Positions 1 through 57,624 are shown, counted from the stretch's first letter. The stretch is DNA of 57,624 bases from a virus (IMGVR_UViG_3300030397_000335:1-57624), one strand, 5' to 3'. The notes: a model not told the origin generated them from the letters alone. A program made the numbers and translations.

Positions 1-126
1 CTTGGGGGGCTTTGATGAGGATGCGATTTTTGAAGCACTTTGGTTTACCAATCAAACCAGATGTGAAATACCAGGCCCCGAAGAAAATATAAGGGATCTT
101 GCCAAGTCTATTTGTAGACAGTACCC
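1..126. repeat. Terminal direct repeat, left copy (assembly overlap of a circular genome)
   Basis: 1-126 equals 57499-57624 except position 4 (G vs T at 57502); the primase ORF reads through the join in frame. Confidence 0.95.
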
Positions 127-1372
127 ACAAGGAAACGAATCTATGCACACCTTCATAGCTAATGTTATGAAAGGTGGCATCATTGAGGAGATTGAAACAG
201 AGGATACTGAACCAGAAGATGAAGCTGATGAAATCGAATTATTGCTTCAAAAGGGATTTACTGCTACTGAACTTCTAGGAATGGAGCTGCCTGACATCAA
301 GTGGGTAGTCCCTGGAGTACTACCAGAAGGTGCAACTCTACTAGTTGGCAAGCCAAAAACTGGCAAGAGTTTCTTTGCTTTGAATCTTGCAGTGTCTGTC
401 TCATCAGGTGGCTATGCGCTTGGTAACATCAAGGTTAACAAAGGAAGGGTTTTATACTTAGTTCTAGAGGGATCAAAGAAGGGATTAAAGAAGCGCCTTG
501 AGGCATTAATGGCTGGCGCAACAGAAAACAAAGATCTTCACTTCTACCCTGAATGGCCTAAAGTCGATAATGGCGGCTTAGACCAGCTACGGCTTTGGTT
601 GGGTTTCTTCAAGGATACAGAGCTTGTAATAATTGATACGCTCAAGATGATTCGCGGCAGGGACACAAATCGTAATGTTTACGAGCGCGACTATGACAGT
701 GTTAACCCGTATGCTCATTTAGCAGAAGAATTTGACACTTCTATTCTGATTATACACCATACCAACAAGATGCCGGAAGCTGACGACCCTTTCGATATGG
801 CATCGGGGTCTACTGGCTTAATGGGGGCAGTAGATCAGGGCATGGTCTTGAGGAGATCTAATAAGCATGAGGGTGTAGACCTATATGTTAGGGGCCGCGA
901 CATAGAAGATGTCGAGATGGCCATGACTTTCGATCAGCAACTTCTTACATGGATTAACCAAGGGGATTCGGCAGAGTTCGGGATGAACAACACGAAAGCA
1001 GAGATACTTTCCTGTCTACAATCGCTTGATATCAACGAGTCAATAGGCCCCAAGGAAGTGTCTGAAAGAACAGGGATTAAGTACGATCTGGTCAAGCAGA
1101 CTTTGGGACGCATGTTGGGTGATGGGACAGTGACAAAGAGGCAAAGGGGCATGTATATGCTAAACCCTGTCACTTCTGTCACTTCTGTCACTTCGTCTAG
1201 TTTTGCAGACAATAAAAAGGTGACAGCACCTCATAAAGATACAGAGCTGTCACCTTTGCTGTCACTTTCAGAATCGCCAAATAAAGCCCAGAATGGGCAC
1301 ATTTCGCCCCAAAGTGACAAAGGTGACAGAAGTGACAACCTTTTCAATCCTACAGACGAGGCCCCCTTTTGA
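2..1372 (+). CDS. Primase-helicase, C-terminal part (primase C-terminal region, AAA_25/RepA-like helicase, C-terminal winged helix); continues from 56864
   Basis: Walker A GKPKTGKS, Walker B LVIIDT, IIHHTNK and ASGS motifs; in frame with the Prim-Pol ORF at 56864, giving about 668 aa in total. Confidence 0.9.
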   Translation: MGGFDEDAIFEALWFTNQTRCEIPGPEENIRDLAKSICRQYPQGNESMHTFIANVMKGGIIEEIETEDTEPEDEADEIELLLQKGFTATELLGMELPDIKWVVPGVLPEGATLLVGKPKTGKSFFALNLAVSVSSGGYALGNIKVNKGRVLYLVLEGSKKGLKKRLEALMAGATENKDLHFYPEWPKVDNGGLDQLRLWLGFFKDTELVIIDTLKMIRGRDTNRNVYERDYDSVNPYAHLAEEFDTSILIIHHTNKMPEADDPFDMASGSTGLMGAVDQGMVLRRSNKHEGVDLYVRGRDIEDVEMAMTFDQQLLTWINQGDSAEFGMNNTKAEILSCLQSLDINESIGPKEVSERTGIKYDLVKQTLGRMLGDGTVTKRQRGMYMLNPVTSVTSVTSSSFADNKKVTAPHKDTELSPLLSLSESPNKAQNGHISPQSDKGDRSDNLFNPTDEAPF

Positions 1373-1404
1373 AAAGGTGACAATGAAAGTGACAAAAGGT
1401 GACA
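1130..1404. promoter_or_regulatory. Putative replication origin with iterons
   Basis: 13 copies of GTGACA/TGTCAC at 1130, 1168, 1177, 1186, 1220, 1248, 1260, 1314, 1323, 1332, 1377, 1389, 1399, in both orientations with 9-12 bp spacing inside clusters, at the 3' end of the primase-helicase gene. Confidence 0.8.
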
Positions 1405-1412
1405 GCTACTAA

Positions 1413-1823
1413 ATGAAACAGCTTTTTACCATACCAAAAGACCTCTGGGGGCCTCGTCCCTGGCACGTAGCGCGAATGGAGCTTCAAGGCTTCGTCAAGC
1501 AGAACCGTGGTGCCCTAGATGAGCATGAGGTGGAGTTTGCGCGCTGGCTCTACGGACACTTCGAGATGGCGGAGCATCACACGCCGCCGTGGTCGGCTAA
1601 TAGTCCGGCCTACGTCGAATCAGTCTACAACTTCATCAACACTCAGATAACAGACATGGAAAAGCATGAGGCAGCTATAAGAAAGCTCTACAAGGAAGGC
1701 ACTACTGAACCTGAAGAGATAAAAGAATCACTTGTAGCTGATGGCCTGCGGAAGTTAACCGCTGCTTACATCCGGTCTGTAATTAGAATTATCAACAACG
1801 AGCAGCGCAAAGCTGCTGCATAA
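1413..1823 (+). CDS. Hypothetical protein
   Basis: 136 aa ORF in operon context; ends KAAA. Confidence 0.75.
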   Translation: MKQLFTIPKDLWGPRPWHVARMELQGFVKQNRGALDEHEVEFARWLYGHFEMAEHHTPPWSANSPAYVESVYNFINTQITDMEKHEAAIRKLYKEGTTEPEEIKESLVADGLRKLTAAYIRSVIRIINNEQRKAAA

Positions 1824-1841
1824 ACATACGAGGCTTTTATA

Positions 1842-2264
1842 ATGGCACGTGGAATAAACAAAGTAATCTTAGTAGGCAACCTGGGACAAGACCCTGAACT
1901 ACGCTACACAGGGAGCGGAACCGCCGTGTGCAACATGAGGCTTGCCACTAATGAATCCTACAAAGACGCTAGTGGCGAGATGGTGGACAAGACGGAGTGG
2001 CACAGCATCGTGGCCTGGAGCCGACTTGCAGAGATCTGCGGGGAGTACCTGAAGAAAGGCTCTCAAGTCTACTTCGAAGGATCATTGCAAACGCGGTCTT
2101 ATGACGACAAGGACGGAAATACCAAGTGGGTGACTGAGATCAAGGCGCGGGAGATGATGATGCTTTCAGGGCGTGAAGGAGGCGGGATGCATGCCACTAA
2201 GGAGCAACCAGCGAAGGCAGCACCATCGGGTAACTTTACTCCAGACGACGATCTCCCCTTCTAG
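1842..2264 (+). CDS. ssb: Single-stranded DNA-binding protein
   Basis: [29 protein letters not shown] motifs and acidic tip DDDLPF. Confidence 0.97.
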
Positions 2265-2266
2265 TC

Positions 2267-2617
2267 ATGAGCACAGCACGCAAACTAATACTAAACCCTG
2301 TAGGCTATCCTAAGCACTTCGCCATGACCGTTGACCGTACTTGGCGTGTCAGGCGAGGTGCTGCGCCTAAAGATGGCAAGAGGCTTCACAAGATCGAGAG
2401 GTGGAATAAAGATTCAGAGCGAGAATTGTGTGTTGTCTACAAGGGTAACTTCCTCGGCTTACTGGAGAAGCTAGAAGATCTGATGGGACAGAAAGTGAAC
2501 CTCTACAAAGAATACAATGGACACATGGTTCGCATCTGCGGGGAGTACAACATCCCCCCAGACGACACCCGCACCTACGACGAATACCTGAAAGATTTAA
2601 CCGGGAAAGCAGCATGA
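2267..2617 (+). CDS. Hypothetical protein
   Basis: 116 aa; ATGA overlap with the next gene. Confidence 0.75.
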   Translation: MSTARKLILNPVGYPKHFAMTVDRTWRVRRGAAPKDGKRLHKIERWNKDSERELCVVYKGNFLGLLEKLEDLMGQKVNLYKEYNGHMVRICGEYNIPPDDTRTYDEYLKDLTGKAA

Positions 2618-2958
2618 AAGATTTACTTGAACGATGGGCAGAGACTGAACCAAATCGGTGTGAAATACACACGGATGGCCTCTACTATTCGCTTAACACA
2701 TTCCCTAACGTGCTTGTGATAGAAACAAGGCGCTGGCACTTACCGATTATCCAAGGCGCTGTCCAGGAGGCAATCGAGGCGCGGGATGGACTCCGGTGGC
2801 ATATCGGATTAGGTGGTGAAACTATTAATTGGTGGTATGCGCAGATTGACAAAGATGGTAAGGTGATAGGGTCATGGGAAGCTGAAAGTAGCAACTCCCC
2901 AGCCGAGGCCCTGCTAACCGCATATCTAAGCGCACTAGAAGCACAGGTGCCAGCATGA
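2614..2958 (+). CDS. Hypothetical protein, phage ABA-sandwich-like (paralog 1 of 3)
   Basis: C-terminal SPAEALLTAYLSALE; similar to 5751 and 6158 proteins. Confidence 0.7.
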   Translation: MKDLLERWAETEPNRCEIHTDGLYYSLNTFPNVLVIETRRWHLPIIQGAVQEAIEARDGLRWHIGLGGETINWWYAQIDKDGKVIGSWEAESSNSPAEALLTAYLSALEAQVPA

Positions 2959-3119
2959 ACAAGCTAACCAAAACGCACTACCCGGAAAGCAGGGGCAAGC
3001 GCATCGGCATGTACTTGCTAATGCTGGCTGTCTTCGCCCTTACGGCGTTCATGTGCTACATCGGCTACAAGTACGCCATAGCGCTGAAATCTGAGTACGG
3101 GACGGAGGTAGCGAGATGA
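2955..3119 (+). CDS. Small membrane protein (54 aa, below ORF-track cutoff)
   Basis: MNKLTK...IGMYLLMLAVFALTAFMCYIGY...EVAR; ATGA overlaps on both sides. Confidence 0.7.
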   Translation: MNKLTKTHYPESRGKRIGMYLLMLAVFALTAFMCYIGYKYAIALKSEYGTEVAR

Positions 3120-3445
3120 CTGACGCAGACCGCACAGCGCTCCAGGCATTCGTAGCTGGCGAGCTAAAGCCGCACGATCTACCGCAGCACATGCAGGAGA
3201 CCTTAGCCAATCCGACCGAGTACAGGGCGAACCCTGCCCACTGCTTCAAGGGGTGCAGGCATGTTGACGGGACGTTCACTCCCTACCCCAGCATCGACGC
3301 TATGCAGGCGGACTACCAGTACAGCAAGAACATCACCGGGACGGTTGACCAGTTCCGCTTCTGGGTGTGGGTGCCCGTCACGCTGGCGATGCATGGGCTG
3401 TGGCCTGTTGCTAGTGGACAAATGGAATTGAGGTTGGCGGCATGA
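3116..3445 (+). CDS. Hypothetical protein
   Basis: 109 aa; SD GGAGG; ATGA overlaps. Confidence 0.75.
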   Translation: MTDADRTALQAFVAGELKPHDLPQHMQETLANPTEYRANPAHCFKGCRHVDGTFTPYPSIDAMQADYQYSKNITGTVDQFRFWVWVPVTLAMHGLWPVASGQMELRLAA

Positions 3446-3837
3446 GAGAAAAGCATGTAAAACTATTCCCTGTTCGTGGTCAATTTGATGGTTGGCACAA
3501 CTTCAGCGTTGGGCCGCGTCCCGTCAGAGCTAAATCTGCCCTACCTTTCTTTGCAACTCGCAGAATGAGCAGGTTTCATAGGGTCAGATCACTGACCACG
3601 TTTTACCACTGGGATAAATACGATTCATTCAAAAATCCCTATGTACACCATGTCTCTGTACATGCTTGGTGCGGTCAGGCTACAAGCTTAGATAAAGGGG
3701 CGATGCTCCGAGAAGAACCACTGGATTCGTGGCCTGTGTGTGCAATGTGCGAGGCTAAAGCTATGGGTGCTGGACAGGTAGACTCAAAGACACTCACAGG
3801 AAGAACTTTAATCTTCACACCACGGAAAGCAGCATGA
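3442..3837 (+). CDS. Hypothetical protein, possible Zn-binding
   Basis: H...WCG...CxxC pattern; ATGA overlaps. Confidence 0.7.
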   Translation: MREKHVKLFPVRGQFDGWHNFSVGPRPVRAKSALPFFATRRMSRFHRVRSLTTFYHWDKYDSFKNPYVHHVSVHAWCGQATSLDKGAMLREEPLDSWPVCAMCEAKAMGAGQVDSKTLTGRTLIFTPRKAA

Positions 3838-4034
3838 AATACAACGCTCACAAGCTGAAGGCAGACCTGGCAGAGCGCTGCCGCGTGGTCATGTACGCAG
3901 ACCATGTGCGGATGGCTGAACTGCACGCCTACTACCTGTCCCTGCTGCCTAAGCGCATGAAATCCACCGTGCTTGTGGAATCACGGATTAACAACGACCT
4001 GCGGAAAATTAGACCGATGAGGAATGCGGCATGA
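3834..4034 (+). CDS. Hypothetical protein
   Basis: 66 aa; ATGA overlaps. Confidence 0.7.
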   Translation: MKYNAHKLKADLAERCRVVMYADHVRMAELHAYYLSLLPKRMKSTVLVESRINNDLRKIRPMRNAA

Positions 4035-4414
4035 ACAACCCGAACGACGACTTTTTGAAATCACTGGACGACATTCCGCCACTTGCACCCCCAATCCAGA
4101 AAGGCCCTTGGCCTCCTTATAGTCCAAGCAATGGTAGTGAAGGATGCATTTTTGAGGCAAAGTTCTGTGATAGATGTGCGCATGAAGACATTGAGACCGA
4201 GCGCTGGTGCGACATTCATACGAATGCACTTTTCTACTACACCAACCAGGAAGGCTTTCCGGCTGAGTACTGGGTGTACTTCAACGGCGAACCAACATGC
4301 CTTGCATTCAAAGACAGGGACGATGGGCTAAATGGCCGTGCGCCTATCCCCTTCGATGACCCAGCACAACTCGATATGTTTTTGGAATTACCAGTTGTTG
4401 AGGTAGCGCAATGA
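4031..4414 (+). CDS. Cys-rich hypothetical protein with a clamp-binding-like motif
   Basis: PSNGSEG, CDRC, C..C pattern; QLDMF near the C-terminus. Confidence 0.75.
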   Translation: MNNPNDDFLKSLDDIPPLAPPIQKGPWPPYSPSNGSEGCIFEAKFCDRCAHEDIETERWCDIHTNALFYYTNQEGFPAEYWVYFNGEPTCLAFKDRDDGLNGRAPIPFDDPAQLDMFLELPVVEVAQ

Positions 4415-4773
4415 GCCAGTTAGAATTACTTCCAATCAAAAGCACCATGAAGCTCAGGACGGGCAAAAGCATAACTCTTGCCCGCGCCAAAGAAGAGTAC
4501 AGACAGCTAAACAGAAAGTGGGAGAAGCATAAGAAAGAAAAACCACTGTCATCGCTTGAGCCTAAAGATCAAGCAACAAGACTAATCCTTGATGGAGAAT
4601 TATCAAGAGGAGAAGCCATTGATTTTCTAGTAAAGCGAGGTTGGTCTGAAAATGATGCGCTTTCATGGGCCCTACAGACTTTCACAGGTACCTATTCCAA
4701 CGATTCATCAGCAACAATCATCAAAGCGCGCACCCTTCCTGTGGGGCGCTCAGCACGGAGGAAAGCAGCATGA
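4411..4773 (+). CDS. Hypothetical protein
   Basis: 120 aa; ATGA overlaps. Confidence 0.7.
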   Translation: MSQLELLPIKSTMKLRTGKSITLARAKEEYRQLNRKWEKHKKEKPLSSLEPKDQATRLILDGELSRGEAIDFLVKRGWSENDALSWALQTFTGTYSNDSSATIIKARTLPVGRSARRKAA

Positions 4774-4919
4774 AACTGAATTTTGGAGAAGCAATGACAT
4801 TGATGCTTGTTGGCCTCAATGTAACAGGACTGGCAGACGTGAACTGGTTTCTAGTCTTTCTGCCATATGCATCCTATATCGGACTTTTTGCAATTGGTGT
4901 CTTAGCAAAAGAATCATGA
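4770..4919 (+). CDS. Small membrane protein (49 aa)
   Basis: Start at ATG 4770 (ATGA overlap); hydrophobic, with NWFLVFLP motif. Confidence 0.65.
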   Translation: MKLNFGEAMTLMLVGLNVTGLADVNWFLVFLPYASYIGLFAIGVLAKES

Positions 4920-5173
4920 GAAGACTAACAACCAAACAAGAGCGGGTGCTTAACTACCTGCGGCGATACATAGCCGCCCACGGCAGCTTCCCAACATACA
5001 GGCAGGCAGCGGAAGACCTAACGCTTAAGTCTCCCAACACCTACACGCAATACCTCCAAGCACTAACCCAAAAGGGCTACGTGATGGGTAAAGGCAGAGA
5101 TAGGATATTGATCGCCGATAGGTGTTGCCCCCACTGCAATGCGCGCATGAGTGTGCAGAGGATGGCGGCATGA
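4916..5173 (+). CDS. LexA-type DNA-binding domain protein with C-terminal CPHC knuckle and no peptidase domain
   Basis: LTTKQERVLNYLRRYIAAHGSFPTYRQAA...KSPNT..YLQAL.QKGY matches the LexA N-terminal wHTH; real start ATG 4916. Confidence 0.8.
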   Translation: MRRLTTKQERVLNYLRRYIAAHGSFPTYRQAAEDLTLKSPNTYTQYLQALTQKGYVMGKGRDRILIADRCCPHCNARMSVQRMAA

Positions 5174-5754
5174 AGAAAACGTGGGATGATATCGTACTGG
5201 AACGTGGGGATGTGAGCTACACAGAACCGTCCAAATTGCGGAAAGTCGATTTTCCCGCAGGCGTACGATCTGACGCTGATAGGCCGAGGAATACGACACA
5301 GCACCTCTGCGTCGATTCTACCCCCCTTAGCGTGCGCCTGGTGGAAGATCTGGATACATCCGAACCCCAACCAAAGTCGCAACTTTTCAAAGTACCTGAT
5401 ATCGGCCCCAGCCTCAACGAGTACGACCGTGCCCACTACACCCGCAGAAAAGGGTGGGTTGATAGGTGGCACAGGCTGGTATCGGTAGAGGCAAAAAGGC
5501 AGGGCTTAACACCCGTTGTTCAGTACCCAGTACAGGTAGTTGTCGAGTGTTACTTTGGCGATGGTAGAAAGCGGTTTGACTGGGATAACCTATCCCCTAC
5601 TCCTAAGCTGATTCAGGACGGGCTAGTACATGCTGGCATTCTTGAGAATGACTCGGCAAAGTATGTGGAGAGTGGGACAATGAAAGCCCTGAAAACAAAG
5701 GGAGAATCTTACACACTTTTTATGATAATTGAACCAGTGAGGCAAGCGGCATGA
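5170..5754 (+). CDS. RusA-like Holliday junction resolvase
   Basis: PSLN, DWDN...K...DGL..AGILEND acidic catalytic pattern of the RusA family; start ATG 5170. Confidence 0.75.
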   Translation: MKKTWDDIVLERGDVSYTEPSKLRKVDFPAGVRSDADRPRNTTQHLCVDSTPLSVRLVEDLDTSEPQPKSQLFKVPDIGPSLNEYDRAHYTRRKGWVDRWHRLVSVEAKRQGLTPVVQYPVQVVVECYFGDGRKRFDWDNLSPTPKLIQDGLVHAGILENDSAKYVESGTMKALKTKGESYTLFMIIEPVRQAA

Positions 5755-6161
5755 AGGACTTTAAAACTCTAATCGAAAAATGGAGCGCAATAGAGCCACA
5801 GCGGTGTCGCTTCCTTGGCACGGTCGGCATGTGGGTTGGAGATATTAAGAAGGTGGAAGATGGGAATCACTCGCTCTTTGAGTTCATTAAGTTTGGAACG
5901 TTTGAGAATGGCTTTAATGAGTATAGTGTTCAAGGCATTTTACAGAAGGCTATCATAGCACACGGATGGTACTACAACCTAACCATTGCACGTGAAGCCA
6001 AAGACAAACCGCTCACTTATGTCTGCCAGGTCTACACATGTAGCTGGGACGGACTCCACAGTGGGCAAACAACCCAAGGCCCTGCCCATGCTATGATGGA
6101 GGCTTATGTGAAAGCGCTGGAGGCTGTTAAGAAGCTAGAAGCTGAGGAGGTGGTGGTATGA
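5751..6161 (+). CDS. Hypothetical protein, ABA-sandwich-like (paralog 2 of 3)
   Basis: EKWSAIEPQRC...QG.LQ.AI...GPAHAMMEAYVKALE. Confidence 0.7.
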   Translation: MKDFKTLIEKWSAIEPQRCRFLGTVGMWVGDIKKVEDGNHSLFEFIKFGTFENGFNEYSVQGILQKAIIAHGWYYNLTIAREAKDKPLTYVCQVYTCSWDGLHSGQTTQGPAHAMMEAYVKALEAVKKLEAEEVVV

Positions 6162-6523
6162 ACCTAACAGAAGCAATGGAGCGGATAGTGGCGGTTGACG
6201 GGGAGTGGATGAAGTATAATGAGGAAGACGACTTTTACTACGTGGCTACATACCCAATTAAATTTGGATCAGACTCCCCTATGTCTATGCATGTACTCTT
6301 CGGCGCACTCTGTGAGCGGATAGAGACCAAGAAAAACTGGACTTACAAGGGTGGGTCTCGAATAGGTAGAGATGGCTACTGGTTTCAAATATTCTCCTTT
6401 GGATTGGCAAAGCTTCCCGTTCAATGCACATCGGACGAATCCTTGTGTCACGCCGCCGCCCTAGCTTACCTGGAGGCTTTAGAATCTGTTGAAAAGACAG
6501 GGGCCAAGGAGGTGACAGCATGA
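6158..6523 (+). CDS. Hypothetical protein, ABA-sandwich-like (paralog 3 of 3)
   Basis: SLCHAAALAYLEALE; SD GAGGAGG. Confidence 0.7.
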   Translation: MNLTEAMERIVAVDGEWMKYNEEDDFYYVATYPIKFGSDSPMSMHVLFGALCERIETKKNWTYKGGSRIGRDGYWFQIFSFGLAKLPVQCTSDESLCHAAALAYLEALESVEKTGAKEVTA

Positions 6524-6654
6524 AACCCATCTGGCAAATCCTCAGCGCCCTAGTCATCACTGTGGTACTGTTATTGATCGGCGGTGCTATCGACAGCCAC
6601 TACCAGGCGGTGCAGCGGATCGCTGCTCAGTGTGAAACTACTCCCCTGCCCTAG
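6520..6654 (+). CDS. Small membrane protein (44 aa)
   Basis: MKPIWQILSALVITVVLLLIGG; SD GGAGG and ATGA overlap. Confidence 0.6.
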   Translation: MKPIWQILSALVITVVLLLIGGAIDSHYQAVQRIAAQCETTPLP

Positions 6655-6671
6655 CAAAACGAGAAAAGACA

Positions 6672-6959
6672 ATGGATAATAACTTCATATCATTTAATCC
6701 TAGAGGCTTCTTGGAAGCCATTGAGTCAACAGTAGCTAATACTTTTGATCGTAAGATTGCGGACGTTAAAGCGCTAAAGCAAAAGACGTATTCCGACAAG
6801 ACGTGGCTAACTGAAGAAGAGACGGCTGAGTACTTGGGGCTAAAAAAGGGAACCCTACAGGAAAAGCGCCGAGAAGGACTTATTGAGGCCAAAAAGAAAG
6901 AGAAAAATTACTACTACCACATCGACGCCATACACGCATACATAGAATCAGATGATTAA
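6672..6959 (+). CDS. Excisionase-like HTH_17 protein
   Basis: WLTEEETAEYLGLKKGTLQEKRREG; convergent with the integrase. Confidence 0.8.
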   Translation: MDNNFISFNPRGFLEAIESTVANTFDRKIADVKALKQKTYSDKTWLTEEETAEYLGLKKGTLQEKRREGLIEAKKKEKNYYYHIDAIHAYIESDD

Positions 6960-8173
6960 TCCCAGAGCTTTTTTACCTTGTCGTCCAAGTAGTCGGCAAA
7001 GTCAAAGCCTCTTAGGTATGTCTCAGTCTGCTTAATAGACGAATGACCAAGCGCCTTAGAAATATCATAGATCGTCCATCCCTCGGAAATCAGTTTTCCG
7101 GTGATACTGTGACGCGCTATATGTGTGCTAACATTCGTGGTTACATCTGCCAGTTCCATAACCTTTTTAAGTTGATCGTTGATAGCTGCGGTTCTGGACT
7201 CAATAGCACTTCTCTTAGACCATTCATTACTTATGTCATACCCCTCAAGTGCAGGGAATATGAAACGTCCTGTTTTATAAAGATCCATTATCTCACGGGC
7301 CGGGCGCATAATGAGAATGCCGTGGTTCTTTTCAGTCTTGTCCATCTCGAATTTGGCGCGTTCATCATCCCCGTCTTTAATGATGTTTTCTGGCTTAAGC
7401 TGCAACACATCAGATATGCGAATGCCAAACATGTAGTAGGCAAACATAAAGTAGTTTCTAGCATCCCAAATAGCCGAACCTTTAGTGAGATCAAGCGCAA
7501 TAATTCTGTCGATCTCCTCTTGCTTGAGATGCTCTTTGATTACATCTTTTGTCTTCAGCTTTACGTGGAAAAACGGGTTCTTGTCCTGCGAGAATTGCCC
7601 TTCTCGGATAGCAGCATAAAGAATGGTTCTGATCTTAGAGAGATTTTTGCTTCGCGTATTGAGATTATTGCCGTACTTCTCCCTAAGATGCACATCGAAT
7701 CGCCTGAGAAACTCGGGAGTGATATCATCGAAGGAAAGACCAGGCATAAACTTCTCAAGCTTGTTAAGAACAACCGTATTGCTCTTATATGTGCTAACCT
7801 GATTTCCTCGTTTGTAATCTTCTACAAACGACCTTGCATAAGTCATAAAGTCCCCGCCAGATCCCTGAGGCTTGATTCTTTCAACTACCCTGTTTCTGAT
7901 TCTGTCGCTAGTAATATCAAGGTTCTGCTTTGCAAGCTCAGTGAATACCTCATTGGCAACCTGAAGCACAGTTTGCAGATAGTCATTAAACGAACCCGAA
8001 CCTTTCATAGATTGGCGCACTGCCCTTTTCTTGTCGTTCCAGTGCCGAGGGGCTATCTTTTTGTCAAGGGGAACGTATCTACGCACGTTTTTGTGAGATA
8101 TCCTAAGCCTAAGTGGTGCCCTTCCCTCTTGGTCTTTTTGATCCTTTCTTATTTCAATTCTAAAGGTTGGCAT
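6956..8173 (-). CDS. int: Tyrosine integrase (arm-binding, SAM-like and catalytic domains)
   Basis: GIRISD (R), KT (K), HIARHS (HxxR), LGHSS, TETY; N-terminal P..LRI...W arm domain. Confidence 0.95.
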   Translation of the reverse strand: MPTFRIEIRKDQKDQEGRAPLRLRISHKNVRRYVPLDKKIAPRHWNDKKRAVRQSMKGSGSFNDYLQTVLQVANEVFTELAKQNLDITSDRIRNRVVERIKPQGSGGDFMTYARSFVEDYKRGNQVSTYKSNTVVLNKLEKFMPGLSFDDITPEFLRRFDVHLREKYGNNLNTRSKNLSKIRTILYAAIREGQFSQDKNPFFHVKLKTKDVIKEHLKQEEIDRIIALDLTKGSAIWDARNYFMFAYYMFGIRISDVLQLKPENIIKDGDDERAKFEMDKTEKNHGILIMRPAREIMDLYKTGRFIFPALEGYDISNEWSKRSAIESRTAAINDQLKKVMELADVTTNVSTHIARHSITGKLISEGWTIYDISKALGHSSIKQTETYLRGFDFADYLDDKVKKLWD

Positions 8174-8190
8174 ACCGAACGCTCAAATAT

Positions 8191-8410
8191 CGGTGCAGTT
8201 TTCGGTGCGTTACTTTCACGGTTCTTAATTGGTTTCGATTCGTTTCAATATAGCGTGGTAGATTTAGAACTGAAATACGCTGTAAACGTATATATTACAA
8301 GCACTTATTATTCCGCCCCTGACCACGACAGACTACCCGTAAGTGCTTATTTTGCTAGCATTTACGGGTTTTTTCATTTCTCCCCGGTGTGGTTTTCGGT
8401 GCGGTTTTTT
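8191..8410. other. attP region: core ATTCCGCCCCTGACCAC (8310-8326) with flanking arm-type repeats
   Basis: Core resembles the T-arm/acceptor 3' end of tRNA-Phe; CGGTG(C/T)(A/G)GTTTTCGGTGCG at 8191-8209 and 8385-8403; inverted repeat AAGCACTTA/TAAGTGCTT at 8299/8340. Confidence 0.75.
8336..8374 (+). terminator. Rho-independent terminator downstream of the att core
   Basis: ACCCGTAAGTGCT-loop-AGCATTTACGGGT followed by a T run; positioned to terminate the reconstituted tRNA. Confidence 0.75.
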
Positions 8411-8434
8411 ACTGCAACTCTACTAAAACGCACT

Positions 8435-8863
8435 ATGCCGATATATAAACCCTGTGAGGAATGTGGGACTATTTATCCTGCTCGCCCCTACCGCGTACGC
8501 CAAGGAAAAGCCCGATTTTGTAGCCGCGCCTGCCTTGCTAGGTGGATCGCCCGTGAAGTAACACCCAAAAGGGATCAGCGAGGAGATAAAAACCCAAACT
8601 GGAAAGGCGGAATATCCCAGAACCATTACCACTATAAGAAGCTTCAGAAGGAGCGCTACCCAGAGCGGGTAGAAGCAAGACGCAAGGTTCTGAGAGCTGT
8701 TCAGTCTGGCAGGTTAACACGTCTCCCCTGTCAAGATTGTGGGTCTACTGAAAATATCCAGGGGCACCACGAAGACTATTCAAAACCCCTCGAAGTTGTC
8801 TGGCTGTGCGCAAGCTGCCACCGCAGCAGACACGATGGGATGAAGTTCAACAAGGCAGCCTAA
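8435..8863 (+). CDS. Zn-finger/HNH-like endonuclease (142 aa)
   Basis: CEECG...FCSRAC, NPNWKGG, CQDCG...HHEDY.KPLEVVWLC.SCH; real start ATG 8435 inside the tracked 7043-8863 ORF. Confidence 0.85.
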   Translation: MPIYKPCEECGTIYPARPYRVRQGKARFCSRACLARWIAREVTPKRDQRGDKNPNWKGGISQNHYHYKKLQKERYPERVEARRKVLRAVQSGRLTRLPCQDCGSTENIQGHHEDYSKPLEVVWLCASCHRSRHDGMKFNKAA

Positions 8864-8951
8864 ACCCCTAAAACCATGACCACAGTAATCGTAATCCTAA
8901 TCGTGGGATGGGGATTAATCCTGCACAGAGATCTGAATGAGATCAAAAAAG

Positions 8952-9197
8952 CTATAGAAAAGAATCAGTCTCCTCCCCTGCCCCATAGTGCTCCCAGTAA
9001 CCAGGAACGTCAATCTCAATCAGCATGATGGCGCACCAGTGGCGTGCAGCCTCGTAGCTATCGGTGGTGAAGCCGCGGTCACCCCAGATCTCCCAATGGA
9101 GGCTATACCATCCCTGGCTGTGCTCGGTGGGCTCTGGGCGCTTTAGCTGGTGCTGCTGGCAGAAATCTATAACCTTGTCAACCTCTTCCCTAGTCAT
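8952..9197 (-). CDS. Hypothetical protein
   Basis: 81 aa ATG ORF filling a gap. Confidence 0.55.
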   Translation of the reverse strand: MTREEVDKVIDFCQQHQLKRPEPTEHSQGWYSLHWEIWGDRGFTTDSYEAARHWCAIMLIEIDVPGYWEHYGAGEETDSFL

Positions 9198-9255
9198 CGA
9201 TATGCATATTAGATGAGGAAAGAAGATAAAGCCGCGAGGGGCTGTTTCAAATTAT

Positions 9256-9477
9256 ATGAAAGAGATTACTGACCTAACAAAATTAAACGAGTGGGTTCTA
9301 GGTGCTGAGATGCTATGTGCAATAAGAGAAGAAAGATATAGAGCAGCAGAGCGAATAAGGCTAGAAATCAAAAGAAGAATTGATAATGGCTCTATTGATG
9401 GACAGCTTTTTGGCGAAATGGTAAGAAGTAATAAATTCTCTGATACCATTGATCCGGTGTGTTTCTTTCAGGAGTAA
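9256..9477 (+). CDS. Hypothetical protein (UVR-like helical hairpin)
   Basis: AIREERYRAAERIRLEI pattern. Confidence 0.55.
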   Translation: MKEITDLTKLNEWVLGAEMLCAIREERYRAAERIRLEIKRRIDNGSIDGQLFGEMVRSNKFSDTIDPVCFFQE

Positions 9478-9491
9478 AATCAGCTAGATAG

Positions 9492-9872
9492 ATGAACAAA
9501 GTAATATCAGAAATCAAAGTACTTAGGAAGCGGATCAGTGAAAAGCTTGCTCAGAAAAAGGCACAACTAGCCAAAGTCAAGGAAGAACAGCGTGCACTTG
9601 CGGTTATCGAATCTGATTTAGAGAAGCTTCAAGAACGGGAGAAAGATTTATCTGTTGAGCGCCCAATTGGTGTAATAGATCATGCTGTTCTCAGATACAT
9701 AGAGCGAATTGATGGTGTGGACGTAAAAGCTGCTAAGTCTAAGGTTCTCCCCGAAGACCACCCAATTCGAGAAGCAATAAAAACTCTTGGTGGATCAGGT
9801 ACCTTTCCTATTGGCACATCTCACAGTATCGTGATGAAAAACTGGAAAGTGGTTACAGTAATCCCGCAATAG
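9492..9872 (+). CDS. Coiled-coil protein with a RelE/DUF4258-like C-terminal domain
   Basis: N-terminal coiled coil; DHAVLRYIER...VVTV. Confidence 0.65.
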   Translation: MNKVISEIKVLRKRISEKLAQKKAQLAKVKEEQRALAVIESDLEKLQEREKDLSVERPIGVIDHAVLRYIERIDGVDVKAAKSKVLPEDHPIREAIKTLGGSGTFPIGTSHSIVMKNWKVVTVIPQ

Positions 9873-9946
9873 TAAAGCCCCCACCCCACCCGCTGGCTAG
9901 CAGTGGCAGAATGAGGGCTTGTGGTGGTTGAGTTAAATGTGACCTG

Positions 9947-10138
9947 TTAAGCTTTGGATCTTTGGCGTTCCCATCTCTTTCGATGGGTAGCATTCTGAAA
10001 CTTCTTACCAGCGCGGGGGCTTACGATTGCTTCACCACATCCACACTGACACGTTGAGTACTTGCGCTTTCTGCGCCTGGTCTTACGAGGTTTGCGAGTA
10101 GAAACCTTTACGGTACTACTCCCCTCCCCTGCCTCTAC
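9947..10138 (-). CDS. Predicted -1 frameshift extension (63 aa, basic, CQCGCG...H) of the 10135-11106 protein
   Basis: Open -1 frame after A_AAA_AAG with no start codon of its own. Confidence 0.65.
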   Translation of the reverse strand, partial: VEAGEGSSTVKVSTRKPRKTRRRKRKYSTCQCGCGEAIVSPRAGKKFQNATHRKRWERQRSKA

Positions 10139-11106
10139 TTTTTTGTAGTCTTCTTGGTGCCTTTAGGCTTATATCCCTCAATGTGCTTGCCTACTTCTTT
10201 TCTTCTTGCTTCCACCTGTGCAACAGCTTGATCTTTAGCCTCCCCCCATCCCCAAAAGGTACCATACAGCGATGCGATTACTGAAACCTTCATCCGGTGA
10301 ATCTTGGTAGCTAGACTACCCATAAGCCGCGCTTTCTCTTCAGATTTGATCTTATCTAAGGGTGCTTGTTGTCTGCTCATCGCTTCAGCGTGTTTCCTTT
10401 TCTCCTCTATCGACGATAACACCCTTGACCTGCGCTTCTTGGTGTTTAGTAGTTCCATGCTCTTAGCAACCAGAACTACAACAGGCCCCGTAAGCGGCGC
10501 GAAGATCATGAAGTAGAACTGAGCGAAGTCCTGATTGAACCGCACAAACCCACCTCCTAGTTCATCAAGAAAGACCCATACCATCATTGCAACAACGACA
10601 AACTTATCTATACCGTTGAAGGCTCCCGCCTTCAGTCCGTCGTAAGCCGTTTTCAGGAACCACGCCCCCACTATAAGACCTATACTCGTGGAGATTGCCC
10701 ATACCCAGTTAAGCCAATCAAGCGCGGGATCTGTGAAGGCTTTGTGCTGGAATGCATACGATATACCCATCGTGCATCCAGCGATGATTATCGCAACGAT
10801 GCCCCAATTACCAATCCAGTTGAATGACTTGTACGCCTTTTCAACCTTGCTCTTGTTCGCGTTAGAAAACTCCTCTGCTTCCTGTGTCGCTTCGGCTACT
10901 AGTTCGTCTGATGTTTTGGGCTTTTTGTAGGCCGATCCGTCAGCCTTAAGAATTGTACCTGCCCCCTGACCGTGGAGCTTTACTTGTTGTCCTGGCTTAA
11001 CCTTGAAGCCGTCGTTAATCGTGATTGTGGGTGTGCTCGTTTGTCCGTCTCCTCCTGTTTTTTCGAGGTCACGATTTAGCTTTCTAGATGATTCAAAGAA
11101 AGACAC
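10135..11106 (-). CDS. Multi-pass membrane protein with a basic coiled-coil tail
   Basis: About 4 hydrophobic segments; SD GGAGGA before the GTG start. Confidence 0.85.
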   Translation of the reverse strand: MSFFESSRKLNRDLEKTGGDGQTSTPTITINDGFKVKPGQQVKLHGQGAGTILKADGSAYKKPKTSDELVAEATQEAEEFSNANKSKVEKAYKSFNWIGNWGIVAIIIAGCTMGISYAFQHKAFTDPALDWLNWVWAISTSIGLIVGAWFLKTAYDGLKAGAFNGIDKFVVVAMMVWVFLDELGGGFVRFNQDFAQFYFMIFAPLTGPVVVLVAKSMELLNTKKRRSRVLSSIEEKRKHAEAMSRQQAPLDKIKSEEKARLMGSLATKIHRMKVSVIASLYGTFWGWGEAKDQAVAQVEARRKEVGKHIEGYKPKGTKKTTKK

Positions 11107-11120
11107 TGGGGATATCCTCC

Positions 11121-11304
11121 TGCGGTTAACTTAACCGCATCCTTAAATTCCCGTACCGCCCCACTTTTGCACGTCTCGAAAACGTCCGAAGCATTTGTAG
11201 GGAGCTACCCTAAAAGAGGCTCACGGAAGCGAGACGAATACGGGATAATCAAAGATAAATTCAGCCACGGTCTTTACGTCTGCCGTGACCTATTCGAGAT
11301 TGCA
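11121..11304 (-). promoter_or_regulatory. Structured 5' leader RNA
   Basis: Nested inverted repeats TCCCGTA/TACGGGA, CGTCTCG/CGAGACG, TAGGG/CCCTA; hairpin TGCGGTTAA-C-TTAACCGCA next to the SD. Confidence 0.55.
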
Positions 11305-11417
11305 GAAATGTAATATGCACACCAAGAAATAGAGTTGCAAACTGTCACGCCTTGTGCTGGCTAAATGTCACGGATTACAACTAGCTGCTTTAAGATGGAA
11401 AAGCGTGACATCTTAGC

Positions 11418-11666
11418 TTACACCAACCACCCCTTAGCCAACAGCCACACAGCGACCCAAAGTGTTAGAGTTATGAGCACCATCCCGATCCCCATGTACA
11501 CGGCTTCAGGTGGCATGAGAGGTACTTTTTTGTCAACAATTACGTAACGCTCGTGAGCGTAAGACATACGGGAAAGCACCTTGTGTTTCGGGACGTGTAC
11601 GAGCGTACCGTCTTCCTGTATTTCGTACACGTCGCCAATTATCTTGTACCTGGATATGTCATCCAT
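11418..11666 (-). CDS. Small protein with a C-terminal TM helix
   Basis: 82 aa; hydrophobic C-terminus. Confidence 0.6.
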   Translation of the reverse strand: MDDISRYKIIGDVYEIQEDGTLVHVPKHKVLSRMSYAHERYVIVDKKVPLMPPEAVYMGIGMVLITLTLWVAVWLLAKGWLV

Positions 11667-11722
11667 AGAGGGGTGCGCTTTTCAGGGCGCATTCGTGAGA
11701 GGGGAGGGAAGTGCTTGCAGTG

Positions 11723-12556
11723 TTACTCAGCGCGTTCAGCGCTCATGTAAACCTTGTTGCTTCTTACTGTAAACTTTAGCCACCAGCCGCCAAGGGGCTT
11801 GGGAGGAAATTCCTTTTCGTTAGCCCATCCCATAGCGCCCGTGCCGATCTCGTCTTTGTAGGTAGGGCACTGGATGTGAAGCTGCTTCTTGTGACCGATC
11901 TTGTGCTGGTCATTGAGTGAGAATTGCTGGTTTTCTAGTACCCACGATTCGTGTATGTGACCTGATACCACAATATCGACATCGCGCACTATTGTTGCTC
12001 TGCGGTTGTGCTTACCAACGCCCTTGGTTACAGGGCCGCCGCCGCTGAAGCATCCTAGATTCCTGCATAGCATCTTAATCATGTCCACGTTGTTGCGCTT
12101 AAGTACGCTGGTCTCATGGTTGCCGTAGCCGATGACAGCTATGAGGTGTTTGTAAGGATCAAGGAACTCAATCGCATCTTCTAGTATCGCCCCGAAATAG
12201 TCGTCCGTCTTGTACTGGGGGAGGAGAGCGTCATAAGACTTGCGTGGATCATACTTCCCCTGCATGAGACATAGCAGGTCACCATGTATGATAATAGGCG
12301 CTTGGCGCTCTAGTGCCTGGTCTAAGTGCTTCTTGAAGAGTGTCCGGTTGCAATTGGCGTTATCGAAGTGAACGTCAGAAGCTAGAAGTATATACTGCTC
12401 CCAGCCTGACTTGTGATTCATGCGAATTACATGGACATTCTCGCTTTTCTCCTCAATACTCCACGGCAGTTGGCTCGCCTTTTGTGTATCTGTTGTCTGT
12501 AATGCTTCCGCGTCGGCAAGTTTAGGGTCTTGTCGGCGCTTTTTATTTCTTGCCAC
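11723..12556 (-). CDS. Calcineurin-like metallophosphoesterase
   Basis: SDVH, GD, GNHE and GHIH motifs. Confidence 0.85.
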   Translation of the reverse strand: MARNKKRRQDPKLADAEALQTTDTQKASQLPWSIEEKSENVHVIRMNHKSGWEQYILLASDVHFDNANCNRTLFKKHLDQALERQAPIIIHGDLLCLMQGKYDPRKSYDALLPQYKTDDYFGAILEDAIEFLDPYKHLIAVIGYGNHETSVLKRNNVDMIKMLCRNLGCFSGGGPVTKGVGKHNRRATIVRDVDIVVSGHIHESWVLENQQFSLNDQHKIGHKKQLHIQCPTYKDEIGTGAMGWANEKEFPPKPLGGWWLKFTVRSNKVYMSAERAE

Positions 12557-12582
12557 TTTTCCGTACGGGCTTATGAGAGTAG

Positions 12583-12699
12583 CTAGTCTATAATCTCAGG
12601 CTGCTTCTTTCTTGCTGTGCTCATTAGCCATCCAATGAGGAAAGCCACGATACACCACACAACAAGGGCCGCAGCCCCTATGGGTATCCATGGAGGCAT
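12583..12699 (-). CDS. Small membrane peptide (38 aa)
   Basis: MPPWIPIGAAALVVWCIVAFLIGWLMSTARKKQPEIID. Confidence 0.6.
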   Translation of the reverse strand: MPPWIPIGAAALVVWCIVAFLIGWLMSTARKKQPEIID

Positions 12700-12701
12700 G
12701 G

Positions 12702-12791
12702 TTACGCTGGTTTAGATTTGATGTACATGCGAAGCACTATCAATACCGCTGATATCAGCATGATTGTGCTTAATAGCTGCGCCCAGTTCAT
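12702..12791 (-). CDS. Small membrane peptide (29 aa)
   Basis: MNWAQLLSTIMLISAVLIVLRMYIKSKPA; strong SD GAGGAG. Confidence 0.55.
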   Translation of the reverse strand: MNWAQLLSTIMLISAVLIVLRMYIKSKPA

Positions 12792-12867
12792 TGTTTATCT
12801 CCTCGATCTTAACACACAACCAGGCAACGATCGCTGGTACTGCCGTTAAAAAGATTAGCTTTAGCAT
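12712..12867 (-). CDS. Small membrane peptide (51 aa)
   Basis: MLKLIFLTAVPAIVAWLCVKIEE...; overlaps the 29-aa ORF in another frame. Confidence 0.45.
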   Translation of the reverse strand: MLKLIFLTAVPAIVAWLCVKIEEINNELGAAIKHNHADISGIDSASHVHQI

Positions 12868-12942
12868 AGTAGGGTAGGGGTAGTGCCGGGTGTTATGTCC
12901 AACAGACCTGCGAAGAAACGCTAAGAAGTCCCAGCGCCACCC

Positions 12943-13572
12943 CTAGTTTGTAAATATCTTTTCCATCAGCTCTAGGATATCCCCAAAGCCGCCTGTAATG
13001 AATAGGTAGAATGATAGGAGCACGAAGAACAGCGCAGTAACTACGCCGCCAAGCCGCTTAGTCTTCCTAAGCTCTTTTAGTGCGCTAATTACAAAGCTTC
13101 CTGAAGTTGATTCGCTTTCTTCTTTCATCTTACCGTTGCTGTTCTTGAGGGGCTGGACAACTGCAATTGTTGTCCTAATTGTACCATCATCCTCACGGAT
13201 TACCATCACCTGAAGCACACCTGTTACCCTGTGCCCACGCTTGCTAATCCATGTCTTTGTGATCCAGTAGTCATTGCGATGACCGTCAATGATTTCCTGA
13301 AATAATTCTGTATCCCGTTCCTTGTCCTCGTCTGCGGTAATTTCCCTGAAGTGCATCTTCCTAAGCTCGTTTTCTGAGTACTCAAGAAGCCGTTCCAAAG
13401 CACGGTTGGCATGTACTGGCTTACCATCGAAGCCAACAATAGCCATTGGCACATCAAGCTTGTAAAAGACATCATCTAGAAATGCACCACCAAATGACGA
13501 TTTAAAGTTTGCTACCATTGTGGCAATGCCGGTTAGAATGGCGATCAGAAAACCACCATAGGGGGATGTCAT
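12943..13572 (-). CDS. Membrane-anchored PAS/PAC domain protein (TM-PAS-TM)
   Basis: F..LDVPMAIVGFDG....ANRAL.RLLEYS..EL....FREIT..ED...K.W..K.G...L.V.VIR..DG PAS S-box; hydrophobic N- and C-termini. Confidence 0.9.
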   Translation of the reverse strand: MTSPYGGFLIAILTGIATMVANFKSSFGGAFLDDVFYKLDVPMAIVGFDGKPVHANRALERLLEYSENELRKMHFREITADEDKERDTELFQEIIDGHRNDYWITKTWISKRGHRVTGVLQVMVIREDDGTIRTTIAVVQPLKNSNGKMKEESESTSGSFVISALKELRKTKRLGGVVTALFFVLLSFYLFITGGFGDILELMEKIFTN

Positions 13573-14063
13573 GTGTCACCTTTGAATCTATCCAGCTTTC
13601 CACGAAGCTCAGAGATAGTGTCTTCAAGCTTTTTCTTATCCTTCTCCAGATTATTGACAGTGCTTTCTAGAAGCTTGTAAGCCTCTAAAGCAGGGAATTT
13701 GATAAGGCTAAAAATGATCGGCCAAACAGCAATTGCAACAGGTACAGATATGCACGCCATAATGACTTTGGCAACTGCTACAGCAGGGTAGATACCATTG
13801 AAAACAGATACCACCAAGAGACCATGAACAATGCCACAAGACAGAATGAAAAGTCCAAAAGCAGGGATTATCCAACTTTTCTGTATATCGTGTCTTTTGT
13901 GGTAGAAGTAGACAAGGGCAATAAAGTCTGACAGGTAAGCAATGGTTGTCAGGCTATCACTTATGACGTAGCTCCAGAAAATCCACGGCTCCCACATGAA
14001 GCAGTGTCCGTGCGGCATATACATGCCCATTGTCTCGAATATTTCTCTTAAAGCCTCAATCAT
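13569..14063 (-). CDS. Stand-alone ethylene-receptor-like (ETR1-type) three-TM sensor domain with coiled coil
   Basis: MPHGHC..W, ISD...IAY, FGLFILSCGIVH (ETR1: FGAFIVLCGATH), AKV..A.IS. Confidence 0.85.
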   Translation of the reverse strand: MIEALREIFETMGMYMPHGHCFMWEPWIFWSYVISDSLTTIAYLSDFIALVYFYHKRHDIQKSWIIPAFGLFILSCGIVHGLLVVSVFNGIYPAVAVAKVIMACISVPVAIAVWPIIFSLIKFPALEAYKLLESTVNNLEKDKKKLEDTISELRGKLDRFKGDT

Positions 14064-15589
14064 TACCAGTTGGCAAACTTGGGAATTTCCATCCCGTTGT
14101 AACTATCAGGCATCGCGTCGATATCACCCTGGATGGCCCAGCGGTTATTGTTGCCGTTCGATGCATACCTGATGTTTATAAACTCGTTGTTACCGGAGTC
14201 GCCACGCGGTTCACGCTGCTTCTTGTAGTAGACAGCGCCATCAGCGTTACCGTGAATCTGTAGGTTCTCGAACGTGTACCCAGTCACCGACCCTTGTATC
14301 TGAAGACCTGAACCTTCCCAGCGGTTGTGAGCTTCATTCCAGAACTTCCTCGTCCCGCGTATCATCCCGTTAGCTACCACGCCGTTCTGTGAGTGGTGCT
14401 CTATATGCACGCCAAAGGTGCTGTTGTTGTCGATATGGAAGCCATCTAGCACCGTGGCGTAATTGTGTATGTCTAGCCAGAAGCCAGCGCCGTTGTTATT
14501 AACCGCTGTGTAGTCTTTGAATAGGCATTCATTAACGCCGTACTGACCCTTGAAGCCGCCAGCGTGCCAGAGCGGGTCAACGCCGTATCTCCAGACGTTG
14601 TGGGATGCTTCGCAGTCGATTACCTGCGTCTTATAAAGCCGCTCAGCAGCAATGCCCACGTGGCCGTGACGGTTAAAGAAGCACGACTGCACAAGATGGT
14701 TATTTCCGCGGAGTCTGATGCCTTCGCTCATGGAGTCGAGCACCATGAGGTTGGTCAGCTTCCAGAAGTCACTCTTTGTTGGCATGTGGATCGCTCCATG
14801 CACGCCAGTGTTCGCACAGTACTGGAGAACCAGGCCGTCTATCTCAACACCATCCGTATCGTCTGTAATCGTTTTCACTAGGTACTGAGAAATACCTAGC
14901 TCGACTCGCCCTGGAGTAGGGGTATCAGAAAACTTGGCCCACAATCCCTTTGGACTTTCGCTAGTGCCTTCTAAGAAGAACTCACCAGCGTTCAGCGTAC
15001 CAGCGCTATACACAGGCTGCATCGGTTTGCCATCCCACACCAGCATGTGTGGCTGCATAGCTGCACGGTGCGCGAGGCCGCGTGGAGAGGCTCCGTTACC
15101 GTGCTCATCAGCGCCATGCACGCGCTTGGCCTCGTGTTGATGGAACGTGTAAGAGAGCGGCTTAAACCACACCTCACCATTCTTTGTCCAGCCATCGCCC
15201 CAGTCAATCGTGCCCTTGATGCGTGCCTTATGCGGGTTGATAGCCTTGATTCTCGTACGTCCGCGTACCATAATGGGTTCGTAGTCGCCGTCCTTGAGCC
15301 AGATCTGCTGGCCGTTGGCATCATTAACCGCTTCCTGAGTATTGTCATCAGGGCCGATGGTGATGCCTTCACGCTGCGGAGGATTGGCAGGAGGCAGTTC
15401 GATTGGCGGGCCTGGTTCTATTGGCTTTGGCTCGATAGGTGGGGCGGGGGTGCTGCTCAGTATCTCCGCAACCCTACGTTTTAGGTCATCGATATCCGCC
15501 TCAACGTCAGAGATCCGTAATTCGTGGTTATCCACGCGCTGCTGTGATGCTAGCGGGTATGCTTTGCCGTCTGTGGTTATCTGGAGCAT
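14063..15589 (-). CDS. Right-handed parallel beta-helix protein (pectin-lyase-like fold)
   Basis: Repeating G.(I/F).. N-rich strands, GGFK, GFWLD, GVHIEH; N-terminal coiled coil and Pro-rich linker. Confidence 0.75.
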   Translation of the reverse strand: MLQITTDGKAYPLASQQRVDNHELRISDVEADIDDLKRRVAEILSSTPAPPIEPKPIEPGPPIELPPANPPQREGITIGPDDNTQEAVNDANGQQIWLKDGDYEPIMVRGRTRIKAINPHKARIKGTIDWGDGWTKNGEVWFKPLSYTFHQHEAKRVHGADEHGNGASPRGLAHRAAMQPHMLVWDGKPMQPVYSAGTLNAGEFFLEGTSESPKGLWAKFSDTPTPGRVELGISQYLVKTITDDTDGVEIDGLVLQYCANTGVHGAIHMPTKSDFWKLTNLMVLDSMSEGIRLRGNNHLVQSCFFNRHGHVGIAAERLYKTQVIDCEASHNVWRYGVDPLWHAGGFKGQYGVNECLFKDYTAVNNNGAGFWLDIHNYATVLDGFHIDNNSTFGVHIEHHSQNGVVANGMIRGTRKFWNEAHNRWEGSGLQIQGSVTGYTFENLQIHGNADGAVYYKKQREPRGDSGNNEFINIRYASNGNNNRWAIQGDIDAMPDSYNGMEIPKFANW

Positions 15590-15858
15590 TAATCAAAGCG
15601 GACATCTTTAATTGTCCACCCCTTAGAGTTTAATGGTTCTGTTACAGAATCATACCAGGCAGAAGTAACTTGCCACGGCTGCTCAGTTGTTGTTGGAGAC
15701 ACTGTTGGGTAGTACGTCCAGTTCAACTTGCTACCATATTTTAGATCAAGCAGGTTGTATAGCTCTTGAGCCTCATTGTCCGTTAATTCAAGTTTTCTAC
15801 TGTCTGAAATCTCGAATACTAATTTTGTCAGTTTTACTGGTTTGTTTTTCTTTGCCAT
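15589..15858 (-). CDS. Hypothetical protein
   Basis: 89 aa; TAATG overlaps. Confidence 0.7.
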   Translation of the reverse strand: MAKKNKPVKLTKLVFEISDSRKLELTDNEAQELYNLLDLKYGSKLNWTYYPTVSPTTTEQPWQVTSAWYDSVTEPLNSKGWTIKDVRFD

Positions 15859-16286
15859 TAGCTAACCGATTCTAAAACGTACAAGAGAAGCTCTTTAGTA
15901 AAGGCATCGCCTGGACAGGCTGTTTGCCGCTTCTCCCTATGCATAAAAATATCTTCGTGGGTCATGCCGTGGGCTTTCATCGTTGGTAGTATCCAGTCCC
16001 TACAAGCCTTCTGTAGCATTGGCAGGGGCGGGGGATCATTCATGAAGTTGCCCACAAAGCAGAATCCCGCCGCGCTGGTATTCATCCCTGGACAGTGAGC
16101 GCCGTTTTCCGTTAGTTTGCGACCGTACCGAATGACGAAACGGCCATCCACACGCTCAATCCCTGCATGGTAACCTATGTCTTTCCACCCGCGTTCTTCC
16201 TTATGAAAACGTCTGATAACTTCCCAGTTACTCTCCTCACCGTTTACCGTCGCTGAATGGTGTATTACGATGTGCCTGCAAACCAT
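15858..16286 (-). CDS. Endolysin, N-acetylmuramoyl-L-alanine amidase (Amidase_2)
   Basis: IVIHHSA, GW.DIGYH, GAHC, HRE...TACPG. Confidence 0.93.
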   Translation of the reverse strand: MVCRHIVIHHSATVNGEESNWEVIRRFHKEERGWKDIGYHAGIERVDGRFVIRYGRKLTENGAHCPGMNTSAAGFCFVGNFMNDPPPLPMLQKACRDWILPTMKAHGMTHEDIFMHREKRQTACPGDAFTKELLLYVLESVS

Positions 16287-16353
16287 ATACTACCTCGGTT
16301 TGTATGGCTTAATATACTGAAAATAAAGGATTTAAGCTTCCTTCAAAAAGTAA

Positions 16354-16429
16354 CCCCGCGCCCTGGATCTGCCCCCCAGCAAATAAGATCCGGTTGTGTA
16401 TGTGAGTATAACAACGATAGGGCGCGGGG
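16354..16429 (-). terminator. Branched hairpin/terminator between the holin-like gene and the endolysin
   Basis: 11-bp stem CCCCGCGCCCT/AGGGCGCGGGG enclosing two inner hairpins; T run follows on the minus strand. Confidence 0.55.
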
Positions 16430-16439
16430 ATGTCGTTGG

Positions 16440-16676
16440 CTATGCTTCTGGAGCTTTGCCCATCACTGATAAAATCTGGTCGCGTACTGGCTTAGAGATG
16501 GCTACTAGTATGCTGCCTAGAAATGCCACTAGCTCAGCAAACGTGATGTCACCATCGGCAAGCCAAGAAAGGTCAAGGCCCAATCCATCAGCGCCGATGG
16601 CTGGCAGGATAACAGACACTAGAGAGAAGATGATTGCTACCGCTAAGCCGCTGAGAAGAACTTTATTGGGTATCAT
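16440..16676 (-). CDS. Putative holin (two TM helices)
   Basis: 78 aa, two hydrophobic segments, directly upstream of the amidase. Confidence 0.6.
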   Translation of the reverse strand: MIPNKVLLSGLAVAIIFSLVSVILPAIGADGLGLDLSWLADGDITFAELVAFLGSILVAISKPVRDQILSVMGKAPEA

Positions 16677-16725
16677 TGTTTTCGCGGGTAATCCGCTGTT
16701 TGGTTGCTAAAAGTGGGAGTGATCC

Positions 16726-19374
16726 CTAGTTAAATCCTGTACAAATCCACTCGATATCGGGATGGCTACCAACGCCAGGATCAAACACAGTCTGTTCGTC
16801 TGTCTCTGCGTAGGTATCCCACGCTATATCGCCGTTGGTTGTCGTTGGGTAGAAGATGCGGCCTCGACTCCTATCGATAGCAAGGCCCCACGCATTAATC
16901 CCGTCTGTATTCGTTTTCCATACTGTCTCGCTCCCGCTACCGGGGAAGGGGTAGTGCGTTGTCTTGACGTTGCTGCCATCAGGGCCGGTGAACCATACTT
17001 TGCCTTCCGTGGTGTCGATGACAAAGCGGCTATCTTCTCCCGATCCGTCCTGATTGAAGTCTGAATAAATCTCAAAGTCGGTACCGTCAGAAACAGTGAC
17101 CCTCAGTATCTTCTTGCTGCTACCCAGTACATCAGCAAGCACCATGTAGGTCTCTGTCTCATCAAAGGCAATCGCCTGTCCTGCCGTGCGTCCGCCCTGG
17201 CTTATGATGGTACCGTCTGCCGTGCCGTCATACTCGTAGGTTTTAACCTCGTAGTTATTGCCGCTCGTTGGCGACTGAAGCACCACAACAGCAACTCGCT
17301 CCGCTATGCGCTGAAGGGACATTGCCCACCCTTGAGGGTCAGTGCCTGACGTGTCCCACTGCAAGAGTTCTGTCAGGTTGGATCCGTCAAGGTTGCGACG
17401 CATCAGGTAGTTGAGGTTGCTTGTGGTGTTTACCTCAAGCGTGAAGATGTAGCCGTTAGACTGATCTACAGCACCATTCCTGAACTCCCTACCGCTAGTG
17501 ATAGAAGTAATCGTTTCTGGTGTCCACGGATAGCTTGTGGTGTTGATCGGTGCTTTCTTGATATCACCGTCACTATCTCCCCAGAAGATGTGAGTTGGAG
17601 CTACAGGAATTGACACCAACGCACCAAGCAGCTCCTTACCTGCTGAACGGGAGTGAATCTTTGCGTTTCGGCTATAAGTCTTCTCTACAAAGGTAGGTAT
17701 ATAAACTTGTCCCGCACCCTGGTTTTCTAGGTCAAACGCTACACCTTGATGAAGGTCAATATCCTCACCAAACTTGTGCGATACCTCGATTGTGCGTAGC
17801 CGCTGCTTTAGCTGGTCGTGCCGCGAAGTCATCCGCAGTTCGTGGTAGCTCTGACCAGATCCATCCCAATCGGTAGTCTTTAGCCAGTCGGTGCCATCGA
17901 AATATTCCATAACACCTGGGGCAATATGGTCATCATTGCCATCGCCGATGATGAACTCGTGGCTTTCAATATCTCCTAGTTCGCCAGTCTCTAACCCAAA
18001 TACCTGCTCTGTGGGGCGGGGTGGCTCTTCGTCGTCCTCTGGCCTGAGGTGCGTTATCTGATATTCAACGTGAGTGATAGAAGTCACCCAAGCATTAGCA
18101 CCAATCAAAGGCTCAAAGATCAGCTTGAGTGTGCCACCCATCGGGTCGAATGGAAAATCCGCTGAAGTGAATGATCCGTCGTACACCGTTGTAGGATTAG
18201 ATGAAGCTGTTGCTAGATCCGCAATGTTGTACTTGAGCGTGGTTTCAGTGCTATTCCATCCTCCTGTTGCATCTAACCAACGCTCATTGCCAGCGAGGTC
18301 AATAAACTTAAATATCCCATATTCAATATCACCCGCACCCGTAGCTGCCCCGTCAATTTCAACACTGAAATTAAAGGTTAGGTTAACGCGGTCTCTGTTG
18401 GTAACAGTCGTCTGCCTAAAGGTTAAGCCAACTTCCTGCTCAAGAGATTCGCTCGTTTCGTCTAGCTTGCGTCCCGTCGCTACTTCCTCGCTATTCGAAT
18501 CACTCCAATGCCTAGCACCTTGCGAGAAATCGCCATTCCTTAAGCCTGTTTCTACGTATGTATGGACTGACTCAATGCGGGACTTGGCAGGCCACACGGA
18601 AGAGAAGGATGTTTCACGGTGCAGAAGGGTGGTGTCTGCCTTGTATATGTAGTCTACCGTTGCCTTTGTGCCACTTGTGCCGTTAGCGTTCACCACATGC
18701 TTGGTCATGTCAGCGCCCCTTAACGAGCGCTGCATGAAGAACCACTCACCATTCCTTTGAAAGAACTGAGCGTTGTAGTACTCACAGAGCGTTATGAGCG
18801 CATCGTAGTAAGTGCCGCCATCAAGCAAGCTTTCCATGCGGAGCCTGAGTGCGTCAGGCGCTTCCGTTGATGCGTCCGCGCCGTCCTCCTTATCCTCAAA
18901 AAAGATGTTTGTGACAAGGGATAAGCCAATCTTATTGGCAATATTGTAAATCTGCTCTCTGACCGTCTGGTTGCCACCTTGATCGTAGTCGATACCCTTA
19001 AGACCAGCAACACCATCGTAAGCAGAAACGCGGAAGGACGGATTTGATTTGTAGATGAGGGAGCGCTGAAATTCGGGGACGACGTAGCCCTTGAAAATCG
19101 TGCTGCCATCCTCGGTAAACTCCAGAACAATGTCACCAATCTGCTTACCCAGCAGTGCATCACTGAACAGCTTGCTGTTGTCCCGTACTGTGAAATTTAT
19201 CTGGCTTTCTAGGTGCGGCTCTAGCGCCTCGTAGTTGATATCGCCTTTACGCAAGCGGATAGGGGAGACAATGCTTATTGCATTCTCCGTAACGGTTGCA
19301 CCTGGCTCAGTGACCTTAATCACGTACGCCTTACCATCAGCGCTCCATGTTTCCTGTCCTATGATATCAGCCAT
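16726..19374 (-). CDS. Minor tail/hub protein with C-terminal beta-propeller-like region
   Basis: Follows the tape measure gene; acidic, beta-rich; C-terminal repeats AID...GRIF(Y/W). Confidence 0.75.
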   Translation of the reverse strand: MADIIGQETWSADGKAYVIKVTEPGATVTENAISIVSPIRLRKGDINYEALEPHLESQINFTVRDNSKLFSDALLGKQIGDIVLEFTEDGSTIFKGYVVPEFQRSLIYKSNPSFRVSAYDGVAGLKGIDYDQGGNQTVREQIYNIANKIGLSLVTNIFFEDKEDGADASTEAPDALRLRMESLLDGGTYYDALITLCEYYNAQFFQRNGEWFFMQRSLRGADMTKHVVNANGTSGTKATVDYIYKADTTLLHRETSFSSVWPAKSRIESVHTYVETGLRNGDFSQGARHWSDSNSEEVATGRKLDETSESLEQEVGLTFRQTTVTNRDRVNLTFNFSVEIDGAATGAGDIEYGIFKFIDLAGNERWLDATGGWNSTETTLKYNIADLATASSNPTTVYDGSFTSADFPFDPMGGTLKLIFEPLIGANAWVTSITHVEYQITHLRPEDDEEPPRPTEQVFGLETGELGDIESHEFIIGDGNDDHIAPGVMEYFDGTDWLKTTDWDGSGQSYHELRMTSRHDQLKQRLRTIEVSHKFGEDIDLHQGVAFDLENQGAGQVYIPTFVEKTYSRNAKIHSRSAGKELLGALVSIPVAPTHIFWGDSDGDIKKAPINTTSYPWTPETITSITSGREFRNGAVDQSNGYIFTLEVNTTSNLNYLMRRNLDGSNLTELLQWDTSGTDPQGWAMSLQRIAERVAVVVLQSPTSGNNYEVKTYEYDGTADGTIISQGGRTAGQAIAFDETETYMVLADVLGSSKKILRVTVSDGTDFEIYSDFNQDGSGEDSRFVIDTTEGKVWFTGPDGSNVKTTHYPFPGSGSETVWKTNTDGINAWGLAIDRSRGRIFYPTTTNGDIAWDTYAETDEQTVFDPGVGSHPDIEWICTGFN

Positions 19375-21657
19375 TTATCCCGCCGTGTTGCCGATTCGTC
19401 TTTGCTGGTTGTTGTGGCGCTTCCTGCCGTCCTCTAGATCGAAGTAGTTAAGCCGCACCTCCATCTGCTCAATCCTATCACCAAGCATCTGCATCCCCTC
19501 AGATAAAGCCCTTGTCTGCGAATTGATAGCGCTGCTAAAGTCATTGCCAGTACCCGCGCCGCTACCCTGTATGGCACCCACCAGCTTCTCTGTGTTCTCG
19601 TTGGTAATTACGTTGCTGCCCTGTGGCAAGCTTACTAGCTCGGGGCCTCGCTCGCCAACCATCGCCACGCCGCCGCCGAAGTTGGTTACTCCGGTTGCGA
19701 ACTGGGGGATGAGGTTGTTAAGGGCTAGACTAGAAGCCGCCTGAGCAATTGGCCATAATGCGAGGTTGAACGGGAATCCTACTTTAGGAAGTGAATTTGC
19801 AATCAGCACAGCGATCTGCGCTTGTATCGCCTGTCTAGCAGCATCCGCTGCAGCGTTGGCCAGGTCTTTACCTGATTGGATTGACAAATCCACAGACATG
19901 AGCTGCTGTTCAACGAAGTCACGCTCTGCCTGCTCAAGCTCTCTTTTTGCTGCAGCGCGGCGCTGATCCGCTTCAATTTCTTCTTTCGTACTTTGCAATA
20001 CGGCGTCCCTGCGCCGCTCCCATGCTGCTACTGCTTTGTCTACGCTCTGAACCTCAAGCTCCGCAGCTTCGACTGCCTGAATGGTTGCACCTTCTCTTAC
20101 AAACGCACGCTCTCGTTCAAGCTGATTGATTCGCGTTGTTAGCGTTATGAGGCGCTCTGTAATTTCGCCTTTCTGAATAAGTTCTTCTCGTTCTTTCTTT
20201 AGTGTTGAGAGAAAATCATCAGAAGTCCTTGTTCTACCGCTACCACCACCGCCTGTATTGCCCGTACCCGTACCACCGCTCGGCACATCCGTAGAACTGC
20301 CCGTCCCACCGTCCCCTATAGGCCCTGCGAGTCGTCCTAGCTGGCTAACACCAGCCTGTGTGATGGTGTCGCCTAGTTCTCCACTGGCTCCGAAAAACCG
20401 CATTATTTCACCAAACCCAGTGCCTAGCTGGATCTTCATCGCAGCCAGTGCGGGAGCAAGTCCTTTTTGCGAGAACTCAGAGAACCGATTCATACTAAGG
20501 GCAGCGCCATCAATGGCAAGCTGTAAGTCCTCAGAAAAGGTGTCAAAAAGCGTAATCTTCAGATCATCCGTTGCGCTGTTTAAAAGCTTAATTGAGCCTT
20601 CAAGCGTGTCAATCTGTTTTGCGGCAACCTCCTCGGCTGTACCTCCTGCATTTTCTAACTCCTCGGTAAACTCCCTCAGCTTTTCGCTACCAGTACTGAT
20701 AAGCGTAGTGAAACCTGATGCAGCCTCTTGTCCAACCAGCACAGAAAGGGTAGAGGTGCGCTGCGCATCCGTCATGCCCTTTGTACGTTTTTCTAAATCC
20801 GCGACAACTTCAGCAAGGCTTTTAGTTGACCCGTCAGCCTTGGTAAAAGAGAATCCAAGTTCATCCATCAAAGCACGCTGCTGCTTTGATGGCGTAGCAA
20901 GTTGTAAGAGAGATCCCCTGAGCGAAGTACCGGCTCTTGTTGCTTGGATACCAGCATCGCCCAAAATACCCGTTGCTGCTGTCAGTTCTTCAAGCTCAAG
21001 CCCTAAAGATGCTGCAACAGGAGCGACGAATTGCATAGACTGGCCAAGCCCCTCAATAGTGGTATTGCTGCTAATGGATGCCTTGGTAAGCACATCTGCA
21101 ACACGGCTCGATTCCGCTGCTGTAAGCCCGAACCCAGAAAGCACGTTTGATGTAATATCTGCAGCGCGCCCTAAGTCAATTTGCCCTGCTGCTGCTTGAT
21201 CCAAAAGCCCCGGCATTGCTTCAATTACCTGATTGGTATCAAAGCCCGCCATTGCAAGGAACTGCATACCCTCAGCGGCTTCAGTGGCACTAAATACGGT
21301 TGTTGCACCTAGTTCACGCGCCGTTGCGGTAAGTCTGCTCAGTTCGTCTCCTGTAGCCCCAGAAAGCGCTCCCACACGCGCCATTGATGACTGGAACTTC
21401 ATGCCAGTATCAATGACTGCCTTTGTGAGCGCTCCAAAAGCAACGGCTGCGCCGCTTGCGATACCAGCAGTGCCAAAAGGACCGAGAAACTTCTTTGCAG
21501 AGGTGCCCATCCGCTGGAAACTACGCGAAGACTTTCGCTCAACACGTTGGACGGTATTGTCTAGCTTATGAAGCTTCCCCTCTAAATCTTTGACTTTAAT
21601 ACTACCGTCTTTGGTGTCAAAGATTAGCTGTACTTCGACGGTTCTTTTTTTAGCCAT
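19375..21657 (-). CDS. Tail tape measure protein (TP901-like core)
   Basis: ARELGATTVFSATEAAEGMQFLAMAGF, AGTSLRG, FATG...MVGERGPELV. Confidence 0.95.
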   Translation of the reverse strand: MAKKRTVEVQLIFDTKDGSIKVKDLEGKLHKLDNTVQRVERKSSRSFQRMGTSAKKFLGPFGTAGIASGAAVAFGALTKAVIDTGMKFQSSMARVGALSGATGDELSRLTATARELGATTVFSATEAAEGMQFLAMAGFDTNQVIEAMPGLLDQAAAGQIDLGRAADITSNVLSGFGLTAAESSRVADVLTKASISSNTTIEGLGQSMQFVAPVAASLGLELEELTAATGILGDAGIQATRAGTSLRGSLLQLATPSKQQRALMDELGFSFTKADGSTKSLAEVVADLEKRTKGMTDAQRTSTLSVLVGQEAASGFTTLISTGSEKLREFTEELENAGGTAEEVAAKQIDTLEGSIKLLNSATDDLKITLFDTFSEDLQLAIDGAALSMNRFSEFSQKGLAPALAAMKIQLGTGFGEIMRFFGASGELGDTITQAGVSQLGRLAGPIGDGGTGSSTDVPSGGTGTGNTGGGGSGRTRTSDDFLSTLKKEREELIQKGEITERLITLTTRINQLERERAFVREGATIQAVEAAELEVQSVDKAVAAWERRRDAVLQSTKEEIEADQRRAAAKRELEQAERDFVEQQLMSVDLSIQSGKDLANAAADAARQAIQAQIAVLIANSLPKVGFPFNLALWPIAQAASSLALNNLIPQFATGVTNFGGGVAMVGERGPELVSLPQGSNVITNENTEKLVGAIQGSGAGTGNDFSSAINSQTRALSEGMQMLGDRIEQMEVRLNYFDLEDGRKRHNNQQRRIGNTAG

Positions 21658-22285
21658 TAATCACACCGTTTCTTGAAGTACCACAGCCCAATATCTGGCA
21701 GTGGGGCATTCATCAAAGAGTTGTATTCGTCATAACTGGAAACACTGCGCACGATCAGCGCTTCAAAACGCCATAGGTTTTCTTTGTAGAGGTTGCTCGA
21801 TATGTCCCTAAAGTCTCTCAAGTAAGCATCCTCTTCTACTGGTCTCCCGTCTGAGTCTCTGCGCCGATATTCCCGACTGGAGCGGTCAGGGAGTTCCTTA
21901 GTGAGGCTAATAAAGCTTTCTGCCTTCTGTGCCTCGGCTCGATAAAATTTAGAAAGGCATTTAGCCCCTCCTCGACTTCCGAGTAGTCGATTTCATCCAT
22001 GTTGTCAGAAACAGGGGCAGAGGGAAACAGGAGCTTTGCTACCTCATCACGAAAATTATCCGTGCTCAGTTCAGGTTCAGTGATCTCGAAATTGATTGAC
22101 TCTTCGGTGCGCTCTTCTTTTGTAATGAATCCTTTTAGGCACTGCTCTTTTGAAATGGCGTATCTTTCAAGATCCGTGTAGTATGCCGAACTTGCCTGTA
22201 ACAACCGCAGGGCCTTCACTGTACGGGCTGTACATTTAGCCAGCTCGTACGCCTCTTCTTGATTTGCTAATACTTTGTATTTCAT
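21657..22285 (-). CDS. Tail assembly chaperone G (21836-22285) and -1 frameshift product GT (to 21657)
   Basis: In-frame A_AAT_TTT slippery site (21944-21950); -1 frame stays open to a TAA overlapping the tape measure ATG. Confidence 0.8.
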
Positions 22286-22299
22286 GTCTGGGGTGCTTT

Positions 22300-22656
22300 A
22301 TGAAAAAATCTGCCTTTATTATTATTCCGACACTTCTCTTGGCGCTTTACCTGGCACAACCTTCACAGCCCGAAACCATATCCAACAATGAGAGCCTTAT
22401 TGAGATAAAAGACCTTTCTCTTGAGCTTGGCAGATCCGTTGCAACCGTAAGGGGCAGCGTGACAAATCATGCACAAAAAGAGTTTAGAGCCGTTATCATG
22501 GATATTGAGTTTAGATCTGAGGATAGTTCTTTGGTTGATGTCACAAAGGTTGCCGTATGGGACATCGAAGCGGGTCAAACAAAAGCATTTGAACACCATG
22601 TTTCCCCTAAAAACATCACATCAGTTACTATTACAGACCACAAAGTAACCGAGTAA
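22300..22656 (+). CDS. Secreted/membrane-anchored FxLYD-like protein (moron)
   Basis: Signal-like N-terminus from ATG 22300; V.GSVTN...V...F....LVD...I.AGQTK.F. Confidence 0.7.
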   Translation: MKKSAFIIIPTLLLALYLAQPSQPETISNNESLIEIKDLSLELGRSVATVRGSVTNHAQKEFRAVIMDIEFRSEDSSLVDVTKVAVWDIEAGQTKAFEHHVSPKNITSVTITDHKVTE

Positions 22657-22657
22657 C

Positions 22658-23086
22658 CTAAGCCCCATAATGCGGCCTCATATCAGCGATGCCAGTAGAC
22701 GTGGAATCGTCCTCCTGGTACACCGACTTGCTAATCAGCCTAAGCTCAACGCTTTCCTTGTGCGTCCCTTTGGCAACTTCCACGAACCGTGGTTGATGCC
22801 TAAAATCTGGCATAACGATATAGCTTGTTGAGTCGTCTGTATCGCTCTTGAAAGTGACTTCCGCACCACCAAGCAAGTCTAGCCAGAGATCGTTGACATT
22901 CTTGGTGCTTGCACCTACCTGCTCCCATATACCCTTGACAGATATCTGGTACTCTATATCCTGAAAGTCCTGATCGAGATCACCAGAAATAAGCCGCTCC
23001 TGCCTGCCCGTTACCTGCGGGGTGACAGTAAGCTGATCCACGTAGTACGTGTAGGTCGTGACGCTATATGTGAAGCTACACTGCAT
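22658..23086 (-). CDS. Putative tail protein
   Basis: Position in the tail operon; beta-rich. Confidence 0.6.
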   Translation of the reverse strand: MQCSFTYSVTTYTYYVDQLTVTPQVTGRQERLISGDLDQDFQDIEYQISVKGIWEQVGASTKNVNDLWLDLLGGAEVTFKSDTDDSTSYIVMPDFRHQPRFVEVAKGTHKESVELRLISKSVYQEDDSTSTGIADMRPHYGA

Positions 23087-23982
23087 TAGTTGTCGATAAA
23101 CGTAGTGCCTCCATCCACCCTTAAAGCCGGATAACCGCCTATCACATCATCCGATGTGGTGACGCCGGTAGGGGTAAGGACGGGAAGCACGCGAATCGTG
23201 TAGACGGTGTTGCCTGTGCCCATTGAGAGCGTTGTCGATGCTCTTGACGAGCTACTGTCCACCTCCGAAGATATCTCTGTAGCACCGCCAAACTGCTTAC
23301 CCTCGATTCTTACCGTTGACGTTGACGTGTCCGTATGCGTCTCTACAATGTCAGCAGAGAGCGTAAGCCCGATGCCCGTAAGGTTCACAGGAAAGACGAT
23401 ATCCGCATAGATGCCGTGGTCGGGCGCGTTGTGCGTGATGCTCTGGCTTTCTGTGAGGTCAACCCACAGCGCCGTACCCGCGCCCGTTGAAGTGTAGCCC
23501 TTGGCAAGCTCTGTCGAGCCCTCCTCTTGCCACGAAGTCTGTCCTAAGCCTCCTAAGTGTGCTAAGAGGTTGGCCTGCTGGTAAATCGAGTGTTTACCAT
23601 GACCCTCGCGAACCATCTCAAAGGTGTAGATATCACCGCGCCCCTGAGCCATACCGCTGAGGCTATTCCTGCGCAGAACAAAGTGGTCTTTCTCGTACCA
23701 CTGAACGCAGACGGAATGCCCCACAGCCACCATAGAGACCCGCGTACGGGCGCTGCGCCAGGTATAAAGCTGGTTGGCAATAGTACCATCATCAATGAAC
23801 TGGAAACGGCATGCGGAGCTATCCGCTTGATCTAGGACGTTACCCATCGGGCCGCGCTCACCTAGACCAAGCGGCTGCTTCGTAAAGTCGAAGGTGTTAG
23901 CCACAACCTTTGCAATCTGCACACTAGTGCCGGTTACAGGGTCGTAAATGGCTACCGCCCGTATGCCGTTAATAACAGCCAT
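23086..23982 (-). CDS. Putative tail protein
   Basis: Position; Thr/Ser/Gly-rich beta C-terminal domain. Confidence 0.6.
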   Translation of the reverse strand: MAVINGIRAVAIYDPVTGTSVQIAKVVANTFDFTKQPLGLGERGPMGNVLDQADSSACRFQFIDDGTIANQLYTWRSARTRVSMVAVGHSVCVQWYEKDHFVLRRNSLSGMAQGRGDIYTFEMVREGHGKHSIYQQANLLAHLGGLGQTSWQEEGSTELAKGYTSTGAGTALWVDLTESQSITHNAPDHGIYADIVFPVNLTGIGLTLSADIVETHTDTSTSTVRIEGKQFGGATEISSEVDSSSSRASTTLSMGTGNTVYTIRVLPVLTPTGVTTSDDVIGGYPALRVDGGTTFIDN

Positions 23983-23990
23983 CGGTTCGC

Positions 23991-24407
23991 TTACGCAGTC
24001 GTTTCCGTAATCTTGTCTTTAGGGACAGAGATCATTAGCCGGTAGCGATCACCGCGCCCGTCCTGCTTGCCAGTAACGGTAGCAGGTACTAGCTGCGCTG
24101 GCAGAACACCGATGTTGGTAGCGTGTAGCTCGTCGTTGTCGAGCGTCCAGCGGAAGTACGTGTCTGTATCCGCATCGTGAAAGCCCTTGAGTGTGTCGAA
24201 GATTGTCCGGTTCAGAAACTGGCAATCGTATTCACGAAACTCCGGGTAGCCATAAGAGCCGCCGTATGAAGTCTGCGCTTCAGCGTTGTTCTCAAGGAAT
24301 CTGATTTCTGAGTTGTTGGCTTCCAGCTTGGTAATCTCTACCCACGTAGAATTGTCAGTAGAGTATTCCAGCTTGGTAATGCCGTTAGTTAGCCGTGGAC
24401 TTGGCAT
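23991..24407 (-). CDS. Putative major tail (tube) protein
   Basis: GITKLEYSTDNSTWVEI...YFRWT; size and position. Confidence 0.55.
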   Translation of the reverse strand: MPSPRLTNGITKLEYSTDNSTWVEITKLEANNSEIRFLENNAEAQTSYGGSYGYPEFREYDCQFLNRTIFDTLKGFHDADTDTYFRWTLDNDELHATNIGVLPAQLVPATVTGKQDGRGDRYRLMISVPKDKITETTA

Positions 24408-25194
24408 CGTCGTTTACCTTCTTGTTTGATGCCTTCCTAGTCCTTTTCGCCGATTGTCCATCGGCAGACTTTCCGCTAAGAGTGGAAGGCGTTAAGTTGA
24501 ATCCAGGGAAATGCGTGAAAACAAGCTGGGGATTGTCCACAAATTCGTGTAGGAGCGGCTCTAGCTGAATCGCTCTTTCAAAACTGTTAATCTCATCACC
24601 CGACTTAAGGGCGATCATGGGGAAGGCTTCGCATGCCTTTAGCATGTACCACGGGTAGCACCAGCTTCTAAGGCGTATGTCGATGCCTGAGTCTATCGTG
24701 CTTCCATCTTCGTTGTAGAGCGTCTTGCCTTCCTCTAAATGGGGCTTTACCTTCTCTGGCATGAAAGCCAGTGCGAACTGCTTAAGCCGGTGCAGGGCAA
24801 GCTTGCCAGATGGCACGTCGTAGATGTAGAAGCCTCTTAGCTCCCAATATCCTTCATGACCAATCTCTGCGCGCCTTGCTACCTCATTTATCAGGGCAGG
24901 GGATAGGATATCGTCAGAGCCTATGCGAAAAACAATGTCCGCTCCTGAGTCAATAGCCCGCTGCATTCCTGTGTTACGCTTAGCACCAACGTTATCGTTA
25001 GGAGCCTCGACGTAATCCCACCCGTGCGCCTCTGCAGCGTCTCTGTCCTTCTTGGATGAGCCAACAGCAACAAGGCTTAATTCATGCCCCTTGATAGACA
25101 GGCCAGCGTAGTACGCCAAGACGGCGCTGTCAACTGCGCGTCTCTTTTCGCTGGCGTTTGCCATGTTGAGGCAATTTGAAATAGCTATCTTCAT
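24385..25194 (-). CDS. Glycosyltransferase-like protein (GT-A fold)
   Basis: KIAI..., YVEAPN..VGAKRN.G, IGSDD (DxD-like). Confidence 0.65.
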   Translation of the reverse strand: MKIAISNCLNMANASEKRRAVDSAVLAYYAGLSIKGHELSLVAVGSSKKDRDAAEAHGWDYVEAPNDNVGAKRNTGMQRAIDSGADIVFRIGSDDILSPALINEVARRAEIGHEGYWELRGFYIYDVPSGKLALHRLKQFALAFMPEKVKPHLEEGKTLYNEDGSTIDSGIDIRLRSWCYPWYMLKACEAFPMIALKSGDEINSFERAIQLEPLLHEFVDNPQLVFTHFPGFNLTPSTLSGKSADGQSAKRTRKASNKKVNDDAKSTAN

Positions 25195-25622
25195 GAGCTA
25201 AAATCCTCTACTGTAAACCGCGATAGCGTCGCAGTGATGAACCAGCCCTCAACGTGCCCCCAGTGGCTTGTATAATGCCGCATGTCCTCGATGCGCCACG
25301 GGTATGTCTTGGCAGCTTTGGTAAGCGCAAAAAGCTTAGAGAAGTACGTATTGCGCACCGTCACCACCTCAGACTCCAAGCAGTCCCGATCTAGCACCAT
25401 GACGATGTTGAAATCGTATCGCACATCGTAGCATTCTTCGTGCGGATCAATCTCTTGGATCTCGTCTGTATCAATGCCGTCAAGCGTTGAGAACAGGTTC
25501 AGGTCTTCCTCGCCAATCTCCGTAGGCTCTCTGTCGAAAGTCGTCCTGAAGATTGCTGGAAGGGCATCCGCAGCCGCTTTCAAGTCAGCCTTGCTTTCTG
25601 ATATGGTGCGGTTCGTTGCCAC
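25191..25622 (-). CDS. Putative tail terminator
   Basis: 143 aa acidic protein after the gp10-like gene. Confidence 0.5.
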   Translation of the reverse strand: MATNRTISESKADLKAAADALPAIFRTTFDREPTEIGEEDLNLFSTLDGIDTDEIQEIDPHEECYDVRYDFNIVMVLDRDCLESEVVTVRNTYFSKLFALTKAAKTYPWRIEDMRHYTSHWGHVEGWFITATLSRFTVEDFSS

Positions 25623-26146
25623 TATGCTCGTGCGTTAAAGCCTCGGTTGAAAGCATCCTGCATCCTAGATGCAAACTTGTCTTTGTGCTTGTTTATAGCG
25701 AAGTCAAGGAAGGGTCTGCCTATCGGCCCCTGTGCGCTTCTTGGTTGCCCCTTCATCGAAGTGCCGCGCTCCTTAATGGACTTGGCGATTGCATAGGCAG
25801 CGCTCTTGATCTCGGCTTCCTCCACGATATTTAGCTTCTTGCGTACCCAGTAGCGAATTGGCTCGATAGGGGGAAACTTGTCGCGCTTCTTAGTCCCATC
25901 GTGCACCCACTCGGCATGTTTAGCGCCTGCACCTACCGTTAGCTTGGCAGCGAGACCATTCAGGAAAAGTTCAACCTCGGAGTCCAAAGACTTCTTAAGG
26001 TCCCCATCCATGTTGACCTTGTGTTCATCCAAGTAGCCAGCGGCATCCTTCACCATCTGAAGCCCCAGAATCCCCATCTCCCGCTTCACCTCTGCCATGC
26101 CGCGCCGGAAGTCCTCGTTGAGATCAAAGTTGCGACGAAAGGGCAT
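25622..26146 (-). CDS. HK97 gp10-like tail-completion protein
   Basis: GDLKKSL, HAEWVHDGT, PP..PI..WV, RPFL. Confidence 0.8.
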   Translation of the reverse strand: MPFRRNFDLNEDFRRGMAEVKREMGILGLQMVKDAAGYLDEHKVNMDGDLKKSLDSEVELFLNGLAAKLTVGAGAKHAEWVHDGTKKRDKFPPIEPIRYWVRKKLNIVEEAEIKSAAYAIAKSIKERGTSMKGQPRSAQGPIGRPFLDFAINKHKDKFASRMQDAFNRGFNARA

Positions 26147-26607
26147 TACAACACGAAGGTTGATCCAACACGGTTATCACTGGTGATAATGCCGTGATAG
26201 ATGATTTCCTGCACCAGAAGCTTTGCCTGCGCATTGATGTCCCGCACGTAGCTGTCAAGCTCCCGCTTACCCATGAATGAGTTCATGCTCTCAGCGAATC
26301 CGGTGGACTTAACAAGCCCGCCTTTCTCTCTTAAATGCATGTTCAAGCGGGGCAGGGCAAGGGCAAAAGCTAGAAGTGATTCAGCTTCAACAACATTAGT
26401 GTACTCGGTGTCGGCATACTCACGGTTAGACTCAGCCACCTTATAGGCCGCTGCTGTATCTACAGCTAGCATGTCCTCGTACTTCTCGTCACCAATCCAC
26501 CTGCGCATCTGCTGTTCGGCTCGGTTGAGGTACTTCTCAACCTTGGCCCCAACATCGTAGGTCAGATCGTTGTTTTCGATGATATCTTGAAGCTTCGCCA
26601 GAGGCAT
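26146..26607 (-). CDS. Putative head-tail adaptor
   Basis: Helical 153 aa protein after the capsid gene. Confidence 0.55.
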   Translation of the reverse strand: MPLAKLQDIIENNDLTYDVGAKVEKYLNRAEQQMRRWIGDEKYEDMLAVDTAAAYKVAESNREYADTEYTNVVEAESLLAFALALPRLNMHLREKGGLVKSTGFAESMNSFMGKRELDSYVRDINAQAKLLVQEIIYHGIITSDNRVGSTFVL

Positions 26608-26768
26608 TACTTAGCCGATTTTGGTTTTGCTGGTACTGCCTGAGGTTCGGCTTTTGGAGCAGCTTTCTTCTCGCTATAAAGCTTGTGCTTGCCCTTGTCA
26701 AAGTCCGCCTTGTTGATGATAGCGTACCCGCCATCAGCCACGATCTTTACTGTTTCACAGGTTGCCAT
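26607..26768 (-). CDS. Small post-capsid protein (53 aa)
   Basis: MATCETVKI...IINKADFD..KH; TAATG overlap with the next gene. Confidence 0.7.
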   Translation of the reverse strand: MATCETVKIVADGGYAIINKADFDKGKHKLYSEKKAAPKAEPQAVPAKPKSAK

Positions 26769-26790
26769 TTGCTCTCTGTTTTGAGTGAAC

Positions 26791-26822
26791 CTCTGGTAGC
26801 CCCCGTGAAGAGGCTACCAGAG
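26791..26822 (-). terminator. Hairpin after the major capsid gene
   Basis: CTCTGGTAGCC/GGCTACCAGAG 11-bp stem; weak U tract. Confidence 0.5.
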
Positions 26823-26831
26823 AAATTCAGC

Positions 26832-27941
26832 TTATCCAGCCACACGGGTAGCAAGCTCGGGACGGATCGTTTTGACACCGTAGAGGATGTCAAAAGACCA
26901 GTTCGTCTGCTTGTGCTGGCGGCTCACTTCAAGGCGAAGTGCGATACCGGAGACCGGATCGACTGCGCTCTGAATGATTGAGCCTAGCCCGTTTGCGCTG
27001 TCATTGAGCGGACGAGAAGCAAATGCGAAAGCGTCGCGGTGAAATGCCAGGTTGGAGACGTGCGTTGCTTTAAAAGTCAGCGCCGCGTTGTCAGCCCATG
27101 CTACCTTTGCGTTAGGAGCAAAGCTGAGCGTGCCACCACTGTATGAGCTTACAACGTAGGTCTGCGTATCGCCTGCAACGGTGAACACGTCACCTGCTGC
27201 GGGATCGCCAGAGCCTGTGTCGATAGCTACAGAGCTGTCACCAACAGCTACAGATGCGCTATTTACAAGCCAGCCCGCGCCACCTGAGTTGGTGTGTGTT
27301 GGCACCTGCTGGTCCATTGCCCACGCAAAGCCAAGCTTGCGGTTGATCTGACCTTCCTGAATGGCCGCCGCGCTTCCTGAGAAGCTGGCATCCTGAAATG
27401 CACGCAGGTCCAGGGCGTTGGCTTCCGCATCAGGGTCGATGACGAAGTAACGAGGGTTGAGCGGTGCCTTCTGGTTGTTCAGTGTCTTGCGTGCCGCTGT
27501 AGCGTCTGACGTGTCAGAACCGAAAGGCGTGGTGGCTGCCGTTCCTACGTAGCCATACACGTCTTTGTAGAGCGCGAAGATGTCGCTGTTTACCTGATCT
27601 GCAAGAGAAGAAACAGCGCTTGATACCTGCATAGGAATCGTGCCGTCCATTGCCTCCATCATGTCCTTATCTGTCAGGTAGAAAGGCGCTTCATACCACT
27701 TATCAAGCGTGATCGTGGTTTTAGTCGGTGTGATGTCAGGAGACGCTACCGGAGTAACGCCAGGAGCCACCGTACGCGCCGCTACAGAAGCAGGAAGGGG
27801 AACGTCAATAGACGAGCCTTTAGAAGCCGCATCGCGGCCATAGTTGGAGTTTACAAGGCGAGGCATCACGTTCATGTTGCGCAGCGCCATAAGTCCCTGA
27901 GCTAGAATCTGAGGGATTACATCGGTTAATGTGTTTGCCAT
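26832..27941 (-). CDS. Major capsid protein (P22 coat-like, HK97 fold)
   Basis: MANTL, NLAFHRDAFAFASRPL, FDILYGVKTIRPELA. Confidence 0.92.
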   Translation of the reverse strand: MANTLTDVIPQILAQGLMALRNMNVMPRLVNSNYGRDAASKGSSIDVPLPASVAARTVAPGVTPVASPDITPTKTTITLDKWYEAPFYLTDKDMMEAMDGTIPMQVSSAVSSLADQVNSDIFALYKDVYGYVGTAATTPFGSDTSDATAARKTLNNQKAPLNPRYFVIDPDAEANALDLRAFQDASFSGSAAAIQEGQINRKLGFAWAMDQQVPTHTNSGGAGWLVNSASVAVGDSSVAIDTGSGDPAAGDVFTVAGDTQTYVVSSYSGGTLSFAPNAKVAWADNAALTFKATHVSNLAFHRDAFAFASRPLNDSANGLGSIIQSAVDPVSGIALRLEVSRQHKQTNWSFDILYGVKTIRPELATRVAG

Positions 27942-28024
27942 TTTGCTAAGAATGGAAGTGCGATCTTAGCGCTATCTTGGCGCATCAATCGCTGGCAAAC
28001 AGTAGTGCAGATATGGTATCTGCT

Positions 28025-28834
28025 TTATCCTGTTACTCTGAGAGTGCCATTGGCAATCTTCTCAAGCTGGTCACCGCTGATCTGGCCGGTCGAGAATGCT
28101 TCTCTTGTGACCTTACCACCGATAACCGAACCGCCATTCTGAGAAAATCCGCTACCTTGCTGCCCTTCAATCTTGAAAAACTGGCTGTAAGCAGGGTCTT
28201 TCTTCAGCATAGCGATGTGAGAGTCGATGTCCAGCAGGGGAGCTTCGCGCGTACCGTTGGGGTTGAGCGCGAAGCCCTCACCTTCACGAACCGCAAAAAC
28301 GCCATGATCTTTTGCAAAACTGTAGTTTGCCGCTATCATGTTCTCCCAGAAGGTTGGCGAGTTTGGTGCCTTAGAGACAGGTTTTAAATACTGTTCACTA
28401 ACACCGTGCTTGATCGATGCCTTCATAATGTCAGAACTTTTCTTTGAGTCGAGTAGGACTTGATTAAATCCTTTCAATTCATCGTTCTCTGACTTCAAGG
28501 GGTCGCCAATCTCGCGTATGACCTGATCTCTCAGGGCGTCAAGATCAACCTCCTTTGCTGGCTTAGGAAGTACAGGCTTTCCGTCCTCACCGTATTGGAT
28601 ACCTGGTACGTTCGCTTCAATGATTTCGCGGATATACTCGGCATCGCCTTTTAGCGATTTCTTCTGCCTTGCTAGACGGTCCTTAACGGATGCGTCGAAC
28701 ACTTCCTGCTTGACGTAGCCATCTGGAATCTGCTGCTGTCCATCAGAGATTGAAAACCCCTCTGGAAGATTGATTGCATCAAATGCTACCTCAAGATCAC
28801 CGTGTTCAGGATGTTTTACTGTTGCCTTATTCAT
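28025..28834 (-). CDS. Capsid scaffolding protein
   Basis: Likely start ATG 28834 (MNKATVK); coiled coil and C-terminal QGSG; directly upstream of the capsid gene. Confidence 0.7.
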   Translation of the reverse strand: MNKATVKHPEHGDLEVAFDAINLPEGFSISDGQQQIPDGYVKQEVFDASVKDRLARQKKSLKGDAEYIREIIEANVPGIQYGEDGKPVLPKPAKEVDLDALRDQVIREIGDPLKSENDELKGFNQVLLDSKKSSDIMKASIKHGVSEQYLKPVSKAPNSPTFWENMIAANYSFAKDHGVFAVREGEGFALNPNGTREAPLLDIDSHIAMLKKDPAYSQFFKIEGQQGSGFSQNGGSVIGGKVTREAFSTGQISGDQLEKIANGTLRVTG

Positions 28835-28950
28835 ATTTGATTTGATCCTGGCTGTTTGGCGCTGCCAGTGAGCTTGTTGCCTGATTTGCCGCCTTGCTTT
28901 CCGTATCTGTCTGCGCTCGGCGTAAGCGCTGCCCCGATAGCGTAAGGACA

Positions 28951-29054
28951 TAAAAAAACGGGGCACCTACCGTAAGCCGTAGCTTTGGCAAGTGCCCCGT
29001 TCGGGGTTTAGCCCCACTGGGATATAGCGCTTAATTACGCTGCGTCCCAGTGGG
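28951..29054 (-). promoter_or_regulatory. Two hairpins in the scaffold/capsid leader, one terminator-like
   Basis: CCCCACTGGGA/TCCCAGTGGGG and AACGGGGCAC/GTGCCCCGTT with a T run on the minus strand. Confidence 0.5.
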
Positions 29055-29111
29055 GAGGTATGTATAGGCATTGCTGCCTAGTTCATAATATACGGGTTAA
29101 GTCGTTTAGTT

Positions 29112-29378
29112 TCAATTGGATAGATACTCATTCATTTCAAGCTCAATAGCTTTAGCTCGACGTACAAGCGCCTGTATGATTTCAAAATCACTATTAACAC
29201 CACCAATGAATATCAAAGGTAAGTTCTTTAGGTCAATCTGCCAGTTTGCGATCTGAATCATACACTCCTCAAGCTGCTTCTCTAGTGCCGCCTCACGGCT
29301 TAGGGTATCGCGCGGAAAGTCTGTCATGCCAGGCTGTAGAATATTGCTGTAAGTGATCCGGTTAGGCCTGTCTTCCAC
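29112..29378 (-). CDS. Hypothetical protein
   Basis: Probable start at the internal ATG (MTDFP) overlapping the upstream stop. Confidence 0.55.
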   Translation of the reverse strand: MEDRPNRITYSNILQPGMTDFPRDTLSREAALEKQLEECMIQIANWQIDLKNLPLIFIGGVNSDFEIIQALVRRAKAIELEMNEYLSN

Positions 29379-29701
29379 TGCAGTTCGTTTGCGTTGGATG
29401 TCACGAAGAACTCGCGTACGCCGCCTGATGGCACAGCATACTCGGTGCCCGAACTGCCATAGCGTACCGTGCCCTCAACGAGGGAGGGGTTGAACACGGC
29501 CACCACCTTACATGCCTGGCCAGATAGCGCCCCGAAAGTTGTGCTGCTAGTATCGTCACCGCCCTCGGGCTGGCGCGCTGATGAAGACGCCTGCTGGTTG
29601 CTGATTACGGTATCTAGCTTAGCCGAGATCTGCCGTAGACACCAGTAGGACCGCGCCCCTGTTTCGTCCTGTATTAAATCACTCGCTTGTGGTTCTGCCA
29701 T
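29324..29701 (-). CDS. Hypothetical (possible virion) protein
   Basis: 125 aa; SD GAGGAG. Confidence 0.7.
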   Translation of the reverse strand: MAEPQASDLIQDETGARSYWCLRQISAKLDTVISNQQASSSARQPEGGDDTSSTTFGALSGQACKVVAVFNPSLVEGTVRYGSSGTEYAVPSGGVREFFVTSNANELQWKTGLTGSLTAIFYSLA

Positions 29702-29703
29702 TT

Positions 29704-29901
29704 TTACTCCTCTTTAAAATCTTTTGTAAAGCCCCACCAGAAGCCGCCGTGTTGCCCCTTCTGGACTACCGCTGTGCAGTTCGTCTTACGGATACGCTTG
29801 AGCGCCTTGATAGCCTGGGCAATCTCTTTATCGCTAGGCTCGCACTCTAGGCTGTACATAAGCGGCTTATCTATCTTTAATGCTTCTGTTTGATTACTCA
29901 T
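29704..29901 (-). CDS. Hypothetical protein
   Basis: 65 aa. Confidence 0.55.
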   Translation of the reverse strand: MSNQTEALKIDKPLMYSLECEPSDKEIAQAIKALKRIRKTNCTAVVQKGQHGGFWWGFTKDFKEE

Positions 29902-29929
29902 AAAAAGTAAAATTATTTTGTCTCACATA

Positions 29930-29959
29930 TTGCATACATATAAGACTTATTCTTATACT
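29930..29959 (+). promoter_or_regulatory. Sigma70-like promoter for the inverted gene pair
   Basis: TTGCAT-18-TATACT in an AT-rich gap. Confidence 0.55.
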
Positions 29960-29992
29960 TAGATAGTTAGTTAATCAAAACCCAACAGCACG

Positions 29993-30190
29993 ATGAAAGA
30001 CAACTTCCTAGGACTCGAAAACAACGAATTTGCAACTTTTCACTTCGAGAAGGGCTTCGGCGCTTGTGACGGTGTGTATACGGGCATCGTTAAGAAGGAG
30101 ACTAAAAAGGATGATATCAAGCTTGATGCTCGGAAATTAGCAGCTACGCTTACACATCGTGATTACGTTAACCAGCTCATGGGATTCTAA
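29993..30190 (+). CDS. Hypothetical protein (moron)
   Basis: 65 aa, opposite strand, own promoter. Confidence 0.65.
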   Translation: MKDNFLGLENNEFATFHFEKGFGACDGVYTGIVKKETKKDDIKLDARKLAATLTHRDYVNQLMGF

Positions 30191-30397
30191 ATGAGAGCCA
30201 AAGATCTAGAGGAAGTCCTGGGAGACTTTTACAAGCTTCTGGTACACCCTGCGTATTCCGAGGATTACCTCTACGTGGCACGCCACAACAACGCCAAAGT
30301 GTCTAAAAAGCGCATTGAAACAATACGCAAAACGATTAACCAACGTATCAAAGAACTACAGGAAATCGATAAACAGCTACGCGATCACAATACGTGA
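30191..30397 (+). CDS. Hypothetical protein (moron)
   Basis: 68 aa, abuts the previous gene. Confidence 0.6.
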   Translation: MRAKDLEEVLGDFYKLLVHPAYSEDYLYVARHNNAKVSKKRIETIRKTINQRIKELQEIDKQLRDHNT

Positions 30398-31309
30398 GCG
30401 GCATCTACCATGAAAGGGGGGCATCATAACCCCTGAACGTGCTAAATCCTTAGGAAACTTACTGAGCACCGTTTTAGGGCTTCTCCATGGCATAATCTCT
30501 TTAGCTTCCTCTGGCGTCTCCGCCTCAATCATCCTATCCCTAATCTTAGCAGCATCCGCCACATCAAAGCGCCGCTCGTGCTCCTTAAGCTGCAATACCT
30601 CCTTCTCACCTTGCTCATTCGTCACCTCAACCTCCTTACCACCAAGATACAGGCAGATATCACTAGTTCTGTGATCGTCTACGATGCTGATTATGTAGCG
30701 CTCAACGCCAAGCTCCTCAAAGGCAGCGATATTGCTAAAGCTTCTAGCGCGGGTCGTGATAGCATCCGCTGTTAGCTCCCAGTAGGCTGCATCTCTTTTC
30801 AGTTCCTCGCCAATCGTACGGGCAAAGAACTTGCCCGCATCCCGCCTTGACATGCCGCTACTGATTGCCTGATCTGCTAAGCGCTTGATGCGCTCCGTTG
30901 TGTGGCTGCTGTAATGGTTCAGCGACCAGTACATGTGGTGATCGTGAATGAAGCTGATGGCCCGCTGATCTACGAGTGTAAAGCTCTTAGAAAGTCCCGC
31001 CCGTATCTCATCAAGCCCCTTGCCATAGGCGCTAATCGTTGCCTGCTGCACAACGGGGTTAAGATTCGTCCCGAATGCCGTGCGCATCGACTGATCGGCA
31101 ATGCGGTCTATCTCCTCGAAGTCCTTTAGCGTGAACTTACCCGTACCGCTCAGAAAGCTTGCTATGTGCTCCAGAATGTCGTCACCGGCCATTAACCACA
31201 GCTCAGTGATTACCTCGGCTAAGCGGTCAGAGAAGCCGCCAAAGCGCCTCTGACGAAGAACGCGCTGAATTAGCTTCTGCTGGTCTGATATGGATAGGGG
31301 AGGTTGCAT
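30377..31309 (-). CDS. Minor head protein (SPP1 gp7/Mu F-like)
   Basis: D.RTS.IC and PPFHGRCRS motifs. Confidence 0.88.
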   Translation of the reverse strand: MQPPLSISDQQKLIQRVLRQRRFGGFSDRLAEVITELWLMAGDDILEHIASFLSGTGKFTLKDFEEIDRIADQSMRTAFGTNLNPVVQQATISAYGKGLDEIRAGLSKSFTLVDQRAISFIHDHHMYWSLNHYSSHTTERIKRLADQAISSGMSRRDAGKFFARTIGEELKRDAAYWELTADAITTRARSFSNIAAFEELGVERYIISIVDDHRTSDICLYLGGKEVEVTNEQGEKEVLQLKEHERRFDVADAAKIRDRMIEAETPEEAKEIMPWRSPKTVLSKFPKDLARSGVMMPPFHGRCRSRIVIA

Positions 31310-31521
31310 TAATCTCGCTTAACAACCTCAATCACAACCAATTTTTTCTTGACAACTCTTAGCTCCCTAGTCTCCATCTCTTCTTTTATTATTTCATCGA
31401 GCGTGCTGAAGGCAAGCTCTTTCTCAAGAAAACCGCCATCAACAGTTTCGTCTCCGCTAATATTCCAATCTAACCACTTCCCATCGTGTAGGGATTGTAT
31501 GTAGTAAATCTCCACAATCAC
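31309..31521 (-). CDS. Hypothetical protein
   Basis: 70 aa; coupled on both sides. Confidence 0.6.
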   Translation of the reverse strand: MIVEIYYIQSLHDGKWLDWNISGDETVDGGFLEKELAFSTLDEIIKEEMETRELRVVKKKLVVIEVVKRD

Positions 31522-31751
31522 ACCTCCTTGCTTTCAAATTGGATGCAGCCGAAATAGGGATGAGTTCTAATACTTATTTCTAATGCCATATTATCTAGCA
31601 ATTTCTGGTCTTCTTTTGATTCCGCATTGGCATATGGATAGGCCATTTGAAATCTACTATGAGACCAAGCATAGCACTCACCGTTGATTCCATTCTTTTC
31701 CATTTCAGCCTCTTTCCAAAACTCACAATCCTTGCATTTACCGTATTCCAT
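31518..31751 (-). CDS. Small Cys-rich protein
   Basis: CKDCEFW...GEC...FGC..F. Confidence 0.65.
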   Translation of the reverse strand: MEYGKCKDCEFWKEAEMEKNGINGECYAWSHSRFQMAYPYANAESKEDQKLLDNMALEISIRTHPYFGCIQFESKEV

Positions 31752-31772
31752 TTTCGCTGGGGATTAAATGAA

Positions 31773-33329
31773 TTAAAGCTCCTCAAATACCGGCTCACCT
31801 GTAGCAGCACCATCGCCGCCGATGCCTAGCCTGCGAGTAACACCACCACGAGCATCGAGAAACGAGCGCACCTCCGTGCGCAGTAGCTCTGTTTCTTCCT
31901 CATCAAGCTCGCCAAACCGCCGCTCATGCAGTTCCTTGGCGGCATCAAGCAGCATGTTCTCTGTTGCTGGTATAGCATCAGCACTAAAATACATCTCGCG
32001 CAGCATTTTGTCCTTTTCGTCAGGATCTGCTGGCAGGAAGTCTGTAGAGCGCTGCGCCATCGCATGGCCCCACATATCGGGCTTGCCAGGAAACTCAATC
32101 TGCTCCCTCAGGAATAGCGCCTTATTCTCCGCTTCATCCAGCGTGGTAGACACAAGTGACAAATAAGCCTCAACGCCGCCGCGTGACTGCTGGCGTATCT
32201 GCGTAGCCGTTACCTGAGCCGCCTGGTCGTTTAGCTGCTGGTAGGCTACCCTAAAGAAGTTCTCGCGCTTCTCCTTGATGATCTCCCTGTTTTCCTTCGC
32301 GGGGTCCATAGGTGGAGAGGCAAAGTAGAGCTTGCTGCCAGGGTCGTAATTGTGCGTATACTCACCCTCACGCTGCTGCATCTTGTGCTCTTCATAGACA
32401 GCAGGGGAGGACTCATCCACCTTGGTAATTAGCGAGGCATAGCGTACCAGATGGTCCCGCTCGCTCTCCTTGCCCATCAGCCGCATGGACTTAACGGCTA
32501 GTAGGTAAGCCAAGTACTGATCCATCGGGATTTGGACGCAGAAGATGGGCAATGTTTTCCGCTTCTTTTCTTTCGTCTCGTAGAACTCATAAGAGCCTTC
32601 CGCTAACTGATCGCCTGCAAAATCATCTGTCCACTCATCACGGCCATTTTCATCCTTCTCTTTTCGATACCGCTTCCAACCATCCAAATGATAGATTGTC
32701 CTCTTTTCCACAATCTTTTGATCCGAATCAGGCTCTTCGCCGCCCTCCATCTCCTTATGCGACACCATCACCCACGTCTTGCGGCCGTTCTTCGTACCGA
32801 AGCGGGGCACCTTCTGCGGGTCGATGAAGTGTATAGAGGGTTCCTTCTCTACTCGCTTGCCCTTTTCATCCTCGACAATCTTTTTTCCATCGACATACAC
32901 CCACATCGTCATGTAGTACATGAGCTTCGTGGTGAAGGTGCGCCAGTGAACGGGGTAGTTCAGTCCATCACCATCTGCATTGCGCCACATCTTACCTGCT
33001 GGCGTCGCTGCGTCCTGCCAGAGGCCCAAGCCCTCAACACCTTCCGGCTGGCTTACACGCACCATCTCGGGTTCTATAGCGTGAATCTGACCCGCTAGAG
33101 AGCCAATCAGCATAGGGAAGAGCATTTCAGGATCAACGTTCTTCACGCGGTCGTCGTAACTTTCCTTGCTTTCTCCCTGGGCTCTCTTAGGAAGGAATTT
33201 CTTAATGTTGTCAGGGTCAAAATACTTCCCAGTGTAGACTTGGTGGGTGTACTCCCACATGTCTACCATCTCATCGTACCAGGGGTCGGTACGGTCTCGC
33301 CAGTCTGTCTTTTGTGGTACTGCATTCAT
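31773..33329 (-). CDS. Portal protein
   Basis: 518 aa after terminase; FLP....E...Y..R, NADG.G, TATQ. Confidence 0.85.
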   Translation of the reverse strand: MNAVPQKTDWRDRTDPWYDEMVDMWEYTHQVYTGKYFDPDNIKKFLPKRAQGESKESYDDRVKNVDPEMLFPMLIGSLAGQIHAIEPEMVRVSQPEGVEGLGLWQDAATPAGKMWRNADGDGLNYPVHWRTFTTKLMYYMTMWVYVDGKKIVEDEKGKRVEKEPSIHFIDPQKVPRFGTKNGRKTWVMVSHKEMEGGEEPDSDQKIVEKRTIYHLDGWKRYRKEKDENGRDEWTDDFAGDQLAEGSYEFYETKEKKRKTLPIFCVQIPMDQYLAYLLAVKSMRLMGKESERDHLVRYASLITKVDESSPAVYEEHKMQQREGEYTHNYDPGSKLYFASPPMDPAKENREIIKEKRENFFRVAYQQLNDQAAQVTATQIRQQSRGGVEAYLSLVSTTLDEAENKALFLREQIEFPGKPDMWGHAMAQRSTDFLPADPDEKDKMLREMYFSADAIPATENMLLDAAKELHERRFGELDEEETELLRTEVRSFLDARGGVTRRLGIGGDGAATGEPVFEEL

Positions 33330-33332
33330 GGC

Positions 33333-34928
33333 TTATATGGTTTGCACGCGGCGCTTAGGGAGATGAGGCACATGGAATGCGTAAACAACTCCATCGGCCA
33401 TATCTGGGGATCTGCCAATACGCTCTTTTATACTATCTTTGGGTTCTATTTGAATACCTGTCTTGACAACCTTGAATGTAGGTGCGCATAGCTCTTGCCT
33501 GAGTCTGCTATTGTCTGGAAGCGCCACCTCATAATCACTATCAGGATCAAGCATTTCCCGTAAATGCCAATAGGCTGCGGCTCGCTTATTCACGAAACCA
33601 AACTTGCCACTACTATCACGCCTTAGGCTTTTCTCAGAAGCATTGAACGGCACACAGGGTAATGATAGCTTTGCACTATCATAAGCAGAAGCCCCATAGC
33701 CGATAACATCAACAATCACCGTTGCATTGTCCCTGTGGTGCGCTACCATATACCCAGCCGCTACGTGCCCATCAGGAACCGCCTTCCCTGGGTACTCAAT
33801 GATCTCTGGTACGTAATCGCCAAAGCGGGGCACAATAACCGTTGAATCACGTCCGCCACGCGAAGGGTCAACGCCCATAGCTGTCATTGGCACATTGGGC
33901 ACAAAGCCTTCTGACTGTAGCTTTTTCCAGCGCTCCTGTGCCGCTCTGGCCCATGCTGTAGGGATAACCTGAAGTGGGTTAGCAGCAAGGCCCGTCTTGA
34001 AGTCGCCTTCCTTAAAGGCTTCTCTAAGCTCTGCAGGCAGGGCATCAAGCACCTTATCGTAACCAGTGTCAACGAGATATGGGTTATCTGATAGCTTTGC
34101 CGGTATGAACGTGCGACTTTTAAAGTCCCGCATCTTACCGTCTATCTCAACAGGTCCCGGCTCCTTGAACCACAGAAGCTCATCCTGCTTACCGTAGGTG
34201 TAATATCTGATCTCCCCAGGTTTGGCTGGATCTGGAAACTCAGGATCTAGCCACGGTGCCCACTCATCAATCACCCATGACTCATCATCGGTAATAGGAG
34301 GGTTGGTAGTGGCTACTACCCTGCAGCGCTGTCCTGGGATACTGGTACGGTTCCAAATAATCAGAAACCTGTACTGGCTTCTGGTAAACTCTGTAAGCTC
34401 ATCAAAGCACTTCAAATCATGCGGACGCCCCTTGTACTTGTTCTTGCTGTGCTCATGCGGAACACCAGCGAACTCAAGGTTACGGCCACCAGGTAGGCCA
34501 CGCCAAACGTAGTCAGAGCGGTTAAGCCTATCATCATCACCCACAATTTGCACAGATCGTTCAATGATGCCATCAGCACCTTTCATCTGCGCTAGTTCGC
34601 GCCGGAATATGATACTTGTTTTGTGTGCTGTAAGAGATAAACCAAGAATCAAATCCGTCTTACCACCACCAGCAGCACCACCGTATAGAAGCTCGTCAGC
34701 CTCACATTCAAAAGCTGCGGACTGAGGGCCTTCTAAAGGTTGCCAATCAATAAGTGAATGAACGTTATTCTTCCCTTGCTGGCTCGAAAGCCGAAAGGAT
34801 TCTGGTAAGCTTGTCTGAGATGACACCGTGAAGGGTAGCGAGAGAGGCGGCGTCCTGTTTCTGGACGTATTCTGGTCTTCTAACTTCCTGAAGTTGAGCC
34901 GTAAGTGTCTCAAGTCCTTCACAGACAT
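33333..34928 (-). CDS. terL: Terminase large subunit (start uncertain)
   Basis: YGGAAGGGKT Walker A, FDELTEF Walker B, TTNP, GVDPSRGGRD, RSPDMAD. Confidence 0.93.
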   Translation of the reverse strand: MSVKDLRHLRLNFRKLEDQNTSRNRTPPLSLPFTVSSQTSLPESFRLSSQQGKNNVHSLIDWQPLEGPQSAAFECEADELLYGGAAGGGKTDLILGLSLTAHKTSIIFRRELAQMKGADGIIERSVQIVGDDDRLNRSDYVWRGLPGGRNLEFAGVPHEHSKNKYKGRPHDLKCFDELTEFTRSQYRFLIIWNRTSIPGQRCRVVATTNPPITDDESWVIDEWAPWLDPEFPDPAKPGEIRYYTYGKQDELLWFKEPGPVEIDGKMRDFKSRTFIPAKLSDNPYLVDTGYDKVLDALPAELREAFKEGDFKTGLAANPLQVIPTAWARAAQERWKKLQSEGFVPNVPMTAMGVDPSRGGRDSTVIVPRFGDYVPEIIEYPGKAVPDGHVAAGYMVAHHRDNATVIVDVIGYGASAYDSAKLSLPCVPFNASEKSLRRDSSGKFGFVNKRAAAYWHLREMLDPDSDYEVALPDNSRLRQELCAPTFKVVKTGIQIEPKDSIKERIGRSPDMADGVVYAFHVPHLPKRRVQTI

Positions 34929-35133
34929 AATTAATTAGGAGGTTTTCGAGGGACTCTCTTTTTTTAGATTCAACCTTATCCAGACTAGGTCGGGGGATAG
35001 CTTTCTTTATCCTACTCACAGTAGGTTGTGGAACCCCCAGGTCTTCAGCAACTTTCGTAACTCCCTGACCTTGCAGAAGGGCAGCAATTACCTGCGCCCT
35101 TACCTCATCTGATATACGCTTACCTCTAGCCAT
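34765..35133 (-). CDS. Putative terminase small subunit (HTH)
   Basis: N-terminal HTH VTKVAEDLGVPQPTVSRIK; directly upstream of terL. Confidence 0.7.
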   Translation of the reverse strand: MARGKRISDEVRAQVIAALLQGQGVTKVAEDLGVPQPTVSRIKKAIPRPSLDKVESKKRESLENLLINYVCEGLETLTAQLQEVRRPEYVQKQDAASLATLHGVISDKLTRILSAFEPAREE

Positions 35134-35265
35134 CCTATCTACTTACATACCGCCACCCCGTATCATCACTTACACGCAGGTAGCTGCTAGATTGAAATGT
35201 TATGTTGCCCCAGCTGTCCAGCACCACGAAGTAGCTGTAGCCTTTGGGGTCTCTGTAGGTGCGGA

Positions 35266-35475
35266 TCATCTTTTTTGCTCCTTAATCGCTCTCTCGATAC
35301 CAAATAACTTAGACATTAATAGCATCATCAATCCAACCACAACACCATCCTTACCGCCGAAGAAAATGCAGACTATGCCTAGCAAGATGAAATAATACTC
35401 CCAGCGCATCTCGTAAAAGCTGGATGCCTTTAGCTTGCGCACATAAGTAGATAATTTACCTACATCAATCATCAC
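35266..35475 (-). CDS. Small membrane protein
   Basis: Two hydrophobic segments. Confidence 0.6.
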   Translation of the reverse strand: MMIDVGKLSTYVRKLKASSFYEMRWEYYFILLGIVCIFFGGKDGVVVGLMMLLMSKLFGIERAIKEQKR

Positions 35476-35738
35476 GCTGCCCCATTAAGCTGCTGCTGCT
35501 TCCACTGGGAGTGGGGGATTACCTTTGGCTCTTCTGGTACCATGTACTCCTGCTCGTACTCATTACGGAAGGCTTTCACCTGCACCACCAGTTCTTCTAG
35601 TGTTGACCCGAACGATTCGTAGTTAGTGCCCATAAACAGGACACCATCACAGACGCTCTTGATGTGCGCTGCCAGGTCTTTGATTAGGGCGTGATGCCTG
35701 CTCTGCTTTCTTGCTTTTAGTTCTGCTGGTAAGCTCAT
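35472..35738 (-). CDS. Hypothetical protein
   Basis: 88 aa. Confidence 0.65.
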   Translation of the reverse strand: MSLPAELKARKQSRHHALIKDLAAHIKSVCDGVLFMGTNYESFGSTLEELVVQVKAFRNEYEQEYMVPEEPKVIPHSQWKQQQLNGAA

Positions 35739-35739
35739 A

Positions 35740-35982
35740 TCACTGTGTTAAGTAGATCAAGCGATTATTCATACACTCCAGAAGCAGAGACTCAAACTGA
35801 TCGAAGTCAAAACAGATAGCATACTTATCACCGCTATAGGTCGTGACTATCGGGCAGTTAGAATCTATTGCCTGATAAACAGACTCTACGCGGTACATGT
35901 CGAGAATAGCTACCGTTTCCTGAACGTCTGCAAACTCTCCATCACCATCAAGTACTTTGATGTTGAACTTCTGGAATTGCAA
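35740..35982 (-). CDS. Hypothetical protein
   Basis: 80 aa, TTG start. Confidence 0.6.
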   Translation of the reverse strand: MQFQKFNIKVLDGDGEFADVQETVAILDMYRVESVYQAIDSNCPIVTTYSGDKYAICFDFDQFESLLLECMNNRLIYLTQ

Positions 35983-36178
35983 AGTGCTATGATCTTCGGC
36001 AGGCTAGAAGCGCCTGCCCGTTGCTGGGGAATTGCTTCGCTGATAAATCAGCTTACCGTAATATACTGAAAAACTTAGACTTAGTTTACTTTGGTGTTAG
36101 ATGAGGCTAAATCTAATATTACAGTAATGATTTGCGATATTACAAAACCTACTTGCGATATAGCAGGGAAGGGTGTTT

Positions 36179-36472
36179 CTACGCCGGTAGAGAATTAGTC
36201 TCTGATCTACTTAACCAAACAACGATATTTCCACGCTCCCTTGCTGTTTCCTCAATAACAAGGATCAGTGACCTTAGTGTAATTGGTATCAAATCTTCGT
36301 TAGGGTATCTACTAAAGTATGAGTCAAAGACATCCTGCGAAAACTTGAGTGTCGCAGTTGGGTTTTGCGGGAGTCTTTGTGAATTACCTCTGGACTCGGC
36401 AGATCGCTCTCTAAGCACGTTCAGTGTTATAAGAAAGCCGCCAACGGCGTATGTGAGTAAAGTTATCATCAC
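36179..36472 (-). CDS. Hypothetical protein
   Basis: 97 aa; coupled to the upstream gene. Confidence 0.5.
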   Translation of the reverse strand: MMITLLTYAVGGFLITLNVLRERSAESRGNSQRLPQNPTATLKFSQDVFDSYFSRYPNEDLIPITLRSLILVIEETARERGNIVVWLSRSETNSLPA

Positions 36473-36702
36473 CCAGCCTCCGGTGTGCCTGGTTGTTCTA
36501 AGTATCCACGCTTTCTCATCTCTTCAGCTAACCACATTGTGACAGGGTATTCTCCTGGTTCTTGAATCCGCTTGGCGATAAGCTCCATTCCTTCCTGTAC
36601 AGGGACGATATCCCATATGTACGAGTTCTTAAATTGATTCCGTGCGTGCAGTAGCACAATCAACTCGTCTATTACCTTACATGCTTTCTGTAATTCGTTC
36701 AC
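36469..36702 (-). CDS. Hypothetical protein
   Basis: 77 aa; SD GGAGG. Confidence 0.6.
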   Translation of the reverse strand: MNELQKACKVIDELIVLLHARNQFKNSYIWDIVPVQEGMELIAKRIQEPGEYPVTMWLAEEMRKRGYLEQPGTPEAG

Positions 36703-36830
36703 CAGCTAATCCCTCCGCCGATCATCGGCTTTTGCTAAGGCTTTTGTTTATAATGCTTTGTTAAAGTCCAATAAGGCGTTTTTTGCGGACGTAAAGTCCG
36801 CGTTATCGGGCACGATGATTTTACGCGGCA

Positions 36831-37064
36831 CTAATCCTGAGGCATTGTTGGAGAAAATAATACCCTTTTAAATTGTGATTTGAGGTCTTCCAGGGCTTCT
36901 AGTTTACCTTTATGTTCTCCCGTAAATTCTTCACAGTCCATCCACTTCTGGATTTCTTCGTTCACCATTTCCAGCGCTGCGTCGGCAGCATATTGATAGC
37001 CAGTCACCCAACCATTAGCCGAACCAATCTGTCTGCCAATATTGATGAGCTTTTCGCCTTCCAT
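36831..37064 (-). CDS. Hypothetical protein (resembles 42646-42909)
   Basis: Start MEGEKL; GY...A...EM.....LE.LK pattern. Confidence 0.6.
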   Translation of the reverse strand: MEGEKLINIGRQIGSANGWVTGYQYAADAALEMVNEEIQKWMDCEEFTGEHKGKLEALEDLKSQFKRVLFSPTMPQD

Positions 37065-37121
37065 CGTCGAATCTCGTTTAATGGTTTTAGAATAAGAGGG
37101 GTGGTTTCTCAACTTGCGATT

Positions 37122-37361
37122 TCAATATGTGCTTGGCGCGTAATTCGAAATAGTAAACTCAGACACAGAACCTCGCAGCTTGACACGTTTTCCGCAGTCG
37201 ATACAGGCGCCGTATGTAGGTCTTTTTTTGACTCGGCTTGTATCTGTGTTTTCTTGTCCATGCCCCCAATTGGCTATGTAGTGAAGCACTAAACCATAGT
37301 CTTTCCACTCCAGGCCAGAATCTCCGCCGCAATGAGGACAACAATCATTTAAGTTTTGCAT
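37122..37361 (-). CDS. Zn-ribbon protein
   Basis: CPHCG...CIDCG. Confidence 0.7.
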   Translation of the reverse strand: MQNLNDCCPHCGGDSGLEWKDYGLVLHYIANWGHGQENTDTSRVKKRPTYGACIDCGKRVKLRGSVSEFTISNYAPSTY

Positions 37362-37387
37362 TTTATCTCAGTTCTAGGGGTGGTTTC

Positions 37388-37609
37388 TCAACTTACGGTT
37401 TCAGGTAGTATAACGTCGAATGCGTCACCTCCTGGGGTAGGGAAGACACATCCGCTTGAAGCCCACTCCCATCCATGCTCAACTCGTAGCCAGTAACCAC
37501 CCATCAAGGCACAAGCCTTCGTTCCAAGCGGGTAATCCTTCCACGGTCTATCGGCTTTCTGTTTGCGACTTTGTTCCTTGTGTCGTCTTGTCCAAAAATC
37601 ATCTTGCAT
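37388..37609 (-). CDS. Hypothetical protein
   Basis: 73 aa; SD GAGG; stop lies inside the repeat. Confidence 0.7.
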   Translation of the reverse strand: MQDDFWTRRHKEQSRKQKADRPWKDYPLGTKACALMGGYWLRVEHGWEWASSGCVFPTPGGDAFDVILPETVS

Positions 37610-37641
37610 AACTTTTCCTCTTTAGCTCCGGGGGTGGTTTC

Positions 37642-37887
37642 TCAATTGATAAAGATCAACTCTTCAGATAATGCAGCTTGTAAACTGCCGTCTTTGAGTT
37701 CACAGACCCAAAGCTCTGAATAGGTTTTATCATCAACTGGAAAGTTATCATCCATTAAGTCGATCACGGTTGCAATTTGGCCGCGTGCTTTCATGTCTTG
37801 CGGATCGTCTGAGTCAGGCCACGCATCGGGCTTGATTAAAACCATATTTGGGGCAACTATCAGCATAGTTCTTTTTGTTTTTCTCAC
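37642..37887 (-). CDS. Hypothetical protein
   Basis: 81 aa; stop lies inside the repeat. Confidence 0.65.
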   Translation of the reverse strand: MRKTKRTMLIVAPNMVLIKPDAWPDSDDPQDMKARGQIATVIDLMDDNFPVDDKTYSELWVCELKDGSLQAALSEELIFIN

Positions 37888-37902
37888 CTGTAGGGGCGGT
37901 TT

Positions 37903-38103
37903 CTACTGGTGTTCAAATCCTACCGACTTTCCACACTCAGCGATATAGAAACCGAGTTCATGGAGTTTTCTGAGCAGGTCGCTTGCTAGTTCCATCGGGT
38001 CTTCTAGTTCGTAGTCTTGTTCTTCGTTAACCTGGTGTAAGGCCGTGATTAAGGCACAGTCCTGTATATGATCGACGGGTGTGAATTGATCTGGTAATTC
38101 CAT
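37903..38103 (-). CDS. Hypothetical protein
   Basis: 66 aa; stop lies inside a repeat variant. Confidence 0.65.
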   Translation of the reverse strand: MELPDQFTPVDHIQDCALITALHQVNEEQDYELEDPMELASDLLRKLHELGFYIAECGKSVGFEHQ

Positions 38104-38142
38104 GTTAACTCCGCTTGCCCACCTCAGCGGGTGGGGTGATTT

Positions 38143-38346
38143 TTATGATACGATTCGTTCCTCGCCGACATTTACATAAGCGATTGTCGAAGCTGTTAAT
38201 GCCATAATGCAAAGCGAAGCAACAAACCATGTCCATCCTTTTGCTAGAGCAAAAAACATCATTACGAACCCACCAAAAAAAGCAACAGCACAACAGATGC
38301 TAATAACAGCCCGGAGCTTCTTGTTTGTTGGTTTCAACTCACCCAT
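38143..38346 (-). CDS. Two-TM membrane protein (paralog of 42915-43127)
   Basis: PTNKKL.A.I...C...AYVN. Confidence 0.7.
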   Translation of the reverse strand: MGELKPTNKKLRAVISICCAVAFFGGFVMMFFALAKGWTWFVASLCIMALTASTIAYVNVGEERIVS

Positions 38347-38347
38347 A

Positions 38348-38635
38348 TCACACCTCTTTTGGTTGGTTAATGAGCCTGTTCATCCATGCCCTAAATACCT
38401 TCTTCGATTCTCTTACAAGATCTCGATATGCTGCGTGCTTATTACTAAACTTTGTCAGTATCTCACGCTCGTCATTCAGTACCGCATAGGGATATCTATC
38501 ATCACTCCAATCACGTTCAATTCTTACGGGCAGCTCTTTAGAAGCATTAAGGGTGTCCCGTTCATCCTCAAGTCTTTCAATAAGCCTGTTTATTTCGTCG
38601 ATTCTTTCAATCGATTCTTGGATTCCCATATTCAA
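38348..38635 (-). CDS. Hypothetical coiled-coil protein
   Basis: 95 aa. Confidence 0.65.
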   Translation of the reverse strand: MNMGIQESIERIDEINRLIERLEDERDTLNASKELPVRIERDWSDDRYPYAVLNDEREILTKFSNKHAAYRDLVRESKKVFRAWMNRLINQPKEV

Positions 38636-38685
38636 CCCTCTATTGTTCGTGTACTACTATGTTCGCACCTTCTCTGGTTTGGGGG

Positions 38686-38874
38686 TTATTTTTTGAAAAA
38701 GGTCTTTGCTATATCTAGGGCTTGGTCAACCTTCTCTTGTTTTACCAGCCCACCAAATACTAAAAGCTCAAAGGCTTTTTTATAATGCCACAACTCTTCT
38801 TGAGCCTTGTGTAATGTGGCTTCACGATCAGTAAGTTTTTTTAAGCTTTCTGGCGTGCCGTCATTCATGCTCAT
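38686..38874 (-). CDS. Hypothetical protein
   Basis: 62 aa. Confidence 0.6.
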   Translation of the reverse strand: MSMNDGTPESLKKLTDREATLHKAQEELWHYKKAFELLVFGGLVKQEKVDQALDIAKTFFKK

Positions 38875-38892
38875 ACCTACAACCCCAATCGT

Positions 38893-39117
38893 TTAGTTGT
38901 CGTTTTCTATTAGTGACTGCTCATGCACAGTGGCACTGTCAATCCATGCATTCTTGTAGTCGTTTGAAAAATCTTCATGCACTACCTCAGTGTCGAGATA
39001 TTCGGCAACATGCTTGCCCTTAATAGCTCTTGCTTTCTTCTCTGCTTCCTCGTTTGAGTCGGCATCTATCTCAAGATCAAACTCAACCGTGCATGATACC
39101 AGTACTTTGTATCTCAT
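38893..39117 (-). CDS. Hypothetical protein (DpnD/PcfM-like pattern)
   Basis: YKV.V...V...EIDADSNEEAEKKA. Confidence 0.6.
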   Translation of the reverse strand: MRYKVLVSCTVEFDLEIDADSNEEAEKKARAIKGKHVAEYLDTEVVHEDFSNDYKNAWIDSATVHEQSLIENDN

Positions 39118-39175
39118 TGTCTTTCTGGTTTAAAATCGCTCAACACCTCATAAGTGTTATTCTAAGGTGTAGGAT

Positions 39176-39835
39176 TTACTCGTATTTGACGTGAGAAAGA
39201 TTAGCTTCTACGGATATAAGTCTAAGATTTGCATTCTTCTTGTGATATCTACTCCATTCGTCAGCGAGCAACTTATCGCTAAACTCTCTACCATAGCTAT
39301 TGTCTTCCGTACCCTTGATGCCAATGTCGCTAAAGCCTATCTCTTTGGAATCCATCCATCTAGACACAAGCATATGGAATGTATCTGGCGGTACATGGTC
39401 AACGTGAGAATTCTTTTCATCAAGTTTTGCTTTTGTATATGGACATATTGGGTCACCTGATAAAACCATGCGCTTAAACTCGATTATTTGCCACTTGACA
39501 ATACTTCGCATCGCAGCCAATACGTCAGACCGATGCGAAGACCCATCTATGCAAGTATGCCAACTAAAATCAGTTGAGCTATTATCTACACGATGAACAA
39601 CAAAATGGCGTGTCCTTTTCCATTCTGAGTCTAACTCGACAGTAAAAAAGTCTATACCTGCACCAATCTTTGATTCAGATTCAGGATGCTTGCTCAATAG
39701 GTCTACTAAAAAGCTGTGGTCAGGCTCGCTAATAGGCTCAAACTCGTTAACACTTTCTATAATATCCCTCACATACTGCTTAGCGGCCTTTTTTGTAGGG
39801 AACTCATAATCCCCAATAGTCACTGGTTTTGCCAT
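39176..39835 (-). CDS. DCL/DUF3223-like domain fused to an HNH-like region
   Basis: FPTKKAA, HPE...KIG.GI, F...R.D.S..DFS...C; HVDH..P...NL. Confidence 0.7.
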   Translation of the reverse strand: MAKPVTIGDYEFPTKKAAKQYVRDIIESVNEFEPISEPDHSFLVDLLSKHPESESKIGAGIDFFTVELDSEWKRTRHFVVHRVDNSSTDFSWHTCIDGSSHRSDVLAAMRSIVKWQIIEFKRMVLSGDPICPYTKAKLDEKNSHVDHVPPDTFHMLVSRWMDSKEIGFSDIGIKGTEDNSYGREFSDKLLADEWSRYHKKNANLRLISVEANLSHVKYE

Positions 39836-39839
39836 AATT

Positions 39840-40799
39840 CTATATCCGTATATAATCCACACCCGAATCAGCGAGCTTGTCCCGCTGGTGGCTGTAGACC
39901 GTTGTTGTTTGTAAGCTGCTATGACGCAGCACGGTCTTTACCTTGAGCACATCAGCGCCGCCATCGAGCATTAGCATGGCCGACGTGTGACGCAGCGTAT
40001 GTGCTCCAATTTCGCTTTGCAGCCCCGCCTTCATTACCAGGCGCTTGATAAGCCTGTAGACTGCATCGGGGCTAATCGGCTTATCCCTGTTGAAGTTCGA
40101 GAACGACAGAAACAGCGGCCCCGATGCTATCCCGTATTCCGCCTTGTGCTGCTCGATAGCCTGAATCAGATGCGCTGGCACCTTCACGCTCTGTCCCTCA
40201 CCGCCTTTCGTGTACGGCAGCATCAACACGTTATAAGCGCCCTGCATCGTGAAATGCTCACAGCACACAGCAGCAAGCTCGGATCGCCTAAGCCCCAAAT
40301 ATACCAGCATCTTCACAATCAGCTCGTCGCGGGTGTGCTCGCAGCAATCCAGCATCGCCCGCACCTGATCTTTCGACAGAAACACAACCGACGCCTCACC
40401 CTTATTCACCTTGATCTGCTGCACATCACCGTCGAAAGGGTTTTCATCGGCGCTGATTAGCTTTTTCTTTCTAAGCCAGGTGTAGAAGCCACGAATAGCG
40501 CTCATCTTCTGCGCTTTCGTGTTCTGGCTTGATGGCTCCCCCCTGTGGTTCGTTAGCTTGTTGAAATAGTCATTGACCATCTCATCAGACACGCCTATGG
40601 CCGCGCTTACATCAACCTTTTCAGTACCGAAGAAATGAACCAGCGCGTTGTAATAGGCAGAGTACGTGTTAGGCTTCTTTCTGTAGCGAACAAGGAACGC
40701 AGCAATCAAGTCACTCGACTGGTTCAGGTACTCCCGTTGTGACTGCTGTGCTGATGTTCGCCGCTGGATAGCTGTGTTATGCTGCTGGAGGTTGTTCAT
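39840..40799 (-). CDS. Second tyrosine recombinase (XerC/D-like, no arm domain)
   Basis: GLRRSE, TKGG, HTLRHT, LRHSS..TT..Y. Confidence 0.92.
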   Translation of the reverse strand: MNNLQQHNTAIQRRTSAQQSQREYLNQSSDLIAAFLVRYRKKPNTYSAYYNALVHFFGTEKVDVSAAIGVSDEMVNDYFNKLTNHRGEPSSQNTKAQKMSAIRGFYTWLRKKKLISADENPFDGDVQQIKVNKGEASVVFLSKDQVRAMLDCCEHTRDELIVKMLVYLGLRRSELAAVCCEHFTMQGAYNVLMLPYTKGGEGQSVKVPAHLIQAIEQHKAEYGIASGPLFLSFSNFNRDKPISPDAVYRLIKRLVMKAGLQSEIGAHTLRHTSAMLMLDGGADVLKVKTVLRHSSLQTTTVYSHQRDKLADSGVDYIRI

Positions 40800-40858
40800 T
40801 GGGATTTGGTGCGTTTCGACTTGATTTCTAGCTCCCGATACCTTTCACGTATCGGTAG

Positions 40859-41173
40859 TTATGATGTATGTCTTTTCGGCGTAATAAACTCCACACCCTT
40901 TGCTGTTAATCCGCGAAAGATGCAGCGGCCCGTCTCACTGTCCAGATCAATCACGCCGTACTCGATTTTAGAATAGCACCGGCTTAAGCGATCAGTAACA
41001 CGCTCCCACCACTCAGGATTAGACTCAGCGAGTTCAGGAATCCGCTTGTAGTATTTGCGGGTGCTGATCTTGCCCTCAGGCGCTATCATGGTTTGATACG
41101 GCCTAAGCACATGGCGCAGCACGAAATCTCTGTACTGGTCATTTCTTAGCGTTTGTCCACCTTTGTAGCTCAT
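40859..41173 (-). CDS. Hypothetical protein
   Basis: 104 aa; SD GGAGG. Confidence 0.7.
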   Translation of the reverse strand: MSYKGGQTLRNDQYRDFVLRHVLRPYQTMIAPEGKISTRKYYKRIPELAESNPEWWERVTDRLSRCYSKIEYGVIDLDSETGRCIFRGLTAKGVEFITPKRHTS

Positions 41174-41199
41174 ACCTTCAAACCTCCTTATGGTGTTGG

Positions 41200-41430
41200 T
41201 TAATTCCTGCTATACATTTCAAACTCAACATGCTGCTTTATCGTCTTTTCTTTTGATTCCACACCTTTTCCAGTCTGCATTACAATCACGTTTCCATAAT
41301 CCCTAAGATGCACACCTTTTCCTGTCTGAATGGATAATGCAACATCCCCATTGTCTCTACGAGTCAGGGTAACACCTGTAATTAGTCCATCTACAAGGCG
41401 GTGAAGTTCGTTATTCTCTGAGCTTGCCAT
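41200..41430 (-). CDS. Hypothetical protein
   Basis: 76 aa; same 17-nt start context GGAGGTTTGAAGGTATG as the 41173 gene. Confidence 0.7.
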   Translation of the reverse strand: MASSENNELHRLVDGLITGVTLTRRDNGDVALSIQTGKGVHLRDYGNVIVMQTGKGVESKEKTIKQHVEFEMYSRN

Positions 41431-41484
41431 ACCTTCAAACCTCCATTAGTTATCCCCGCCCGTGGGATGGGGGTTGGTTATTAG

Positions 41485-42708
41485 AACTTTTAGCCTCCCG
41501 TTACATACAATGAACATATGGTCGTGGCTGGCTACAAATACCGATTTTACCCTTCTCCGAGTCAGGAAAAGTCCCTTCTCCAAACATTTGGATGTGTCCG
41601 ATTTGTATACAACAAAGCTCTTGAGACGAGAAAAAGGCATTTCGAAGAAACGGGAGAAGGAATCTCTTACAATCAAAGCTCTGCGCTTCTGACGGGCTGG
41701 AAAAAAGAAGAACCATACAAGTGGCTTAATGAGGTGTCTTGTATCCCACTTCAACAATGCCTTCGCCACCTGCAAACAGCTTATCGAAACTTCTTTGAGA
41801 AGCGTAGTGGCTACCCCAATTTTAAAAACCGACGCTATAAGCAAAGCGCTGAGTTCACTAAATCGGGGTTTCGTCTTAAAGGAGATATGAGCCAGCCACT
41901 CGTGTATCTCTCTAAACAGGCGAGGCCCCTCAAAATCCGCTGGAGCCGCCCTCTTCCAGGCGAAGTATCTAGTATCACAATTACAAAAGACTCTGCCAAT
42001 AGATACTTCGTCGTCTTTAAAGTTAAGTTTATTCCCCAATCCTATAAGCCGAGAACCAAAGCTGTAGGATTGGATTTGGGACTTGCTCATGCCGTCATAA
42101 CATCTGACGGTGTTAAATACGACAATCCCAAATGCTTCAAAAAAGAGTTGAGTAGACTGAAAAAGGAACAAAAAAAGCTTTCTCGCAAGACAATTGGTTC
42201 TCAGAACCAAAAAAAACAGCGCGTCAAAGTTGCACGCATTCACGCGAAAATAAAAGATCAGCGACAAGATTGGATACATAAAGTCACGACACAACTTGTT
42301 CAAGAGTATGGTACCATTTGTATAGAGACGCTTAAGGTTTCTAACATGATGAAAAACCGTAGGCTTTCCCGTGCTATCGCCGACGTGTCGTGGTATGAGA
42401 TTCGCCGACAACTGGAGTACAAAACAAAATGGTACAATGGAAAAGTTGTTGCTATAGATCAGTGGACCCCAACAAGTAAAACTTGTAGTGAATGCGGGAC
42501 GATTAGGGGCGATATTCCACTTCAGGTTCGGGGATGGGCTTGTGAATGCGGTGCTGTACATGATCGTGATATTAATGCTGCTCGTAATGTTTTAAGGGTA
42601 GGAACTACCCAGCTAGCCTCTGGAGAGACTATAATTCCTGATCAGTTAGCTGCTTAGGTTCGTCTCTGTGAATGAGGAATCACTGCTATTTTCAGCAGAG
42701 AAGTTCAA
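41485..42708 (+). mobile_element. IS200/IS605-family TnpB-only element (IS1341-like)
   Basis: Right end has hairpin CTGCT/AGCAG then TTCAA (42704-42708); left junction follows TTAT/TTAG; removing the element restores an ORF. Confidence 0.8.
41518..42657 (+). CDS. tnpB: RNA-guided endonuclease TnpB
   Basis: YKYRFYP, FGCVRFVYN, GLDLG (D), IETL (E), Zn ribbon CSECG/CECG, HDRDINAARN (D). Confidence 0.96.
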   Translation: MVVAGYKYRFYPSPSQEKSLLQTFGCVRFVYNKALETRKRHFEETGEGISYNQSSALLTGWKKEEPYKWLNEVSCIPLQQCLRHLQTAYRNFFEKRSGYPNFKNRRYKQSAEFTKSGFRLKGDMSQPLVYLSKQARPLKIRWSRPLPGEVSSITITKDSANRYFVVFKVKFIPQSYKPRTKAVGLDLGLAHAVITSDGVKYDNPKCFKKELSRLKKEQKKLSRKTIGSQNQKKQRVKVARIHAKIKDQRQDWIHKVTTQLVQEYGTICIETLKVSNMMKNRRLSRAIADVSWYEIRRQLEYKTKWYNGKVVAIDQWTPTSKTCSECGTIRGDIPLQVRGWACECGAVHDRDINAARNVLRVGTTQLASGETIIPDQLAA

Positions 42709-42909
42709 TCTGGTTTTGAGTTCTTCGAGTACGCTTATTTGCGTGGAGTAAATGATTGACATTTTCTCAGTCAAATTTTCTACAGGATCTACGTAAAGAA
42801 TTTTGTTTGCATCGTCTATCATCTCCTCAACCTCCGCCAGCCACTCGGCATCCCTAGCTTCATATCCGCTTACAAATGCCTGCAATCCTGTCTGCTTCTT
42901 TTCAGTCAT
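42646..42909 (-). CDS. Hypothetical protein with its C-terminus replaced by IS sequence
   Basis: Native to ...EELKTR; the last 20 aa are encoded by the IS right end. Confidence 0.7.
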   Translation of the reverse strand: MTEKKQTGLQAFVSGYEARDAEWLAEVEEMIDDANKILYVDPVENLTEKMSIIYSTQISVLEELKTRLNFSAENSSDSSFTETNLSS

Positions 42910-42914
42910 AATCC

Positions 42915-43127
42915 CTACCTCTTATCCCCGGCCTGCGGGGGTTGGTTAGTGTCCGTGTTAACGTAGGCCAGTATGCTCCCGCCTATCATGCCGCATGCAA
43001 AAGAAAGCCCACCAAACAACCAGCTTCCCTGAACATTTGCAGCAATCAGAAAGACAAACGCTGCAAACAGAAAGCCACCGCACCATACATTGATAGCAGC
43101 TATCAGCTTCTTGTTAGTTGGCCTCAT
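42915..43127 (-). CDS. Two-TM membrane protein (paralog of 38143-38346)
   Basis: Start MRPTNKKL at 43127. Confidence 0.7.
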   Translation of the reverse strand: MRPTNKKLIAAINVWCGGFLFAAFVFLIAANVQGSWLFGGLSFACGMIGGSILAYVNTDTNQPPQAGDKR

Positions 43128-43264
43128 CGCCACCACCCCGCCCACAGGCTCATCACGGCTTCCTCGTTGGCGGCTGCTACGGTCACTGCCATAAGTAGCA
43201 ACCAGAAGGCGAATACCAGTAGTTGTTGTAGTTTCTGTTTCATTGTGCTGGGGTTGTTGCTGGG

Positions 43265-43492
43265 TTATGCTGTAAGCTCTTTTCTGCGTTCCATAATGGC
43301 ATTTAAGACATACTCACTGCCTTCATTCTTCGGATTAGCTAGGCATCGCAAAATCCACTTAGCCGCCGCTACCCGCTCAGACTCATTCCAGATCACAAGC
43401 TCATATTTCTCGTAATCATTCATGCCCCCCACGCCTAGTATCATGTCTTCTGCCCACTTCGCAATGTCAAGTACTTCAGTATCAGGCATCAC
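43265..43492 (-). CDS. Hypothetical protein
   Basis: 75 aa; SD GGAGG. Confidence 0.65.
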   Translation of the reverse strand: MMPDTEVLDIAKWAEDMILGVGGMNDYEKYELVIWNESERVAAAKWILRCLANPKNEGSEYVLNAIMERRKELTA

Positions 43493-43725
43493 ACCACCTC
43501 CCTAAGTCTCGGAACCACAAACCGCCTTTGATTCGCGTTCCAGGTTAAAAGTATTGTTTCATCTAGCTCCCACCACATATCGCCGCTCTCATCCTCATAC
43601 TGCACCAGCAATCCCGCTATAGCCATCTTCAACAAGTCCAACCGCTTGATGCCGCGCCCCTCCCATGCGGCCCTGTACAGCCGCTCTTCGATTTCCGTTG
43701 GCGTTGGCTGGGGCGGGTTGGTCAT
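43489..43725 (-). CDS. Hypothetical protein
   Basis: 78 aa; ATGA overlap. Confidence 0.65.
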   Translation of the reverse strand: MTNPPQPTPTEIEERLYRAAWEGRGIKRLDLLKMAIAGLLVQYEDESGDMWWELDETILLTWNANQRRFVVPRLREVV

Positions 43726-44138
43726 TGCTCCGCTACCTCTGCTTCAACTTTCTTCTTGGCCTTCTTGTATTCAGTGCGGAAAATGCTGTAACCGGCCCAC
43801 CAGAAAAGCCACATAACGAATCCAAACCACCACCCCTTTAAGACATAGACCACCACCACGAAAAGGAAGGACAACCGCCAAACATACCTTTTAAGGTCGC
43901 CAGCAAACATCTTTTGCTTGTTTCGGGCAAGGTCCTTTAGCTTCTCCTGAAAATCCTCATCATCACTGTTCATTGCAAAGATTATCAGTAATACAATACC
44001 TATCAGACCGTACACCAACGCAATAACGTTCAGGACATTAGAAAAGCCTGAAAACTTCAGTAATTCAGGTCTGTACGCTGTCACATAAACCATAACAGCA
44101 AACAAGGGCATTGACCACCAAGTGAATAAGTATTTCAT
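43722..44138 (-). CDS. Multi-pass membrane protein
   Basis: About 4 TM segments. Confidence 0.75.
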   Translation of the reverse strand: MKYLFTWWSMPLFAVMVYVTAYRPELLKFSGFSNVLNVIALVYGLIGIVLLIIFAMNSDDEDFQEKLKDLARNKQKMFAGDLKRYVWRLSFLFVVVVYVLKGWWFGFVMWLFWWAGYSIFRTEYKKAKKKVEAEVAEQ

Positions 44139-44419
44139 TGCCCCTCCCCTTTCGGTGTTTTGATTTTGGTTTCTATGAGCACCTTCTTTTCAGCCTCATA
44201 TCCAAGACACTGAAGCACAGCAACCAATATCTGCGGATAGTCTTCCGTCGTCAGTGCAAGATGCAGCGTTGCCCTTGTCCTGTTGATGCATTCGCAAATC
44301 TTAGCCTGCTTAAGACCAGATTCCTTAATCAGTCTTCTGATCGTTTTCTGTGCTAATGTAATGTCCATTGTGCCTAGCTCTTCTTTGGCTATCACCAGAG
44401 GATCTTTCTTTTCGCTCAT
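44135..44419 (-). CDS. XRE-like HTH regulator heading the accessory operon
   Basis: IRRLIKESGLKQAKICECINRTRATL. Confidence 0.7.
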   Translation of the reverse strand: MSEKKDPLVIAKEELGTMDITLAQKTIRRLIKESGLKQAKICECINRTRATLHLALTTEDYPQILVAVLQCLGYEAEKKVLIETKIKTPKGEGQ

Positions 44420-44447
44420 ATCCGATACTCATGAATTATGCAGTTTT

Positions 44448-44490
44448 AATATACAATACCTCGATACATTTGTCAAGTCATAGCTTGACA
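44448..44490 (-). promoter_or_regulatory. Sigma70-like promoter with overlapping palindrome
   Basis: TTGACA-17-TATATT on the minus strand; TGTCAAG-6-CTTGACA at 44471-44490. Confidence 0.7.
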
Positions 44491-44589
44491 TTTTATACAC
44501 TAAACGACTTGACACACCGGAGTGAAGACAAATGAAGAAACCCACCCCCTGCAACAAGGAGTGGGCTAGTTTCTACGGGCAGAGAGAGA

Positions 44590-44814
44590 CTACAGTGTGT
44601 AAGACGCGTCCAGCAAATTGCCTTCTGAATCTGTATACCAATACTCTCCATTACCATTCCACCAGATGTAATATGAAGTAGTGTCACTGCCTGCGGGTAT
44701 TTCCATTGCAACAGGCACCTCATCAGCTATAGGCTTAATTTGCTCCTGCTGCATTAGCCGCCCCACCAGCGGCAACCCAGCCAGCAGCCCTAAGAATTGT
44801 CTACGTGTTTTCAT
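44590..44814 (-). CDS. Small protein with a twin-arginine-like N-terminus
   Basis: MKTRRQFLGLLAGLPLVG; ATGA overlap gives start 44814. Confidence 0.65.
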   Translation of the reverse strand: MKTRRQFLGLLAGLPLVGRLMQQEQIKPIADEVPVAMEIPAGSDTTSYYIWWNGNGEYWYTDSEGNLLDASYTL

Positions 44815-45011
44815 AATGTGCCCGTTCTTTTTAATCTTTCCATAGCCCATCCCATCTGCCAAGCATTTGCTTTCTTGGCCCAATCATCAATAGTCTCCCC
44901 TGTTGATGCTGGCATGTTCTCGATTAGATAGTACGGATTCCTGCCCGACTTATTCAGTCCAATAGCAAAAGAATTAGCGCCTTGTCTCTGTATTTCATCT
45001 AGTGTTTTCAT
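44811..45011 (-). CDS. Rmf/CrpP-related small protein
   Basis: IQRQGA...NPY...MP..TGE....W..K..AW..GW. Confidence 0.6.
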   Translation of the reverse strand: MKTLDEIQRQGANSFAIGLNKSGRNPYYLIENMPASTGETIDDWAKKANAWQMGWAMERLKRTGTL

Positions 45012-47122
45012 GCTTTCACCAGCTCATGCTTATAAGGCCCAGATATCGTATACCGCACAGACCCAGCATCCTTAATGTCGATATGCAGCGGCACGCCCCG
45101 CTCCCTACCGCGCTGGTAGCTGGTGAGCCATACAGGGCCAAGATAGGCGGCATATGGCTGCTCAAATTCGATCTTTATGAGATGATTGTTTCGCCACAAA
45201 GAAACCGCCTCTACCTCGGACGGTTCGTTTGTGAGCAAATACCAACACCCGCCCTGTAGTGCATGTATGCGAGGGTACGGAGGATCCTGGTCGTTGCCAT
45301 TATACTCATCCCCCAGCCACAGCGGGATTGCAGCGAATAAGGATTGCCACCCGTTCACCTGTGACGCTTCGATTGTTACCTGCACCCGCTCGCTGTTTAT
45401 ATCAAAAACTTTCCTGCACTGCCCAGGCAACGGATGAAGATTAGACTCAATGGTAATTACCGCGTTCTCCCTGTCAATACCGGGAGTGATTACAGGATGT
45501 TCAGCCCTTGCCGTTGATCCAACATTACCCAGCGCATCTGTGCCGTGTACGTGTTCCACCATCCACGAATCAATATTATCCCAGGTATCCGGCGTCGAAC
45601 CCTGACTGCCACGAGAACGCCCTAGTATGCCAATGCCGCCTTTCTCCGTCCAGAAGGCTGCTAAGGAGCCACCAGAAAGCCCACACAACCCTCCGTTGTC
45701 ACGGTCAGGGTACCAGCTCAGACCGCCCGTATGGATAGCACCACCCATACCGTGCAACTGCCAAGTTACAAAGTCTTCTCCATGTTGCTCTATATAATAA
45801 TCGCTACCATAAACAGTGACAGGTTTATTGATTGTATCAGGTATTTTTTCACTCCAGAACCCCTCTGGATAGTAATCCCATTCAAGCTGCGGGATATCCA
45901 GATGCCATGACGGCTGCCAGATCTTAGGCGTTTCGCCTAGTGGCCTTGTCCACGTGCCATAAGTGTCGTTAGCCTCTTGCTCGTTAGCGCGCCGTGTCCA
46001 GACCTCAATATCTAGGAGCATCTCACCGGGCGTCTTCAGACCGTAAGGCTGATCCCAGCTATTCAGGTTGCGCCCTGTGTACCTGAGATAAGCCGCCTCA
46101 TCAGTCAGGTAGCTAACCGCAACGTCCCGTCCAAACGACCAGTGCTGGTCTCTAGGGCTTCCGTCTGCGGTTGCTGTTGCCATGCTAGACGGGCCGTAGA
46201 ACTTGTACAAGCCTTCATCGGTGGGTTCTGGGAATGTCAAGTGAGCCTTTAGTTTACTCATCTTACCAAGTGCATCAATAACAAAGTCCCAGCCTGTTGC
46301 GTGTGCTAGCCAAGCCATGTACTTCATTGACACGCCGTTGTAAGACGGGTCGAACCCGCCGCCGTGGTCTATGTAACCTGCTTCGTTGAAGTGTTTTTCG
46401 AAGAATGTACGGGCATAACTGTTGTGAACTGGGTTGTCGTGATACGTGTAGTGCATCCCAATCAGGACGGGTAAATCCATGTCGGCTTGAATGCCTGTGG
46501 GCCCTGTAGCAACAAAAGCATCGTAAAAGCTGACAAGAGCTTCTTTGTAGGCCACCCTAGCATCATTCGCCTCTACATTAAGGCGCGCAGCAAATACATC
46601 AAACACATAAGCCCAAGACGCAAAAGCAGATCCGTACGTCTGAGAAAGGTATTTCTGCCTGTTAGCAAATTCCTCGTCTGTCTCTCCCTCCCGCTGCTCC
46701 ATGATGTCATCATATGCCATCATCATGTCCACCATGCACGCCACCAACGCCCTGTTAGCTACCTGCTCGTTCTGGTGGTACGGGTTGCCGGGGTAGTCCC
46801 AGCTATACAGCCACGCCATCGCCGCTGGCTCCACGTTGGCATAGAGGCGCATGTAGATTCCGTCTTCCGCCTCTATCTCCTCAAGCGTGTAGCAGCAGGG
46901 CGCTATCCGCACGCCATTGATGTTAGCTATCCGCCGCCCTAAGTCCTCAAAGGTTATCCAGGTGCGGTAGATGTCGTCGTCTTTTAGTCGTTCTCCATCT
47001 TCGAAGTATGTTTTATTAAATGAAAGACCAGGCAGGCCGCACTCAAAATCGGATTCGTCCTTGCCTACAATCCAATTTCTAAGCGTGACCTGCCAGTCGT
47101 GATTCTGGGGTAATGTTACCAT
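45008..47122 (-). CDS. Large hypothetical protein, possibly glycan-lyase-like
   Basis: 704 aa, aromatic/acidic; helical N-half and beta-rich C-half; function not established. Confidence 0.6.
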   Translation of the reverse strand: MVTLPQNHDWQVTLRNWIVGKDESDFECGLPGLSFNKTYFEDGERLKDDDIYRTWITFEDLGRRIANINGVRIAPCCYTLEEIEAEDGIYMRLYANVEPAAMAWLYSWDYPGNPYHQNEQVANRALVACMVDMMMAYDDIMEQREGETDEEFANRQKYLSQTYGSAFASWAYVFDVFAARLNVEANDARVAYKEALVSFYDAFVATGPTGIQADMDLPVLIGMHYTYHDNPVHNSYARTFFEKHFNEAGYIDHGGGFDPSYNGVSMKYMAWLAHATGWDFVIDALGKMSKLKAHLTFPEPTDEGLYKFYGPSSMATATADGSPRDQHWSFGRDVAVSYLTDEAAYLRYTGRNLNSWDQPYGLKTPGEMLLDIEVWTRRANEQEANDTYGTWTRPLGETPKIWQPSWHLDIPQLEWDYYPEGFWSEKIPDTINKPVTVYGSDYYIEQHGEDFVTWQLHGMGGAIHTGGLSWYPDRDNGGLCGLSGGSLAAFWTEKGGIGILGRSRGSQGSTPDTWDNIDSWMVEHVHGTDALGNVGSTARAEHPVITPGIDRENAVITIESNLHPLPGQCRKVFDINSERVQVTIEASQVNGWQSLFAAIPLWLGDEYNGNDQDPPYPRIHALQGGCWYLLTNEPSEVEAVSLWRNNHLIKIEFEQPYAAYLGPVWLTSYQRGRERGVPLHIDIKDAGSVRYTISGPYKHELVKA

Positions 47123-47187
47123 ATTTCCGCTGCACTAGTATGTTAGATTTGCAGCTACAATATACGGCTTGTCCCCTAGTCAATCTT

Positions 47188-47511
47188 TTACGCAGGCCGA
47201 TACTGAGCAAGCATACGGATACGCCAAAAGGCATCAATCCCGCCCTGTGCTGCCGTAATCTCAAGGAAATAGCTCACCCCGTCAGATACTGATACAGCCT
47301 TGTCAATCGTACCACTGTAATTACCGTTGGATGCTGCCTCATAGGACAGGGTGAGCGGCCATGATACACCGCTCACCTCTGTTCCAGACTGATCCTTCAG
47401 CGTAGCTGTAACAGTGGCAGAATTGAGGTAAGAGCTATCGGCAGCGTTCTGAAGGCCACTAACGTCTATCTGCGTGTCGTTGCTGATATATATATTTCCA
47501 CTAAGCGCCAT
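47188..47511 (-). CDS. Putative virion Ig-like protein
   Basis: ATVTATLKD.SG..V....GNY.G. Confidence 0.6.
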   Translation of the reverse strand: MALSGNIYISNDTQIDVSGLQNAADSSYLNSATVTATLKDQSGTEVSGVSWPLTLSYEAASNGNYSGTIDKAVSVSDGVSYFLEITAAQGGIDAFWRIRMLAQYRPA

Positions 47512-48070
47512 CGTCAGCCATAGTAAAGGTTGCCGTTACATCAAGCGTATCATTGTCGTCTAGCGACTTATCCCCACCCGAGAAAGCGCCAACGCTGTAA
47601 AGCGTGCCAGTCGTGCCGCTCTTTGTGTTGTTGCTTGTCAGAAACGCACCGCCAACCGTCGTACTGTTGGTTGAGCAGGTAAACGTAGCTGTTGATGCGC
47701 TATTCGTAACGCTTTGGCTCGATACGCCAGCATCTGTCCACGTAACGCGGTTTGCTTCGTCGTATGCCGTTACTTCTGTCCAGCCTGCGTGGCTAGACAT
47801 AGTATCGCCAGCGGCTACCGTTGGCGTACCGTCTGTTAGACCCACATACCATGTGGTAATCTGCGTGCCGCCTGATAGCGTAACATCTAACAAGTGATCG
47901 AGACCAGCATTCACAACGATGTTGTGGATCTCGTCTTCCCACTTGATATTCCCATCTTTATCACGGCAAACAATCTTATAATGCCCATCTACGCGGGCAC
48001 CGCTGCGTAAGCCGTTTCTTTTTGTTACCGAAGCGCCATAATCAGCGCCCGCTTTTCCATTTGCGTTCAT
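47501..48070 (-). CDS. Putative virion/tail-fibre-associated protein
   Basis: Thr/Gly/Ser-rich; N.VVN.GL..LLD, WYVGL, DTL.VT. Confidence 0.65.
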   Translation of the reverse strand: MNANGKAGADYGASVTKRNGLRSGARVDGHYKIVCRDKDGNIKWEDEIHNIVVNAGLDHLLDVTLSGGTQITTWYVGLTDGTPTVAAGDTMSSHAGWTEVTAYDEANRVTWTDAGVSSQSVTNSASTATFTCSTNSTTVGGAFLTSNNTKSGTTGTLYSVGAFSGGDKSLDDNDTLDVTATFTMADDGA

Positions 48071-50994
48071 TAGTCTGGTTTGATGTTGATTGTGCCGTTA
48101 ATTGCATTGTAAATATTGATAGTAGCAGTGATGTAGCCTAGGCTTGGATAGCTAAACGTATCACTGGCGGAAGCCCCTTCCGTCACTGATGCCGAGAGTC
48201 CTGTAGTGGCTGTCCACGTATCACCAGCTACCGCCCCTTCGCTTATGCTCGCCAGCGCTGCGAGTGATGCCGCGAATGACTCGCCCGCATCCGTCCCTTC
48301 CGCTATCGCCCCTGTTGCTGCCCCTGTTATGACAGCGGTAAACACATCTGTTGCGGTAGCCCCTTCCGATAAGCTTGATAGCTGCGCTGAAACCGCTAAC
48401 CACGTGTCACCAGCATCTGCGCCGTCTGATAGCGCCCCTGTTTCACCTGCGCCCGTAACAGCGCTGAATGCATCGCCAGCAGAAGCGCCTTCTATTATCG
48501 CTGCTGCTCTAGTGATTACTGTTGCCCACGTCTCTCCTGCTGATGCGCCTTCCGTTATAGCTGCAAGCGCGGCCATCGTCACGGCGAATGTATCGCCAGC
48601 ATCAGCACCATCCGTTACAGTACCTGTTTCACCGCTTGTCGGCGTGGTGACAGAGAACGTATGATCCCAAAAAGTCTCGGGGTCGTTCTGGTTATTGTAC
48701 TGCGTGAGCGCTAGATCAGAAGCCTCGCTGTCCACGTCATTACGTAGGCGCATCGCTGCCAGCGTGTCCTCGAAGTAGTCACTTCTTGCTCCGCCATCCC
48801 ACTCCTGTCCCCACGTCCATTTTCTACCACCAGATACGCTGCCTATGGTGACACCTGTATGTGTCTGCGTCTCGTCAAGCACACCATCCTTGTACCACTT
48901 AACGATAGTGTCACCGCTTGACTCCTCTACCGTCACGTACCAGTGATGATCGCCCGTAACCGATGTCCCTGTATTCTGAAGGCTAGATGCGCCAACAATT
49001 GACGCTAGGCTACCAGCAGACGAGAAGAGAAGCACAAACTGATTCGCTCCTGTGCCGTCGTGCTTGCCTATAATCGCATACTGAGTGGTTGTGTTGGGGA
49101 TGTTTGCCCAGAACTCAACCGTGATGTTGTTCTCAACATCGAAGTCGCTTAGTTCTATCTCGTCATTGGATGCATCGAAATCAAAGGCTTTCCAAATACC
49201 GCCAGGGCCGCTAACCAGCGCACCCATTGTACCGATGCTGGTACCGTCGTCAGTGCCTGTCGAATCTGGGACATCCCCGCTATTCCCTGTTGGGTCGTAC
49301 TTGGCGTTATACACGTTGCGGTAGACAGCATGCGCCCGCTTCGAGCCTAGCCAGCTATCACGCGGCGCTGCGGACTTCGTAGCGTCACCCCACCAGGCGT
49401 AAATGTCCTCACCATTAGTAGCATCAGCATCCGTTGTGTACGTCCATAGCTCCGCTGTGCCTCCCGTTGATGATGGCTGGAACGTCGTAATGTCCAGCGG
49501 TATCATGTCGGTACCAGCCTCGTCCTTAGAAAAACGAAGGCTGGGTGCTCCCCAGACTTCTGCTGTGGATTCGTCAGAGTCGATTAAAGCCGCTGGCAAT
49601 TGCCCCTCACGGATGATCCATGATGATGCGTTGACCGTGCCTGTGCCTGATATCTGAGCGGCTTTCGCCTGAAGCTGCACCCTGCGTGCGCTGCTGTTGT
49701 CTACATAGTCTAGTTCCAGTTCCGACTTAAAGGTCGCTCCTGTGCCGCTGTTGTAGTCATCTGAAAGCTCAGTAGATGAGAACAGGCCGCCGCGCCTGAA
49801 ATTAGCCTGGTCGATTAGCCCATCGAAATAGTTACCAGCGCCTACGGAGCCAAGAGACCATGAAGTGCCACGCGGCTCCGGTGTATCTCCTGATGTAGTC
49901 AGCGTCTCTGCCGTACCGTTGTTGATACGAACGCCCATCTCATTGTTGGTCTTGTCGTGGTAGAATGAGATGTGGCTCCACGTGTTGATAGCTACCGTCC
50001 CTGTGGTATCTAAAGTCTTTGCTCCTCCGGAGGTATTCAGCCTAAACCTGATAGCGCCTGTGGAGCGCAATTGAAGCGAATAACTGTTGTTATCCTGCCC
50101 CATGAGGCCATCATTCGCTAGGGCGTGCGGGTATATCCAAAGCTTCCCACAAAAGTCCTCATCCTCAATGTACTTGTAAATGTGGTCGTCGGATGACACG
50201 TACTCGCTAGACCCTGAAAGCTCAACGCCGTTGCCTACTTTGCCGGTGGTATAAGTAGGCGATCCAACCTCAGTGAGTACATCGTGCCTATCGCCGCGCT
50301 TCTCGTATACGTCCTCTAAATCGTAATAGGTCTCAGTCTCCCCAGTAGCTTCAAAGTAGCCGTAGATGCTACCTGAATTGTAAAGCTCTGTTATCTCGCT
50401 AGATGATGGGATATAGCCTTTATAAATCCAGACCTCGCCAATATCGCCTTCCATCAGGCTGGACGTATTGTGGCCGCCCACCCTGAACGTCGTGCTACGC
50501 GCACTAACATCATCAGTAACGCTAGTTGTGGACTCGCTGGTGTCATCAACGCGTATGCCTATCGTCTGCGTACTAGCTACAAACCACGCAAAGACGTGAT
50601 ACCACGTGCCGCTACTGTGCGTTGCCGCAATCTCGGCATTTACAGCGCCGCCGCTCGCCTTGTTTACCTGAAAGCGGATGCGCTCATTACTTCTCTTCTG
50701 GATGAGCCAGTCGGTGTTCTCTAGCCCAATAACCGAAACCTCAGAACCTACATCCCCCGCCTCGAACTTGAACCACAAAGAGATTGCCCAGTCAACGTCA
50801 CCAATTTGAAAAGCGTGGTTAATCCCTGTGGATAGGGACAGGTAATCAGTGGAGCCGTCAAAACTAGCCGCATAACCGCCGTTCGCTGAAGCGTACGTTG
50901 GCGTTCCGTTCTCAGTGAGGTGATACCTGTAGACATGGCTGTCTTCCTCGTCATGGAAGCGATAAGCCGCCTGAAGGTCCGTAAGTACTGACAT
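48070..50994 (-). CDS. Multi-LamG/concanavalin-like domain protein with C-terminal ~23-aa repeats
   Basis: Three LamG-like blocks (FDG..DY, W.H, G.I.E...LYNSG) and repeated EGA.AGD.(F/W) units. Confidence 0.8.
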   Translation of the reverse strand: MSVLTDLQAAYRFHDEEDSHVYRYHLTENGTPTYASANGGYAASFDGSTDYLSLSTGINHAFQIGDVDWAISLWFKFEAGDVGSEVSVIGLENTDWLIQKRSNERIRFQVNKASGGAVNAEIAATHSSGTWYHVFAWFVASTQTIGIRVDDTSESTTSVTDDVSARSTTFRVGGHNTSSLMEGDIGEVWIYKGYIPSSSEITELYNSGSIYGYFEATGETETYYDLEDVYEKRGDRHDVLTEVGSPTYTTGKVGNGVELSGSSEYVSSDDHIYKYIEDEDFCGKLWIYPHALANDGLMGQDNNSYSLQLRSTGAIRFRLNTSGGAKTLDTTGTVAINTWSHISFYHDKTNNEMGVRINNGTAETLTTSGDTPEPRGTSWSLGSVGAGNYFDGLIDQANFRRGGLFSSTELSDDYNSGTGATFKSELELDYVDNSSARRVQLQAKAAQISGTGTVNASSWIIREGQLPAALIDSDESTAEVWGAPSLRFSKDEAGTDMIPLDITTFQPSSTGGTAELWTYTTDADATNGEDIYAWWGDATKSAAPRDSWLGSKRAHAVYRNVYNAKYDPTGNSGDVPDSTGTDDGTSIGTMGALVSGPGGIWKAFDFDASNDEIELSDFDVENNITVEFWANIPNTTTQYAIIGKHDGTGANQFVLLFSSAGSLASIVGASSLQNTGTSVTGDHHWYVTVEESSGDTIVKWYKDGVLDETQTHTGVTIGSVSGGRKWTWGQEWDGGARSDYFEDTLAAMRLRNDVDSEASDLALTQYNNQNDPETFWDHTFSVTTPTSGETGTVTDGADAGDTFAVTMAALAAITEGASAGETWATVITRAAAIIEGASAGDAFSAVTGAGETGALSDGADAGDTWLAVSAQLSSLSEGATATDVFTAVITGAATGAIAEGTDAGESFAASLAALASISEGAVAGDTWTATTGLSASVTEGASASDTFSYPSLGYITATINIYNAINGTINIKPD

Positions 50995-51214
50995 ATAGCG
51001 CGCTTGCTAAGAGTGAGACGATGAATCGTCTGGCGCGCATGACTAGTGCGATTTGCGTTAGCCGCTGGGGATGCGTGCTAAGAGAGACCAGCGGGGGCGG
51101 TAATGATGCACATTAAACCCACCCCCACTATCCCAAAAGGGGTACAATGAAGTAATGAAATATACGAAAAAGCCCACACATGTTCCATTGTCACCTATAA
51201 GGATATGAGGCAAC

Positions 51215-51247
51215 AAAAAAGCCCCGGCCTTGCGTGAAGCCGGGGCT
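51215..51247 (-). terminator. Rho-independent terminator
   Basis: AGCCCCGGC/GCCGGGGCT stem followed by T6 on the minus strand. Confidence 0.75.
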
Positions 51248-51689
51248 GTGCGCATTAAGCGCTCCTATCTGATTCCTTAAGATGTGCCTGTTTACCTGCC
51301 TATGACCCACCGAATATAGGCAAGGTAAGGAGATGTGCCTTTTTGGAGATGACTCTTCTATTCCGAATTGCCATCAATCTACACACATATATCTAACCCT
51401 GCAACGCACATACAAAAGAGGGACAGAATGACTACAGAATTGTGACAAGAAAAAAGCCCGCCCCAAAAAAGAGGTAGGCTGGGTCAGCACTATTTAAGCA
51501 AATGCTTACTTGTAAAAATGTATGTAGGTCTTGACTGTTATTGTTGGTTAGGTAATATTTGATGCCCCACAACCGTTCTTAGCATCTAATTGAACGGATT
51601 TCCGTCTACCCCTAAGCGGCACAAATAGATCACAGTCTTGCGTGCCACAGAACCGTGAAAGGTGGAGGACCGATCTCCACCTGTAGCGG

Positions 51690-52670
51690 TTAGGCTCTCG
51701 GTTTAGGCTGAGAGCCTTTCTCGTTAGAGGGACCTTCCAAAGGCTTGGCATTAACCCTCAGACTGATTTGGTAGGGTCTGTCCCCCACTTTCTTCACTAC
51801 GTCTATCCTGACAGCTTCTACCGTGTCGTATCCCTCACTTGTTGCATTAAACACCATGTCTAATACCTCAAAGTCAATGAGTGATACAATAGCATCGACT
51901 AGATGCTTTGGGAGCACCCTGCCCCCACTACTATCTACGTAATTTCTTATTAAACCTTCATCGTCATTTTGGACGCTCTCTATGTGGGTAGTTTCACCTA
52001 CATCGGGTGAGACATTGTATAAAAAGGCTGGTTTAGTGTCATCCTGGTAAGCGACATTAGCAACAGCTTCAACCTGATCCCTACTTGTACCAGTACTAAC
52101 AATCGCCAGCCACCCCCCTAGCTCCTTAGACTGTACATAGTACCACGGTTTCGAACGCCACGCCAACCACATGGGAATACCGTTCGGCTCGTAGTACCTG
52201 GCTTCCAGCCTCGTTGATGGGTTACCAGAAAGCAGTGAACGCTCGTACTCTAAAGAATCCTCATTGGTGAAGACCTCACTGATCTTCTTGCCTATCAGTG
52301 GCACATGCTCTTCAATCTCGAACGTCTTTATATAGGCATCGGTAGCCAGGATAAAGCGCGCCTCCTTATCAAACATCGCAACGCTGTAAGGATTCTCAGC
52401 CAAGAAGGCTTCGTAGTACGGTAACGATTCGCCGTTCTCTAGTGGATATACCTCGCTCTCGTTCTGGATGTGTCCGAGCTGCTGCTTTGCCCTGTACTTG
52501 CCGTAACTAGCTTTTTCTATTAAACCTTCATGCATCATCCTCACCACTAGCTGTCTTACCTGATTCCCACCTATCCCCGTCGCCGCTGAAATCTGCTTAG
52601 GCGACATAGCACCTCCCCTATCAGCTAGTAGCTCTAATATAGCATCTTTGTGTGTTTTGTCTTCCTGCAT
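51690..52670 (-). CDS. Winged-helix + PAS domain regulator in the repressor position
   Basis: N-terminal wHTH (SPKQISAATGI...G.Y); PAS F...P.SVAMFD...IG....EVF...W..W...PW...GG; divergent from the early operon. Confidence 0.85.
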   Translation of the reverse strand: MQEDKTHKDAILELLADRGGAMSPKQISAATGIGGNQVRQLVVRMMHEGLIEKASYGKYRAKQQLGHIQNESEVYPLENGESLPYYEAFLAENPYSVAMFDKEARFILATDAYIKTFEIEEHVPLIGKKISEVFTNEDSLEYERSLLSGNPSTRLEARYYEPNGIPMWLAWRSKPWYYVQSKELGGWLAIVSTGTSRDQVEAVANVAYQDDTKPAFLYNVSPDVGETTHIESVQNDDEGLIRNYVDSSGGRVLPKHLVDAIVSLIDFEVLDMVFNATSEGYDTVEAVRIDVVKKVGDRPYQISLRVNAKPLEGPSNEKGSQPKPRA

Positions 52671-52697
52671 GTAACTGTTACACCATCGTTACAAGAA

Positions 52698-52741
52698 TGC
52701 TACTTGCAACTATTGACAAGTGCTACTAGCATTCGTATTAT
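52698..52741 (+). promoter_or_regulatory. Early promoter with two operator-like palindromes
   Basis: TTGACA (52713)-17-TATTAT (52736); TGCTACTTGCA (52698) and TGCTACTAGCA (52721). Confidence 0.8.
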
Positions 52742-52773
52742 GTGTCCGACACTATCAGTGACAATATAAAGCA

Positions 52774-52956
52774 ATGACACTCAAGGACAAACTAACGGAA
52801 AAGAAAACGGAGAGATTAGATGTTCGTGTCCCTGTCCACTTGATGGATAGAGTTAGGGCAATTGTAAATGCATCAGATGCTAACAAATCCGATGTTGCTC
52901 GAACAGCGCTTGAGTTGTGCCTCCCTAAGATAGAAAAGGAGTTCAACCTCGCATAA
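52774..52956 (+). CDS. Ribbon-helix-helix regulator (Cro-position)
   Basis: RLDVRVP..L..RV......NKSDVARTAL. Confidence 0.8.
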   Translation: MTLKDKLTEKKTERLDVRVPVHLMDRVRAIVNASDANKSDVARTALELCLPKIEKEFNLA

Positions 52957-53031
52957 CCTCTCCTAAATAAATGAAGCTCCAGGGCCGTCGTCGAAAACTT
53001 CCCCAGAGCTTCTGAAAACTTACATTTTCAG

Positions 53032-53394
53032 ATGAAAACTAAGCATTTATCTACGATAGACGCAACTCCCCCGGCTACAAAAAGACAGAGCGTTCTGCTC
53101 GTCTTCAAGAACACAAGATTGCCGCAGTACCCAGCATTCATGCTCCTGCGGTTCGTTCACGCCACATTCCCTAATGATAAGGCTGTCAACTACGTCGAAA
53201 TGGTTCGCACCGGACTGCGAATGCCTAAAGACCGATTCGATTTGTACGTAGCAGACGGTACGTTCGTACCTGCACCTACTACCGCCGTTCTTCTGGGAAG
53301 GGTTAAGCCCTCAACCAAATTTGAGATCATGCATAGCGAGACCTACGAGTCTCCGCGCATGGTAGACATGCACCGCTACCTCGAAGCGGCATAA
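53032..53394 (+). CDS. Hypothetical protein
   Basis: 120 aa; ends LEAA. Confidence 0.65.
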   Translation: MKTKHLSTIDATPPATKRQSVLLVFKNTRLPQYPAFMLLRFVHATFPNDKAVNYVEMVRTGLRMPKDRFDLYVADGTFVPAPTTAVLLGRVKPSTKFEIMHSETYESPRMVDMHRYLEAA

Positions 53395-53553
53395 ACACCT
53401 CTTGAAATCATGGAAGCATTACCAATGGCTACTGTCATCAGTAGCACGGTTGCCGCTGGCACTTCGCTAGTCACGCTTGGAGCAACCGCAGTCTATTTCT
53501 CGCAGCGCATTTGGCGCACGTTCACCCAGTTTGAAGGATTCAGGAGGTAGGTT

Positions 53554-53880
53554 ATGCGAATACCTAAACCATCAGAGCTTACAGGCAACCTGTTTGGCTC
53601 TCCGTTTGGCAAAAGAGAAAATGAGCAGGTAGCAAAGAACCTGCGAATCGTGGCAAAACTACGGGGTGATAATTGGCTCCCTTTCACATGGATTGACTAC
53701 ACAGAGCACTGCACACACACCGTAACAGAAAGCGAGCATAGCGTCATAAATAGGTTTGTAGATGATGATTTGCTGATAGAGCAAGAAGGAAAATACTACT
53801 TCACCAGCAAGATGATTGGATTCTATATGTACTGTGGAGAAGGAACTGTGATTGACCCTGAAAAACCAGTGATGAGGTAG
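53554..53880 (+). CDS. Hypothetical protein
   Basis: 108 aa; SD AGGAGG. Confidence 0.75.
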   Translation: MRIPKPSELTGNLFGSPFGKRENEQVAKNLRIVAKLRGDNWLPFTWIDYTEHCTHTVTESEHSVINRFVDDDLLIEQEGKYYFTSKMIGFYMYCGEGTVIDPEKPVMR

Positions 53881-53884
53881 CGCA

Positions 53885-54124
53885 ATGCACGGACAGGACG
53901 GACAATACGAACCCCCTGAGTATCCAGATGACCGCGATGAAGCGGATCGGTGGGAGTGGCTCACGACGCACAACTGCCCGATGGACGAACTGGCTTACGA
54001 TTACAGTCGCACAGTCTACGAGGATGTGCAAGAGATCAAGGTATGTCCCGCGTGCTGGGAGAAGGTTTGGAAACACGCTGGAGGCATCATGCGCCTACAC
54101 CAGCACAGCAAGATAGCAGCATGA
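53885..54124 (+). CDS. Hypothetical protein, possible Zn-binding
   Basis: CP...CPAC; SD GAGG. Confidence 0.65.
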   Translation: MHGQDGQYEPPEYPDDRDEADRWEWLTTHNCPMDELAYDYSRTVYEDVQEIKVCPACWEKVWKHAGGIMRLHQHSKIAA

Positions 54125-54321
54125 CCGAAGACGGACTCATACTAACCCTCAGCAAGAACCACGACGGTGACTGGGTTCTCAGTCTGGACGACGAGATCTG
54201 GGAGTGCGCCATAACAATCGAAGGGGTCATTGAGAAGTGGAATAAGGCGAAATCAGCCGAATATGGCACTGCTAAAGCCCCTGAAAGCATCACATTGATA
54301 CTGCCCTTTGACAATGAATAG
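54121..54321 (+). CDS. Hypothetical protein
   Basis: Start MTEDG at the ATGA overlap. Confidence 0.65.
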   Translation: MTEDGLILTLSKNHDGDWVLSLDDEIWECAITIEGVIEKWNKAKSAEYGTAKAPESITLILPFDNE

Positions 54322-54424
54322 CGACGAACAGCACGGATGCCGTGTGCTCATAGCGGTCTTTATATGGCTCTTTTGCATACTGCTCTTCATAGGCGTTGTC
54401 GTGACAGGGCTTAGTTCTTTATAA
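54314..54424 (+). CDS. Small membrane peptide (36 aa)
   Basis: MNSDEQHGCRVLIAVFIWLFCILLFIGVVVTGLSSL. Confidence 0.55.
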   Translation: MNSDEQHGCRVLIAVFIWLFCILLFIGVVVTGLSSL

Positions 54425-54432
54425 GATTGACT

Positions 54433-54779
54433 TTGGGTTGTGGATGGATCGTAGCCAGTCCAAACGCCTATCCCCGCTGGTACCGAGCGGCACAGGTGCA
54501 GAGGATGCACAACCCAATCCCATTGGAGCACCGGATACAACGAGCATCGCCCATCAGGGCCGTGCGAGTCGTAGTTCGAAGGATGGTGAATGGCAAATTG
54601 CCAACAAGTCGCAGCGAAATGCTGTGCCCGGTGCTCCAACTCTTTGTCCGGTGAATCGTCCTCGTGCGAATCTTAGAGAAGACCGGACAACACAGAAAGC
54701 GGTGGGTGATTGAGCATCACCTAAGAGCACCGCTTTGCTGATCCATAGGGGCGGGGCTTAAACGCCATGCCTCCGCCCC
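54433..54779 (+). ncRNA. Putative array of structured non-coding RNA elements
   Basis: Five consecutive closed stems of 9-12 bp, three with clear inner hairpins; no convincing ORF. Confidence 0.55.
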
Positions 54780-54798
54780 GCCCTCCTAACTGGCAGTA

Positions 54799-55059
54799 AT
54801 GCCACAAGCTAGTACAGACATGTTAACAAAGATATTCCAACACCCTGAAGCAACAGCGCTCGAAATGCAGCGGCTCCGCCGTGATAATGCGCGCTTACAG
54901 GAAGAAAACGACCGCCTATTTCAAGAAGTCCAGGCGAACCGCAGGCTTGCCCAGCTTGGCAACCAGATGGCAAACGAGCGGGATGCAGTGATTAAAGGCG
55001 TAATCGGTGATCTTAATATCGTCACCACATATGAGCTTGATAATGGAAGTGCAGCTTAG
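54799..55059 (+). CDS. Coiled-coil hypothetical protein
   Basis: 86 aa; ends GSAA. Confidence 0.65.
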   Translation: MPQASTDMLTKIFQHPEATALEMQRLRRDNARLQEENDRLFQEVQANRRLAQLGNQMANERDAVIKGVIGDLNIVTTYELDNGSAA

Positions 55060-55243
55060 CGGACTCGCCCATTTTAGCCTGCTGGTGATCGTGTTCATTG
55101 CTGGCTACCTGTTCTGCCTATTCTCGCAAGGGCCTAACGACCCGCCAGAAAACGGTGATTACCTGATGACTACCAAGGAGCAGCTTAACCAGTTTTTGCA
55201 GCGTGCGCAGGGGATGGTGACTAACAATTTAACTACAGCTTAG
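55043..55243 (+). CDS. Small membrane protein
   Basis: Start MEVQL; one TM helix. Confidence 0.55.
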   Translation: MEVQLSGLAHFSLLVIVFIAGYLFCLFSQGPNDPPENGDYLMTTKEQLNQFLQRAQGMVTNNLTTA

Positions 55244-55245
55244 AT

Positions 55246-56262
55246 ATGCAGAATTTATTTCAGAAAGCAACAAAAGAAGCCGCCAAGCTACGCATGGCAA
55301 TCAGCGGCCCCAGTGGTTCAGGTAAGACTTTTACTTCACTTGTCCTTGCCAGGGAACTTGGTGGCAAGACAGCCTACATTGACACGGAACACGGCAGCGC
55401 TTCTAAGTATGCAGACCTTTTTGACTTTGACGTTATCAACATGGATGCGCCCTACAGCCCCACGCGCTTTGTCGAGTTTATGAAGATGGCTGAAGACGCT
55501 GGATACGACGTGCTAATCATTGATAGTCTTTCGCACGCGTGGAACGGCAAGGGTGGTCTTCTTGAGATCGTGGATGAGGAGATGGCGCGAAAGAAAACCA
55601 ACAACTCTTTTGTTGGGTGGAAGAAAGCAACACCGATGCATAATGATATGATCGAAGCTATCATATCTAGCAAGATCCACATTATTGCTACCATGCGCAG
55701 TAAGCAAGAATATGTGATCGAGAAGGACAGCAAAGGGAAGACGCAGATCAACAAGGTGGGCATGGCTCCTATTCAGCGTGACGGGATGGAGTACGAGTTT
55801 GATGTGTGGGGAGAGATGGATGTTGAGAATCGAATGCTGATAAGCAAAACAAGGTGTCCACAGCTGGCGGGTAAGGTATTGCCGAAGCCAGGCAAGAACC
55901 TTTCAGCACCACTGATAGAATGGCTTAAAGGCGTTGAGCCCAAGCAGAAAAGAGAACTACCACAGCAAACCGAGTCAGCACCTACAGCTCCCGAACCAGC
56001 GGTGTCAACACCACCTTACTCAGATCAGGAGCGCACCCAGTTTCATGCTATCGGTGGCGAACTCTATGGTAGTCAGTGGGATGAGAAGCGCCGCAATCTT
56101 GTGAAGCATGCAAGCAATGAAAGAACCGACTCCATGAAGGAACTGACTGCCGAGGAGTTTCAGCGCATATTTGCGGGATTGAAAAAGAGACAGCAGGAAG
56201 CTAAGAAGCCGCAAACCAAAGGCGAGGTGAGTGAAGCGCTATACAGCAGGCAAGCGGCATGA
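55246..56262 (+). CDS. AAA_24 ATPase (Sak4-like recombinase family)
   Basis: GPSGSGKT, IDTE, IIDSLSHAW, EYEFD, KTR. Confidence 0.85.
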   Translation: MQNLFQKATKEAAKLRMAISGPSGSGKTFTSLVLARELGGKTAYIDTEHGSASKYADLFDFDVINMDAPYSPTRFVEFMKMAEDAGYDVLIIDSLSHAWNGKGGLLEIVDEEMARKKTNNSFVGWKKATPMHNDMIEAIISSKIHIIATMRSKQEYVIEKDSKGKTQINKVGMAPIQRDGMEYEFDVWGEMDVENRMLISKTRCPQLAGKVLPKPGKNLSAPLIEWLKGVEPKQKRELPQQTESAPTAPEPAVSTPPYSDQERTQFHAIGGELYGSQWDEKRRNLVKHASNERTDSMKELTAEEFQRIFAGLKKRQQEAKKPQTKGEVSEALYSRQAA

Positions 56263-56867
56263 CAAAAAAAGAGGAGATTGATAAGGCCAAAGAATCAGAT
56301 AGACATCTCTTATCCGCAAGGGTATCCCATCTCTACGGGGTGCCAGAAAGTGAAATACAAAAGATGGTTTCAGACACTCTTTCTAAATATTTCCATGTCA
56401 GACGTGAAGTACTGAGTGAAGATGGATCAAGCCGGATTGATGTGATTGCAGTACATAAATCGGACAATAATGGCAATTTTCCTATAGGGATTGAGATTAA
56501 AGCGGTTGGTAAAAAGCGTGGTGTTGAAATAGGCGATTGGATAAACCAAGCATATAAGTATAGTCAACTTCCTTTCAGAGGCTTTGGTAAAGTTGCAGTC
56601 TTTCTCTTTCCACAAATAAGCGGTCTTTATTTAGAAGAAGGATCTGAAGTGTCTAGACACAACTTGACTGGACGCCAAATATGGGAAGGCGGGCATCACA
56701 ATGTAGCTACTATGCTTAGTAGCTTTGACCTTGGTGAATTGCAATTCTACAAGACATGGAAGGGAAAGTGGAGATTGAGGCTGGTTTATGCCGCAAAAAG
56801 AATATGGGAACAGCACAATGACATCTTTCAGCCTAACAATCTTACTAACCTTAAGAAGGCAGCATGA
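56259..56867 (+). CDS. Putative PD-(D/E)XK nuclease
   Basis: REV...RID...GIEIK...QA..Y. Confidence 0.65.
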   Translation: MTKKEEIDKAKESDRHLLSARVSHLYGVPESEIQKMVSDTLSKYFHVRREVLSEDGSSRIDVIAVHKSDNNGNFPIGIEIKAVGKKRGVEIGDWINQAYKYSQLPFRGFGKVAVFLFPQISGLYLEEGSEVSRHNLTGRQIWEGGHHNVATMLSSFDLGELQFYKTWKGKWRLRLVYAAKRIWEQHNDIFQPNNLTNLKKAA

Positions 56868-57624
56868 GCGCAGAGAAGAAAATATCATTTAAGTCGGAAG
56901 CACAGGCCCTCGCTAAAAGAGGCATCCATGTGTTTCCGATTAAGCCGAGAAGCAAAGACCCTCTTGGACAGCTTGTACCACATGGATGCCTTGATGCTAC
57001 AACAAACCCTACAAAAATTGGGGATTGGTGGTTTGCAATCCCTTCAGCTAACATCGGGATTGCTACTGGAGAAAAAAGTGGATTCTTTGTAGTTGATGTC
57101 GATCCCAAGAATGGTGGTGACGAAAGCTTTAAAGACCTTGTTCAAAACATTGGAAGCTTTAGGGGTACACTTACTGCAAGAACTGGATCAGGAGGTTTTC
57201 ACTATCTATACAAAATGCCCGAAAAGGGCGATATAAGGAATAGTGCAGGCAAGATTGCCCCTGGAATCGACATTCGCGGAACAGGTGGCTACATAGTAGC
57301 TCCACCATCCATCCATCCTAACGGGAATGTTTATGAATGGATCAATGACAAGCCGATAGCTGATGCACCTCTGCCCTTACTAGATCTGATAAGCGAGAAA
57401 AGAAAAGCTAAAAAAGATCTAGTCAGACTTAAAGATGGTGATATGCTAGTTCATGGCGTGCAGCATGACACCCTCTTTTACATGGGAAGCACGATGCGCT
57501 TTGGGGGCTTTGATGAGGATGCGATTTTTGAAGCACTTTGGTTTACCAATCAAACCAGATGTGAAATACCAGGCCCCGAAGAAAATATAAGGGATCTTGC
57601 CAAGTCTATTTGTAGACAGTACCC
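56864..57624 (+). CDS. Primase-helicase, N-terminal Prim-Pol domain (absent from the ORF track; wraps to 1372)
   Basis: VFPI, ATT, NIGIATG, VVDVD, RTGSGGFH, GIDIRG.GGYIVAPPSIHP.G..Y.W. Confidence 0.93.
   Translation, partial: MSAEKKISFKSEAQALAKRGIHVFPIKPRSKDPLGQLVPHGCLDATTNPTKIGDWWFAIPSANIGIATGEKSGFFVVDVDPKNGGDESFKDLVQNIGSFRGTLTARTGSGGFHYLYKMPEKGDIRNSAGKIAPGIDIRGTGGYIVAPPSIHPNGNVYEWINDKPIADAPLPLLDLISEKRKAKKDLVRLKDGDMLVHGVQHDTLFYMGSTMRFGGFDEDAIFEALWFTNQTRCEIPGPEENIRDLAKSICRQY
57499..57624. repeat. Terminal direct repeat, right copy
   Basis: Matches 1-126 with one mismatch. Confidence 0.95.

Follow-up and report, generated by a model that had tools for sequence, protein, structure and literature searches.

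A tandem array of five units, each closed by its own inverted repeat, tiles a 374-nt gap (54425-54798) in the early operon of an uncultivated, temperate tailed phage. Positions refer to the window, the whole 57,624-base stretch of DNA that was analysed. The array is a structured intercistronic element of this operon. Its structure is real and lies far beyond chance, it is non-coding, and it is modular. It is also an orphan, and the interiors of its units are not convincingly folded.

The IMG/VR record is a complete virus entry, linear, with an estimated completeness of 69%. Its large terminase shares ~43% identity with its counterparts in BPP-1-like podophages of Proteobacteria. A DUF3223 protein and the tyrosine integrase are encoded near a TnpB gene. 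The earlier note had placed the array inside an early operon, and the gene layout agrees. All genes from 52774 onward, including both flanks of the array, are on the + strand, behind a promoter-like site that is likely the early rightward promoter. This + strand run holds several small orphan ORFs, an AAA_24/Sak4-like ATPase gene, a 202-aa ORF and a primase-polymerase-like ORF. The last of these lies 2 kb downstream of the array, and we read it as a primase-polymerase. Many gene junctions of the early operon are formed by ATGA overlaps.

The gap separates an ORF ending at 54424 from an ORF starting at 54799. The last gene before it, a small hydrophobic ORF, has a start that overlaps the end of a 66-aa ORF. 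The first gene after it, which encodes an 86-aa coiled-coil-like protein, is conserved in the relative from run X4 described below, and an ENA protein (P0004, encoded on a 1496-nt ENA contig) is 78% identical to its product. G+C content is 54-57% in the array region versus ~48-51% in the flanks. No promoter or terminator was called within 54425-54798, where both strands were scanned for terminators. A 10-codon reading frame that begins in the loop of unit 5, MPPPRPPNWQ, may be a proline-rich coupling uORF, or it may be chance, because a C-rich stem arm reads as prolines. Coordinates are collected in Table 1.

Table 1. Array units, their closing stems, and other features of the window.
Feature	Position	Strand	Closing stem	Remarks
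Tyrosine integrase	39840-40799
TnpB/IS605 OrfB gene	41518-42657	+		HTH_OrfB_IS605, OrfB_IS605 and Cas12f1-like TNB domains
Repressor-like HTH gene	51690-52670	-		Faces the promoter-like site
Promoter-like site	52713-52741	+		TTGACA-17-TATTAT; consensus match 11/12; ~1.7 kb upstream of array
60-aa ORF	52774-52956	+		PHROG matches to transcriptional repressors, weak only
Small hydrophobic ORF	54314-54424	+		36 aa from ATG at 54314 (38 aa from TTG); codon score -0.04
Unit 1	54433-54517	+	54433-54442 / 54508-54517, 10 bp	85 nt; whole-unit z -2.49
91-aa ORF (ORF91)	54438-54713	+		Crosses units 1-4
Unit 2	54523-54639	+	54523-54534 / 54628-54639, 12 bp	117 nt; whole-unit z -5.24, 0/200 shuffles as good; predicted inner hairpins at 54536-54573, about 54591-54603, and 54610-54626
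28-aa Cys-rich ORF	54590-54676	+		Within units 2-3; Shine-Dalgarno-like AAGGA 6 nt before ATG
Unit 3	54644-54690	+	54644-54652 / 54682-54690, 9 bp	47 nt, 29-nt interior; whole-unit z -2.39
Unit 4	54696-54736	+	54696-54704 / 54728-54736, 9 bp	41 nt; whole-unit z -4.48, 0/200 shuffles as good; stem stacked on 6-bp inner hairpin (GGTGAT/ATCACC)
Unit 5	54748-54784	+	54748-54757 / 54775-54784, 10 bp	G+C stem, last pair G-U; 17-nt loop, no U-tract behind; z -2.77 (+), -3.38 (-)
10-codon uORF candidate	54767-54799	+		MPPPRPPNWQ; AUG in unit 5 loop; TAA overlaps next ATG (TAATG)
86-aa coiled-coil-like ORF	54799-55059	+		First gene after array; 0.31 bits/codon
AAA_24/Sak4-like ATPase	55246-56262	+		Start 450 nt downstream of array

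The five closing inverted repeats listed in the earlier note are all present at the positions given there, and all are perfect. The coordinates held for units 1-4; the end of unit 5 did not, since this unit runs to about 54784 and not to 54779. The spacers between units measured 5, 4, 5 and 11 nt, inside the 4-11 nt that had been reported. The closing stems of units 1-4 consist of Watson-Crick pairs only. Over the whole window, perfect helices that reach 9 bp or more and span no more than 130 nt were then counted, which gave 48 versus 18.4 +/- 4.3 in dinucleotide shuffles. At the array five such stems stand side by side within 351 nt. This cluster is unique in the window. Three stems, the next best count, occur both in the iteron region (1216-1378) and among the hairpins of 28957-29264. 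Among 100 dinucleotide-preserving shuffles of the whole window, the maximum number of side-by-side stems in 350 nt was one in 35, two in 63 and three in 2, and four or more stems were found in 0/100 shuffled genomes.

The units are not sequence repeats of one another (pairwise z -1.3 to +2.1), as the earlier note had said. A common processing signal had been suggested there for units 1-3, all of which open with TTG and close with CAA; this suggestion found no support. In a palindromic stem, TTG at one end necessarily yields CAA at the other. What remains is that three units share their first letters, and the unit boundaries that display them were chosen after the fact.

Folding energies were compared with those of shuffled sequences, a check that the earlier note had proposed. 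The 374-nt gap folds as + strand RNA with -152.7 kcal/mol and a z-score of -4.26, and 0/100 shuffles were as good. The - strand gave z -4.31, and the strands were not distinguished by folding energy for either the gap or the single units. With DNA parameters the signal was stronger than with RNA parameters (z -5.48 versus -4.26). Among GC-corrected windows of 374 nt the gap ranked 2/458 on the + strand and 7/458 on the - strand. On an unphased 200-nt grid it ranked only 27-33/1149, so the signal depends on seeing whole units.

Inner stems and hairpins had also been listed for the units, and these fared poorly. When interiors were folded without their closing arms, most were no better than shuffles. 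The interior z-scores were -0.28 for unit 1 (72/200 shuffles as good), -1.81 for unit 2 (11/200, marginal) and +0.08 for unit 3. Unit 4 reached -2.82, and its inner hairpin alone stands out. The robust feature is five different perfect closing stems placed around fillers, not five richly folded RNAs. Stems made of Watson-Crick pairs only, shuffle-like interiors and the stronger z-score with DNA parameters fit a DNA-level or mutational origin as well as they fit RNA.

The top outlier of the 200-nt + strand folding scan lies elsewhere in the window (z -4.5). It comprises two adjacent strong hairpins with 15- and 18-nt arms at 28957-29055, between - strand ORFs in what we take as the structural region. 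A role in termination or stabilisation behind a highly expressed gene is probable.

The array was examined for membership of known RNA and element classes. A tRNA or tmRNA was expected to show a cloverleaf with a 7-bp acceptor and D, anticodon and T arms, or a tmRNA tRNA-like domain plus tag. ARAGORN identified 0 genes in the whole window, which does not favour the acceptor-like end described for unit 2 in the earlier note. The statement there that the units are not canonical tRNAs stood, with 0 calls in 54300-54900 whether the threshold was the default, 95% or 85%. Lowering it to 75% and permitting introns gave only two implausible calls, with 'introns' of 43 and 182 nt. Rfam 15, which had been suggested as a further check and which covers riboswitches, ribozymes, group I/II introns, Y RNA, 6S and phage motifs, gave 0 matches in the whole window at the gathering score. 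At E<=10 the segment 54200-55000 had one chance-level match to a Giardia snoRNA (15.4 bits versus 84 required, E=3).

Nor does the array resemble a cluster of intrinsic terminators. The closing stems enclose loops of 17-93 nt (23-93 nt in units 1-4), and a short UUU follows the stem of unit 4 only. The A-tract and U-tract flanks of unit 4 give it a weak terminator-like look, and the terminator scan made no call there. The perfect stems of 9-12 bp are shorter than the classical RNase III substrate of ~20 bp. REP/BIME or MITE elements would be expected in several copies, and none was found elsewhere in the window by blastn or with a covariance model of unit 2 (R1). Unit 2 is not flanked by a target-site duplication. 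The units are not direct repeats of the kind found in the ToxI-like RNA of Type III toxin-antitoxin systems, where one unit of ~36 nt recurs in tandem ahead of a toxin gene. No reverse transcriptase, as in a retron or DRT, was found by Pfam and PHROGs among the flanking ORFs (51690-56867); the rest of the window was scanned in part. An attP site was rejected because the integrase gene is 14 kb away. A TnpB guide RNA or IS605 end was rejected because tnpB lies at 41518-42657 and shares no sequence with the array.

Relatives were sought in several collections. Blastn in distant mode with 54300-54900 gave no match in the phage reference collection, and nothing similar was found in the species-genome collection. 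IMG/VR viral contigs, searched through neighbouring or overlapping ORFs and exact motifs, yielded no relative. A gapped pattern of the unit 2 stem retrieved three unrelated high-GC contigs from IMG/VR (L004-L006) as chance matches, one of them inside an apparent transposase reading frame by our reading. R1 recovered only unit 2 itself when run on the window and on contigs L002-L006 (L002 in part). One of the chance-match contigs, L005, carries an element of its own at 3600-3810. Two tandem units of ~100 nt with the common blocks GGGGTAGTGAACCGGG ... CCCGGGAGGTACGA ... ATCCCGGTG lie there in apparently non-coding sequence, and the tandem unit may be a structured RNA repeat.

Among metagenome contigs only L002 and L003 were found, which differ at 1/1311 aligned positions. 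Their AAA_24 protein is 64% identical to that of the window, and they carry the same replication genes. Both lack the array: a Cys-rich and a coiled-coil ORF flank the corresponding slot, which is only 96 nt long and holds one hairpin with a 12-bp stem that is not significant (z -1.69). Since L002 and L003 do without the array, it is not a fixed feature of the phage group.

A closer relative came from a sequencing run of a different study, X4. It is a 1101-nt contig of depth 4, seen as a difference list against 53500-55600 of the window, and it aligns in three pieces. The pieces differ from the window by 27/193 positions (14%) at 54116-54308, by 10 substitutions and 7 inserted bases in unit 2 (54523-54638), and by 19/252 positions (7.5%) at 54803-55054. 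Exactly 54433-54522 is absent, that is, unit 1 plus its 5-nt linker (90 nt), and the joint from 54432 to 54523 has a 4-nt microhomology, TTGG. By our arithmetic 124 nt lie between the first two aligned pieces versus 214 nt in the window. Of this stretch 54412-54432 is kept, and 54309-54411 is replaced by an unalignable sequence of equal length (103 nt). Beyond unit 2, 250 unlike bases replace the 164 nt that hold units 3-5 in the window.

Unit 2 is thus the only unit kept in the X4 relative. No change falls in its closing stem. Within unit 2, 6/7 listed substitutions and all 6 insertions lie at 54548-54567, where the first inner hairpin has its tip. Outside this tip, 1 listed and at most 3 unlisted substitutions fall in 96 nt, equivalent to 1-4% by our arithmetic. 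Judged by hand, the listed changes could allow hairpin 54536-54573 to form with another tip, on an alignment that is ambiguous here, with 6 insertions in 20 nt and 3 changes unlisted, and this is given no weight as evidence. Retention of unit 2, loss of unit 1 and other sequence in the place of units 3-5 point to a modular array with unit 2 as its core. On this one low-depth contig, the units appear to behave as modules, with unit 2 the conserved one.

Variants were also seen in runs X1-X3. X1 and X2 may be where the window came from, and X3 belongs to the same study; all have only identical sequence and branch points and are hence not independent support. Their low-depth variants are common over 54414-54442 and then divergent, and one X3 variant joins 54442 to 54646. 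Unitigs of these runs break at ~53980, 54062-54091, 54310-54339, 54646-54675 and 54912-54941, with low-depth alternative neighbours. Across the locus, X4 included, the alternative joins found were 54149/54414, 54442/54646, 54432/54523 and 54638/54803. Early-operon region 53979-54941 is a hot spot of mosaicism in the co-occurring phages of the source samples. The earlier note had described discrete stem-closed units, and their edges coincide with break points between related genomes.

A conserved protein in the stretch had been named in the earlier note as the finding that would speak against structured RNAs. None was found, and the gap was non-coding by every test run. ORF91 was compared with 5.8 billion proteins, where it matches only its own contig's record, and it belongs to no Pfam family. 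It scores 0.07 bits/codon, well under its neighbouring genes (0.14-0.36 for seven ORFs of 60-120 aa), and other frames across the gap have negative codon scores. The net +7 nt of unit 2 in the X4 relative falls inside ORF91 and would break any frame. On these grounds the gap is taken as non-coding. That it encodes a small protein after all, either ORF91 or the 28-aa Cys-rich ORF, with the stems incidental, we regard as very improbable. Both ORFs exist, the codon score of ORF91 is weakly positive, and a Shine-Dalgarno-like sequence precedes the ATG at 54590. Against a small protein stand the isolation, poor score and broken frame of ORF91, and, for the 28-aa ORF, an X4 relative that diverges fully after 54638, mid-way through the frame, and whose one listed change before that point (54605 C>A) is non-synonymous. 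An alternative genetic code was rejected. Read-through of TGA extends ORF91 only to a TAA at 54759-54761, in a frame that differs by eye from that of the next gene, and TGA is the stop throughout the ATGA gene junctions.

The explanation that we tentatively prefer, and would rate somewhat short of probable, is that the stem-closed units are RNA modules transcribed together, which serve in processing or stability and are possibly released as small RNAs. The active form would be the + strand RNA. The gap would be transcribed as part of the rightward early operon, and in the resulting polycistronic RNA the closing stems would give every unit the shape of a compact domain. The conserved functional core would be unit 2, while units 1 and 3-5 would be stem-loop modules open to exchange. 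An untranslated stretch of 374 nt in a coupled operon must avoid Rho and nucleases, and stem-closed domains would serve this end by shielding it from Rho or endonucleases. The stems may also block 3'-to-5' exonucleases, offer double-stranded sites for RNase III-type processing, or both. The transcript would then fall into two parts that differ in stability, the upstream one with the small regulators and the downstream one with the genes for recombination and replication. Conservation in unit 2 extends to the unpaired linkers, which suggests a sequence-specific role, and the unit could be released as a small stable RNA. Against RNA modules weigh the Watson-Crick-only stems with their mostly shuffle-like interiors, the stronger z-score with DNA parameters, strands that folding energy does not tell apart, and the low rank on the 200-nt grid. 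Classical RNase III sites and hairpins that block exonucleases also look different from stems of 9-12 bp around 23-93 nt, and L002 and L003 do without the array.

The inverted repeats could instead be a functionless by-product of evolution at a hypervariable junction, produced for example by template-switch 'palindrome perfecting' or left as scars of illegitimate recombination and cassette exchange, with the apparent conservation of unit 2 due to recent exchange. A by-product would account for a signal confined to perfect Watson-Crick arms around random-like interiors, for the unitig breaks and alternative joins of a mosaic hot spot, and for the absence of the array in L002 and L003; the conservation of unit 2 comes from one contig of depth 4. 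We nevertheless consider it unlikely. Five different perfect stems side by side occurred in 0/100 shuffles, and mutation leaves their strict non-overlap and the tiling of the whole gap with 4-11-nt spacers unexplained. In addition, unit 2 diverges less than both flanking genes, and G+C content is raised across the whole gap. The stems could instead act as single-stranded DNA, in lagging-strand priming, in single-strand initiation, or as a hairpin site for the recombination and replication proteins encoded nearby. The Watson-Crick-only stems, the stronger DNA z-score, the equal folding of both strands, and the nearby AAA_24 gene (450 nt) and primase-polymerase-like ORF (2 kb downstream) speak for such a role. 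It is judged quite improbable in view of the region's high G+C content without an AT-rich stretch or iterons, and of the turnover of units and absence of the array in phages with the same replication genes, which are unexpected for an essential replication site. Moreover, a classical iteron cluster at 1126-1406, at the end of a replication gene, is a better origin candidate, so a replication role for the array is less needed.

A further alternative makes unit 2, and perhaps other units, a trans-acting counter-defence RNA. It could work as a sponge, or imitate a host RNA or a CRISPR repeat as decoy or mimic. An early operon with small orphan genes, a hypervariable slot with cassette-like turnover of units, and conservation of the unit 2 interior including unpaired linkers are all in keeping with this. 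Phage RNAs that subvert CRISPR are documented as well, in a preprint on vsgRNAs. The units show no likeness to tRNA, tmRNA or any Rfam family, and their architecture is unlike a single-guide RNA or a solitary CRISPR repeat. We hold a counter-defence RNA to be quite unlikely. A wider version, in which the whole array is a cassette array of small phage RNAs, packaged by their stems and swapped whole, with unit 2 as founder of a trans-acting class of ~117 nt, seems unlikely too. Unit 2 might then counter a host defence or an RNA-binding protein, for instance by serving as decoy or sponge, and whole units would be exchanged between phages much as tRNA genes are.

What is at stake differs between these explanations. 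Host-takeover and counter-defence functions cluster in phage early operons, and RNA-based ones are only starting to emerge. If stem-closed modules are indeed gained, lost and swapped, this would be a new way of organising early-operon RNAs, with unit 2 as a candidate for a new RNA family. Should the stems only serve mRNA processing or stability, or have arisen as recombination by-products, nothing unusual for a junction in a mosaic phage would be left.

Several known systems share features with the array. At junctions of T7 early genes, the RNase III hairpins R0.3-R1.3 serve to cut and stabilise mRNA segments. Like the array, they are several intercistronic stem-loops in one early polycistronic RNA on the strand of the genes. 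Each junction in T7 has a single hairpin, about two helical turns long and with an internal loop, whereas the array has five units in one gap. REP/BIME elements, MITEs and the Rhodobacter puf hairpin clusters are intercistronic palindromic units that stabilise upstream mRNA. REP/BIME and MITE palindromes also form intercistronic clusters in which whole units are present or absent between strains. REP and MITE elements, however, are multi-copy sequence families, while the units of the array are mutually unrelated and have no other copy in the window. By function the array may be closest to the T7 hairpins and to stabilisers of the REP/puf type.

The T4 'species 1 and 2' RNAs (rnaC, rnaD) are small stable RNAs encoded beside a tRNA cluster. 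They too are phage-encoded non-tRNA units whose 5' and 3' ends pair and which are gained and lost, as tRNA genes are. The T4 RNAs form part of an array of processed units in a genuine tRNA cluster, and tRNA-processing enzymes mature them, while the window has no tRNA and the array no tRNA-like fold. By organisation the array appears closest to these stem-closed stable RNAs. HK022 put and the lambdoid nut sites are cis-acting structured RNAs of the early operon that act on the transcribing polymerase, and the array would likewise be a structured RNA in a phage early operon. The put element comprises two adjacent hairpins of ~70 nt in a promoter-proximal position, whereas the array spans 350 nt and lies 1.7 kb from the promoter-like site. 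No sequence resemblance between the two was apparent, and no terminators were detected for the array to override. Filamentous phages have an intergenic region with five hairpins, and plasmids carry ssi and sso signals. The filamentous phage region, like the array, consists of side-by-side hairpins of different sequence that are non-coding and dominated by Watson-Crick pairs, and in appearance the array would be closest to it. These systems belong to single-stranded genomes or transfer intermediates; the array belongs to a tailed phage with a dsDNA genome, whose candidate origin, of the iteron type, lies at another site. The array has the testable defining features of none of the systems compared.

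The iteron cluster (1126-1406), found where a 456-aa ORF (2-1372) ends, consists of dense short repeats with a GTGACAG/CTGTCAC core. At least 12 copies are present in both orientations, three of them head-to-tail (CTGTCACTTC), and on the - strand no other part of the window has so strong a local folding signal. This cluster is likely an iteron-type replication origin.

C-terminal Ala-Ala residues were observed in 15/93 ORFs of a crude ORF call. 14 of these ORFs are on the + strand and 13 lie in the early and replication blocks (53032-56867 and 1413-8863). The ends read GC(A/G)GCATGA, so that stop codon and following ATG overlap, as seen in the ORFs that end at 2617, 3445, 3837, 4034, 5173, 5754, 54124, 56262 and 56867. 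In L002 the same C-termini are found at 1918-5570, as LAA, KAA, PAA, QAA, KAA and KAA. A motif for coupling or re-initiation is one possible role of these ends; another is to tag early proteins for degradation through the C-terminal Ala-Ala.
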